From Antechinus flavipes (lineage: Eukaryota): 64,000 bases of DNA. Below, one piece after another: positions 1 to 64,000 of this stretch (its first letter is position 1; the number at the start of each line of letters is the position of its first letter). The position numbers were made by a program, and so were the translations under genes. The stretch is from NCBI RefSeq assembly GCF_016432865.1, contig NC_067400.1, forward strand, positions 624,154,001 to 624,218,000. Direction: 5' to 3'. Below the pieces are notes generated by a model. That model made no database searches and had not been told where the DNA came from. It saw nothing but the letters and a program-made list of their open reading frames with translations.

Positions 1-43
1 GCCTGGCTAGTAACTAGCGGCTCCGGCCGCGCCCAGTGCTCAC

Positions 44-2538
<2,495 letters not shown>

Positions 2539-4363
2539 GCGGCTGAAACTCAGCACAGCCCCAGGGGATCCCCAACGGGGCTCCTCTGGGCGCGTCCCTA
2601 AAGGCAATGGTCAAAAGCCCTGATCTGGGAGTTCCACGGGACCCCCAAGCGCTAACTGCCATCCGAAGCCAGGTAACGTTAGGGGACCCCAGGATGGGAG
2701 AAATCTCAAAGCCCCCCGCTGAGGGGGTTCCCCTTAATAGAATGAGGCCTTTCTCTGGATCCTCCGGTTCCTCATTTGCAAGATTCTTGGAGGAATTAGA
2801 CTAGGCATTTCTGAAGTTCCCTCCCCCTGATCCTTTGGGAAGTGATCCTCAAACACGGAAAAGATCCCAAAGCACCGTAAAATTGGAGGCTGGGGTGTTA
2901 CTCCGGGGCTGGGTTGGCCCTATTTCCACCTAGCTCCTGGGAAGGACAGGAGGAAGGTCTTCGAGGGGGATTGCCAAGAGGGAGGGAGCGGTTGGAGGGA
3001 TCAGTCTAGTTCTTGGGTCCAGAAGATCACCACCCACCTTGCAGGCGCGCCGCCTTAACTACATCACCCATAAGTCACCGCGTCTCAGACACAGTGGTTC
3101 TGGAAGGTCACCGCTCCCTGGGCGCTGCTGGGAAGTGTAGTCCCACAGCTTCCAGGAACGCTGGGGGAGAGATTATTCCCAGACCAGTTCCCCTTTTCGT
3201 CGACGAGCTGCCGTAGAGGATCTCCGAGCCCTTATTGAGATCCGGGAATGCGGGCCAGGTCAGAGAACGACCATGTGGACCGTTCCCTTCTCCACGGACC
3301 TCGGACGCCGCTCCCCGCCCCCGTTCTATCGGACGCTGATTGGTGGGTTCCCTTGGGGGTGGGCAGGGGCGCCTCTCTGTGACTCATAGGGCCGTGGAAT
3401 CCCGGACTGCGACTGGGAGTCGTGGGAAACACCGGAGCGGGTCAAGCTCCTCTCCTCCCACGCCCCACTGCGACCCGAGTGAGCAGTGCGGCCCTAGGAC
3501 TACGACTCCCAGCAAGCCCTGGGACAGTTGCTTCCTTGACCGAGAGAACTCCGAACCTAGGGAGCTTCTGGGGGATGCAGTCTATCCCGTACAGTGCGTT
3601 TCCCATTAAGACTAGGGGCGCCGGAGCAGAACAGGAGGGTGTTGGGGAGGTCCCAGAGGGGCGGACATGGGGAGGGGACCCAAGGGTCCCGGACGGGCGG
3701 GCACTGGGGCCCCGAGAGGATGGGAGTGCAGACAGGACCGAGCGTTTGAGCCCCCGCCCCCGCCAATACTAGAATTTCCAGTTCTCCCGCCTCTGCATTC
3801 TGGAAGCCCAGGTCTCCTTGGGACCAGAGAAGGCTGGACCCCTAACTCCCAGGAGCCTCTGGGGCTCAGCCAAATTTGGAATGAGTGAGGATGAAGGGCC
3901 AGCTCCCTTGGGAGTAGTAAACCTCCCCCCCATCACAACGCCCCCTCCCCCAAAAAAATAAAGCCTAGAAAGTTCTACAAAGGATTTTTTTTAATCGATT
4001 TTTTGTTGTTGTTAAATACAATGTTTCCTAATATTTAAGTCCCTGAGATGAATCCAGGAAGCTAACCACTCCTCTCTCCCCCGATCTTTTGGGCCCTTGT
4101 AGGGCTGAGGCTGGCTTCTGTTCTCTGGGTCCCTTCTTTTCCCTGGCACAGGTGAGAAAACTGAGGCAGTGACGGGCCTGAGAAGCCCCCCGGTCTAGTC
4201 GCAGAGTCTCTATGTTGCTTCTAGGGCTAGCCAGCTCCTGCCGGTCTCTTCTGGCCTTGGTTTTCTCCTCCGTGAAAGGGAACGAGAAGTGTGGGAGTTT
4301 GCAGCTCTTATGGCTGAGTCCCACAGTCCGGTTCTTCCTGGAAGGACTTCAACAATAGACCTG

Positions 4364-4455
4364 CATTTTGCAAAATGAGGAAACTGAGGATCAAGCCAAG
4401 GCCGCCCTTCCCCGAGGTCACCCAGGGCCAGGCTGGGAGCCCGAGTCTCCTACAA
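4364..4455 (-). mobile_element. MIR fragment
   Basis: ttttgcaaaatgaggaaactgagg...aggtcacccagg is the reverse-orientation MIR core. Confidence 0.6.
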
Positions 4456-4693
4456 GCCAGTGCCTTAGAATTGATAAACCTTCGCATCCAGCAAGGGCTC
4501 GCCGGGCTTTGAGCGTCTCTCCCCTGGGGAAGACAAAGCCATCCCAAGTCTGGGGGCAGCAAGCCCTGGCCCATCCCTGAAGGACGTGACCGTGGGCGGC
4601 CCGGGGCCCGGGCGAGCTCTCGTCCTCCCGCTGAGATGCTGGTTCTCGCCGTTACTGGGAGCGGCTCCGCGGCGGGGAAAGCGTCGCAGCCCG

Positions 4694-5788
4694 TCAGTGC
4701 AGGAGCGGGGAGAGGTCTGCGGGGATGCCCATCCACTCGGGCAGGAAGGCAGCCTGGGGCTTGAACACCTTCAGGAACTGGGAGTCGGGGAGCGTGTAGT
4801 TGGCCAGGTAGATGGTCTTCCCCGCGGCCAGATAGGCGGCCCAGTAGCCAAAGGTGCCGATGGTCATGACCGTGTGGTTGCACTGGGTCAGCAGCGCGAA
4901 GTCTGAGCCGGGGGCCGCCTCGTCTCCGTCGCCGGCGAACACCACGTCTCCCCTGGAGGGGCTGATGTGCTCTCGGCACCACTCCATGCCGTTGCTGGTC
5001 ACCACGAAGACCACGGCCGGGTAGCGGGCCCGGAACCAGGCCAGGGCGCGCTCCAGGTAGGCCGCGTCGGCCACCACGCCCCGCCAGTGCCCGGGCATCT
5101 CCTTCACGTAGTCGCCCCTGCGGACGTGGACCCCCACGAAGACCAGGTCCGGGCCGCCGCCCCGGCTGTGGCGCACCCAGTGCAGGAAAGCCTGGGCGTC
5201 TTCTCGGACGTGCCGGTGCAGGGAGAACTCGCGGCGGATCTCGGCCCGCAGGTGGTGGTAGAAGGTCCAGGAGCAGGGGAAGCCGGTGAAGCGCAGCGCG
5301 TCCCGGTCCCCCAGGCGGCCGTACTCCTCGGCCATCCAGTCTCGGAGAGGGTAGAGGCTCCAGGGCACGCGGGAGGCCGCCGAGGCGTCCAGCACCGGGA
5401 GCGTGAGCTTGAAGACCGGGGCCAGGGTGGCGTGCATGTCGGGCAGGATGAAGGCCTGCTTCCCGTTCAGCCGGGCCAGGGCGTACAGCGTGGCGTACTG
5501 GCCCATCTGGTTCCCGAAGCGCCCCTCCGGCTGGACGGTCCACATGCCCGGCTCGCGGCCGGCCCGGGGCCGGGGGGGCGCCGAGGAGCCGTTGGCGGCC
5601 GGAGGGGTCCCCGGCAGGCAGAAGAAGGCCACTCGGGTCAAGCCGGGACACTGCTGCTGGCACAGAGCCGAGAAAACCCACCTGGGGGAGAGGCCGCCCC
5701 TGCGGAGGTGCAGCAGGAAGGAGGCCACCGAGAGCAGCGAGGCCCCCACGAAGGCCCAGCACAGCTGCCGGCGCGACGGGAGCCACAT
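4694..5788 (-). CDS. FUT1: Galactoside alpha-(1,2)-fucosyltransferase 1 (H enzyme), single coding exon, 364 aa
   Basis: ATG at 5788 directly after a polypyrimidine-AG acceptor (ccATG). N-terminus [13 protein letters not shown]; GT11 motifs [43 protein letters not shown] 72-nt 5'UTR intron (5791-5862) has a gtgagt donor. Confidence 0.97.
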
Positions 5789-6416
5789 GGCTGGGGAGAG
5801 AAGGCGGGCGCCGGGGCGGGGAGGGCCCACTGCCTCGGATGGGGGGACGGAGGCCGACTCACCTGGGCCCCGGGCCCGGCCGCCTGCAGTCGGGGCAGCC
5901 CTCTCCTCGGCGCTGGCTCCGGGCAAGGGAGAGGCCGGCGGGAAGGGACGGGAAGGGATGGGGAGGCCGAGCTCCAGCCGCCGGCACCCAGCTCCTCCTC
6001 CCCTTCAGAGCAGCCTCATCCCTCGGTTGCCAGGCAATTCACGGAGCTCGGCTGCCTCGCCCAAGCCCGCGGTCCCTCCGGGCGGCCGCTGGGAGTCTCT
6101 CGGGGGCGGCCGCCTCGGTCCCTCAATCCCGGCCCAGGGAGGAGGCAGAAGGGGAGGGAGCCCTGAACCCACCCGCCAAGATGGGGGAGCCGGGAAGGGC
6201 TGTGGGAGCTGCATTAGGGTTCAAAGAACTGGTTCCTCCAGTTTGGGAGGGGAGGGATGAGCAGGAGTGTCACATGATCCCATCGTTTGTCTGCCGAGGA
6301 GAGAGGGTACCACCGGTGCTGGAAGGACCCAGCGTTGCCTTTCCCGCATCCATGGATCCCATCATTTAATAAACATTTATGAGACACCGGCTGTATGCCC
6401 GCCACCGTGGGCAGTC

Positions 6417-6517
6417 GCCACATCTGGGTCCCTGGCGCCACATCTGGGTCCCTGATGCCACATCTGGGTCCCTGGCGCCACATCTGGGTCCCTGGCACCA
6501 CATCCGGGTCCCTGGCG
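6417..6517. repeat. 20-bp minisatellite, about 5 copies
   Basis: Unit gccacatctgggtccctggc. Confidence 0.9.
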
Positions 6518-6685
6518 CCCCAGTCCCGGGGTCCCCAGTCACCTCTCCCCACCCGGGGCCGGCCCCTCCTTCCTCCCAGCCCTGACCTCCGGGAGCCTCC
6601 TAAAGCCTGGGTTTGAAGGTCCGGCGCCCAGGTGGTGAGACGGGCCCAGAGCGCTCTGGGAGGCAGGGCGGGCAAGCGCTCTACG

Positions 6686-7002
6686 GCGCCCCCTCGCGGC
6701 GGCCTGTTGGCCCTGGGAGCCGGCCCCTGGCTCTGGAAGCGTCCCTGCCCTTCGGCCGCGGCCGGTCACTGACCCGGAGAGAGCTTCTGGGCAGGAGTGG
6801 GAGGGCGGGGCCACGGAAACATGGACGTGACCCCCTGGATGCGGGAGGGGGGGGAGCGCGGAGAGCGCCGCTGGCGCCTTCTTGGAGCTGGGGCCCAGGG
6901 CAGCCCCTCCCCCGCCCCCTCGGGGCCAGCACAAGTCAGCAGCTTTCTCAGCCAAAGGGAGCCCACCTGCGGCAGGAGAGGGGGGCCGCCGGCAGGGGGC
7001 GC
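6686..7002. promoter_or_regulatory. Divergent pair of consensus CTCF motifs between FUT1 and FGF21
   Basis: CCGCGAGGGGGCGC on minus at 6686-6699 and CCGGCAGGGGGCGC on plus at 6989-7002. Confidence 0.65.
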
Positions 7003-7034
7003 CGACGTGCACCGGGGCCGCCGAGCGCTGCCGG

Positions 7035-7310
7035 CCTTCCCTCCTCCCGCTTTTCTCCTTCCCTCCCTTCCCTCCTTCTTGCTTTATCTCCCTTCCCTTC
7101 CCTCTTTCCTCCCTCCCCTTTTTCTTTGTCTGTCTTCCTTTCTTTCCTTCCCTCCATCCCTTCCTTCCTTCCCTCCTTCCTCCTTTTTGTCTTTTTCTCT
7201 TCCTTTCTTTCCCTCCTTTCCTTTCCCTCCATCCCTCCTTCCCTCCTTTCCTTCCCTCCATTCCGTCCTTCCTTCCTTCTTCCCTTCCTCCCTTAACTTT
7301 TTCCTTCTCT
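7035..7310. repeat. CT-rich low-complexity tract
   Basis: Polypyrimidine ttcc/ctcc runs. Confidence 0.9.
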
Positions 7311-7320
7311 CCATCCACGA

Positions 7321-7446
7321 AGCATTTGGGGTTAAACGACTTGCCCAGGGTCACTCAGGGAGCGTTAGGTGTCTGAGGTCCCACTTGACCTCAGTCCTCC
7401 TGGCTTCGGGGCTGCTGCTGCACCCACTGGGCCACCCGGCTGCCCC
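7321..7446 (-). mobile_element. Marsupial tRNA-derived CORE-SINE (Mar1/WSINE-like)
   Basis: Reverse complement reads ggggcagccgggtggcccagtgg...ccaggaggactgaggtcaagt...cctcagacac...gtgaccctgggcaagtcgtttaacccc, matching the marsupial SINE head and core. Confidence 0.8.
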
Positions 7447-8662
7447 CGAGTGTCAGTTTCCACCACTGATTTTTCTAAGATTTTGAATTCTAAGTTTCAG
7501 CTGTTTTTCTGCCGGCGGGCCCTGCCCCCATCCCTTGTCCGGCGCTCAAGGGCCCAGGTTACAGCCTCCCATTGCTCAGATCTTGCGGCCCCCGTTTTAT
7601 CCGGGTCCCCTCCTCAGGGCCTTCCCTCCCTGGGGCCCTTTCCCTCAGATTTCAGCTCACGCCTATCCGGGGTCCGATGTCCTGCCCCGGCCCACCTGCC
7701 ACCCCCTGCAATCCAATGCCTAGCCTCCCCTCCCCCCTTCCTAAAGGCCCCGGAGGGGGGGTTCTCGTCACTCTGGCCTCCGGCCTTTCCCCCCCAAACC
7801 CTCCGAGGTGTCGAGGAGGTTGAAGGCGCCCCGGACTCCCCTCTACCTCCTCAGGCCCGTCCATAGCTTCGGGAGCCCCCAACGGCCTCACTTGCCTCCT
7901 CTTGTTCCCAGGCCCTTGTCCTGACCCTTCCCAGAGCCCCGGAGTCAAGGGTCAGCCTGGGGGTTTTGCTCTGGGAAAAACCCTCAATGAAAGAAATGTG
8001 GCCATTGCATCAGGAGGTGGGGGGGGGATGAGGGCGGTGGGAGGGGAAACGCAGCCTTCGATTTGTGCCTTGTCGGGCCCGGCCTTGCAGCTCTAAAGCC
8101 CAGCTTGGGGAGACCCCCACCCCTGCCCCCTCCTTCCCCAGGAACGGGCTCCACAAGCTGGGGGACGCAGAGGCCCAGGCCCCTCCTCCCCGAGGACCCA
8201 GTTGTGTGGGCCCTGCCTTTTTGTGGGCACGAGAGAATGGGCCCCTAACTTCTCAGGGACCCCGAGGCCCAGGCCCCTCCCTCTTAGAGATGGCCATGTC
8301 CAAAGCCGCCTCCTCTTGGGGACCCAGGTGTCCAAGGATCTGGGGCTCCAGGTCTCTGCTTTCCCAGATTCAGGCACCGGGACCCCACTTATTCCAGAGC
8401 CGGCTGCAGAGCCCCGATTTCTTGGCGCCGCTCCCCCCCTTCCCGTTCTCACGGACCTCTTCATCTGGGCCCCTCCCCCTTCAGACACCTTGTGGCTAGC
8501 TCAGCTAAAGCTTGTCTGCCTTTCCCAGGGACTCGGGGCTCCCAGGGCTCCGGGCCCCGGCGGTCAGGACCCCCAGCCTCGAGGGACTCGGGCGTCTGCA
8601 TTCCCCTCGGGCACCGGGCATCGGAGCTCGCAGGCCATTGCCGCGCTTCCTGCCCCCCCCCA

Positions 8663-8787
8663 GTTGCATCATCCCTGTGGGGTGGTGGCTGCGCCACGGT
8701 GGAAGAGCCCGTGCAGGCCAAGTGGGTCAAGTTTCATGAAGATAGCAGGTGACCAGAGGTGGGCGGAGGGCCTGGACACGGGTATAA
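8663..8787 (+). promoter_or_regulatory. FGF21 proximal promoter: C/EBP-ATF (AARE) site, nuclear-receptor (RORE/DR1-like) site, TATA box
   Basis: GTTGCATCA (TGATGCAAC on minus) at 8663-8671; AAGTGGGTCAAGTTTCA at about 8719-8735; TATAA at 8783-8787. Confidence 0.7.
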
Positions 8788-9117
8788 GCCCCGGGGGCCT
8801 TCCCAGAGCAGCCACAGAGAACCCAGAGAGAGAGAGAGGAGGAACCAGCCCAGCCTCGACTCCAGAGCCCCAGGGAGCAGGTCTTCTGGACCCCGGTCCC
8901 CTCGGCCTCCCCGGCCTCCCTGCCCTTCCCAGCCTCCCCGGCCTCCCCGGCCTCCCTCCGCTCATCCTCTCCCCCAGGCCTTAGAGCACAAAGACCCCAG
9001 CAGGAGAGAGCCCAAGGTCTGGGGGCCGAGGCTGCCGGGCTCCTGAGTGTCTGGCCAGTGAGGTCCGGTCCCGTCTTTGAGGCGGAGACCCTCGGTCCTC
9101 CCTCCGCCGTGTCTGCC

Positions 9118-10811
9118 ATGGGCCCGAGGGAGCGAGCTCCCGGGTACCTGGCCCCGCTGCTGTCCCTGCTCCTGGCCTGCAGGGCCTCGGGCCACCCCCT
9201 CCCCGATTCCAGCCCCATGCTCCTGTTTGGGGGGCAGGTCCGCCTCCGGCACCTCTACATGGACATGGGCCAGGAGGCCGAGGCCCACGTGGAGCTGGGG
9301 CCCGACGGCGCGGTCCGGGCGGCGGCGCGCAGGAGTCCCAACAGTGAGTGCGGGCGGCCGAGGGCCGGGCGGGCCCCGACCCCCGCAGGGCCCCTGACCC
9401 TCCCTTCCCCCAGGTCTCCTGGAGCTGAAGGCCGTGAAGCCGGGCGTCGTCCGAATCCTGGCCGTCCACAGCTCTCGGTTTCTGTGTATGAGGCCCAACG
9501 GGGAGCTGTACGGAGCGGTGAGGCCCCGGGCCCAACTCGGCCTCCCCCGACCCCCAAGTTCCAGCTCTGCCCCAGCTGTCTGCCTTCACCCCCTCTGAGT
9601 CCCATCCGTACCCCGACCCTCTGCCTTCACCCCCTCTCTGAGTCCCATCCGTACCCGACCCTCTGCCTTCACCCCCTCTCTGAGTCCCATCCGTACCCGG
9701 CTCTCTGCCTTCACCCCCTCTCTGAGTCCCATCCGTACCCGGCTCTCTGCCTTCACCCCCTCTCTGAGTCCCATCCGTACCCGGCTCTCTGCCTTCACCT
9801 CCTCTGAGTCCCATCCGTACCGGCTCTCTGCCTTCACCCCCTCTCTGAGTCCCATCCGTACCCGACCCTCTGCCTTCACCCCCTCTCTGAGTCCCATCCG
9901 TACCCGGCTCTCTGCCTTCACCCCCTCTCTGAGTCCCATCCGTACCCGGCTCTCTGCCTTCACCTCCTCTGAGTCCCATCCGTACCCGGCTCTCTGCCTT
10001 CACCCCCTCTCTGAGTCCCATCCGTACCCGACCCTCTGCCTTCACCCCCTCTCTGAGTCCCATCCGTACCCGACCCTCTGCCTTCACCCCCTCTCTGAGT
10101 CCCATCCATACCCCGGCCGTCTGCCTTCACCCCGCTTTCAGCACCTGCTGTCCATCAGGCACTGGGGACGCAAAGCCGAGGCAAGAGTGCCAGGACTTCC
10201 TGGGGGACCCCCAAATATCCCACGGTTTCTAGGGAGTTTGGGGGAACACCTGGGTTGGGCTTGAAGGCTGTGCAGAAACAAGTGGGCACATTCCAGCAGG
10301 AGGGCCGGGGGTGACTAGAGAATGTCGGGGCACACCACGAAAGGCCTGGAGGTCCCCAAGGCAGGCGGGCTAAGAGGGGCTCACTCGGTGACCCGGGGGC
10401 GCCCCCTCCTTTCTGCCATCGCCTCCCCCCGCCGGGGCTCCTCAGCCTCAGTCCCAGCCGGCTCGGGTGCCCGTGTGGCCAGGGCCGCCCCTCCTGCCCC
10501 TCACTGACCGTGCCCTGTCCCCTCGTCCCCAGATACACTACGACCCTTCCGCCTGCAACTTTCGGGAGCGCCTGCTGGGGGACGGCTACAACGTGTACGA
10601 GTCCGAGGCTCACGGAAGGACCCTCCGCCTGCCCCCCAAGGCCGCCCCGGGACCCGCCGGACCTTCTCGCTTCCTGCCGCTCCCCGGCGACCGGCTGCCC
10701 GGCCCCGAGCCACCCTGGCCACAGGGTCCCGAGCCCCCGGACGTGGGCTCGGCGGACCCACTGAGCATGGTGGGGGGCTCGCAGGGCCGGAGCCCCAGCT
10801 TCTCCTCCTGA
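9118..10811 (+). CDS. FGF21: Fibroblast growth factor 21 (3 coding exons; 1-nt frameshift in exon 2 as assembled)
   Basis: Exons 9118-9343, 9414-9516, 10533-10811. Signal peptide + HPLPDSSP..GGQVRLRHLY, LLELKAVKPGV..RFLCM, ACNFRERLLGDGYNVY, C-terminal DPLSMVGGSQGRSPSFSS. AATAAA at 10916-10921. Exon 2 is 103 nt rather than the conserved 104. Confidence 0.96.
9580..10135. repeat. About 42-bp minisatellite, about 13 copies, in FGF21 intron 2
   Basis: Unit ctctgccttcaccccctctctgagtcccatccgtacccgg/ac. Confidence 0.95.
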
Positions 10812-10974
10812 GAGCGCCGGCCCCCCCAGCCCGGGCGGGCCCTGGCCACTATTTATTCCGAGGGCTGGGCACCTCAAGCCTTATTTATGTCCCTTTTCTA
10901 GTTTGTCTTCCGAGCAATAAAGCGCAACTTCTCAGTAGCAGATGGGCTGGGGGCACTTTTTGGGGTCCCCAAGG

Positions 10975-11215
10975 GGAGCTGATGGAGGAGGGACTTATGG
11001 AAGGAGAGGAGCTGATGTAAGGGGAGGGACTGACGAAGGGGGAGGAGCTGATAAAGGGGGTGGAGCTGATGGAGGGGGAGGAGCTGATGGAGGGGGAGGA
11101 GCTGGAGCTGATGTAGGGAAAGAGCTGATTGGGGGCACTGATGGAGAGGAGCTGATGTAGGGGAGGAGCTAATGGGGAGGAGCTGATAAAGGGGGAGGAG
11201 CTGGTGGAGGGGGGA
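10975..11215. repeat. Degenerate about 19-bp G-rich tandem repeat between the convergent FGF21 and BCAT2 poly(A) sites
   Basis: Recurring ggaggagctgatg(g/t)a(g)gg. Confidence 0.8.
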
Positions 11216-11602
11216 CAGCTCAGGGCCCAAACAAGAAAGCCTTTTATCCTTTGGCTTTTTATTTGGAAAATGCAGGAAAAAAATTAACTGCAACCAGAGG
11301 CTTCGGGGGCTGGGGGTGTGAGGGGGCCCCAGCTGCTCCCGGGGAAGCTGCTGGGGAACGGAGTGTGGTGCTCCCCGGGCGGGGGAGCCGGCCAGGCGCC
11401 TGGACGCTGACCGCTATGGCTTTGGGAGTGTAGCTTGGCTCGGGGCGCGGGGACCCAGGCGTCCCGGCACCCCGGCCTGGAGGAGAATATTGCACTTGGA
11501 GTCTTTGGCTGAGGAGGGGGAGAGGAGGCAGGGAGGGGACAAGTGTCCGAGAGCAGAGGTGGGGGAGGGCCCGAAGGAGGGGAGCCCGGCCGGCCCGCCA
11601 GC

Positions 11603-14600
11603 TCACACGGGGAACATCCACTCGTGGCTGCCGTCTCCGTACTGGGGAAGAGAGGGGGGTCCACGTGAGGCGGTGGTCGGAGCTCCCAGAAAGCTCTGGG
11701 GCTGAGGGGGAGGGGCTGCCGGCAGCCCAGGCCCCCTCTGGCCCAGCACCTACCTGGATGTCACTCAGAGCCTTCTGGAACCTGTGGATGAGCTCGAGCC
11801 CATTCTCCACGGTGGGAATATGAAGGTGCTGAGGAAGGGAAGGAACCCTGACTGAGAAAAGCCGGGCCCCTGGGGCGGGCCGGCTGGTCTCTGCCGCCCT
11901 GCTGGGGGGGGGGGTCTTACCTCCCCCTGGTACAGGACGCTGTCCACGGGGCACACCTGGCAGGCCGTGCCCGAGCCAAAGACCTCTCGCACCCGGCCCT
12001 CGCGGAGGGCCAGGACCAGCTCCGCCATGCACACCTTCCGCTCCGACACTCGGAACTCCCCCTGCGGAGGGCGGGCAGCAGGGGCGTCAGGAGGAGTGGG
12101 GGACACAGACAGCTGGGGGGGCAGGGAGAGTGGGGGACACAGACATGGGGGAGGGGGGAGCAGGGAGAGTGGGGGACACAGACAGCCAGAGGGGGGCAGG
12201 GAGAGTGGGGGACACAGACAGCCAGAGGGAGGGCAGGGAGAGTGGGGGACACAGACAGCCGGAGGAGGCAGAGAAGGACACCCAGGCCCCCCCACTCACC
12301 CACATCTGGGCCAGGTCTAGCAGGCTCTGCCGAGTCACCCCGGGGAGGATGATGCCGTCCAGTGGGGGAGTCACTAGCTCCAGCACTGGGGGGAGGGGAG
12401 TGATCATCAAACCCCACTCAGTCACCCCCCTGGGGTCTGCATCAGCTGCCTCCTCCTCCCCACCACCTCTCTCTGACCCCCCTCCCCCTCCCCGCCGGCA
12501 GCCCCCGCAGCAGCTCTGTCTCTGGGACCAGCCTCTCCTTAGGGAAGGAGGGAGGCACTTTGGAACTTCCAATGTAACAGAAGTAAATAGCCCTGGGGGG
12601 TGAGCGGAGCCCCTGGGAACGTCCCCCACGTGGCCCGGGAGCCCTCCTGGCCAGCGCTGGGGTGGCCCCCACAATCCCCTGTACCCGCCCCGGCCCCTGG
12701 CGGCGAGCACAGGCGGGAAGCTGATGGGCCCCCCTCACCGCCATCTTTGTGGGTCCAGAAGATGAAGATGTTCATGGTCCCTATCTCGGTGAGCTGGTGG
12801 TCCGGCCCATAGAGCCAGAGCACCTGCTCACAGCCCTCCTGGAGGGCGGCCTGCTGCACGAACACCGTGGGCCCGTAGTTCCTGCCGCGGGTGGGGAGGG
12901 GTCTCAGGGCTCACGGACCCGCCGGCCCGGGACCCACCCAGCCTCTCTCGCGGCCCCAGAGGAGACCCCCTCTCTCCCCCAGGGGGCATCCTTTCCCTGG
13001 CCCATCCCCCATCAAGACCGGCCACGACCCACCCCCGGGAGGGGCAAGGAGGGGGGCTGGAGCTGAGGGCGAAGGTCCTTGCGCTCACCCGCCCAGCTTG
13101 CAGTCGCCGACCCCTCCGGTCCAGGATCGGACGAAGCGGGGGTCGGCCAGCAGCGACACGGGCGTTAGGGCGTCCCCGGAGAAATAGGAGCCCACGGGAC
13201 ACAGGATGACGTAGAGCAGCGCTTTCAGGGGGGGGTGGACGCCCAGGCAAGCCTTGGGAACGGAGCGCCGTCAGGAGCCGGGCAGCGCGCTCCTCCCCGC
13301 GGGCACCCGGGGTCACCCTGCGCTCTTCCGGGCGCTCCTTCCCACGCGGGGACCCACGTGTCGCCCAGCCCCTCCTCTCAGGGACCCCCGGACCCTCCCC
13401 TCCCCCAGGGCCACCTCGTTGCCGATGAAGGTGGGCCGGATGTAGAGGCTGGCCTTCCTTTTGTCCCCGCTGGGCACCCACTGCACGTCGATCTCCACCA
13501 GGCGCCGGATACACTCCAAGAGTTCCAGCTTGTCAAAGGCCTGCAGGGGAGGCCACCCCCCCGGAGGAGCTAGAGCGGGCCGGGCCCTGCGGCCGGGCCC
13601 CCACTGCTTCGGAGGGGCGCGCGCTCAGAGGGGGCGGGGGAGGGGGAAGGGCCCCGGCCCGGGGCTCCGTCTCACCGGGAGGCAGAGCCGCAGGGAGGAG
13701 CGCAGCATGCGGTCCATGTTGAGCCAGGGCCGGAAGAGGCGCACTCGCTGGTCCTTGCCCCGAAAAGCCTTCATGCCTTCAAAGAGCTGCAGGGAGAACA
13801 CGCGGCCAGCAGGGGGCGCCGCTGAGGCTCCGGGGGGCTGGTCACCTCAGCGCGCGCCCCCCGGAGGGGGCGGGGCGGAGCACTTTTACCGCTCGCACGT
13901 CCCGCGACCCTCCAGTAAGCCTGCGAGGCACGCGCCGCCACCTGAGGCAGAGCGGGGCCGCGGACGGGTCACCCAGAAGAGGGGGCGGGCACATCGTTTC
14001 GTTGGGCCGTCCCTCACACGTGGCCGGGGTCTCGCCGGGGGCTTCCCTGCCACCCCCTCCTCCTCTCCCAACACCGAGGGCTTAGTCCTAGGAGCCGGAC
14101 CCCCGCCCCCTCTGGAGGGGGCCGGACGGGGCAGGGCGCTGAGATCCCATCACCCCCCGCGTCCCGGGAGCCCCGAAGCCCTTTACGGATCCAGGATCAC
14201 GAGGGCTGAAGGACGGGCTGCCCCGGCCGGCGGTGATCCGCCCCCGCTCTGGGATCGCTTCCTCCTTCCCTCAACACTCATTAACCTCCCCTGCAGCGGT
14301 TTATGAGCCCCAAGCGCTGGGAGGCAATCTCGGTCTGGCTCGTGGGGGGCGGGGAGGAGGGGGGGCAGCATCCAAGCTCGGTGACCTGCGTCAAAGGACC
14401 CGGGGCGCGACTGCCTTGTGATGCAGGCCCGTCATTGGACCGAGTGAGGGGGCGGGGCTTAACGCAGCTCCTGCCGGAGCTCACGCCGCCGCTCAAAGCC
14501 CCTCCTAAGACTTCATTCTGTAATTGTCTCCCCGTCTCCCCCTTCAAGGCTTCAAACACAAAAGCCTCAGAGCCTGGGGGGGGGGGTAGCTCAAAGCACC

Positions 14601-15849
14601 AACTCCCAGGAGCCCGGGGTATTTCACCCCAAAGGCGGCAGTCCCAGGACTCCCGCTCTCGCGGCTTCATGCGCCCCTTTGGGGGGCTGCCTTTGCACAG
14701 CCTTTCCACCTGGCCCGCTCCAAGGAGCTCCCCGCAGAACGCGCCCCCTCTTTGGCCCGGTCCCTTGGGACTGGGGCCCCCTTCTCTGAAGGCCTTGAAA
14801 CCCCTCCCTCTGAGCTCTGAGGTGGCTGGCCCCTGACCGCCGGCTCTCCTTCCGTTCCTTCTCCCCGGGGTGTCCAACACGGGGCGGTCAGTCACCAGGG
14901 TACTGAGGCTGCCCTTGACCCCCCTGCAGCAGGCGGCTCCTCCCAGGTAAGAATCAACCTGGTAAAGCACTTCTCCTTAGGCTTTCTTCTCCCTTTTGGA
15001 AGAATTATTGCCAAGGTGGGACAAGCGAGGGGGCGCAGTGGCTAGAGCGCTGGCCCTGGAGTCAGGAGGACCCGAGCTCAAAGCTGGCCTCAGACACACA
15101 CCATTCCCCGGCTGGCCTGGATATCAGTCCCCGTCCCTGACCACCCCACGCCGGGGAGGTTTCTGGGACTTGCCGGCCACTTCCTGCCGCAGTGACTGCC
15201 AACGCTTCAAGCATCCCCCACCTCCCCCGCCCCACCTTGCTCAGCTGCACCCAAGGGCCCTTCCGGTGCCAAAGCGGGGCCTTGGACTCCCACATTTTCG
15301 GAGCTCGGTCTCGCCTCTGACCCCGAGCCAGCCGCAGGGCCGACCTCTTCCCCCACGGGGCCTCGGCGTCTGCCCCAAAGCCGCCCTTCCGTTCTCAGAA
15401 AACCCGGACTCGTGAGGTCTCCTCCTAAACCTCCGGCTAAGAGGAGGCCCGCCTGCACTCTGACCCCAGGTCTGGGCTGGGCAGGGACAGCAATCCCGCC
15501 GACCCCCACCGCCAGCCCCGACAAACGGCCCCCTGGGAGAGCAACGGCCTGTTCCCTGTGCCCAGGTGACTCCTCGTGCCAGGGGATCTACTGGGGGGGA
15601 GGGGCAGGGGCGGGTTGGGTCATGGAGGGGGGGCTCCCACAGAAGGGGAGGGGGCGCACGGAGGCCTCAGGCAGATGCCAGCTCCCCACCCCCAGCCCAA
15701 GGAATTAACAGCACTGACTTTCTGGTTTTGTTCTTTGAGGTCACCTTGTCCTCAGAGGACCTGTCACTGTGGGGGTGGGGGAGGGATTTCAGGGGAGAGG
15801 GAGAGACAGACACAAAGAGACAGAAAAACAGAGAGAGAGAGAGAGAGAC

Positions 15850-15892
<43 letters not shown>

Positions 15893-18800
15893 CAGAGGCT
15901 GAGGTGAGACACAGGAAAAAAGACAGACACAGAGAAAAAGAGAGGAGACAGACACGGAAGAGACAGAGAAAGAGACTGAGACAGAAGAGAGACTGAGACA
16001 CATGGAAGAGACAGAGAGACACAGGAAGAGACAGAGAGACACAGGAAAAGAGACAGAGAGAGAGACATGAGACACCAAAAGGAGCACATACAGGAAGAGA
16101 CAGAGAAAGAGACAAACAGACAGAGATGAGATGAAGATAAGACACAGGAAAAGAGACAGAGACAGACCAGACAGACAGAGGGGGGTGGGGATGGAAGGAA
16201 CCCAAGATAGACAGAGAAAGACACACAGAGAAACAGGCGGGGGAGCGGGGCGGAGGGGAGGAGGCAGGGAGGCCGCGGGGCCCGGGCCCTTACTTCGATG
16301 CCGTAGTGAAGGGCGGAGCAGGCGGGGTGCAGCACGAGGCTGCGGAAGGGGTGGATGTGGGGCACGGCCCAGCCCTCCTGGCTGCACCATTCCACGCTCA
16401 GCATGTGGTCAGTGAAGTGCTTCCCAAAGGGCAGGGACTCCCCGAGCTCCGGCTTCTTCTGGGGCGCCTGGTTCAGTTCCACCTGCAGGTCAGAGGCCTG
16501 GGGCCAGAGACCGGCCTGTGAGCTTGGCCCCCGGCTCCCGCTCTGCCCCAGGCCTGAGTCTCCATGACTGAGCCACAGCTAGCCCCGAGGGGCCAAGGAT
16601 CTGAGCGCATGGCTGTGGGGCCCTGGAGACTGTCGCATTAGTGGGGCCCCCTCCCCTGGTCTCCGGCCCCCTCCCCCGTGTCCACCCTGGTCTCTGGCCC
16701 CCTCCCGTGTCCATTCTGGTCTCCGGCCCCCTCCCCCGTGTCCACCCTGGTCTCCGGCCCGCTGCCCTGTGGCTCCCCTGTGGCCGCCCTCCCCCCGGGG
16801 CCCCCGCGCCCCTCACCTTGAAGCTGCTGGCCGAGCGCCCGGGAGAGGCCCAGAGCAGCCGAGGCAGGGCCGGCAGCTTTCTGGCCAGGATCTGAGGAGA
16901 GAGCCATGACAAGAGCCGTGATTGCAGAACCGGCCGCCTCCGCGCCGCAGGCCTTCCGGGGAGAGGGGCCCGGCCTTCGTGGCTGAGGCTGGGCCGGGGG
17001 AGGGCCCTTCACCCCGGGCTTTCCCGGCCTCCCTGTGAAAGGCAGTCTGGGGGTTCCCTCGTGCTCCGAGGAGGGAAGGGCCGGGGCCCCCAGCCTGACA
17101 CGCCCACTCGGCCCCCCGCCCCTCCCCCCGCCGGGCCTCCCTGCAGTGGGCCGGTCCCGCCCCGGGATCAGAGGTCAGTTCCAGCCTCCTCCCCCAGGAC
17201 TTTGCCCCCGACCCTTGGGATGAGCTCAGACTGCTGGAGGCCCCGGAGGACAGAGCAGCGGGGTCGGAGCCCGGTAAGCGCCTGCCGTCTTGGGGGGCCC
17301 AGAGGCCCGGGGACGGTGCTTCTGGGGCTGCGCCCGTTCGCATCGGGTCCCGCTGGACGGGGCCCCCCCTGAGACCCAGCACCGGCTGACCGGGACCTCT
17401 GGCTTCTGGGCCCCCCTCCAGAGGCCCGGGCCCCAGACCCTCTGGCAGCCTCTCCCCGGGGACGCGGGCCCCCCCCCGGTCGGGACTGGCCCCCAAGGAG
17501 GTGGGGGGGAAGGCTGGCAGGGCCCTCCAGAGCCAACCTGGGGCCCGTTCTGGCAGCAGGCGGAGAGGGGCAGCCCCCCCATCGGCCCCCAGGGTCGGCA
17601 GGCGGGGGCAGGAGTCCTGGGACCTGGCCTTGGGGAGAGGCCCGGTGAAGGCCAGTTCTGTCCCCCCAGGCCTGGCTTCCTTCTGGGGCTCCCTAGAAAC
17701 CCCCTCCCCACCCGAGGTGACCTCACAATGGCCCCGCTGGCTGGCTGGCAGCAGAGGGAGCGGGGGGGCAGAGCAAGGGAGGGCTGGGGCCCTAGGTGGG
17801 GGGTGGAGGGGGCAGGAGCCCCGAGTGCCGCCCCAGCGATGGCCGCCTCGGACCCCGTGCGCCTGCTGCAGGAGGAGGTGACGTGCGCCGTGTGCCTGGA
17901 CTACCTGCACGAGCCGGTCACCATCGACTGCGGCCACAACTTCTGCCGCGCCTGCATCACCCGCTGCTGGGATGAGATGGGCCGGCGCTTCCCCTGCCCC
18001 CAGTGCCGCGCCCGCTCCCCCAAGCGCAAGCTGCGGCCCAACTGCCAGCTGGCCAACGTGGCCATGGCCGCCAAGCGCCTGCGGCCCCACGTGGGCGAAG
18101 ACGGGGTGCCGGGCCCGGGAACCAGCACGGGCCGGAGCCGGGAGGCCAGGGAGGCCGAGGACGAGCCGGGCCCGCCTCCGGCCGAGGAAGAGGCCGGGGG
18201 GAGGCCGGGCGACGGGCCGCCCCGGGAGGCCCAGCACGGGGAGGCCGCGCCGGACACCACGGCGGAGGGGGCTCCGGAGGGGGAGGCCGCGCCCCAGAAG
18301 AGCCCGGCGGACATCGAGGAGGCCCAGGCCAGGAGGCCGGAGAGGCAGCCCCCCCGCGAGGAGGCCCCGGGGCAGCAGGCCGACGGGGGCTCCGAGGAGG
18401 AGGAGGCCGAGGGGGGCCCCCGACGAGAGGACGAGGCGGGCCGGGGCCCGGGGCCCGGGAGCCCGCCGGCCGCGAGCCCAGGGGACAGCGGGCAGTGGGC
18501 CGAGCCGAGGCCAGGGGTGAGCCTGCCCCAGAGCCCCTGCCCCCAGCACCCAGGAGAGGAGCTCTGGCTCTTCTGTCGCCGCGACGGCGCCACCCTGTGC
18601 CCCGCCTGCCACCCCGAGAGAGCGCACCAGGGCCACGACCTGGTGGTGCTGGCGGAGGAGGGCCGAGCCACCCGCGCCCGCCTGCGGGGGGCCCTGGGCA
18701 GGCTGCGCGCCCAGAGGGAGGCGCTGGAGGACGCGGGGCTGCGGCAGGAGCGCCAGGTGGCCCACCTGGGCCAGGAGGCCGCCATCCGGCGCCAGCGCCT

Positions 18801-21531
18801 CGGGGACGAGTTCGAGGGTCTGCGCCACTTCCTGAGCCAGGCCGAGCAGGACCTGCTGAGCTCCCTGGCGGCCGCCGAGCGCCAGGCCCAGGCCGCCCGC
18901 CGCGCCCGCGGGGCGCGCCTCTCGGCCAACGCCCGGCGCCTGGACCGCCTGCTGCTGGAGGCCTCGGCCTGGCTCCACCTGCCCAGCGCCCGCCTGCTGG
19001 GTGACAGCAGCGTCCAGGAGGGACTTCGCAAGCTGGAGGCCGAGGCCGGCAAGACTCTGGGGGCCCGCGTGCTGCCCGGGGAGGGCCTGGGGGGCGCGGG
19101 CCGGGCCCAGGCCGTGCTGAAGGAGGCCGCGCGGGCCTTCCGCGAGCGGCTCTCGGGGGAACTGGAGCGCGACGACCCCCCGGTGCGCTTCGACATCAAC
19201 TCGGCCGCCCCGGGCCTGGAAGTATCGGAAGGCGGGCGCACCGTGCGGCTGGGGCCCCGGGCCAGCGCCCAGCAGGCCGACCTCTGCCCCTGCGTCCTGG
19301 GCGACAAGGCCTGGGGCCACGGCTCTCACTACTGGGAGGTGGACGTCAGCCAGTCGGGGGGCTGGGCCGTGGGCGTGGCCTGCGAGGGCAACCCCCGGCC
19401 CCAGCCCAACAAGGGGCTCTGGGCTCTGCAGCTGAGCCGGGGCCAGCTGTGGACCCCCGAAGTCACCCTGGCCATCCGGCACCAGCCCCAGCGGCTGGCC
19501 GTCTACCTGGAGGTGGAGGCCGGCCTCCTGGCCTTCTCCGACGCCCAGAGCGGGGCTCCCGTGCACAGCTACCAGGGGGCCGACTGGGGCCCCGAAGCCA
19601 CCCTCAGGCCCTGCTTCTGGCTCTGGGACCTCGGAGGGAGTCTGCGCCTGAGCCCCTGAGCCCCACAGTCCCAGATAAAGGAGTGCAGACTGCCATCCGG
19701 CCCTGTCTTTATTGGACACCGGGGACCGCGGGCGGGGGGCGGCCCTTCCCCGGCTCATCGCGCGCTGGGCCCCCGGCTTTCTCCCGAGGAGATCCCTCCT
19801 GGGCCCAAACCCTGCCAGAGAGCAGAGGGGCGGAGGGGGAACAGAGAAGGGGGGGCCCGGGAGACAGACTGCCCCCCAGAACCTCGGCAGCGTCCGGACG
19901 GGAAGCCTGCAGCAGGCGGCTGGAGAGGGGGTACAGGTCTGGGGGGGCTGCAGTGGAGGGGGCGGGCCCGAGGGCGGCGAGCCCCGGAGGGCACCGAAAG
20001 GAGGGACGAGTGCCAGCGCGGCCGGCCTGGGAGGCGAAGCAGAGATAAAGGCCCGGCTGCCCGCGGTCAGCCCGTCCTTGGGATCCCACCAGCCTGGGGG
20101 CCCTCCCCGCACCCGCCCAGCCACCCGCACCTGTCCTCCGGCCCGCCAAACCCCTGGGAGGCCGGCCAAGGGGGCGGAACAGCTGTGGGGAAGCTGGGAG
20201 GGACCTGGGCAGAGTCGGGGCTCTCCAGGAAGCTGGGAGGGACTCAGGGCAAGGATGGGGGCTCCTCAGGAAGCTGGGAAGGACCCCAGGCAGAGATGGG
20301 GACTCCCCAGGAGGTTGGGGGGACCCAGAGCAGAGTCAGGGGCTCCCCAGGAAGCTGGGAGGGACCCAGGGCAGGGATGGGGGCTCCTCAGGAGGTTGGG
20401 GGGACCCAGAGCAGAGTCAGGGGCTCCCCAGGAAGCTGGGAGGGACCCAGGGCAGGGATGGGGGCTCCCTAGGAGGTTGGGGGGACCCAGGGCAGAGTCG
20501 GGGGCTCCCCAGGAAGCTGGGAGGGACCCAGGGCAGGGATGGGGGCTCCTCAGGAGGTTGGGGGGCAGAGTTGGGGGCTCCCCAGGAGAGGAGAAGGAAA
20601 TGGAAGATTGGGTTGTTAGGGCTGGAAGCACCTGCTGGGCCCAATGCTGCCTCGGTGGACCCCCTCCCGCCCTGAGGGATGCTGGGGCTCACCCAAGGAG
20701 GGGAGCAGTGGGCAGAGGTGCAGGAGGGAGCCCGCTGGGACTCGGGCCGAGCCAGGGGAGGGCACTGCTGACTGCAATGAAGCTCCTCAGACCCAGGCCC
20801 CCAAAAGGGGGCAGGTGGGGGCGGGGCAGTGGGCCCAAGGCCAGGGAGACAAGGAGATGCAGGGCCGGTCCACCAGCGCCAGGGGGAGGGGGGCTTTAGG
20901 AGCTGCCCACCCCAGAGCCCAGGGAGGGGTCCACCAAGGAGGCGATGGGGCCCTGGGGACAGCAGGGGGGGCTCACTGCTCAGCACCCTGGGGGAGGGGA
21001 GGACCCCAGGCTAGGCTGCCTGGGCATATGGGGGCTGGCTGGGCTCACTGCTGTCCCGGGGGGCCTAGGGATGTGGGGGGGCTTCTGGGCTCACTCCCGG
21101 AGCATGAGGGGGACCCCTGGCCGGGCTGCCCCCCGAGCCTGAGGTGGTCACAGAGTGGGGAGGGCCTGGCCCGGGCCAAGGCTGGAAGATAAGCCCCCTC
21201 CCCCCGAGCTGAAGGAGGAGAGCCCTACCCCCACCCCGCCCTGACAACCCCCTCCAACTGCTGGGGAAGCTGTCACGTGAGAGAAGCAGCGGGTCTGCCT
21301 GGTTTGGGGGTCGGGAAAGTGCCCCAGGGTGGGTGGTACTGAGCTCCCGGTCAGGGCAGGGCTTTAAAGGGAGCAGCCCACCCGGGCTCGATCCCGACGC
21401 TCCGCCAAGGTTGCGGACGTGCTGTCCGGAAGTGCCCTCCCCCCGGCCCAACTTCTGCATCTCCCCCCGGTCCCACTCCGGGCTGCCCGCGCGCCCCCGG
21501 AACCCACCTGCCCCAGGCCCACCGCAGCCAT
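11603..21531 (-). CDS. BCAT2: Branched-chain amino acid aminotransferase, mitochondrial, 11 exons, 395 aa
   Basis: Exons 21508-21531 (MAAVGLGQ), 16817-16891, 16294-16497, 13676-13786, 13415-13540, 13089-13252, 12739-12881, 12300-12385, 11921-12061, 11754-11828, 11603-11641. All phases consistent; PLP lysine (DCKLGGNY) and CXXC (TACQVCP) intact. Minus-strand AATAAA at 11258-11263. Confidence 0.98.
12105..12262. repeat. About 37-bp tandem repeat in BCAT2 intron 8
   Basis: Unit ggggcagggagagtgggggacacagacagccaga, 4-5 copies. Confidence 0.85.
13806..13819 (+). promoter_or_regulatory. Consensus CTCF motif in BCAT2 intron 3
   Basis: CCAGCAGGGGGCGC, an exact match to the CCASYAGRKGGCRS core. Confidence 0.6.
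15031..15096 (+). mobile_element. 5' fragment of a marsupial CORE-SINE
   Basis: ggcgcagtggctagagcgctggccctggagtcaggaggacccgagctcaaagctggcctcagacac (A and B boxes). Confidence 0.75.
15802..16232. repeat. GA-rich low-complexity tract with (GA)n microsatellite
   Basis: gagacagagagaga... in BCAT2 intron 3. Confidence 0.9.
17839..19659 (+). CDS. TRIM39-like tripartite-motif E3 ubiquitin ligase (RING-Bbox2-coiled coil-PRY/SPRY), single coding exon, nested antisense in BCAT2 intron 1; 606 aa (643 aa from the in-frame ATG at 17728)
   Basis: Uninterrupted ORF: [30 protein letters not shown] (C3HC4 RING), [22 protein letters not shown]...H..H (B-box2), helical coiled coil, then [39 protein letters not shown] (PRY-SPRY). 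It lies entirely between BCAT2 exon 2 (16891) and exon 1 (21508). Confidence 0.93.
   Translation: MAASDPVRLLQEEVTCAVCLDYLHEPVTIDCGHNFCRACITRCWDEMGRRFPCPQCRARSPKRKLRPNCQLANVAMAAKRLRPHVGEDGVPGPGTSTGRSREAREAEDEPGPPPAEEEAGGRPGDGPPREAQHGEAAPDTTAEGAPEGEAAPQKSPADIEEAQARRPERQPPREEAPGQQADGGSEEEEAEGGPRREDEAGRGPGPGSPPAASPGDSGQWAEPRPGVSLPQSPCPQHPGEELWLFCRRDGATLCPACHPERAHQGHDLVVLAEEGRATRARLRGALGRLRAQREALEDAGLRQERQVAHLGQEAAIRRQRLGDEFEGLRHFLSQAEQDLLSSLAAAERQAQAARRARGARLSANARRLDRLLLEASAWLHLPSARLLGDSSVQEGLRKLEAEAGKTLGARVLPGEGLGGAGRAQAVLKEAARAFRERLSGELERDDPPVRFDINSAAPGLEVSEGGRTVRLGPRASAQQADLCPCVLGDKAWGHGSHYWEVDVSQSGGWAVGVACEGNPRPQPNKGLWALQLSRGQLWTPEVTLAIRHQPQRLAVYLEVEAGLLAFSDAQSGAPVHSYQGADWGPEATLRPCFWLWDLGGSLRLSP
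20189..20585. repeat. About 40/41-bp minisatellite, about 10 monomers, alternating A/B subunits
   Basis: ggaagctgggagggacccagggcagggatgggggctcctca alternating with ggaggttggggggacccagagcagagtcaggggctcccca. Confidence 0.9.
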
Positions 21532-22301
21532 GGTCTGTGCCGCCGAGAAGTGGGCCCGCCCGGGCCGGCGGCTCCGCCACGTTCAGTTCCGCCCGCCCCC
21601 GGGCCCGGCCCCACCCCCAGGGGCACGGCCCCTTTACCCTCCCCCAGTTTATGTGCCCCCCGCCCCCCCCCGGCTGGCCACGCGCCCGCCTCCACTCGGC
21701 CAATCAGCGAGCGCCTCGCGGCCCCTGCCCCCCGGCCCTACCAGGGCTGCGGCCGACGCCCTCGCGGCCCGGGACGACGTCCCCAAGCGACCCGCCCCCT
21801 CCCAGCGCGGGTCCGTGGCGTCCTTCCCCCTCGCGCCCCTCTCCCTCCGCGCCCGGGCACCCCAGGGAAGACTGCTGCTCTAGTTGTCTCCGAGGTCAGG
21901 GAGGATCCTCCCTCTTTTTTTTAATCTTGCCTAATTGGCAGTTAATTCCTTTTTCCCCGGGGACGCCATTAAGGGGCCCGTTAGCCGGGACGCGCGCTCC
22001 AGGCCGGCCTCAGGTCTCCCAGTGGGGGAGGGGAGGCGGACTGGGGCGAGAGAACCCCGAGCCGGCTCTGGACCCTCCGCAGAGAGGCCGCGCCCACCCC
22101 ACCCCGAAACTACATTCCCCATGAGGCCCCGGGGTCCCCAGGCACCCCGCAGCGCGGAGGGCGGGGGCGGGCTCTGCTGCCACAAGCAGTCGGGCTTCTG
22201 GCCCGAGGGGTGGGGGCCAGGAAATAAAATGGAGAGATAAATGTTGTTTCCAGTTTGTCAGACAGAAAGCGCCGGGAGGAAGGAAAGGGAGGATGAGAGG
22301 G

Positions 22302-25300
22302 TCAAGGGGTCAAGGCGCTGGGGGAGGGGAGGGGCTGCAGTTGGAAAGGGAGCTCCTGCCCCTCTTCCTGGGGGAGGTCTTGGGGTCTCGGGCACCCCGG
22401 GGGGTTCCCGGGAGGGCGGCAGGTACCGGGGGCGGAGCTCATCTTGCACCCGTAGCCCAGCTCGGCGCCCCCGGTCAGGGGCAGGTCCACACCAGTGCAG
22501 AAGGAGGCGTGGAAGGCCAGGAAGACCGCAGCAGCCCCGACTTCGTCCGGCCTGCCCATCCGTCCCAGGGGCTGGAGGGGGAGACAGGGCCGAGGCTGAA
22601 GGCCGGGCGGGTCCCCAGGGGCCTGCCCGGCTCACCCCCGACTCCCGCCCGGCTCCTACCTGCGCCCGCTCCCCTTCCCTCACTGTGGCGGAGGGATCGG
22701 GGGTCAGGGCGGCCAGCTCCTTCCACAGGGGCGTCCAGATGTTTCCTGGGGAGATGCTGGGGAGGAACAAAGGAGCCCTTAGCACGTGCTGATCCCCGCA
22801 GCCCCGGCCCTGCCCCCTCCTCTGGCAGCGGCCCTTGGGGCTCCCGCCTGGCATCTGCCCTTCCAGGCTCCAGCCCCCTTAGCCCAAGGTCCCCAATCCC
22901 AGCCTAAAGGCACCGGCCATCATACAGCTTCCCTCAGGCTCCCCAGTGTCCCCGCCAGCCCAGCCCGAGGTCGCCCCTGGCTCCATTTTGTGCCCCCTCA
23001 GCCTGCCCATGCCGGCAATCCGCGGCCCCCCATGTCCCGCTACCCCCACCCCCAAGACCCCTTTCTGCCCATTCCTTGCCCTGCCTCTCCAACATTCAGA
23101 GCCCTTCTGCCCATCTCCCATCGCAGCGCCCCTGGGTCCCAGTCTGAAGCCCCCCAGCCCCCCTCTCTGCTCTCACCCCCACCCCTCCCCCTCAGACACT
23201 CACCAGTTGACCCGGACCCCGTGCTGACTCTCATCCAGGGCTAGGGCCTTGGTCAGGGCGGTCACTGCGCCCTAGGGAAGGGAAGACAGAGCGGGAGGGA
23301 CCCTTTGGGTGCAGCCATCTCCTCCGGGCTCAGGGGCAGTGGCCACTAGGCCCCGCCAAGGCCTGCGCCCCGGACGGAGGAGGCCCGCCCCTTGGGGCAT
23401 CATTGACTGTGGCCGCCCCCCCAGGGCCCCTCACCCCATACCTTGGTGGCCACATAGGGCGCAGCCTTCCGCTGCCCGATGGCCCCCACCAGGCTGGAGA
23501 TGTTAATGATGCTGCCCCGGCTCTGGCGAAGGAAAGGAAGGGCCAGCTGGGGGGGGAAGGAGGCAGTCAGCCCTGGTGCCCCCCGACCCCCCACCCCCAC
23601 CCCGGCCTCCTCCAGGGCCTGGGCCTCCTGCTGCAGCTGTGTGTCTGTCCCTTCCTGAGGGTCTGTCTGTGTGTCTGTCCCTTCCTGAGGGTCTGTCTGT
23701 GTGTCTGTCCCTTCCTGAGGGTCTGTCTGTCCCTTCCTGAGGGTCTGTCTGTGTGTCTGTCCCTTCCTGAGGGTCTGTCTGTGTGTCTGTCCCTTCCTGA
23801 GGGTCTGTCTGTCCCTTCCTGAGGGTCTGTCTGTGTGTCTGTCTACAGGGTCACAGAGTGTTCCAGCCACAGCCCCATTTGGGGAAACCAGCACAGCCTG
23901 TGCCAAGCTGTGCCACTGAAGCCTGTGCCAAGCGCCCCCCCCTGCCCTGGGGCAGGCCCTGCCTCTGCTCCCTCCTCCCAGAGCCTCAGCGCGTGCCCTT
24001 TCTCCCAGCTCTCTCTCACCTTTCCTGAAAGCCGGGCCAGCGCCCAGATCCTCCCCCTGCAGCCGTTGGCTGCCCGCACTTCCTCCTTCCTCAATGACCT
24101 TGGCACACACTGCCCAGGGGCTTCCTGCCCTCCCCCAGGACTCGGCCTGCCTCCCAGTGGGACAGCCCCAGGCCCCGGCCGGCGGCCCCTCCCCCCAAAC
24201 CAGAATGAGGGACCCCCTTCCCCCCCACCGGGAGCCCCTGCCCACTCCGGCCCTCCCGGCCACTTCCCCTCTGCCTCTGCCCTCCTGGGGGACCTGCAGG
24301 CCTGGGCGGGCGCTGCCCGGAACCGCTTCCTTTCTCCCCCAGCGTCCTGCCCGCAGGGGGTGTCCCCAGCCCCTTCCCTGGGTGATTCTTCCCTCTCGGG
24401 GCCGTCCCCCCCAACCCCCCATCTCCGCTTCCCCGGCTCCTGCCCAGTTCTCCCCGGGACCACCTGCAGCTCTCCGCCCTTCACAGCCAAACTCCTGGAG
24501 AAATCTCGCCTCTGCTTCCTCACCTCCCCCCGACTTCCAGCCCCTGCAATCTGCCCCCCCAATCTCTCCCAGCAGAGCGAGCACCGCCTGCTCCCCTCAG
24601 GTCCCCGCGTCCTCCTGGTCTCAGGCAGTGGGGTCGGGGCCTCCCGGCCGCTCGCCCTTCACGCTCTGGCCCTTTGGGGGCTCCCGCGCCCGGATGCCCC
24701 CCCCCATCCCAGGCAGCCATGACTGCCCCCCCCCCGGCCGCGGAGGAGCCCCCAGGACGCCCGCTCGGGGTCCCAGCCGCACAGGCTGGAGCCTCTCCCT
24801 CCCACCGAGGAGCTTTGGGGCGGCGCGTCCCTGGGGGTCCCGCTCCCAGTTCCCCGGCCCCTGCTTCTCCACAGCTGGGGGGGAGGGAGCTGGGAAAGGG
24901 GGTCGGGAATCCCCCAGAGTGAGGGGGGCCGGCCCGGGCAGGCGGAGCTCTTGGGAGCTGGCCAGGGAGCGGTTCCGCAGACAGCCGGGATGAACCTGGA
25001 TTAAGGGAGCTTCAAAGCAGGCAACGTGACCCGTGCCCGGGATAAAGGAAGAGGCTGGAAGGGAAATCTGGGGCAGGCGGGGCCCTCACGCCCCCAAGCG
25101 GGGTCTAAGGCCCCTCCCCCAGAAGCCACGCCCACTTCCTCTTCTCCCGGACCCCCTTCCCTCGTGGGCTCAGGGCCCTCCCCCTCCCATCCGTCCCTCA
25201 GCATGCCCGAGGTCCCCCTTCGCTCCCTCCTTTCCCTTGGTCCCCTCATCCCTCCTGGTGACCTCCCAGCCCCTTCCCACCTGAAACCCACCGGGCTTCC

Positions 25301-28300
25301 TAGCTCTAGGCCGCCTGTCTCCCGAGGGCGCCCGGAGTGCGCCTCCTCTGGCACAGCGAGGGGGACCCGGCCATCCCCCCTGGCAGCCCCGACCCGGGCC
25401 CCAGCAGGGCTGAATGTGGGTTCTGGGCTCGGCACTTCCAAGCCCGCCCCCGCCGCGTTTCTGACCGGAGGCGGTCCCGGGGGCCGCAGGTGGGCTTGGA
25501 TGGTCCCAGTGCAGGGAGAGCCAGCCCCGCCCTCCCCCCTACAGACCCCAAGGGCAGGGACTGTCTCCAGCTGCCTGGTGTTTGCCCAGGGCTCAGCATC
25601 GGGTCTGACAGATCACAGGCCCTGAATCAATACTGACCAACTCACCCCCAAGGAAAAGCCCATTTCCTGGCCAGCCTCCCCACCCCGGGTCTGCCCCGCC
25701 CCCGCCTCTCGGCAGATGCCCCCACGCCCCCCCCAGCTCCAGCTGCACAGGATGGGGGGATCCGGGGCACCTCGGACTGCAGGGCCCCCTCTCCCAGGCT
25801 TCCCTGTCACTGTGCAGCCGCTCCCGGCGGCCCCCCTCGGCTCTCCCCCGGACCCCGCAGCCATTCAGCCTCCGCTTTCTCACCCCAACGCTGGACGCCG
25901 GCAGCAGCCGGGGGTGCCCCGGGAGCCCCCAGCTGGGTGACCATGGGCAGCGCACTATTTAGGCCCCCAGATCTTCGCCAAGAGCGCCCCAAAGCGAGCC
26001 CCGGAGTCGGGGACTGAGCAGCAGCCGCCAGATGCGGATTGATCTTCCCGCCTCACCTCTCCCCACTGCAGGCCCCCACATCACCCCCCCCTTTTCCTGA
26101 GCCCATTGAGGCCGGGGAGCTCCCAGCCCCTCCCCCCAGCCGCCTGCGGCCCTTCGCGGTCCCTGAGCGAGGGCGGGGGTCTCTGCGTTCCCGGGGGTCT
26201 CTGCGTTCCCGGGGCCCGGCCCTGGACCCCGGACAGATGGAGTTCCATGTTGTGGGGGGTGGCCGGTGCCGGATTTTTCCCACATATATATTTAGCCGAG
26301 GTTTGGTTTGTTTTTTTCCTTTCTCTTTCCCAAAGGGAGGGGGGACAGAAGTTATATTTTTATCTGAAAAACAATCTCACTTTAAAAGGAAAAGCCCTAG
26401 TTTCCAAGCTCAGAAAAGCCGGGATCTCGGCCCCTCGGTTCTGGGCCGAGAAGGAGTCGGGCCGCGGGGGAGGTCGGGAGGCAGTCCGGGCGCTCGCGGC
26501 CGCCGCACAGAAGATCCCGCCGCGGGGACACGCGGGGGCTCGGCCCTGCACGGACCCCCCCCAAACAGAGCCCCGGGGTCTTCCCCTCAGGGGCCGGAGG
26601 AGGCGACCGCTGGTGCTGCCCACCAATGGGAGCCGCCGCGGGCAGAAGCCCGGCGGGGGCGGGCGCTCAGAGGCCCCGCGTGGCCCCGAGATGGCCTTTT
26701 TTACCTTTTATTTAAAGCCCTTTATTTTCAAACCTGCTGCCCGGGTCCCTGCGGTTCCAGAGCTCGGCCGCTGGGGGGCAGGGCGGAGCGTTTCCAAAGC
26801 CAAGTTCGAGGGCTCTCTGGGGGGCGGGTCAGGCTGCGAGGGGAGAGCTCCGTCCCGGCACAGGGGGGCTGTCCCGGCGGAACGGACGCAGCGCCGCCGA
26901 AGCCCTCCTCGGTCAGCCCCGGGCCGCCCGCAGCGGGAGGGGGCCCCGGGGGCGGGGACGTGGGGAGCACGCGTGCTCACTCTCCTCGGCTCGTGGGACC
27001 CCGAAACCTTGGGTCGCTCAGCAAGAAGCCCCGCTGCTATTCTCCCGCAGGGTCGCGCCCTCGGGCGGCCCCCGGCCCCGGGCACTACCCACCGAGTCCT
27101 GAGGGGGCCTGGGGGTCTGCTGCCCCCGGACGCTCCCGCGGACTCACCTTGGACACCGAGTACACGGCCAGAAGGTTCAGCTCCAGCAGCTCCCGGAAGG
27201 CCCGGGAGGACGTCTCTTCCAGAAGCTCCTCCGGGGGGTCTGCGTTAGGTGGGGGGGAGGAGGGGAAGAGAGGTCAGAGGGTTAGGGTCAGAGGGAGAGG
27301 GGTCAGAGGGTTAGGGGTCAGAGGGACAGGCCAAGGTGGAGGAGGGAAGGAGGCAGGGCAGGGGGGCACTCACGGCGTCCCGCGTTGTTCACCACGCAGT
27401 CCAGGCGGCCAAACCGTCGCAGGGTCTCGAAGATCAGGGCCTGCAGCCAGGAGAAAAAGCCTCAGAGCCCGGGAGACTCACCTCGGGTTCAGAGACAGCC
27501 GGGAGAGGGAAGCCCCCAGGACTCAGAAATCCGGGTGGGAGAAATCCCAGAAAAGCATCGACAGAAGCCTCGGATCTGGGGGGATCTAGAGAGGAGCCGG
27601 AGCGGTGGGACTCTGGGGGGCTGAGCGGGTGACTCCCCCTCCCCCGTGGGCATCCGGGGCACTAGCGGAGACCGAGGCTCCCCGGGGGCAGCGACGGCTC
27701 ACCTGCACCTCTGCTTCTCTCGTCACATCGCACTGGATGAAAACGGCCCCTGCAGGCGGCGGGACCAGCCGCAGCTCCTTTTCCAGGGCCCGGCCGCCGG
27801 ACTCTGGGGAGAAAGCAGGGCTGGGAGTCTCCCCAATGGGGGGAAGGAGCCCGAGGCTGAGGGAACGGGGTTCTGGGTGCCCGACAGGCGAGGGGGGGGG
27901 CGCCTGAGCGGGAGGGAAGGGGCTGGGGGCCACTCACCATCTCTGTCGCAGATAATCACTCTGGCGCCATTCTCCACTAGGAGGGAAGAGGTGAGGCTCG
28001 ATTTGCAGCTGGGGGGGGGCTGGAGTTTGGGGCCCAGGGGGCAGGGTTCGGAGGCCTGGCTGCCCCTCGGCAGCTGCCGCGGGTGGCCCCGGACTTTTGC
28101 TCCCCTGCCTCGAGATCAGCATCCCGTGACAGCCAGGGCAAAGGGCAGATTTGGCCTTGGGCACACATTCCGCAGGAGTCTGACCCACCTACAGTCCCGC
28201 CTCCGCAGGACCCTCGGGTGGGACGGCTCACAACAGCAATCCAAGCATCCCCTTCCCTCAAGCCCACCTTAACCATTCCCCGGGGACCCCGACCCACCCC

Positions 28301-28609
28301 CCTACCCCCGGGGACCCCTACCCACACCCCTCGGCACTGGCCCCGGCCTCAGTTTCTCCCTCCAGCCCCGATCGATTCAACCAGAAGCTGCTTCTCTCTA
28401 CCTCAGACTACAACTGGCGCTTACGGCTCCTTGGCGGGAGCCGGGGTCCGCCCGCCCTTCATCCCGGACTGTGGGGGTTCAGGGACGTCCCCTCCAAAGC
28501 CCCCCCCAAATCCAGGCTCACCAAAGGCGCGCACGATGCCGGCGCCAATACCCCGGGCCCCGCCGGTCACCAGCACCACCCGCCCCTGGCTGCAAGGACC
28601 CGAGGCCAT
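22302..28609 (-). CDS. HSD17B14: 17-beta-hydroxysteroid dehydrogenase 14 (SDR), 9 exons, 308 aa
   Basis: Exons 28522-28609, 27938-27976, 27703-27803, 27374-27440, 27148-27239, 23442-23546, 23204-23271, 22660-22756, 22302-22571. Motifs [13 protein letters not shown], catalytic [16 protein letters not shown]; phases consistent. Confidence 0.97.
23638..23842. repeat. About 30-bp minisatellite in HSD17B14 intron 5
   Basis: Unit gtctgtctgtgtgtctgtcccttcctgagg, about 7 copies. Confidence 0.9.
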
Positions 28610-29318
28610 GGAGATGTCCCCGGGAGCTGCGGCCTCACGCCGGAAGAGTGGCGTTCTTGGATGTTGGTCCCTCCGCAACGGCCCGGTTTATAGCCCGAGT
28701 ACTTATTAGCATAGGCTACCCCAGCAGCTCCCGCCCCCTTTAGGGCCAAAGACCCTCAGCCTTGCCCCTTGCCCTTGCCCAAAGACCGCCCCCTCATCCT
28801 TCCCTAGCCCACCACCCTGGGACCCCGCCTCTAACTCCTCCTACTAGGGTCAATAGGACTTTTCCCAGGCCATGCCTCGAGAGACCTATTAGCCTGCTAC
28901 CAGACCCAGCGGGGGCTCCTAAAAGGCCCTTCCAGAGCAAGCCTCATCTGCAGATTAGATTGTCAAAAACTACAGCTCCCATGAGGCCGCACACAGAGGA
29001 GCAAGGCAGGCGACGGAAAACGCCCCACAGCCTCCTGGGAGACGTAGTTTTTGCTTCTAAACGAGCCAGAGAGAGGCGGGTCAGAAAGCGACCCCCAGAG
29101 GAGCTGGGTCAGCTCGCCAGGGAGGTAGACGGCAGGGCACCAGAATGAAAGGCGGACGGAGCCAGGGCCTCAGTGATTACAACGAATTTAATTGAAACTG
29201 GCATAGAAAGGGGGAATGGAGAGATGGAAGGACAGCCTTCTGAGGCACCTCAGGCCCCGCCTCCTGGAGCTTAGCCCCCGCCCCTCTGGCTCCAATTGGG
29301 TGCAGCTCCGCTGGCGTG

Positions 29319-32300
29319 TCAGAAGCTGGACTGGAGTAGTGTAACTCGCAGAGGCCACGCCCCCTCATCTGGCGGAGCCGCCCCTCCCCACGTGGGGGCC
29401 CAAGTGGAGGAGCCTCCTCGGCCCCGCCCCGAGGGAGGTGGAGACCCGACGGGAGGCGATCGGAGGGGCGGAGTCAGCCTGGAGGTGGAGTCGGGAGGGG
29501 CTTCAGGGCTTCGACCTGGAGGGAATTGAGCAGATGAGTCAAAATCGCTTGCTCACGACCAGGACCGGCCGGATACCCAGCTCTCTCTCCTTTCCGGACC
29601 CAGGAGTCCCGGGTACTCGGTCCCCTGCTATGTCCCGGTCCCAGGAGTCCTGGCTACCCAGTCCCTCTCCTTCTGGGACCCAGGAGTCGGAAGCCAATGA
29701 TTCCTGTTCACAGCCATCTGTGGATCTGGAGCTTCCCTAACTAGTTCCCACGAGGGGCCGGTCTCCCCTTTTCCCAGGCCCTGACCTGTGACAAACTTAT
29801 GCCAGTGTGAAGCCTCGGTCGCCAGAGCCTGGGACAGGCTGAGGACCCTTTCCCGATGTCCTTCAGGGGCCGGGAGGTAGGGCCGGGGACTCCTAGAGCT
29901 GGGAGAGTGGGGAGCAGTCAGAGCTTCGAGGCCCGTCTGGCTCTCCACGCTGCCCGGCCAAGCCCGCAGCCAAGGCGACTATTAATTCGGATGCCCGGAC
30001 TCCTGCCGGGCTTCCAAGAAAGCCTGCAACTCTTTACACCCCCAGTATGAATTGGGGGAATGGAGGGGAGGGGTGCGGAGAGAGCCGGGATCTACCCAGG
30101 GTGACAAAGTTGACAAAGCCAAAAGTTGAACGTGCACTCCAGATTCAGGCCCCCCCTCCCCCGCCCCCCGTCTCTCCCAGCAGACTGCCAGCTTTAGGGA
30201 AACAGGCCTTTCCCACTCTTGCTTCGTATCCCCAAGTCTGGAATATAGTAAGAGCCTAATCCGTGAGGCGTTTTACCACCGACCCAGGACGAAGTCAGCC
30301 GTATTGCCTTTCCCCGGCAGAAAGGATTGTGGGAGAGTGGGCGCTAAAGCTTTTATAGGGAGAAGAGGCTCGTACAAGTCATCAAGTCCAACTCTGCCTT
30401 CAGTTTGCTGAGGGGGAAACTGAGGCCCAGGGAAGGGACCATCATACAGCGATTGCAAGAGGGCAGAGGCTCCAGGAGAAGGCCTGGGTGCCGGGGGCCG
30501 CTGAGATCTTCCTCTCAGCCCCAATTCTTACCTGCTCCAGGACCCGGAGCTCCGGACCCACTGCTGAAGAGCCCCTGTGGGACCCACGGAGTCCAGGAGA
30601 GGCTGAGGGAAGAGAAGCCAGAGAAAATCACGGGGTCTCTAGAGGCTGACTCCGGGCCGGTCCCTCCCAGCTGCAGCTCCCTTGGCCTTTCCCCTGACCC
30701 CGCCCAGACTACTCCAAGCAACCCGGGACTCTGGCTCACCCCCTCTCTCTCGCATGCAGGCTCCAGCTGCCTGCGCACCGCTACAGGGCGCACGGTCTGC
30801 CCCCCCGGAGACAGAGGCCGGAGCCTCAGCCTCCCTGCCTCCTGGTGCCTCCGCATCCTCTCCAGCTGCTCCTGGGCGCTCATCCGGACCCGGGAAGCCG
30901 CAGCCTGCGCAAGGGGGCGGGAACCCCTCAGGAGCCAGGAATTCCGTGGCAGAGAGGGAGCTGGCAGTTGAGGGCAATCAGCCCTTTGATGGGCCCGGCC
31001 ATGGCCCTGCGACCACTCCCAGTGGCAGAGCCAGGACCCTACTCCTCACCCCTTACACCCCGGGCCCAGCAGCTCCGCCGCAGCCTGGGCTCCCCCGGGC
31101 TCCTACCTTAGGCCCAGGTGCGGGTGGTGGGGATGGCGATGGGGCGGGGGGTGGAGAGCACTGGCCATCTGGGCTCTGGGCCCGGGAAGAGCTGGGTGAT
31201 CCAGGACCTGGAGGGAGTTGAGGAGGGCTGTAGGGGCCTGAAGAGGGGGGGGGACCCCTTCTAAAGGGCCTCTCTCACCTGGCAGGGCGGCAGGCCCCTC
31301 TCCGTCTCCATCCCTCTGGGCACGGCCCCAGCTCGGATCCCCCAGGCCGGCCAACGTGTCCTCCACCATCCACAGCTGCTGCTGGGCAGAGACCCTGGAC
31401 TGGAAGGGGCGGAGAGGAGAGAAGCTTAGGCGGGAGGGGCGAGGAGCCGGGGGCGCAGGCAGGCAGGGGGTCATGGGACCGTACCTGAGGAGACCCCAGG
31501 TGAAGCAGATCCTCCAGGGTCTCTCGCAGAGTCCCCAGCTCCTGCTCCAGGCCGCTGTAGGTGTCCCACACCCGCTCTCTTTCCTGCAAGGGCAGGAAAT
31601 GCCGGGAGACAAGGGGTGAGGCTGCAGCCTCCCCTGCTCCCATTTCCCAGCTTTGGCTCCTGAGGCCGGTTTTGCCAGAAGGCAGAGGGGGGGAGGGGCA
31701 GAAAGGACTACATTTCCCATGAGGATGGTGGAAGGCCTCAGAGTGGGGGGGGGGGCCCTCACCTGAGTCAGGTGGCAGAGGGCGGCTCTGACGCCCACCA
31801 GGCGGTCCTGCAGAAGCCGAAGGCGCCCCCAGGCTCTGCCTCCCGGCCCGGGCTCCCCCACAGCCCTGCGGGTGAGTTCCAGGGCCGCCTCCAGTCGCTC
31901 CTGCCCTCGAGGAAGGGTGATGCTCGGAGGGGCTGTGGGAAGCCATCCTCCCGGTGCCCCCACCCCTCAAACTCCACCTCCTGCCCTTGGCTGCTGTGCC
32001 CCCTGACCCCAGCTCCCGCTCTCTCCCCATCCCGGCCTGCTCCGGGCTCTCAGTGCCCTCCCCCCAGCCCCTCACAGTGGCCCCGCCCTGGCTTAGCGCC
32101 CCCCTTCCCCCCCTGCTCTCAGCGGCCCGCCCCCCACCTTCTCCTCCTGGCTCTTGGCCATTTCCTCCGTCAGCCTCCTCAGGAGCCTGTCCTGCCCGCA
32201 GAGTTTGGTCAGCAGCACCTGCGGGCCGAGAGCGAGAGAGCCGGCGCAAGTCTCCGCGTCTCCCCGGAACCCAGCCCGAGGTGGGGAAGCAGCCCGGCCC

Positions 32301-35300
32301 CCCGCGGCCCGCCCCCTCCGCGGCGCAAGCCCCCCCCACTCACGTCGGTGTCCTCGCTGCGGTGCAGGGCGGGGTCCAGCATGGGGCCGGGCGGGGGCTG
32401 AGGATGCTGCAGAGGGAACCGGGTGAGCGGCCGCCTTCGGGCCCCTCCCCCTTTCGGGGTCCCCCCCCGCGCCCCCAAGGGTCACACAACGTGGCTCCGA
32501 GGTGAGGGGCGGCCACCTACCAACGAGGCCGCGGAGCCCCGACTTCCTGAGGCCCGGGGGACAGCTGCGGATAGCCAGACGCTGCCTGTGGGGACAGGAG
32601 CAAGCGCTGGGGGCGGGCTCAGCGCCCCCTTCCGGTCAGCTCCCGGAGGGCAGGGCGGCGCCTCCGCAGGGCTGGGCTAAGCACTTTGGGGAGCCAAGGG
32701 AGGCTCACGGGGGTCTCCCGCCTTTCAGGGGTCAGAGCCGGACTCAGGGAGGGGCATCGCTCAGGCTCACTGCGAGTGGAAGGAGCCTCAGGGGCCGTGG
32801 GGTGCTCGGAAGGGAGCTTCGGTCTCTCCCACTAGGGGGCGACCTGGCCGCCACTTCTGTGAACCTGCGGGAGCCAAGGACTGTCCCGGAGCTCCGGGGG
32901 CCCCAGGCGGGCGTCGGGCTCCGGGCCCCAGGCGGGCGTCGGGCTCCGGGGGCCCCAGGCGGGCGGCCGTCTCTGATGTCCCCGTCCTCTCCAGAAGTGC
33001 CATCGGCCCGCCCCCGGGCTGACTGGGGACCCACAGGAGACCGCCCCGCGAGCTTGGCCGTGGACTACCCCCCCCTTTTGCTCCGTTATCCCCGCTTAGT
33101 CCCGTGACCTAGGGAGCCCCAAGTCCTCTGGACGAAGGCGTTCTCCGCCCGCTAGGGTCACTCACCTTGGCCCTGAGGTCAGCGGCCCAATGCTGGGGGC
33201 TCCTGGGCGGTCTCGATGCCCCTGTGTCCGACGGCGGTGCCCGTCGGGGAGTGGGGGGGCGGGACAAGGTTCTCGAGGCGGGGGCCCACTCGGGGAAGGG
33301 CCGGACGTCGATCCGGCTCAGGGGGGTGTGGGGCCGGGCGTCTCCCCCCGCCAGAGCATTGGGACGGTGGGCAGGGGCTGAGCGCGGCCGGGGGAGGCCC
33401 AGGGGCGATGGGGGGCGGGAGAAGGGAGAGAACAGCCTAGGGGAGAAAGGGGAAGGAGGCTTCCTGAGACTGGGAGCCCCTCCTCCGCACCCCTCGCCCA
33501 TCCCCCTCCCCAACACTCACTCCGGACTCCTTGCCCTCGCTCTGCTCCTCTGCTGCGGGAGCCCGGGGGGAGGGCTGGGGGTGAGCTCCCTGCGCCTGTC
33601 GGAGATCCTGGCCACCTCCAAGGACTCGGCGCTGCGGCCCTCATCGCCGCTTCCCACCTCGGGCGGCCCCCCGGGGCCACAGGGACCTTCTCCAGCCGGG
33701 GGCCCAGCGGGTGGGGGCTGGGGGCCACTGCGCGGAGAGAGACGACAGACGGAGGGGGCTCTGAGCCCGGCCGCTGCGCCTGGCCCTCAGCTGCGGGCCA
33801 GTGGCCTCTGTGGACCCGAAAGGCCGGGTCTGCCGGGTCACGGCCACTCCCACTCATGATCCCGACCCCCCTGGGGCTCCCCGGCTTCTGGGACAAACTC
33901 GTGTCCCCTGGGTGGCCCCGGGGCCAGAGCGGAGAGAGCCTCCCGCTTCCGTCTCTCTCCTCCTTTGTGCCAGTCAAACCGACCACTAGGTGGAGCAGTG
34001 GAGTGCGGCCCTGGACCGAATCCGAGCACGGAGCTCCACCTGTGACCCTGGGCGAGTCATTTTGCCCCTCCCTGCCTCAGTTTCCTTATCTGTGAAAGGG
34101 GGGTCATAGCAGTACCTCCTGTGTTTTGAGGGTTTGCTTTGAGGATCTTAAAGTGCTCTCTAAATGCGCGCTGGTTATTATCATCATGGTCCAACGGGGA
34201 GGGGAGGGGGGGAGGGGAGGGCAGCCCGGGACCAGTCCCCAGAGTAGGGATGGACGGGGCGGTCAGGGGCATCCGGGAGGGCTTCCAGGAGGAGGCGGAG
34301 TGGGAAGGGAGCCTTGGCGGGAGGAGGAGGGGCATTCCAGCTGGGGAGAGGGGAAGTGGCTACACCGGCCACATACATTCGCTACAGGGCGCTCACGTGC
34401 GCACACGGGTACATGCAAGTGTGCCCTCATGCACTCATACACGCGGACGCGCAAACCCCATGTGCCATGCGCGTGCTGATCAAACACGCGTGCGCACTCA
34501 TGCACTCACACACTGGTGCGCGCTCAGCGCACAAGGAGACGCAGATGGGCGCGCACACAGCAGCGCGTCATGTCCTCACACCTATGACCACAACAGGCGC
34601 GTGCAGTCTTAGCTGCACACACGCAGCTACGCGCACACACGCTCGCACATTTGCATACACTCCGTGCAAACACGCATGTGCTCACACGCCCCCGGCACAC
34701 CCAACCCCCGCCCCCCCAGGGCTGTGACTGGCCGCGCTGTCGCCCCGCCCCCGCCGGGCTCCCCACTCAGACTGAGGCAGAGCCTTTCAGTAACCTAGAG
34801 CCTCAGTCTCCTCATCTGTATCATGAGGGGAGGAGGAGACGGCCTCCGGGGCGGCTTTAGATGCCGGACCTGGGGCAGCGAGGGGGCGTCGGACCGCCCG
34901 GGCCCCGTTTAAATGACTTCAGTGCTGTGTGACCCTAGGCGGTCCCTCGCTCTCTCTGCCTCGGTTTCCCGTCGAACAATACAAGTCTGGAGGAGCTTCG
35001 CATTGTGGGGGAGGCAGGGGCAGGGCGGACGGGGCAGAGCCCCCGAGGAGCTGGGCTCCGGTGGCCATGATCCCGCCCCCACTTACTAGTCATCGCCCTC
35101 AGCTCGGGTGGCGCGGCCCAGCGCCCGCAGCCACCCTCGGAGGTCCTCCACGGTGTCGGCAGCCAGGACGTAGGTCCTCATGCCAGGGTGCTCGGCCTGG
35201 GGAGGGGGAGGACCACCGTGGGCATCCAGGCATCTGGGCCCCGAGGGGGCACGAGGCCGAAGGGGGAGGGGCCGGGCGGGGCCCCCAAGGGGGCACGGGC

Positions 35301-36767
35301 ATCCTCGGCACAGTCCCTGCCATTACATGGTGGGGGAGGGGGCTCACAAGTACTGAACCAACAGATAGCAGGGTGAATAAGAGGGGGAGGGGCGGGAGCC
35401 AGGAGCTGGAGCAGTGGGTATGGGGTTCCAGGGGGCTTTTGGGGGACCCCAGGACACTCTAACTCACAGTGAAAGTGTAGCGGCGCCCCCGGGGGGCTCC
35501 GGGGCCATCGGGCCGGACGCTGTAGCTGGGGAGAGGGACACTGCCCAGGACACTCTCCTCCCGGCTGTCTGCAGGGGGATCAAGGGTCAGGGGGCACTGG
35601 CAAAGGTCTCTCCATCCCCACCCGACCCACCCGTAGACACTGACCCTTGTAATAGAAGAGGCAGTGGCCAGACAGGACAAACCAGCGCCGCTTCCACAGC
35701 CGCAGGCCCGAGCTGTCCTGGGGGGACCGGAGGCGCCCGTCTCAGGGGGGGCAGGTAGGGACATGGGGAGAGGGGGGTAGAGGGACGGGGAGACAGAGGG
35801 ACAGTGGGGGGCAGAGGGACAATGGGGGGCAGTGGAGGAGACAGGGAGGAGGGATACAGGGCGGCCGGCAGGTGGAGCTGGGGAGCCAGCAGGCCTGGGG
35901 GGAGCCGAGGCTGGCGCTGCCCTGCCCAGATAGAGGGGGCTGGGGCGCTATGACAGCGGGGGGGAGGGGGAGCAGCGTACCTGCTTATGCAGCCAGCCCC
36001 GGATGTGCACAGGCAGGTTGGGGTCCCTACGCAGGGAGCTCCCCCTTTTCCCAAAGGCATGGACTCGGCTGACCGCCCGGGGGGGCTGGAGGAGACACAG
36101 GCGGGGGCTGTCTGGGGGCCCTGAAAGGCTCCATTGTAGGGGAAGCCCTTGGCCCCCTCCCCCTCATTGGGCCGGCCCGGAGGCGGCTCCCCAGAGTGAC
36201 TCTGCTCTCCCGGGAGGGCAGCCCAGGGGCCAAGGGGGGTGGGGAGGCGCAGGGCTCCTTCCTCCAGGCCCGGCCCGAGACTATTACAAGGACTTCCTCT
36301 GGGCCCAGCTCTGTGCTGGGGGTGTGGCCCTCACCTGGCAGGCAGGAACCGGGGCCTGGCCCCTGCCCTCCCAGCCCTCCCCCTCCGGTCCTTCCAGCCA
36401 TACCCCCCCCAGCCCTCCCAGCCCCCCCCTCCCAACTCCCAACCCCCCCCCCCCGCCCTCCTGGGGCTTCCATTCTGCTCAGGCTGGCTCCCACGGGCAG
36501 ATGCTCCTGGACTCCCCCTTGCAGAGGAAGAAAAGGCAGGGTGGCTCGAAGGGTGGGGAAAGAGTATAGAAAGGAGAAGCCGGGGACTCTTGCAGAGTTG
36601 GTGCCCTCGGCATCCCGGGGACCGCCGGACCCCATCCCCGTCCCGGGGGGAGGGGGGCTTCCACGACCGTCTGTCCCCGGCATCACCTTGGTGCTGAGGC
36701 TGACGGAGGACACGGTGGACACGCTGCTGGCCAAGCTGAGGCTGCTTCGGGGCCTACCCTCCTCCAT
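29319..36767 (-). CDS. PLEKHA4: Pleckstrin homology domain-containing A4 (PEPP1); apparent 1-nt frameshifts as assembled
   Basis: Exons 36687-36767, 35981-36085, 35645-35717, 35468-35568, 35087-35196, 33521-33727, 33166-33436, 32521-32585, 32344-32406, 32138-32218, 31763-31900, 31485-31583, 31279-31399, 31107-31237, 30740-30904, 30532-30574, 29786-29898, 29319-29515. PH domain (GWLHKQDSSGLRLWKRRWFVLS), coiled coil, C-terminal WPLRVTLLQSSF. ATTAAA at 29187-29192. Confidence 0.95.
33990..34190 (+). mobile_element. MIR-family SINE
   Basis: gtgaccctgggcgagtca...cctcagtttccttatctgtgaaa...aaagtgct core and tail. Confidence 0.75.
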
Positions 36768-37329
36768 GTCGGGGCCACTTGGAGGTTCCGAGGAGGGCGC
36801 CCAGGCAGGGTCGGTGACCCCCGCGGGGGGGAGGCTGAGGAGAAAGGCCTCCTTGTGTGAGAGGGAGAGGAAGGGGGAAGAGCCGGGGCTGGGGGTGGCC
36901 CGGGCCCCCTGCCACATACCGAGGGGCAGTGCCAGGGGGTGGGCGGCTGCAGCAGCTGCTGGGGGGAGGCCAGAGAAAAGAGGCCTCTTTATGCCCGGCC
37001 CACCCCCTTGGGGCCAAGAATCTGCCCCTCCCTTTGTGCTTCGGGCTCCTTCCCACCCCTTAGCCCGGCTGCTCTTGTAACCTGAGCCCCCTCCTCCCCA
37101 GTCCCATCAAACATAGCAACCCCCCATGCAGACGGGACCGGGGCCATCTCTGCCCCCTGCTGTCCCCTGGTCTGGAAACTTACCAGGGCCTCCAGATGAG
37201 GGGAGTGGGAGAGCCTGGCCCCGACCACCTGGCCTTCCAAACTTGGCGTTCTCGGCCTCTCTGCCTCGGCTCCCCCTGTCCCTCTGCCTCCTCTCTCTGT
37301 TTCTGTCCCTCCCTGTTGCCTGTTTCTCC

Positions 37330-38110
37330 GGCTCTGTTATCTGTCTGTGCTGTTTTTCTGAATCATTTGTCTCTTTCTTCCCTTGTTTCTGTCTTCCTCA
37401 TATCTTTGTCTTTCTTTCCTTGTTCCCTTCTTTCTCGTCTTGTTTTCTCTCTCTCTCTCTCTTTCTCTCTCCCCCCCTCCGTCTCTCCTCTCTCTCTCTC
37501 TCCCCTTCCCTCCTCTCTGGCTCTTCCTCCCTCTTTCCTTCTCTCTCCTCCCTTTCCCTCTTCTTTCTCTTCCTCCTCTTCTCTTTCTCCTTTCGCTTTC
37601 TCTTCCTCACCTTTTCTCTTTTTCTCTTCCTTCCTCTCCTCTTTCTCTTCCTCCTCTTCTCTTTCTCCTTTCTTTCTCACTCCCCTTTTCTCTTTCTTCT
37701 TTGTCTCCCTCTCTTCTTTTTCTCTTCCTCCCTCCCTCTTTTCTCTCCTTTCTCTCTTTTTTGTCTCTTCCTTCCTCTCTTCTCTCTTCCTCCCTTTCTT
37801 CTCTCCTGTCCCTTCCTCTCTCCCTCTCTTATCTCTCTTCCTCCCTCCCTCTCTTCTCTCTCCTCTCCCTTCCTCTTTTCTTTCTCTTCCTCCCTCCCTC
37901 TCTTCTCTCTCCTTTCTTTCTTTGTCTCTTCCTCCCTCCCTCTCTTCTCTCTCCTTTCTCTCTTTTTTGTCTCTTCCTTCCTCTCTTCCCTCCTTCTGTC
38001 CCTTCCTCTCCTATCTGTCCCTCCCTCCTCTGCCTCTCCCCTTCTCCTCCTCCTCCTCTCTTTCTCTATACCTCCCTCTGTCCCCGCTTCCGTCTCGTTC
38101 TCTCTGTCCA
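37330..38110. repeat. CT-rich low-complexity tract
   Basis: Near-pure pyrimidine strand 5' of the first PLEKHA4 coding exon. Confidence 0.9.
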
Positions 38111-38863
38111 AGCCCGGGTTTCTCCGTCTGCCTCCGCGCACCCGTCTCCCTCCCCGGCTGTCTCTCCCCCTTCTGGCCCGACCTCTCCCCGTCTCTCCAG
38201 TTGGCCTGCGCCTCTCCCGGGTTCCTCGAGGCCTCCACCCACGCTCTCCCCTCCCTCTGGCCGGCCCCTCCCCCTAAGCTGACCCCAAGACTTCGCGGCC
38301 CCCACAGCTGCCGGGGACAAGCCTCCGGGGTCCCCGCGAGTAAAGGGAGCGGGAGACGGCGCCGGGCGCGAAGGAAGCGCGCAGCCGGGCCGGGGGGGGG
38401 GGGCTGGGGGGTGCAGGGCCAGGCTGGGCCACAAGGTCCGGGGGTGCTGACTGACTGCCCGAGGGCCGCCTGCGGGAGGAGGGTACAGGGGCCCAGGCAC
38501 GAGGCTGCGCGCTGCGCCGGCCCAGTCGGGGATTAGAGGCTTTCCGGGAAGGGCTCCGCCCCCACCTCTTGGTTTCTCAGGAGAGGAAACTGAGGCTCAA
38601 GCGGCCACGGAGGAGGCGGTTGGCAGGGCTCGGGCCCCCGCGCGGAAGGTGGTCCCCGGGGAAGGGCCCGAGCCATGCCGTTCCGGGCAGCGACTTGGCC
38701 GCGGGTTGGGCCGGCAGACTCATCCCCTCTGGGTGACACGGGGCTGGGCCACAGAGCCGGGATCGGGAGGAAGGGCGGGGCTGGGCGGGGCCGCTCCAGA
38801 CCGCTCGCGCAGGTTCCAGAGCCCTGAATCACCTCTTGGGCACGGAATCCCCAGGCACGGGAC

Positions 38864-39061
38864 CGTGACGTCACGAGAGCCCGGATCGCCCCGCCCTCGC
38901 GTGACGTCACCCCGGAGCCCTCCCGGCCCTCGAGGCTCCGAGCTGATTCAATCTGTGGAAACGGAGCGCCGGAGGGAGTGACGTCATCGCGTTTTTTCCA
39001 CTTTCCCCCTCCGCCCTTCTCCGGTAAACTCCGCTCCGTGACGTCAGCGCGTCCTATAAAA
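38864..39061 (+). promoter_or_regulatory. PPP1R15A promoter: four perfect CRE/ATF palindromes plus TATA box (head-to-head with PLEKHA4)
   Basis: TGACGTCA at 38866-38873, 38902-38909, 38979-38986 and 39039-39046; TATAAAA at 39055-39061. Confidence 0.9.
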
Positions 39062-39176
39062 GAGCCGTCGCTCCGCACTCAGCCCAGATCTAACCCGACG
39101 CCAGAAGCAGTCTAGAGTGCAGAGAGCTGAGAGCCGAGCGCCCAGCGTAAGCCGAGCCTTCGCGGCCCCGACCAAG

Positions 39177-39255
39177 ATGAGCCTGAGCCTGCCCTGGACA
39201 CCCCGTGCCCGTGGACGCCCCACCTGCCCCCGGGATGATCCCCAGCCCTGTCCTG
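39177..39255 (+). promoter_or_regulatory. Upstream ORF in the PPP1R15A 5' leader
   Basis: The only ATG between the TATA box and the main ATG is at 39177. CTG CCC CCG GGA TGA (LPPG-stop) lies at 39224-39238, one frame off from it. Confidence 0.75.
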
Positions 39256-42175
39256 GTAAGAACCGAGGTGGGGAGCGGGGAGGAGGGATGGGACGGGGAG
39301 ACACCCGGAGGGGAGGATGGGGGGGCGGGGAGGAGGGATGGGACGGGGAGACACCCGGAGGGGAGGAGGGATGGGACGGGGAGACACCCGGAGAGGAGGA
39401 TGGGGGAGCGGGGAGGAGGGATGGGACGGGGAGACACCCGGAGGGGAGGAGGGATGGGACGGGGAGACACCCGGAGGGGAGGATGGGGGGCGGGGAGGAG
39501 GGATGGGACGGGGAGACACCCGGAGGGGAGGATGGGGGGCGGGGAGGAGGGATGGGACGGGGAGACACCCGGAGGGGAGGATGGGGGGCGGGGTCCTGGG
39601 GGGAGGGGACAAGGAAGGGCCACCGGAACCCTCGGGGGACAGGACAGGGAGAGAGTGCCGGGCCTAGGGGATGGGACAGGGGGCGCCAGGGGGACCGAAT
39701 GGGGAGGGGATGAAGCTCTCCAGGGGACAGCACAAGAAGGGGGCTGGGACTTCTGAGGGGGCGCTGGGAGCCCCAGAGCAGAGAGGGGGAGGGGACTCCG
39801 GGGCCTCTGAGACAGGACCAGAAGGCCTAAGGCCCCAGGACAGAGGGAAGGCTTCTGGGGGCTGCTGGGTCCCGGGTCCTGTGCTGAGTGTTTCCCAGAC
39901 ACCATCCCAGCTCTGGGCAGTAAGTGCTAGTTTCATTTGATGGTAAACAGAGATCAGGTGACCTGGGCAAGGTCTCACAGCTGTCCGAGTCAGACTTGAA
40001 CTCAGAGCTTCCTGGCTCTAGGCCCGGTTGCCTGGCAGGTGGCTCTTGGAGGGGGATGGGGGAGAGGTGGCTGGGGCCAGGAGGAATGGGGCGGGGCCCA
40101 GGGAAAGGCCCCCGGGGACTCCCGAGGGAAACGGGCTTTGCCAAAGGCCGACAGGAGCCTCATTTAGCCCACTTGTCCCCCTTGCAGCCCAGCCCTGACC
40201 TGGGAGACCTCCCTGGAGCCCCCCTGGGGCATTCCCTCAGGAGCAGCCTTCTCTCCGGCCTGAAGTTCCTCCTGGCCTGGGCCTGGGCCCAGCTGGGGAC
40301 AGCGGAACTCCAGCCCAGGCCCAGCCGAGGGGCAAAGCTTGGGAACCCTGAAGCCAGAGCCGAGGCGGAGGAGGGCCCCGAAGATGGAGCAGCCCAGCCC
40401 AGCTCCAGCCCCCTGCCCTGCGCCGGGGAACAAGCGAGGAGAGGGGGCCGTGAGGACGCTGAAGGGCCAGCTGGCCACGGGCTTGGAGGGCGGAAGGTCC
40501 GGGATGGAGCCTCCGGGAGAGAGAAGCTTGGCAGTGAGCCCGGCGGCCCGGCCCAGCGAGACCGCGGGCCTCTGGAGGAGGGAGCAGCTCCTGGCCTCGT
40601 CATGGGACCCCGGGACCCCTGGCCCGGGAGCCGGCCGAAGAGCAGCGAAGATAAAGGAGAAGAGGTGGGGGGTGACGCCATGCCCGGGGCCCTGAGCCCA
40701 ACTGAGCACGGCCTCCCTTCCTGGGCATGCCCTCGGGGGCCCCGGGCCCTGGCCCGGCAGCTCAGAGAAGAGGCAGACAGATGGTTGGGGGAGGCTGAAG
40801 GAGGAGGACCAGGAAAAGAGCCTCCTCCTGTGCTCTGCAGCCCCCTGCTCCGGGCCTGGGCCTACAGGCCCAGTGAGGATGAGGATGAGGATGAGGAAGA
40901 TGTGTCCAATGAGGATGAGGAAGATGTGTCCAGTGGGGAAGAAGGAGATGAAGAGGAAGATGAAGGACCAGGAAAAGAGCCTCCCCCTGTGCTCTGCAGC
41001 CCTCTCCTGCGGGCCTGGGCCTATAGGCCTGGTGAGGATGAGGATGAGGATGAGGATGAGGATGAGGAAGATGTGTCCAATGAGGATGAGGAAGATGTGT
41101 CCAGTGGGGAAGAAGGAGATGAAGAGGAAGAGGGAGGACCAAGAAAAGAGCCTCCCCCTGTGCTCTGCAGCCCTCTCCTGCGGGCCTGGGCCTATAGGCC
41201 TGGTGAGGATGAGGATGAGGATGAGGATGAGGAAGATGTGTCCAATGAGGAAGGAGATGAGGATGAGGAAGATGCCAAAGAAGGGCCTGTGGGCAGAGAG
41301 GACCCTGGGCTGCAGGACTTCCTCGTGTCCATCTTCGCTGCTGGCGCTGTGCGGCCCCGCCCCTGGCCCGCAGTCCGGCTCCCCCAGAGGCTGCGGAGGC
41401 GCCTGAGGCCCCGAGGGACCCCTGTGGAGCCAGAGCCGGAGCCCCCCCGAGGAAGGAAGGTGAGGAGAGGTCTGGGTGTCGGCTGACCCTTCAGCGGGGG
41501 GCTGGGTGCAGGCCGGAGCTAGCTACATTGTCACTTTGGTTCAGTCCAGCCCCAGGTAGTCACTGAGGCCCAGGGAGGTCAAGGACTTGCCCCCGGTTCC
41601 ACACACTGAGTGGGATTCGAACTCGGGACCTCCCGAGTGATCTGCCCCCTAGGCCATTCAGCCTGTCTGTGTGAAATGAGCTCAGCAGAATGGTGTATGG
41701 GTGAGAGTCAGAGAGGGGCTCTGAAGCTAAGTATTTGTTTTACTTGGTACACAGTAGGTGCTTAATAAAGGCTTATTCCATCCTTAGTACTTCTGTGGTG
41801 CTGCAGAAGCCCCTGACCTCTCTGGGCCAGTTTCCTCCCACGTAGAAGAGGGATCCTGAGTTCGAGGTTGGGGGATGTGCTTTGTAGCAGGAGAGGGGGG
41901 TCAGGAGCCCCTCTTGTTGGTCTCACGCCTCCTTCCTGTCTGCCTCCTTCCAGGTGCGGTTCTCCAGCACGGTGGGCCTTCGCCTCCTGGTGGTGTGGGC
42001 GGGTCCCGCCCGCGCCGCCCGCCGGGGGCTGTGGGAGCAGCTAGCGCGGGACCGCAGCCGCTTTGCCCGTCGCATCGCCCAGGCCGAGGCGCTGCTGGGC
42101 CCTTGCCTTTCCCCCGCCGCCCGGACTCGAGCTTGGGCCCGGCTCCAGGGCCCGAGCATTTCTCCAGAGCCATAG
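39235..42175 (+). CDS. PPP1R15A: Protein phosphatase 1 regulatory subunit 15A (GADD34), about 504 aa
   Basis: Inferred exons 39235-39255 (MIPSPVL), 40188-41459, 41954-42175. N-terminal amphipathic [17 protein letters not shown]; three acidic PEST repeats ([15 protein letters not shown]); K|VRF PP1-binding motif split across intron 2; [19 protein letters not shown] eIF2alpha-binding motif. The start codon position is inferred. Confidence 0.95.
39272..39590. repeat. G-rich minisatellite in PPP1R15A intron 1
   Basis: 7 copies of gggatgggacggggagacacccggag with variable G-rich spacers. Confidence 0.9.
39930..40025 (-). mobile_element. MIR/CORE-SINE fragment in PPP1R15A intron 1
   Basis: gtgacctgggcaaggtctcacagct...gacttgaactcagagcttcctggctc. 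Confidence 0.55.
41745..41782 (+). mobile_element. L2 LINE 3' tail in PPP1R15A intron 2
   Basis: gtacacagtaggtgcttaataaaggcttatt matches the L2 3' end. Confidence 0.6.
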
Positions 42176-42392
42176 AAGTTCTCCTCCCCACTGGCTGCGG
42201 CCCTGCCCTTCTCTTGGCGCTTCCTCCCCAGCCCGGGACCTGCCTTCTCCCAGAGCCCCCTGCTTCCATCTGGGCAGTTCTGCCCAGGCCCTGACCTCTT
42301 AGCCCTCTCCCCTTCCCCGCCGGTCACAGGCAGGCGCCATATACGTGTGGAGCCATTGGGGGGGGGGGGTAGTGGGGGCGGATTCGTGGATT

Positions 42393-42465
42393 GGAAGCTC
42401 CCGGAAGGCAGGGACTATTCCCCAGTGTCTCACATAGTAAATGTTTAATAAAAATTTGTTGGACT
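42393..42465 (+). mobile_element. L2 LINE 3' end downstream of the PPP1R15A stop
   Basis: aagctccc.gaaggcagggact...cacatagtaaatgtttaataaa..ttgttg resembles the L2 3' consensus. Confidence 0.55.
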
Positions 42466-43430
42466 TAGTTGAATTTTCTTTATCTCAGTTTTTTTCTTTA
42501 AAAATCAATCTGTCCCCAAGGTTTTGCAAGGGTGAATATTGAAAATTAGGCATAAGTTTTGAAAATAAAAAGCTTTAATAATAAAGAAAATCAATCCGGG
42601 AGGGGGGGGCCTCTGATTTTATTCGCTCTTCCCCTCTCCCCCAAGACGAAACCTCCAAGTGGTGGGAAAGAAGGGCTTTCCCAGAGGCAGTTTGCAGAGC
42701 TCGGGGTTCCCCAGAGACTGGACCTCCTGCCCAGACTGTCCCAGTCCGGGGACTGCAGCCGGGCCAGGACCCATCCTTCCCATCCTCCGTCATTTGTCTT
42801 ATCCCCTGGGTTTGGGGGAGGGGAGACTTGGTCGCCCATGGTGGCTGGCCCAGTTGGAGCTCTGAGTCGGCCAGCAGGGCGTAGCCTCCACGTGGAAGAG
42901 ACCAGGAAAAGGGCCTTTAAGGGTTCGGGCCTTAAACCCCTGATTCTCATTGATTGACCGCCAATGGGTCCCAGGCCAGGCCCCACTTAGTGTTTGAGTC
43001 GTGACTGACTTAGCTTGGACGTGAAAAGCGCCGACTTCTGCTTTGGCCAGGACCCCCGAGGTCGTCCCCTTCTAGGTTTATTAGGGTTTGGGGGTGTTTT
43101 TGTATTAGAAAAAGATGCTTTGTTTCAACTGCTGCCTCGCCTTAGTCTCCACCTTGGGTCAAACGGAGACCTGTCAGAGACCTCAGGCCGAGGCCTCCCG
43201 GTTTGTCTGGAGCCGTCTCCTGTCGTCCTGGTGTGGGTCGGGGCTGGGGCCACATGGCTCTGGAGGGGAAATGAGGCAGGTGACTTTGCACAGCCCTCCC
43301 TCACTTCTGCCAATTCACTTGCCTGTCTGGGCCCCGGCCAGAGCGAAGGCAAACACCCGGGCCCCAGACTGGCAGCGCCAGGGTTTCCTCTCCACCGTCC
43401 CTGCCTTCACTGAGGGGGAGAGGGGCGCCC

Positions 43431-43932
43431 CGCTGACTCCCGGCCCCCCAGCTGACTCCCGCCCCCCCAGCTGACTCCCGCCCCCCCAGCTGACTCCCGG
43501 CCCCCCCAGCTGACTCCCGGCCCCCCAGCTGACTCCCGGCCCCCCCAGCTGACTCCCGGGCCCCCCAGCTGACTCCTGCCCCCCCAGCTGACTCCTGGCC
43601 CCCCAGCTGACTCCCGGCCCCCCCCAGGTGACTCCCGGCCCCCCAGCTGACTCCCGGGCCCCCCAGCTGACTCCCGGCCCCCCAGCTGACTCCCGGCCCC
43701 CCAGCTGACTCCCCCCCCCCCCCAGCTGACTCCCGCCCCCCCAGCTGACTCCCGGGCCCCCCAGCTGACTCCCGCGCCCCCCAGCTGACTCCCGGCCCCC
43801 CAGCTGACTCCCGCCCCCCCAGCTGACTCCCGGCCCCCCAGCTGACTCCCGGCCCCCCAGCTGACTCCCGCCCCCCCAGCTGACTCCCGGGCCCCCCAGC
43901 TGACTCCCGCCCCCCCAGCTGACTCCCGGGCC
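43431..43932. repeat. About 19-20-bp minisatellite, about 26 copies
   Basis: Unit (g)gccccccagctgactccc. Confidence 0.95.
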
Positions 43933-44897
43933 CCCTCCAGCCCCACCAAGCTTCTGGGGCCACCGCGGTCCATTCTCTTCCACGGAAGCCGCCACGGGGT
44001 CCCCCTGTTCTCGATCTCTCTCTTCAAACCCGGGGACCTAAGGTTGAGGGCGCAGGGACCCCGGACAAAGTGCAGAAAACAAGGGGTTTGGGGGCCGAGT
44101 CTGGGCTTGCGGCAACCGTGGGGACTCTAGGGCAGCTGTGTACCCCGGGGCAAGTCTCCGAAAACCCAGGCCAGGGCACTGGCAGCCCGGGAAGGGTGTC
44201 CCGGGACGAGTCCCAGTCACTGTCCGCGCCTAGGGACGCTCGGCCGCCTTCCTCCTCCCTCCGCTAACCCTGAAGTCCCGCGTCCCGGACTCCCAGGGAA
44301 GGCCAGGCCACGAGCTGTCAGCAAGTCGGGTCCAGCAGCGGGTCCCGGCGTTCGGCAAGGGTTGGGACTACGGCTCCCAGGAGCGCCCCGGGCCGCTTTT
44401 GCGGAGAGAGCCCTTTCCTGGGCCTCGGAGGCTGCTGGGAGCTGTAGTCCGTCCTGGTGCTGCGGAGCGGTACCCGCCACAGGTTGGGGGGAAGGAGGGG
44501 GAAGAGCTGCTGGCCACGCCCGGGGCGGAGCCCAGGGAGCCTACGGGGCGGAGCTCCAGGCCCGGGGTTTCTTTCCCTTTCCCCGTCTCCATGGCAAAGG
44601 CATAAGCGGGAGCAGCGGCTGCTGGTGGCTGCGGTCAGCTTCCCTCCCCCCCTCCCGTTAGCCATCTGCCGCGCCCAACCCCCCTTTCCGCACGGCACCT
44701 GCCCGGGAGCCGGCCTGGTCCGGGCTGACCCTCACCCCTCGAGGATACAGGAGTTCCCTCCCTGGGGCGGAAGTCTCCTCCTGCTGCCCTGAACGTCGGG
44801 GGCATCCTCCCCCCCATTCCCTCCGCCCACCTTCGCTTAAGGGACTGCCTTCAAGAAGCCCAGACGGTCCCGCCAACTCAGCCCTCGGACTTAGTAG

Positions 44898-44911
44898 GCG
44901 CCAGGTGGCGC
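44898..44911 (+). promoter_or_regulatory. CTCF-like motif just before the gap
   Basis: GCGCCAGGTGGCGC, mismatching the core only at position 1 (G at position 3 tolerated). Confidence 0.5.
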
Positions 44912-44997
44912 TTGGGTCCCCTCCTTCCCTGCCCGGGATTGTGCCAGTGTCGGCTCCGGGGACACCCACAGTCTGCCTGGACTGAGAGAGAGAGAGA

Positions 44998-45372
44998 NNN
45001 NNNNNNNNNNNNNNNNNNNNNNNNNNNNNNNNNNNNNNNNNNNNNNNNNNNNNNNNNNNNNNNNNNNNNNNNNNNNNNNNNNNNNNNNNNNNNNNNNNNN
45101 NNNNNNNNNNNNNNNNNNNNNNNNNNNNNNNNNNNNNNNNNNNNNNNNNNNNNNNNNNNNNNNNNNNNNNNNNNNNNNNNNNNNNNNNNNNNNNNNNNNN
45201 NNNNNNNNNNNNNNNNNNNNNNNNNNNNNNNNNNNNNNNNNNNNNNNNNNNNNNNNNNNNNNNNNNNNNNNNNNNNNNNNNNNNNNNNNNNNNNNNNNNN
45301 NNNNNNNNNNNNNNNNNNNNNNNNNNNNNNNNNNNNNNNNNNNNNNNNNNNNNNNNNNNNNNNNNNNNNNNN
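44998..45372. other. Assembly gap (375 N)
   Basis: Run of N, preceded by an (AG)n microsatellite. Confidence 1.
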
Positions 45373-46436
45373 ATCTTCACCGTCCTGGCCCGGAGGTGCT
45401 TTTATTATCCTGACTTTAAAGTTGAGGAAACCGAGGAAGAAGGGGTCGTGATTCCCCAGCTTAAGTGTCTGACGTCTCGTTTGAATTCGGATCCTCCAGA
45501 GTCGGGGCTCTACCCACTGAGATACCTAAGCTGCCTCTAAACATATGGAAGAGAGAGATAGGGAGAGATAGGGAGAGACAGAGACGGGAGAGATGGAGAC
45601 TGGACAGTTAGGGAGAGAAAAAAGCCGAGAAGAGACGAGAGGCAGATAGCCCACACAGGGATCGGAGGGGGCTCAGGCACGGTCCAGAGGCAGACTGGGC
45701 TGCAGGACCACACATCCTCGGCACAGAGGGGCTGGGGAAGGGAGGGAGGTCGGAGAGGGTGCTCCTGGAAGGCTTGCCGCTGACCCAGCCCCGCTCCGGC
45801 TCCCCCGCCTCATCCCGAGGCCAGAGCTACAGACGGACTCATAAATATTTAATCCCCAAGTGCATTAGGCCGCTGGGCTAGGCGGTGGGGGGAGAGGAGG
45901 GTGATGGAGGGAGGTGGAACTCAGGCCTCCGAGTTTCCCCTACGGAGGTCTGGAAGGCTATATATAGTGCAGAGACGGTGCCTCGAATAGGGCCGGGAAT
46001 TTGGGGGTGTTTGTTAAAGCCCCTGGGGGCATGGCTCAGACTGCGGGGTCCCTTAAGGGATTAGGTTTAGAACTCTGGCTACGTGGTCCCTAAATGCCAC
46101 AGACAGCCCGAATCCAGACCCAGGGGCGGTCAAGAGGCGGCACGGAAGCCTGGAGCTGTGATCCCACGCGGAGCAGTGGGCCAGGCTCCTGGGGGCCTAA
46201 GGGGGGGGGAAAGGGGGCGCCGGTGAGCCAGCCAGGCTTCCTTGGTTGGGGGGACAGGATCTCAGGGGCAGACCGACGCCGGGCTTCCTCCGAGCCTTGC
46301 ATCTAGGGGTTTGGACCTCGATCCTTGCTGGGCGGGAGCCTGAGAACACAGCTCCGACTCGGGGGCTTCGGAGCCGGGGGTGGAGGGATGCGGGTCTCAG
46401 ATGCAGGGGCACTGAGGAGGAGCTAGAACCGGAGAC

Positions 46437-46680
46437 GCTGGGGGTCAGCTCTCAGTCTCGGGGTCTCACTCTCCGGGGGGGTTTCAGTTTCCCGGGGTCT
46501 CAGTTTTCGGGGTCTCAGTCTCCGGGGTTTCAGTTTCCCGGGGTCTGTCTCCCGGGGTCTGTTTTCGGGGTCTCAGTCTCCCGGGGTCTCAGTTTTTGGG
46601 ATCTCAGTTTTCGGGGTCTCAGTCTCTCGGGGTCTCAGTCTCCCGGGATCTCAGTTTTCGGGGTCTCAGTCTCCCGGGGG
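46437..46680. repeat. About 16-bp tandem repeat upstream of SLC17A7
   Basis: ggggtctcagt(ctcc/tttt)c units. Confidence 0.85.
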
Positions 46681-47261
46681 CCTTCGGAGGGCTCAGAAGC
46701 TCGGGGCTCCCGGCTCGGTCTCCGGGCTCCCTCAGAGCCTGGGCTTTAGCAGCTGAGGTCCCTCAAACGCTCGGGGTTGCTTCTTGGAATCTTGGGGGCT
46801 CCTCGCGGCAGGAGGAGTCTGGGTCTCCGGGAGGGCGGGGCGGGGGACTTCCACTGGAGTCCCGGGCAAGGGGGGGCGGCTGACTCCGAAGGTAGCAACC
46901 AGGGACCTTGGGTCCCTCCGAGGACGCGACCCCAGGGGGTCCGACCAGGGTCCCCCGAAGGGAGGGCATCTCAGCCTAGGGGCGTCTTCCAAGGCAGCGC
47001 CCACCTCCGGGGTCCCTCATAGGGCGGGGCCCGGCCTCCGCTCGCTCCGGGACTGGTGGCAGCGCGGGCGGGCGGGGGAGGAGTCTTGGGCAGCCCCGCC
47101 TCCCTCCCTCCCTGCCGCCGGGGCTCGGGCAGGGGCGTCCACATCCCCCGGCAGCGGAGCCGGAGCCGGAGCCGGAGCCCGAGCCGGAGCCGGGCGGGGG
47201 CAGCGGGGGCCGGGCTGGGCCGGGCCGGGCCGGGCCGGGCCGAGCCAGGGGAGCCGGAGCC

Positions 47262-54981
<7,720 letters not shown>

Positions 54982-55849
54982 TGCCCCGGTCCCAACGCGG
55001 GCCAGGGCCCCGGGACTCCATTCCCAGTGGTTCAAGTCACCCAGTTACCCCAGATCCCACTTCGATGTTTCTGCAGGGCTGCGGACTGGCAGTTTCCAGG
55101 ACCCCCCCTCCCAAGGCCTCCGGGTCTCTAGGCCCCCTCCCCAAGGCCCCCGGGTCTCTAGGCGCCCCCTCCGCTTTGCCTTAGCGGGTTGAAGAGCCTC
55201 CCACCGTCCCTGTAATAAGTCCCCGAGCACAGCCTTTCCTCCTCGGCCCCCTGATTCCAACGGCCCGGATCGGCCGTGTCCAGGCCAGTCCTTTTCAGGG
55301 CATACTCGAAAGTCTCCCTCAGTGTCCCAGCTTTCAAGACCGTCCCCCTAAATGCCCCAGAGAGGCCCCTCCCGGCACCGCTCTTCGGAGATTCGGGCCA
55401 AACCTTAGAAGCCCCCCTCCGGGAGCTTCGGCTTGCCCCCTCCCCAGCCGCCCAGTGACTTTTTGCCAATCAGAGGAGAGGGCGGGGCCGGAGCCCCGCC
55501 CCGCCCCGCCCCCTCCCGGTTCCAGGGATTCTCACCAGCGTTTCTGTCCGAGCGCAGCCGTCTCCAGCTCCGCTCGCCCAGCAGTGCCCCCCCCCCCCCC
55601 GCTGTTTCAGGGCCCTCTTCTGCCACAGCACTAAGCAGACGCCAGTTTTCAAGCCCCCCTTTCAGTGGTAAGAGTTAAATTTGAAAGGACCCGCCCCCCT
55701 CCGGCGCCCTGGCTGTCGCACGGAAAGCCGCGTTTCTCCACCACACCCAAGCTGGGGATTCTCAGGCTTCTAAAGGGTGGCTTCGAGGCCCCTGGAGTTG
55801 AGCCCCGAGTCTCCTTCCCCGCCCCTGACGCCACTAGTCAGCGACTCTC

Positions 55850-56125
55850 GGGCTGAGGGGGCCCTTGGTGGCCTCTTTCTGAGATGGGCTGAGGGGGCCC
55901 CTGGCGGCCCCATTCCGAGAGAGCTGAGGGGGCCCCTGGCGGCCTCTTTCCGAGATGAGCTGAGGGGGCCCCTGGCGGCCCCAGAGACGGGCTGAGGGGG
56001 CCCCTGGCGGCCTCTTTCCGAGATGAGCTGAGGGGGCCCCTAGTGGCCCCATTCCAAGAGAGCTGAGGGGGCCCCTGGCGGCCCCAGAGACGGGCTGAGG
56101 GGACCCCTGGCGGCGCCATTCCGAG
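55850..56125. repeat. About 35-bp minisatellite in the SLC17A7 3'UTR
   Basis: About 8 copies of gctgagggggcccctggcggcc...gaga. Confidence 0.85.
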
Positions 56126-56661
56126 CTGGGCTGAGCTTCCCTTAGTTCTTGCACTTTATTCCTCCCCTGCCTCCAGCCTCCAGATCAGGGGTCTTCCAGG
56201 GGGTCTCCCAAGCATATTTCCAAGGCCTTCTGAGCAAGAGGGACTTCCAGCGGGGCCCCTTCCCTTGCTAGCCCAGGGCTGACGATGGTCCCGGAGGACC
56301 CCGCCCGGGGGGCGGGTGGAGGGGCCAGTTTGTGAGTGTGTGAGTGTGTGCAGGTCTGGTCGAAATAAAATACTGTCGTGTCAATGTAGACCTGGGTACG
56401 GCTCCAGCCTCCTTCCCCTTCGGCCGTCCCTTCCCAGCACCCCCCAGCCCTTCCCCTCAGTCACCGAGGAGGTGGGAAAGAGGAGAGCGGGACTGTGCTG
56501 GAGACGATCCTTTTTAATTCGGAGTCAATGGCGTCTCCGGGAACGGAAGCCAAAGCACCTCAGACTCTCCCCCTCCCTCCCCAACCTCCCCCCACCCGAG
56601 TCAGGACTACAAGCGCAAAGCATGCTGGGTAGGAGCCAGGGTTCGGGGCCCCAGCTCGGGC

Positions 56662-59109
56662 TCACATGAAGTTGTTGGGCAGAGCAGCGGGGGAGAGGGG
56701 CTCCAGGCGCGGCGGCGAGGAGGTCCTGCCCGGGGGCGGGGGCAGCTTGGGAGGCAGAGGGGGAGTGCTGGGCGGCTGCTTGGTGGCGATGTGGGAAGGA
56801 ACCCAGGCGTCCGGAGCGTAAAAGTGGAGGTCATAAGGATCCTTCGGGGCGTCCAGGTGCAGAGCTTTGGGAGACATTGGGGGCAGGATAGCTGAGCTCG
56901 CCTCCTTCCCCAGTGCGGTGGGGAAGGGGGAGGTCGGGGAAGCTGCCTTTGGGTGGGAAACCCCCACCCAAGGCACTGCTGGGGAAACTGAGGCTTGGAG
57001 AATGCCCAAGGTGGCCGGGGAAGGAAATGCCCGGAGCCCGGGCTCAGCCGCGGGACTGCTGGCATCAAAGCCAGTTCCCTTCTCCGGGCATTCCCCACTG
57101 GCCCGGCTGCTTCCAGACCCACCCGGAACTGTCTGGGTCGTGCCCAGACGAGGGAAGACTCGTGTCGCCCATTTCCCTGCTTTTTACACGTAAGAAAACA
57201 GGGCAGGAAAGGAAGCCGCAGCTCTCGAACCCAGGACCTGAAACTCCGAACCTAACTCTCCACTCCGAGGAAAGTCCTCCCTTCGGTGCGGACGCCGCCC
57301 TTCTTTCTGCAGGGCCCCTCCCCCACTGCTCCTATCCAGGCCCTTCTCCCTCCCCTCTGATGGCCGGTGCTGCCTTTTTCCTTCTCCCCCAAATGAAGAG
57401 CGAGGAAGAAAGCTGGGAGTGGAGCGCGGGGGGAGGAAGCCTCTCACCCCTGAAATACCTGGATAAGGGCTTTGGACAGGAGGTGGAGTCTACCTGGACC
57501 AGGGGCGGGGCCTGGAGAGGGAACGGGGCCTACCTGAGTGGGGGAGGAGCCTTGAGAGAAGGCGGGGTCTGCCTTGGAGGGGGAGGGGCCTATCTGAGTG
57601 AGGAGGGGCCTTGAGAGGAGGCGGGGTCTACCTGGGATGGGGGTAGGGCGGGGCTTTCGCTCACCCGGCTCATCGCTGTCATTCGGCAGCCGGTGGTGGC
57701 CAAAGGGTCTCGAACGGGCAGCCCGGCGGTATAGACACCAAAGCAGCAGGAAAACTCCGAGCAGGAGCCCGGCCCCGGCCAGGAAGAGGCACAGAGCCCC
57801 GCCTCCCGCGCCCCGAGGCCTTCCCACCAGGGTCACACCTGTAGGGGCCGGGAGAGAAGCTCAGCCTCCTGTCCAAGGCCCCATCCGCGCAATCCTCCTG
57901 GCTCGCAGCCTGGCAGACCCAGGAGTCCCCTCTCCCAGGCCCGTCCCCTCCCCGGGTGTCCGGTATCTCAGCCCCAGCCCCGGGCCTAAGCTGACCCAGG
58001 TAGTCAGCGTCACAGGGTCCCCGTCCCTGAGCTCCCAGACCTAAGAGCACCCAGAGGGTTCACTTCCCTCCCCCTCCCCCATCCCCGGGCCGAAGCGGAC
58101 CGAAGCATCTCTTCCAGCCCCGCCCCGGCGTCCCCAGCCCCTCCCAGGCCCTCACCAGTCTCCTGAACTCTCTCCACTACGATGATGGTGTTCACAGTGT
58201 CTCCATGGCGCCGCGGGAGGGGTCTGGGCCGGGCTGGCGGACCAGGGGGAGGCGGGGGTTCCAGGAGCCGGGCGACTGCGGGGAGTGGATCCTGAGGGCC
58301 TTGAGAGGGTGGAGGGTCTGGCTGTCGGGATTCTTGGCGGGGGGTGTCGGGAGACCCAGAGTGGTTAGTCATGGAAAATTGTGGGGAGCTGGCTCTGGTG
58401 GGGGTCGCTGACTGCAGATGGGGCACTTCTGGAAGGGCGGGGCTGGGGATGGCTCGGGATTCTGGGGGGGGTGTTTCTGGGCCCTCAGACTGAAGAACCA
58501 CGGAGGAGTCTGGATGCGGCACCTCTGGGGGATCAGAAGTTTGTGGGTGCATGGATTCTGGGGGTTCGGAGCTGGGGGTCCCAGGAGCTGGGCCGGGTGT
58601 CCCCGAGGGCTCATGCTTAGAGGCACCAGGGGACACTGGGGTGGAAGCTTTCAGAGGGGTGTCGGAGGCTTCTGGGGAGACAGAGGTGGGGGCCTCGGAG
58701 AGGTCAGGATTGGGGCTCGCATGGGGCTCTGGGTGTGCGGCTGAGTCAGAAGTGGGAGCTCCTAGATGTAAAGTCTCAAGGGGATCGTGGGACTCTGGCT
58801 GGGAAGGTGTTGGCGGGACAGGGCCCGAGACTGCCAGGAATTCTGGCTGTCCAACCCAGGAGTAGCAGGGCCCGGGCTTTCATAGGGTTCTGTTGGGGAA
58901 GTTTTGGGGGGGATAGAGTGGGGGACTTCAGTCGATTCCCATTGCTGGGGGGTCGGGGCGGGGGTGTCTGGAGGGGAGGTCGCTCCAAGGACCTCCGCTT
59001 GGTACGGCTTCGAGGGCTCCGGAGGCGGCGGAACTGAGGGGGCTGCCTCCGAACCTGGGGAGCTCAGATGGAGGAAGAGGAAGACGAAGACGAGCCCCAG
59101 CGATCTCAT
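56662..59109 (-). CDS. GFY: Golgi-associated olfactory signaling regulator (Goofy); 1-nt frameshift in the first coding exon as assembled
   Basis: Exons 58156-59109, 57665-57838, 56662-56864. Signal peptide [17 protein letters not shown], Pro/Ser/Glu-rich lumenal domain, [48 protein letters not shown], tail [38 protein letters not shown] at 56513-56518. Confidence 0.95.
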
Positions 59110-61274
59110 AGCGCACAAACTGAGCCTCACCTGAGCGGGCGAAATTGGGGGACTGAGGGATTTGGAGCCACACCCGGGGCTGTCCCCGCCCCAAATGGCT
59201 CCCATTGGTCCTCACGATCCCCCACCCCCTTCGGAGCCCCTCAGCGGGGGACCAGCGCGTTATCCCTCAGGGAAGAGTGGGGCTGAACTACAACTCCCAG
59301 GGGGCTTCCGGGCACCAGAGCTCGCAACGCAGGGAGACTGAAGTGCCGAGCATCATGGGACCCGTAGTCGGCCCCCTTCCCCGAGTTGCGTGCGTTCCCA
59401 AAGGGCGAGGTCTGGAGGGGCGAAAGGGGTGGGGGGAGTCTCCGCGTTCCCCAGTCCTCGACCCCGAGCACTGCCTTCTCAGTTAGGTCCGGAGAGCCGA
59501 AGCGGGGAGCGGTGGGCAACGCCCTTCCCCCATCCTCCCGTACCCCCGGGGGACAAAGCCGGCTTTCACTTGTTTACACTCGAAGTTGCTCGGAGACCCG
59601 CTAGGGAAGAAGACGCGGGGGTCCCCGAGGGGCGGAGGCTGGGGGGAGGGGAAGCCTGTGCACCAGAAAGCGAGGACTGGGGGGTCTGAACGCCTCTGCG
59701 TGGGGGGAGCCGGGGAGTGGGGGGAGGCTCAGATTGGGGACCAGGTAGAGGGAACGGGCGCTTGAACTCTGAGGAGTGGGTCAGCGGCTGCTGCTGCCTC
59801 GGCCACTGAGCTCGACTTGAGTGACCTTGGTCACTTTCACCTCTTCAAGGCGTCAGTTTCCTCACCTCTAGGATCTGGGCTGGGGAGGACCCCTAAGATC
59901 CCTTCGGGGGATCCCCTCACGGGAAGGGGCCAAGGGGCTACATTTGTGGCTACTCCCTTTGGGGCCCCTCGCGTCCTGCCTGGGCCCCGGACGCCTCGCT
60001 CACTTGGTGGGGGTCGCTGGATCCCTGAGGAGAGGAAGGGGGTGGAAGAGGGCCAGACTCGGCGGGTCCCTGGATGGGGGTTATGGAGGTGGGGCAGAGC
60101 GCCCGGGCTCCTTACTGGGCCGGGCGGGGGGCGCGGGGTCCTTACCTGGGGCAGGGCTGAAGGAGCAGCAGCAGCAGGTGTACAAAGCTGGACCCGGCAG
60201 GTGAGCTGTGGAGACAAGGAGACAGGCGGGGCCTTGGGGAGGGGGTGACGCACCTGACTGTCCTTCCCTAGAGAATCCCGGTGCCTGGCGACCGGCCCTG
60301 CTCTTAAAGGGACAGAGCGGGGAAGGCGCGAAGGAGCCCAAGCTCCCTGGCTGTTCCGCCCCACGCGGGGCCGCGGGCGATTTCCTCCCCTCTTTCCCGG
60401 GGCATCCAAGTGTTGTTCCCGCTTCCCCTCACTGATCTTTGCTCTTGGGAGCTCGCGGCGCCCTCGGGGCCACTTGACGGCCACGTTTCTATTGGGGACG
60501 CATTTAGGCTCAGCGCCGTCCCACCTCCACTCCCTTGGGCCCTGAGAAGCGGGGTGGGCTGGGTGGTTCGGAAGGTCAGGGGCAGAGGCCGGCAACCACG
60601 CCCCTCCCCTTTCCCGAGGCGGTTCGTGTGGCCTCGACGTGGCTCCCACGGCCGACCTGTCTGGGCTGGAGGCGGCCTCCGTGGGTCCCTCCCTCTCTGC
60701 CCATCTGCCCGCCCGTCCTTTCCACTCTTCTCCCTGTTTCTTTGTCGGTGGGACCCGCGTCTAACTCTCACTGGCCGCCCATCCCTCCCATCCCTCCCCT
60801 CTTCCTCCTCCTCTGCGTCTCTGGCCTCGTGTGCCCCCTCTGCTGCTCCGAGCCGCCCTTTCCCGAGTCATTGCTCAGCTCGGTCTCCCGGCCCCCAGTC
60901 CCCACGTCTCCGCTTGCTTCCTGTGTCCATTCGGCTCCCTCCCCTCTCCCCCTCTCGCCATCCCTCTCCCTCCCAGCCCCGGCCCCTCCCGGGCCCAATT
61001 AGGGCCGGCTTGGGCTCGGGCCGGCTCGGCCTCCCCCGCTCTCTGCTGCTCATTAGCTGCGGCGCAGCCTAATGAGGCTGGGGGCGGCGTGACCCTGCGG
61101 CCCTGGCCGGCCGGGCCTGCGTCAGCGAAGGCCTTTATAAGGGCTCGGGGGGTGGCGGAGACGAGCTGCGCCTCGCTCGGGACTCCACCGCACGGGTACG
61201 GGCCGGGCCTGCCGGGAGCCTGGAGGGGAGGGGCGGGCAGAGCCGCTGAACAGGACTTGTGTCCCCCACAGGTG

Positions 61275-62071
61275 ATGGAGAGCTCCAGGAGCCGGGGCCC
61301 CGCCGGCGCGGGCTGCTGCTGCTGCTGCTGCTGCTGCTGCCGCCTGGGATCCCCGGCGCCCCCGGGGCTCTTCCGCCGCGGCCCGAGAGCCCCAGGTGAG
61401 TATGGGGGTGCGGGCCAGCTGCACTCTCCCGGGCCCCAGCAGAGACCCCGGGAGGGGCAGGAACTCCGGCCTCCTAGAACGACCCGGACTGAGAGACGGG
61501 GAGCTTGAGACGTGAGGTGCGCCCTGACAGACCCTGAGAGAGAGCAGCGGGGCGAGGGAGACGCTGAGAGACACCGGCAGAGGCGGACAAGGCGGCACCC
61601 AGGGGGGCTTGAGAGCCAGCGACAGAGAGGGACTCTGAGGGACCGGGGGAGGGGCTCGGAGAGACGGGAAGGGACCGGGACCAGGCTGGGGAGCGGGAGC
61701 GGGGGAGGGGCCGACGATCCCTGCTCTTTGTGACTGAAGGGGGTGGGGGAGCCGGGGCGCCCATCTCCCCTCCCCCTCTCTGCAGCTCGTGGTTCCCGTG
61801 GGTGCCGCCACCCGCGTCTCTGACCCTGCGGGACTGGAGTCTTCAGCTGACGGGGGAGGCGGGCCCCTCGCGGGCCCCCGGGCGCCGCCCCCAGACCGAG
61901 CCCCGGCCGCGGGGCCCCGCCCCGAGCGCCGGACCCCAAAGGCGCCTGGTGGTGGCGGACGACGCGGCGTTCCGGGAGCGCGCCCGCCTGCTGGCCGCCC
62001 TGGAGCGGCGCCGCTGGCTCAACTCGTACATGCACAAGCTCCTGGTGGTCAGCGACGCGGCCGCCGACTGA
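61275..62071 (+). CDS. PTH2: Parathyroid hormone 2 / TIP39 precursor; 1-nt frameshift before the signal-peptide Leu run as assembled
   Basis: Coding exons 61275-61395 and 61786-62071. Mature-peptide region ADDAAFRERARLLAALERRRWLNSYMHKLLV; (CTG)9 signal peptide. TATAA at 61136-61140, probable non-coding first exon (donor about 61196), AATAAA at 62090-62095. Confidence 0.95.
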
Positions 62072-62994
62072 GGCTCCCCGCCCCCCCTCAATAAAAGTGC
62101 CCTGCTTTTCTCAGCTTCGCTGTCGTGGTTGCTCGGGGGGGGGGGGGGGGGGACGGAGCGCGGGTCTGCGCGCCACCCTGGCCGGCCCGGGGCCTCCCGC
62201 TGCCTCAGCCCGCCCCTCTCGTGGGCCCAGGGCCGGGGTGTCGGCTCTCCGGGCTGCGCCCCGCCTCAGGCCCCGGCTGGACGGCTGCTCTTCCCGCTTC
62301 CGCGGCCGGCTCTTGGGCTCGTCTGTAGCTCCCCGTTGTTCTTGGCCTCTCATGGGTTTTCTGGGCTCTGGGACCCGTTCTCCTCTCCCTCCCCTGCCCA
62401 CTTCTCCAACCCCCTCCCCGCTCCATCCCCTCCGCCCCAGATAGGAAAGCAGAGGGCTGCAGTGGGCGGGAGGGGGCGCCGGAGGGATTCGGTTGCCCCA
62501 CGTGACTTGGCCCCCAATCCCAGGAGTCCAGAGGGGCTGTGATGGGCACAGCCCCGGCCTTGGTCTGGAGCTAACTGGTCGCTCAGCCAAATAAAAGGTG
62601 CCCGAAGCCTGACCCTAGGGTTCCTGTGTCTGGAAGGTTCCATCTTAGGTAGAAGAGGCCTCCTGGTCTCAGTTTCCCTGCTGCAGGACCCTGAGAGTCC
62701 TTCCCAGCTGGGACGGCCTAGGAGGGACCTGGGAGGTGGCCCAAGTTCCAACAGCCCCATTTTCCCAGAAGAACCTGGGGGAAGCCGGGGCCCTAAGGGG
62801 CAGAGCCACAATCGGAACAGTCAGCAGTCGGGCCCCTGCAGGGCCCCTGAGTACGGGGCTGTGATGACTCACGTGCCCGATTCCAGGGTGCCGGCACCCC
62901 AAGTGACTCACTCTCAGTGCCGCCGCCCTCCCCCCAATAACAGCACTCCGGGACGGGGCATGGAGGGAGTTTATTGGATCAGAGACTTCGGGGC

Positions 62995-63603
62995 TCACAC
63001 TGGTGGGGTCTGGAGGTAATGCAGCTGGAGTTGGGGCCAGGCCAGAGGCCTGGAGGAGACCAGGACCAGGAAAGAGAGCAGCAGCAGCAGGAACAGGAGG
63101 CCCAGGATGGGAGGCTGGGCCCCTGAAAAGCTGGGAGTCCTGGGGAAAAACAGACACAGCCAGAGGAAATAGGCTGGGGGCTGTCCTGCCCGCGCCCAGG
63201 CTGGAAGCCCAAAGGAGCCTACCTGTGTCTCGGGGCAGCCAAGGGGAGAGGGTAGATCTGTCCCCAGCCTGTCCTCCTCTCGGCCGAAACCAGTTGGCTC
63301 ATTACAGGCTCCGAGGCCTGATGGACAGCGGGCTCGCTGGGGCTGCTGGGAGCAAAGGAAGCCGAGGGCACCCTCAGCACCCAGACAGGGAGCTGGCCCG
63401 CCGGCCATTTGGCCCGGGAGAGAGACAGAGAGAAGGCAGAGAGACACGTGGCCAGACCCAGAGGCCAGGTCTCGGCCCCGGCCAGCGCCCTCCCCACCAA
63501 AGCGGCCCAGCCTGCCCCCCACTGCTGGGCTTCCTCACCTCCCAGCATCAGGGCAGGTCCTATCGTCAGGCTGCGGTCCCCAGAGGGCGGTTGGGTGTCC
63601 GGC
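62995..63603 (-). CDS. KASH5: KASH domain-containing protein 5 (CCDC155), last exons only; gene continues right of the window
   Basis: Exons 62995-63139 (TM ILGLLFLLLLLSFLVLV + KASH peptide WPQLQLHYLQTPPV-stop), 63223-63345 (VHQASEPVMSQLVSAERRTGWGQ) and probably 63539-63603. Minus-strand AATAAA at 62970-62975. Confidence 0.9.
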
Positions 63604-64000
63604 CTGAGGGAGCAAAGGGGCTGACCTGAGGTACAGCGTCTAAAGGGCCGCTCAGATGAGTCACCCTGGAGCCATCACCAGCCGGTCACAGCCAGGAGCC
63701 CCAAAGTAACTGGGGCAGTCACAGAGTTGTCATCTTCCACCAGGGCCCCCGGCTCCCACATCCAAAGCTTTTCTCTTGCCTTCAGTTCCCAGTTTTCAAG
63801 TCCTGAGCGTTCCCCCTCCAAGTCTCCTGCCTCCATTTCTTTTTCACCTCCACATGTCTGGCTTTCATGACCCTTCCCTCCCTGTTCCCATAGCCCCTTC
63901 CCTGCGACAGGCCCTAATCATCTTCCCCAGGTGTAGCCCCAAAAGGCTCCTTAGCTCTGCTCTCAGCAGATTTATTCTTTGCACTGGTAACTTGGGAGAT

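Follow-up and report, generated by a model that had tools for sequence, protein, structure and literature searches.

Intron 1 of BCAT2 in Antechinus flavipes contains, on the opposite strand, a single-exon open reading frame that encodes a complete class C-IV TRIM protein. We consider it probable that an old mammalian gene is represented here by its dasyurid copy, a single-exon C-IV TRIM gene that is predicted to encode an E3 ubiquitin ligase and is nested antisense in BCAT2. The analysis covers a stretch of 64,000 nucleotides of the antechinus genome (the window), and positions are counted from its first letter. A literature search returned no account of a TRIM gene nested in BCAT2.

In the ORF list of the window, the plus-strand frame is open from 17290 to the stop codon at 19657-19659. 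It has two in-frame ATGs, at 17728 (17728-19659, 643 aa plus stop) and at 17836 (17836-19659, 607 aa), and translation may start at either of them. The stretch between the two is 100 % identical to the devil at the DNA level and its protein is 73 % identical to the glider model. The second ATG, at whose equivalent the wombat and koala models begin, gives a canonical TRIM N-terminus with the first RING cysteine 16 residues on. Upstream, plus-strand positions 17518-17727 are part of an alignment conserved between the window and the devil and may represent the 5' UTR or promoter.

The domains follow one another on the plus strand of this one exon (residues counted from the first ATG). The C3HC4 RING (aa 53-93, 17884-18006; Pfam zf-C3HC4_4, E 7.8e-14) has all eight zinc ligands and matches the TRIM21 and TRIM39 RING structures with E values of 1e-20 to 6e-19. 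From the RING to the B-box runs a fast-evolving, acidic, Pro/Gly/Ala-rich disordered linker of about 165 aa (18088-18513) with many in-frame indels. The B-box type 2 zinc finger (aa 269-306, 18532-18645; Pfam zf-B_box, E 3.6e-8, 33.9 bits against a cut-off of 24.1) has a complete set of zinc ligands, C-x2-H-x8-C-x7-C-x2-C-x5-H-x2-H, with one additional residue in the first spacer. The coiled coil (aa 308-415, 18649-18972) is modelled by AlphaFold2 as one helix of 108 residues (model residues 54-161, pLDDT over 90) with further helices after it, and aligns with the coiled-coil structures of TRIM72 and pyrin. At the C-terminus, the PRY-SPRY or B30.2 domain (aa 486-643, 19183-19656) superposes on the B30.2 structures of TRIM21, TRIM7 and TRIM15 with TM 0.75-0.81; Pfam SPRY is found at aa 534-633 (E 7.2e-11, 42.7 bits against a cut-off of 26.3) and Pfam PRY at aa 486-526 is below threshold (19.8 against 27.5 bits). 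The AlphaFold2 model of aa 255-643 has a pLDDT of 88.6 and is composed of a confident B-box, the long helix and a PRY-SPRY sandwich. With RING, B-box2, coiled coil and PRY-SPRY all present, the ORF is a class C-IV TRIM, and the ORF scan, Pfam and AlphaFold2 confirm the intact one-exon plus-strand frame that the initial annotation had described.

Because the region has a G+C content of 77 %, which gives long ORFs in several frames, ORF length alone is uninformative. The coding case rests on the domains, on conservation and on codon-position G+C, which is 0.79/0.58/0.94 in the TRIM frame. A competing candidate, an antisense ORF of 1118 aa (16813-20169), was set aside as an artefact of the high G+C: no domain evidence backs it, and its G+C by codon position is unlike that of a coding frame.

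The whole TRIM ORF is located within BCAT2 intron 1 (16892-21507, minus strand), whose exon boundaries were checked against the minus-strand sequence. There, the coding part of exon 1 (21508-21531) reads MAAVGLGQ, is followed by the donor GTGGGT and lines up with the BCAT2 models of echidna and platypus at their 5' ends; exon 2 (16817-16891) encodes the mitochondrial presequence (ILARKL...SSFK) and exon 3 (16294-16497) encodes ...HYGIE. The minus-strand sequence thus bears out the antisense position between BCAT2 exons 1 and 2 that had been proposed. No canonical plus-strand poly(A) signal is found within 1.5 kb of the TRIM stop codon. Word shares in RNA-labelled runs are 0.45-0.59, compared to 0.49 for a devil-like relative, and are such that an mRNA, BCAT2 pre-mRNA and the strand of origin are indistinguishable. 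For the intron stretch 20570-21500, taken as a control, matching words occur in the runs of a single organism, small runs of which contain both the ORF and the intron; the RNA-labelled runs seem to derive from a devil-like relative, which has none of these words in any case.

To place the gene in time we turn to its orthologues. Echidna and platypus each have an intact one-exon orthologue (43-47 % identity) that is nested alike in BCAT2, beside HSD17B14, and in each of them a single 1.8-kb span translates exactly to the protein, of 612 and 604 aa respectively. Among marsupials, the TRIM gene spans of wombat and glider lie inside BCAT2, and the gene order in the devil is FGF21, BCAT2, TRIM, HSD17B14, PLEKHA4. 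The monotreme proteins match the antechinus TRIM at 286 bits and 47 % identity. For comparison, the top single-copy non-mammalian match, a bird TRIM7-like protein, reaches 168 bits and 36 % identity; the matches that score above it, with 325 bits at most, are long multi-copy fusions of 29-32 % identity. The marsupial and monotreme proteins form a clade with an SH-aLRT of 100 %, and they have in common a C-terminal motif, FWLWD.GG.L.L.P, and the frame in which the coiled coil is read. Given the same position, the same orientation, the shared motif and the full clade support, it is very unlikely that the monotreme genes are independent insertions.

Since the monotreme orthologues occupy the same nested site, the gene predates the monotreme/therian split, and in antechinus and no fewer than two monotremes its frame has remained open for some 180 million years. 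TRIM and BCAT2 are a clean pair of nested gene and host that has been stable over that time. This result does not agree with the marsupial-specific origin originally suggested: an orthologue at the same position exists beyond the marsupials, though not across all mammals. No orthologue was found among the annotated proteins of the opossum or of eutherians, and we know of no TRIM gene at the human BCAT2 locus. Judged on the annotated eutherian proteins and on what we know of the human locus, the gene would have been lost in the eutherian stem.

NCBI automatic annotation already lists the orthologue in glider, wombat, koala, devil, echidna and platypus, so that the gene is not extra in the sense of previously unlisted. 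The public names are TRIM7-, TRIM11- and TRIM15-like. A piece of the coiled coil (18868-18948) is read in the +1 frame by the public devil model, as can be seen on the devil DNA, and probably by the other public marsupial models too. This case, together with a 3-nt excess of gene span over CDS, suggests that the coiled coil is open in frame 0 in koala, wombat and glider as well. A LOW QUALITY flag is attached to the public models of wombat, glider and devil, and in the devil public assembly the frame is broken within the linker and at the SPRY end. This may mean that some lineages are losing the gene to decay; alternatively, the assemblies may be faulty in DNA of such high G+C.

One plausible origin for the gene is retroposition. 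It is a single open exon in antechinus, echidna and platypus, and the four non-mammalian relatives examined, from a bird (at least five coding exons), a caecilian, a turtle and a lizard, are all multi-exon and are found in TRIM or MHC-type clusters rather than at BCAT2; it is this difference in structure and location that makes retroposition plausible. The loss of every intron together with an antisense position nested in an intron is the usual signature of the process. Alternatively, the same gene with the same function may have come from a DNA-level copy that lost all its introns, or may have been single-exon ancestrally. A poly(A) tract and a parent gene are not demonstrable, as this second origin would have it: there is no A-rich tract in the 1.5 kb that follow the gene in antechinus, echidna and platypus, and no parent gene is apparent, the relatives examined outside the clade being at most 36 % identical and the clade itself standing on a long stem. 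The insertion is, however, too old for the marks of retroposition to survive, and both a poly(A) remnant and target-site duplications are expected to be gone after roughly 180 million years. With the multi-exon relatives and the intronless antisense site speaking against it, we regard a non-retroposed origin as possible but unlikely. The retrogene of the initial annotation may thus stand as regards retroposition, and falls as regards lineage specificity and likeness to TRIM39.

It is also conceivable that TRIM and BCAT2 form a sense/antisense pair that has been functionally coupled since before the monotreme/therian split, by transcriptional interference or through a shared CpG-rich regulatory domain, or that the gene encodes a factor for restriction or signalling that is peculiar to non-placental mammals. 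All that backs these readings is the long co-residence of the two genes and the conserved SPRY domain, and we consider them improbable. If the coupling were true, a ubiquitin ligase would be tied to branched-chain amino-acid catabolism; if the protein were such a factor, its loss would have helped shape eutherian immunity.

We looked at selection in two pairs of species. Between antechinus and devil, the region from B-box to SPRY has a dN of 0.018 and a dS of 0.058 (dN/dS 0.32), nonsynonymous changes are depleted (p 1.3e-5) and the first 324 nt have zero differences. In the DNA alignment of window and devil, identity is 91.9 % over the block 17518-19541 and 78-87 % in the flanks. Between echidna and platypus, dN/dS is 0.30 overall, 0.16-0.25 in the domains and 0.85 in the linker. 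Both ratios are below 1, as had been proposed for a functional gene. Identity to the diprotodont proteins follows the same division, with 96-99 % for the RING, 91-93 % for the SPRY and 48 % for the linker. By these comparisons, the domains are under purifying selection and close to neutral evolution is seen in the linker, which is likely a flexible, weakly constrained tether.

Another explanation is that the gene is non-functional, its open frame resulting from the extreme G+C or from constraint on intronic or regulatory DNA of BCAT2, and the TRIM being a slowly decaying relic. The long ORFs in several frames, the 1118-aa antisense one included, and the breaks in the devil assembly would be consistent with such a relic, and so would a dS that is about three times below the divergence of the flanks; something besides protein coding therefore also slows change here. 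The depletion of nonsynonymous changes in two independent lineage pairs is nevertheless hard to reconcile with a relic, and the contrast between domains and linker is what protein-level selection predicts. Every zinc ligand is retained from platypus to dasyurid. The linker indels that separate the antechinus protein from three diprotodont proteins preserve the frame, because the gaps in the protein alignment are alignable on both sides. Codon-position G+C fits the TRIM frame and not the antisense one, and the frame has stayed open through the whole period since the monotreme/therian split. We find a non-functional relic very improbable.

The antechinus protein has no close relative among known TRIMs. 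Identity to the reviewed TRIM15, TRIM7, TRIM27, TRIM41 and TRIM39 is 24-28 % in all cases, and from B-box to SPRY it is 24-25 % for TRIM39 compared to 28 % for TRIM15 and TRIM7. The RING matches those of TRIM21, TRIM39, RNF135, TRIM30 and TRIM31 about equally, with TRIM21 scoring above TRIM39 (PDB 2ecj, E 6e-19). A tree of 114 relatives, in which non-mammalian relatives were included and the reviewed eutherian TRIM15 and TRIM7 were left out, gives the clade no supported sister and a long isolated stem of 1.27 changes per site; its weak neighbours (SH-aLRT 56) are coelacanth TRIM39-like, NF7-like and A33-like proteins. Among the full-length single-copy matches checked from 1.84 billion representative proteins, nothing outside the clade exceeds 36 % identity. 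The designation TRIM39-like is consequently abandoned: the tree shows no affinity to TRIM39, identity is below that to TRIM15 and TRIM7, and the RING is unspecific. A recent marsupial-specific retrocopy of TRIM39 that stayed open would account for an intronless ORF nested in an intron and for a TRIM39 RING among the best RING matches, but is extremely improbable in view of the monotreme orthologues at the same nested position, the lower identity to TRIM39, the long stem with no supported sister and the distance to every match outside the clade.

Comparison with individual family members shows where the nested gene differs. TRIM15 and TRIM7, which are reviewed eutherian C-IV TRIM E3 ligases with the same layout of B-box2, coiled coil and PRY-SPRY, are the best Swiss-Prot matches in both structure and sequence (E about 2e-25, 27-28 % identity, TM 0.79-0.81 for the B30.2 domains). 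They are multi-exon genes at other loci and do not have the acidic linker between RING and B-box. In TRIM39 the RING is very similar and the rest of the protein is the divergent part. The best solved full-length match is TRIM72/MG53 (7xt2, 7xyz; sequence E 3e-27, fold E 8e-20), which, with structures of B-box, coiled coil and PRY-SPRY, is the best template for the build of the dimer. Its identity is 22-23 %, its whole-chain TM is as low as 0.38 because coiled coil and SPRY are oriented differently, and nothing suggests a membrane-repair role. TRIM41 (25-26 % identity), likewise a C-IV TRIM and about 630 aa in length, carries a long acidic segment of low complexity in its N-terminal third. That segment sits within the RING region, whereas the acidic stretch of the BCAT2-nested TRIM comes after the RING and its helix. 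Intronless C-IV TRIMs also exist in eutherians: TRIM75 and TRIM60 have one coding exon with full RING, B-box, coiled coil and SPRY. TRIM75 is among the matches (23 % identity); the two genes represent another lineage and have loci of their own, outside BCAT2.

Knowledge of the TRIM family suggests how the protein of this old nested gene, if expressed as we infer, might work. The RING, which has the usual arginine after the last zinc ligand (CPQCR), would recruit a ubiquitin-charged E2, and B-box2 and the helix of about 108 residues would build an antiparallel TRIM dimer. The C-terminal PRY-SPRY would pick the substrate and the long acidic linker would act as a flexible tether from the RING to the rest of the protein. 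As to its history, the mRNA of a multi-exon TRIM gene of TRIM7/15/27/39 type may have been retroposed into this intron of BCAT2 ahead of the monotreme/therian split, with a long independent divergence thereafter.

The present importance of the gene is mainly evolutionary and for annotation. Public marsupial gene models can be corrected where the coiled coil is partly misframed, and three names are seen to hide one gene. The gene probably extends the TRIM repertoire of mammals by a well-defined and old group of orthologues, present in monotremes and marsupials and with no annotated eutherian counterpart, for which reason work on human and mouse would never meet it.

The initial annotation described an intact single-exon TRIM reading frame lying wholly within intron 1 of BCAT2 on the opposite strand, and the sequence, Pfam and exon mapping confirm this in all parts. 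The plus-strand frame is open from 17290 to a stop at 19657-19659, with in-frame ATGs at 17728 (643 aa, the numbering used here) and 17836 (607 aa). Pfam identifies a C3HC4 RING (aa 53-93, E 7.8e-14), a B-box (aa 269-306, E 3.6e-8) and a SPRY domain (aa 534-633, 42.7 bits, above cut-off) together with a weak PRY match under the cut-off (aa 486-526), and the set of RING and B-box2 zinc ligands is complete. An acidic linker of about 165 aa, rich in Pro, Gly and Ala, separates the RING helix from the B-box. The AlphaFold2 model of aa 255-643, based on an alignment of 87 relatives, has a mean pLDDT of 88.6; its B-box leads into a single 108-residue helix (aa 308-415), after which come the helical L2 region and the PRY-SPRY sandwich. 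TRIM72 and pyrin are the best solved matches to the whole modelled chain, while the B30.2 domains of TRIM21, TRIM7 and TRIM15 match its SPRY with TM scores of 0.75-0.81.

G+C content is very high here (0.77 over 18-20 kb), and the window therefore holds long stop-free frames on both strands. The G+C content at the three codon positions is 0.79/0.58/0.94 in the TRIM frame, which fits coding on the plus strand, compared to 0.85/0.64/0.78 in a minus-strand ORF of 1118 aa (16813-20169) that spans the entire TRIM gene. We rejected this antisense ORF as a gene, since no domain supports it and its G+C by codon position is not coding-like, and we read it as a by-product of the 94% G+C at TRIM third positions.

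BCAT2 exons were located directly on the minus strand. The coding part of exon 1 (21508-21531) encodes MAAVGLGQ and is followed by GTGGGT; exon 2 (16817-16891), with acceptor CTCTCCTCAG and donor GTGAGG, encodes the mitochondrial presequence; exon 3 lies at 16294-16497 and the Aminotran_4 exons farther along at 12.3-12.9 kb. Intron 1 is therefore 16892-21507, and the TRIM ORF occupies 42% of it. Tandem repeats are found in this intron downstream of the TRIM gene (81 bp, 4.7 copies, 20189-20565) and in intron 2 (31 bp, 3.9 copies, 16654-16771), and intron 3 has a 270-bp GA microsatellite (15795-16065). The CpG observed/expected ratio is 0.67-0.75 over the TRIM body (18000-19500) and 0.84 at BCAT2 exon 1 (21500-22000), with a dip to 0.16-0.28 in between (20000-21000), so that the one intron carries two distinct CpG-rich blocks. 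An AATAAA on the BCAT2 strand at 19708-19713, 50 nt past the TRIM stop, may signal a short transcript of BCAT2 exon 1 or occur there by chance.

A word-indexed protein search returned four marsupial matches, named TRIM7-like or TRIM11-like and in three cases flagged LOW QUALITY: sugar glider, wombat and koala (72-73% identity) and Tasmanian devil (93% over the aligning part). The same search gave no opossum protein, possibly because assembly or annotation is incomplete there. The TRIM of wombat and glider is a single span of roughly 2 kb within the opposite-strand span of BCAT2 (412 aa), adjoining HSD17B14, and the devil gene order is FGF21, BCAT2, TRIM, HSD17B14, PLEKHA4. HMMER, run exhaustively over 1.84 billion representatives with the query limited to 17959-19656, added 'TRIM15-like' proteins of echidna (612 aa) and platypus (604 aa) at 47% identity (E 6.5e-80). 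In both monotremes the gene is a single span of 1.8 kb whose translation equals the listed protein exactly; it is antisense within the BCAT2 span, between a homologue of exon 3 of the window and the BCAT2 5' end, and adjoins HSD17B14. The gene is thus not specific to marsupials, contrary to what had been proposed.

A tree of 114 relatives unites the marsupial and monotreme sequences in a single clade (100% support), on a long stem (1.27 changes per site) and without a supported sister. Its neighbours, namely coelacanth TRIM39-like, amphibian NF7-like and shark or lungfish A33-like proteins, are weak. The clade itself, its weak neighbours and a C-terminal motif common to both groups in the alignment support orthology. 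In the monotreme proteins, an N-terminal poly-glutamate extension of some 50 aa precedes the RING (L002:10001-10160 in echidna, L003:10001-10150 in platypus), and the RING-to-B-box linker is shorter than in marsupials; acidic low-complexity sequence persists in this gene with its position shifting. Descent from TRIM39, also proposed, is not demonstrable: the B-box-to-SPRY part is 24-25% identical to reviewed TRIM39, 25% to TRIM27 and TRIM41, and 28% to TRIM15 and TRIM7. The top single-copy non-mammalian protein in the HMMER search reaches 36% identity (168 bits), the few matches scoring higher are long multi-copy fusions (29-32% identity), and no other match of comparable identity was returned. 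There is no eutherian member of the clade among the 109 single-length matches in the tree, the taxa having been checked for about 20, and human BCAT2 is not known to have an annotated TRIM. Taken together, these results suggest that the gene is absent from eutherians.

The ORF is under purifying constraint in two independent comparisons, in line with the functional gene that the initial annotation envisaged. Between window and devil, the flanks are 78-87% identical and the TRIM block 92%, gaps counted. Leaving out 17911-17958, the first 324 nt (17728-18051, start and RING) show no difference at all. From B-box to SPRY, 11 nonsynonymous against 20 synonymous changes (p 1.3e-5) give a dN of 0.018, a dS of 0.058 and a ratio of 0.32 (B-box 0, coiled coil 0.13, SPRY 0.62). 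The dN/dS for echidna versus platypus is 0.30 overall (RING 0.17, B-box and coiled coil 0.25, PRY-SPRY 0.16, linker 0.85). Identity to the three diprotodonts is 96-99% in the RING, 91-93% in PRY-SPRY, 85-90% in the B-box and 48% in the linker, where the protein is alignable on both sides of the gaps and indels therefore preserve the frame. Outside the invariant start, dS is about 3x lower than flank divergence, and synonymous sites seem constrained too; 94% G+C at third positions and biased gene conversion are possible accounts.

For aa 381-407 (18868-18948), public marsupial models give a proline-rich piece (STRPRPP...). In devil DNA this piece is exactly the +1 frame while frame 0 is open; the monotreme proteins agree with frame 0, and the segment falls within the confident long helix of the model. 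The devil model thus misreads the coiled coil, as its DNA shows, and the other marsupial models probably do too. Wombat and glider gene spans exceed the CDS by exactly 3 nt, which, on spans rather than DNA, fits a 1-nt plus a 2-nt 'correction'. The devil assembly (L001:9890-12104) also has a net frame-shifting deficit of 68 nt in the linker and rearranged last SPRY codons (about 40); either genuine damage or faulty assembly of 77% G+C DNA may account for them.

Fourteen RNA-labelled runs from three coded organisms contain 0.45-0.59 of the sampled words of the ORF. The devil assembly shares 0.49, so the runs probably stem from a related species and hold essentially all shareable words. Control words from an intron stretch occur only in organism D, and since the relative shares none of them this control carries no weight. 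RNA-derived contigs of that species thus include the region; the word shares carry no strand information, and BCAT2 pre-mRNA may be the source.

An intronless copy antisense within an intron of another gene is the usual mark of retroposition. All four non-mammalian relatives checked are multi-exon and lie away from BCAT2: a bird TRIM7-like gene (at least 5 coding exons over 5 kb), a caecilian NF7-like gene adjoining complement C4, and turtle and lizard RFP-like genes spanning 14.8 and 19.5 kb. Alternatively, the gene may have arisen by wholesale intron loss or another route. Consistent with this, the tree identifies no parent gene and a poly(A) tract is not demonstrable downstream; the plus strand has no AATAAA within 1.5 kb of the stop, and neither AATAAA nor ATTAAA before 22223. 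Against it stand the gene layout and the multi-exon relatives. We lean modestly towards retroposition, which would predate the monotreme/therian split.

The earlier interpretation is therefore partly supported. We found no report of a TRIM nested in BCAT2 in the literature searched, and the orthologues are so far known only as automatic predictions. The pattern of conservation points to a functional protein whose tether is under weak constraint, and the gene is best read as an old C-IV TRIM, intronless and belonging to non-placental mammals.
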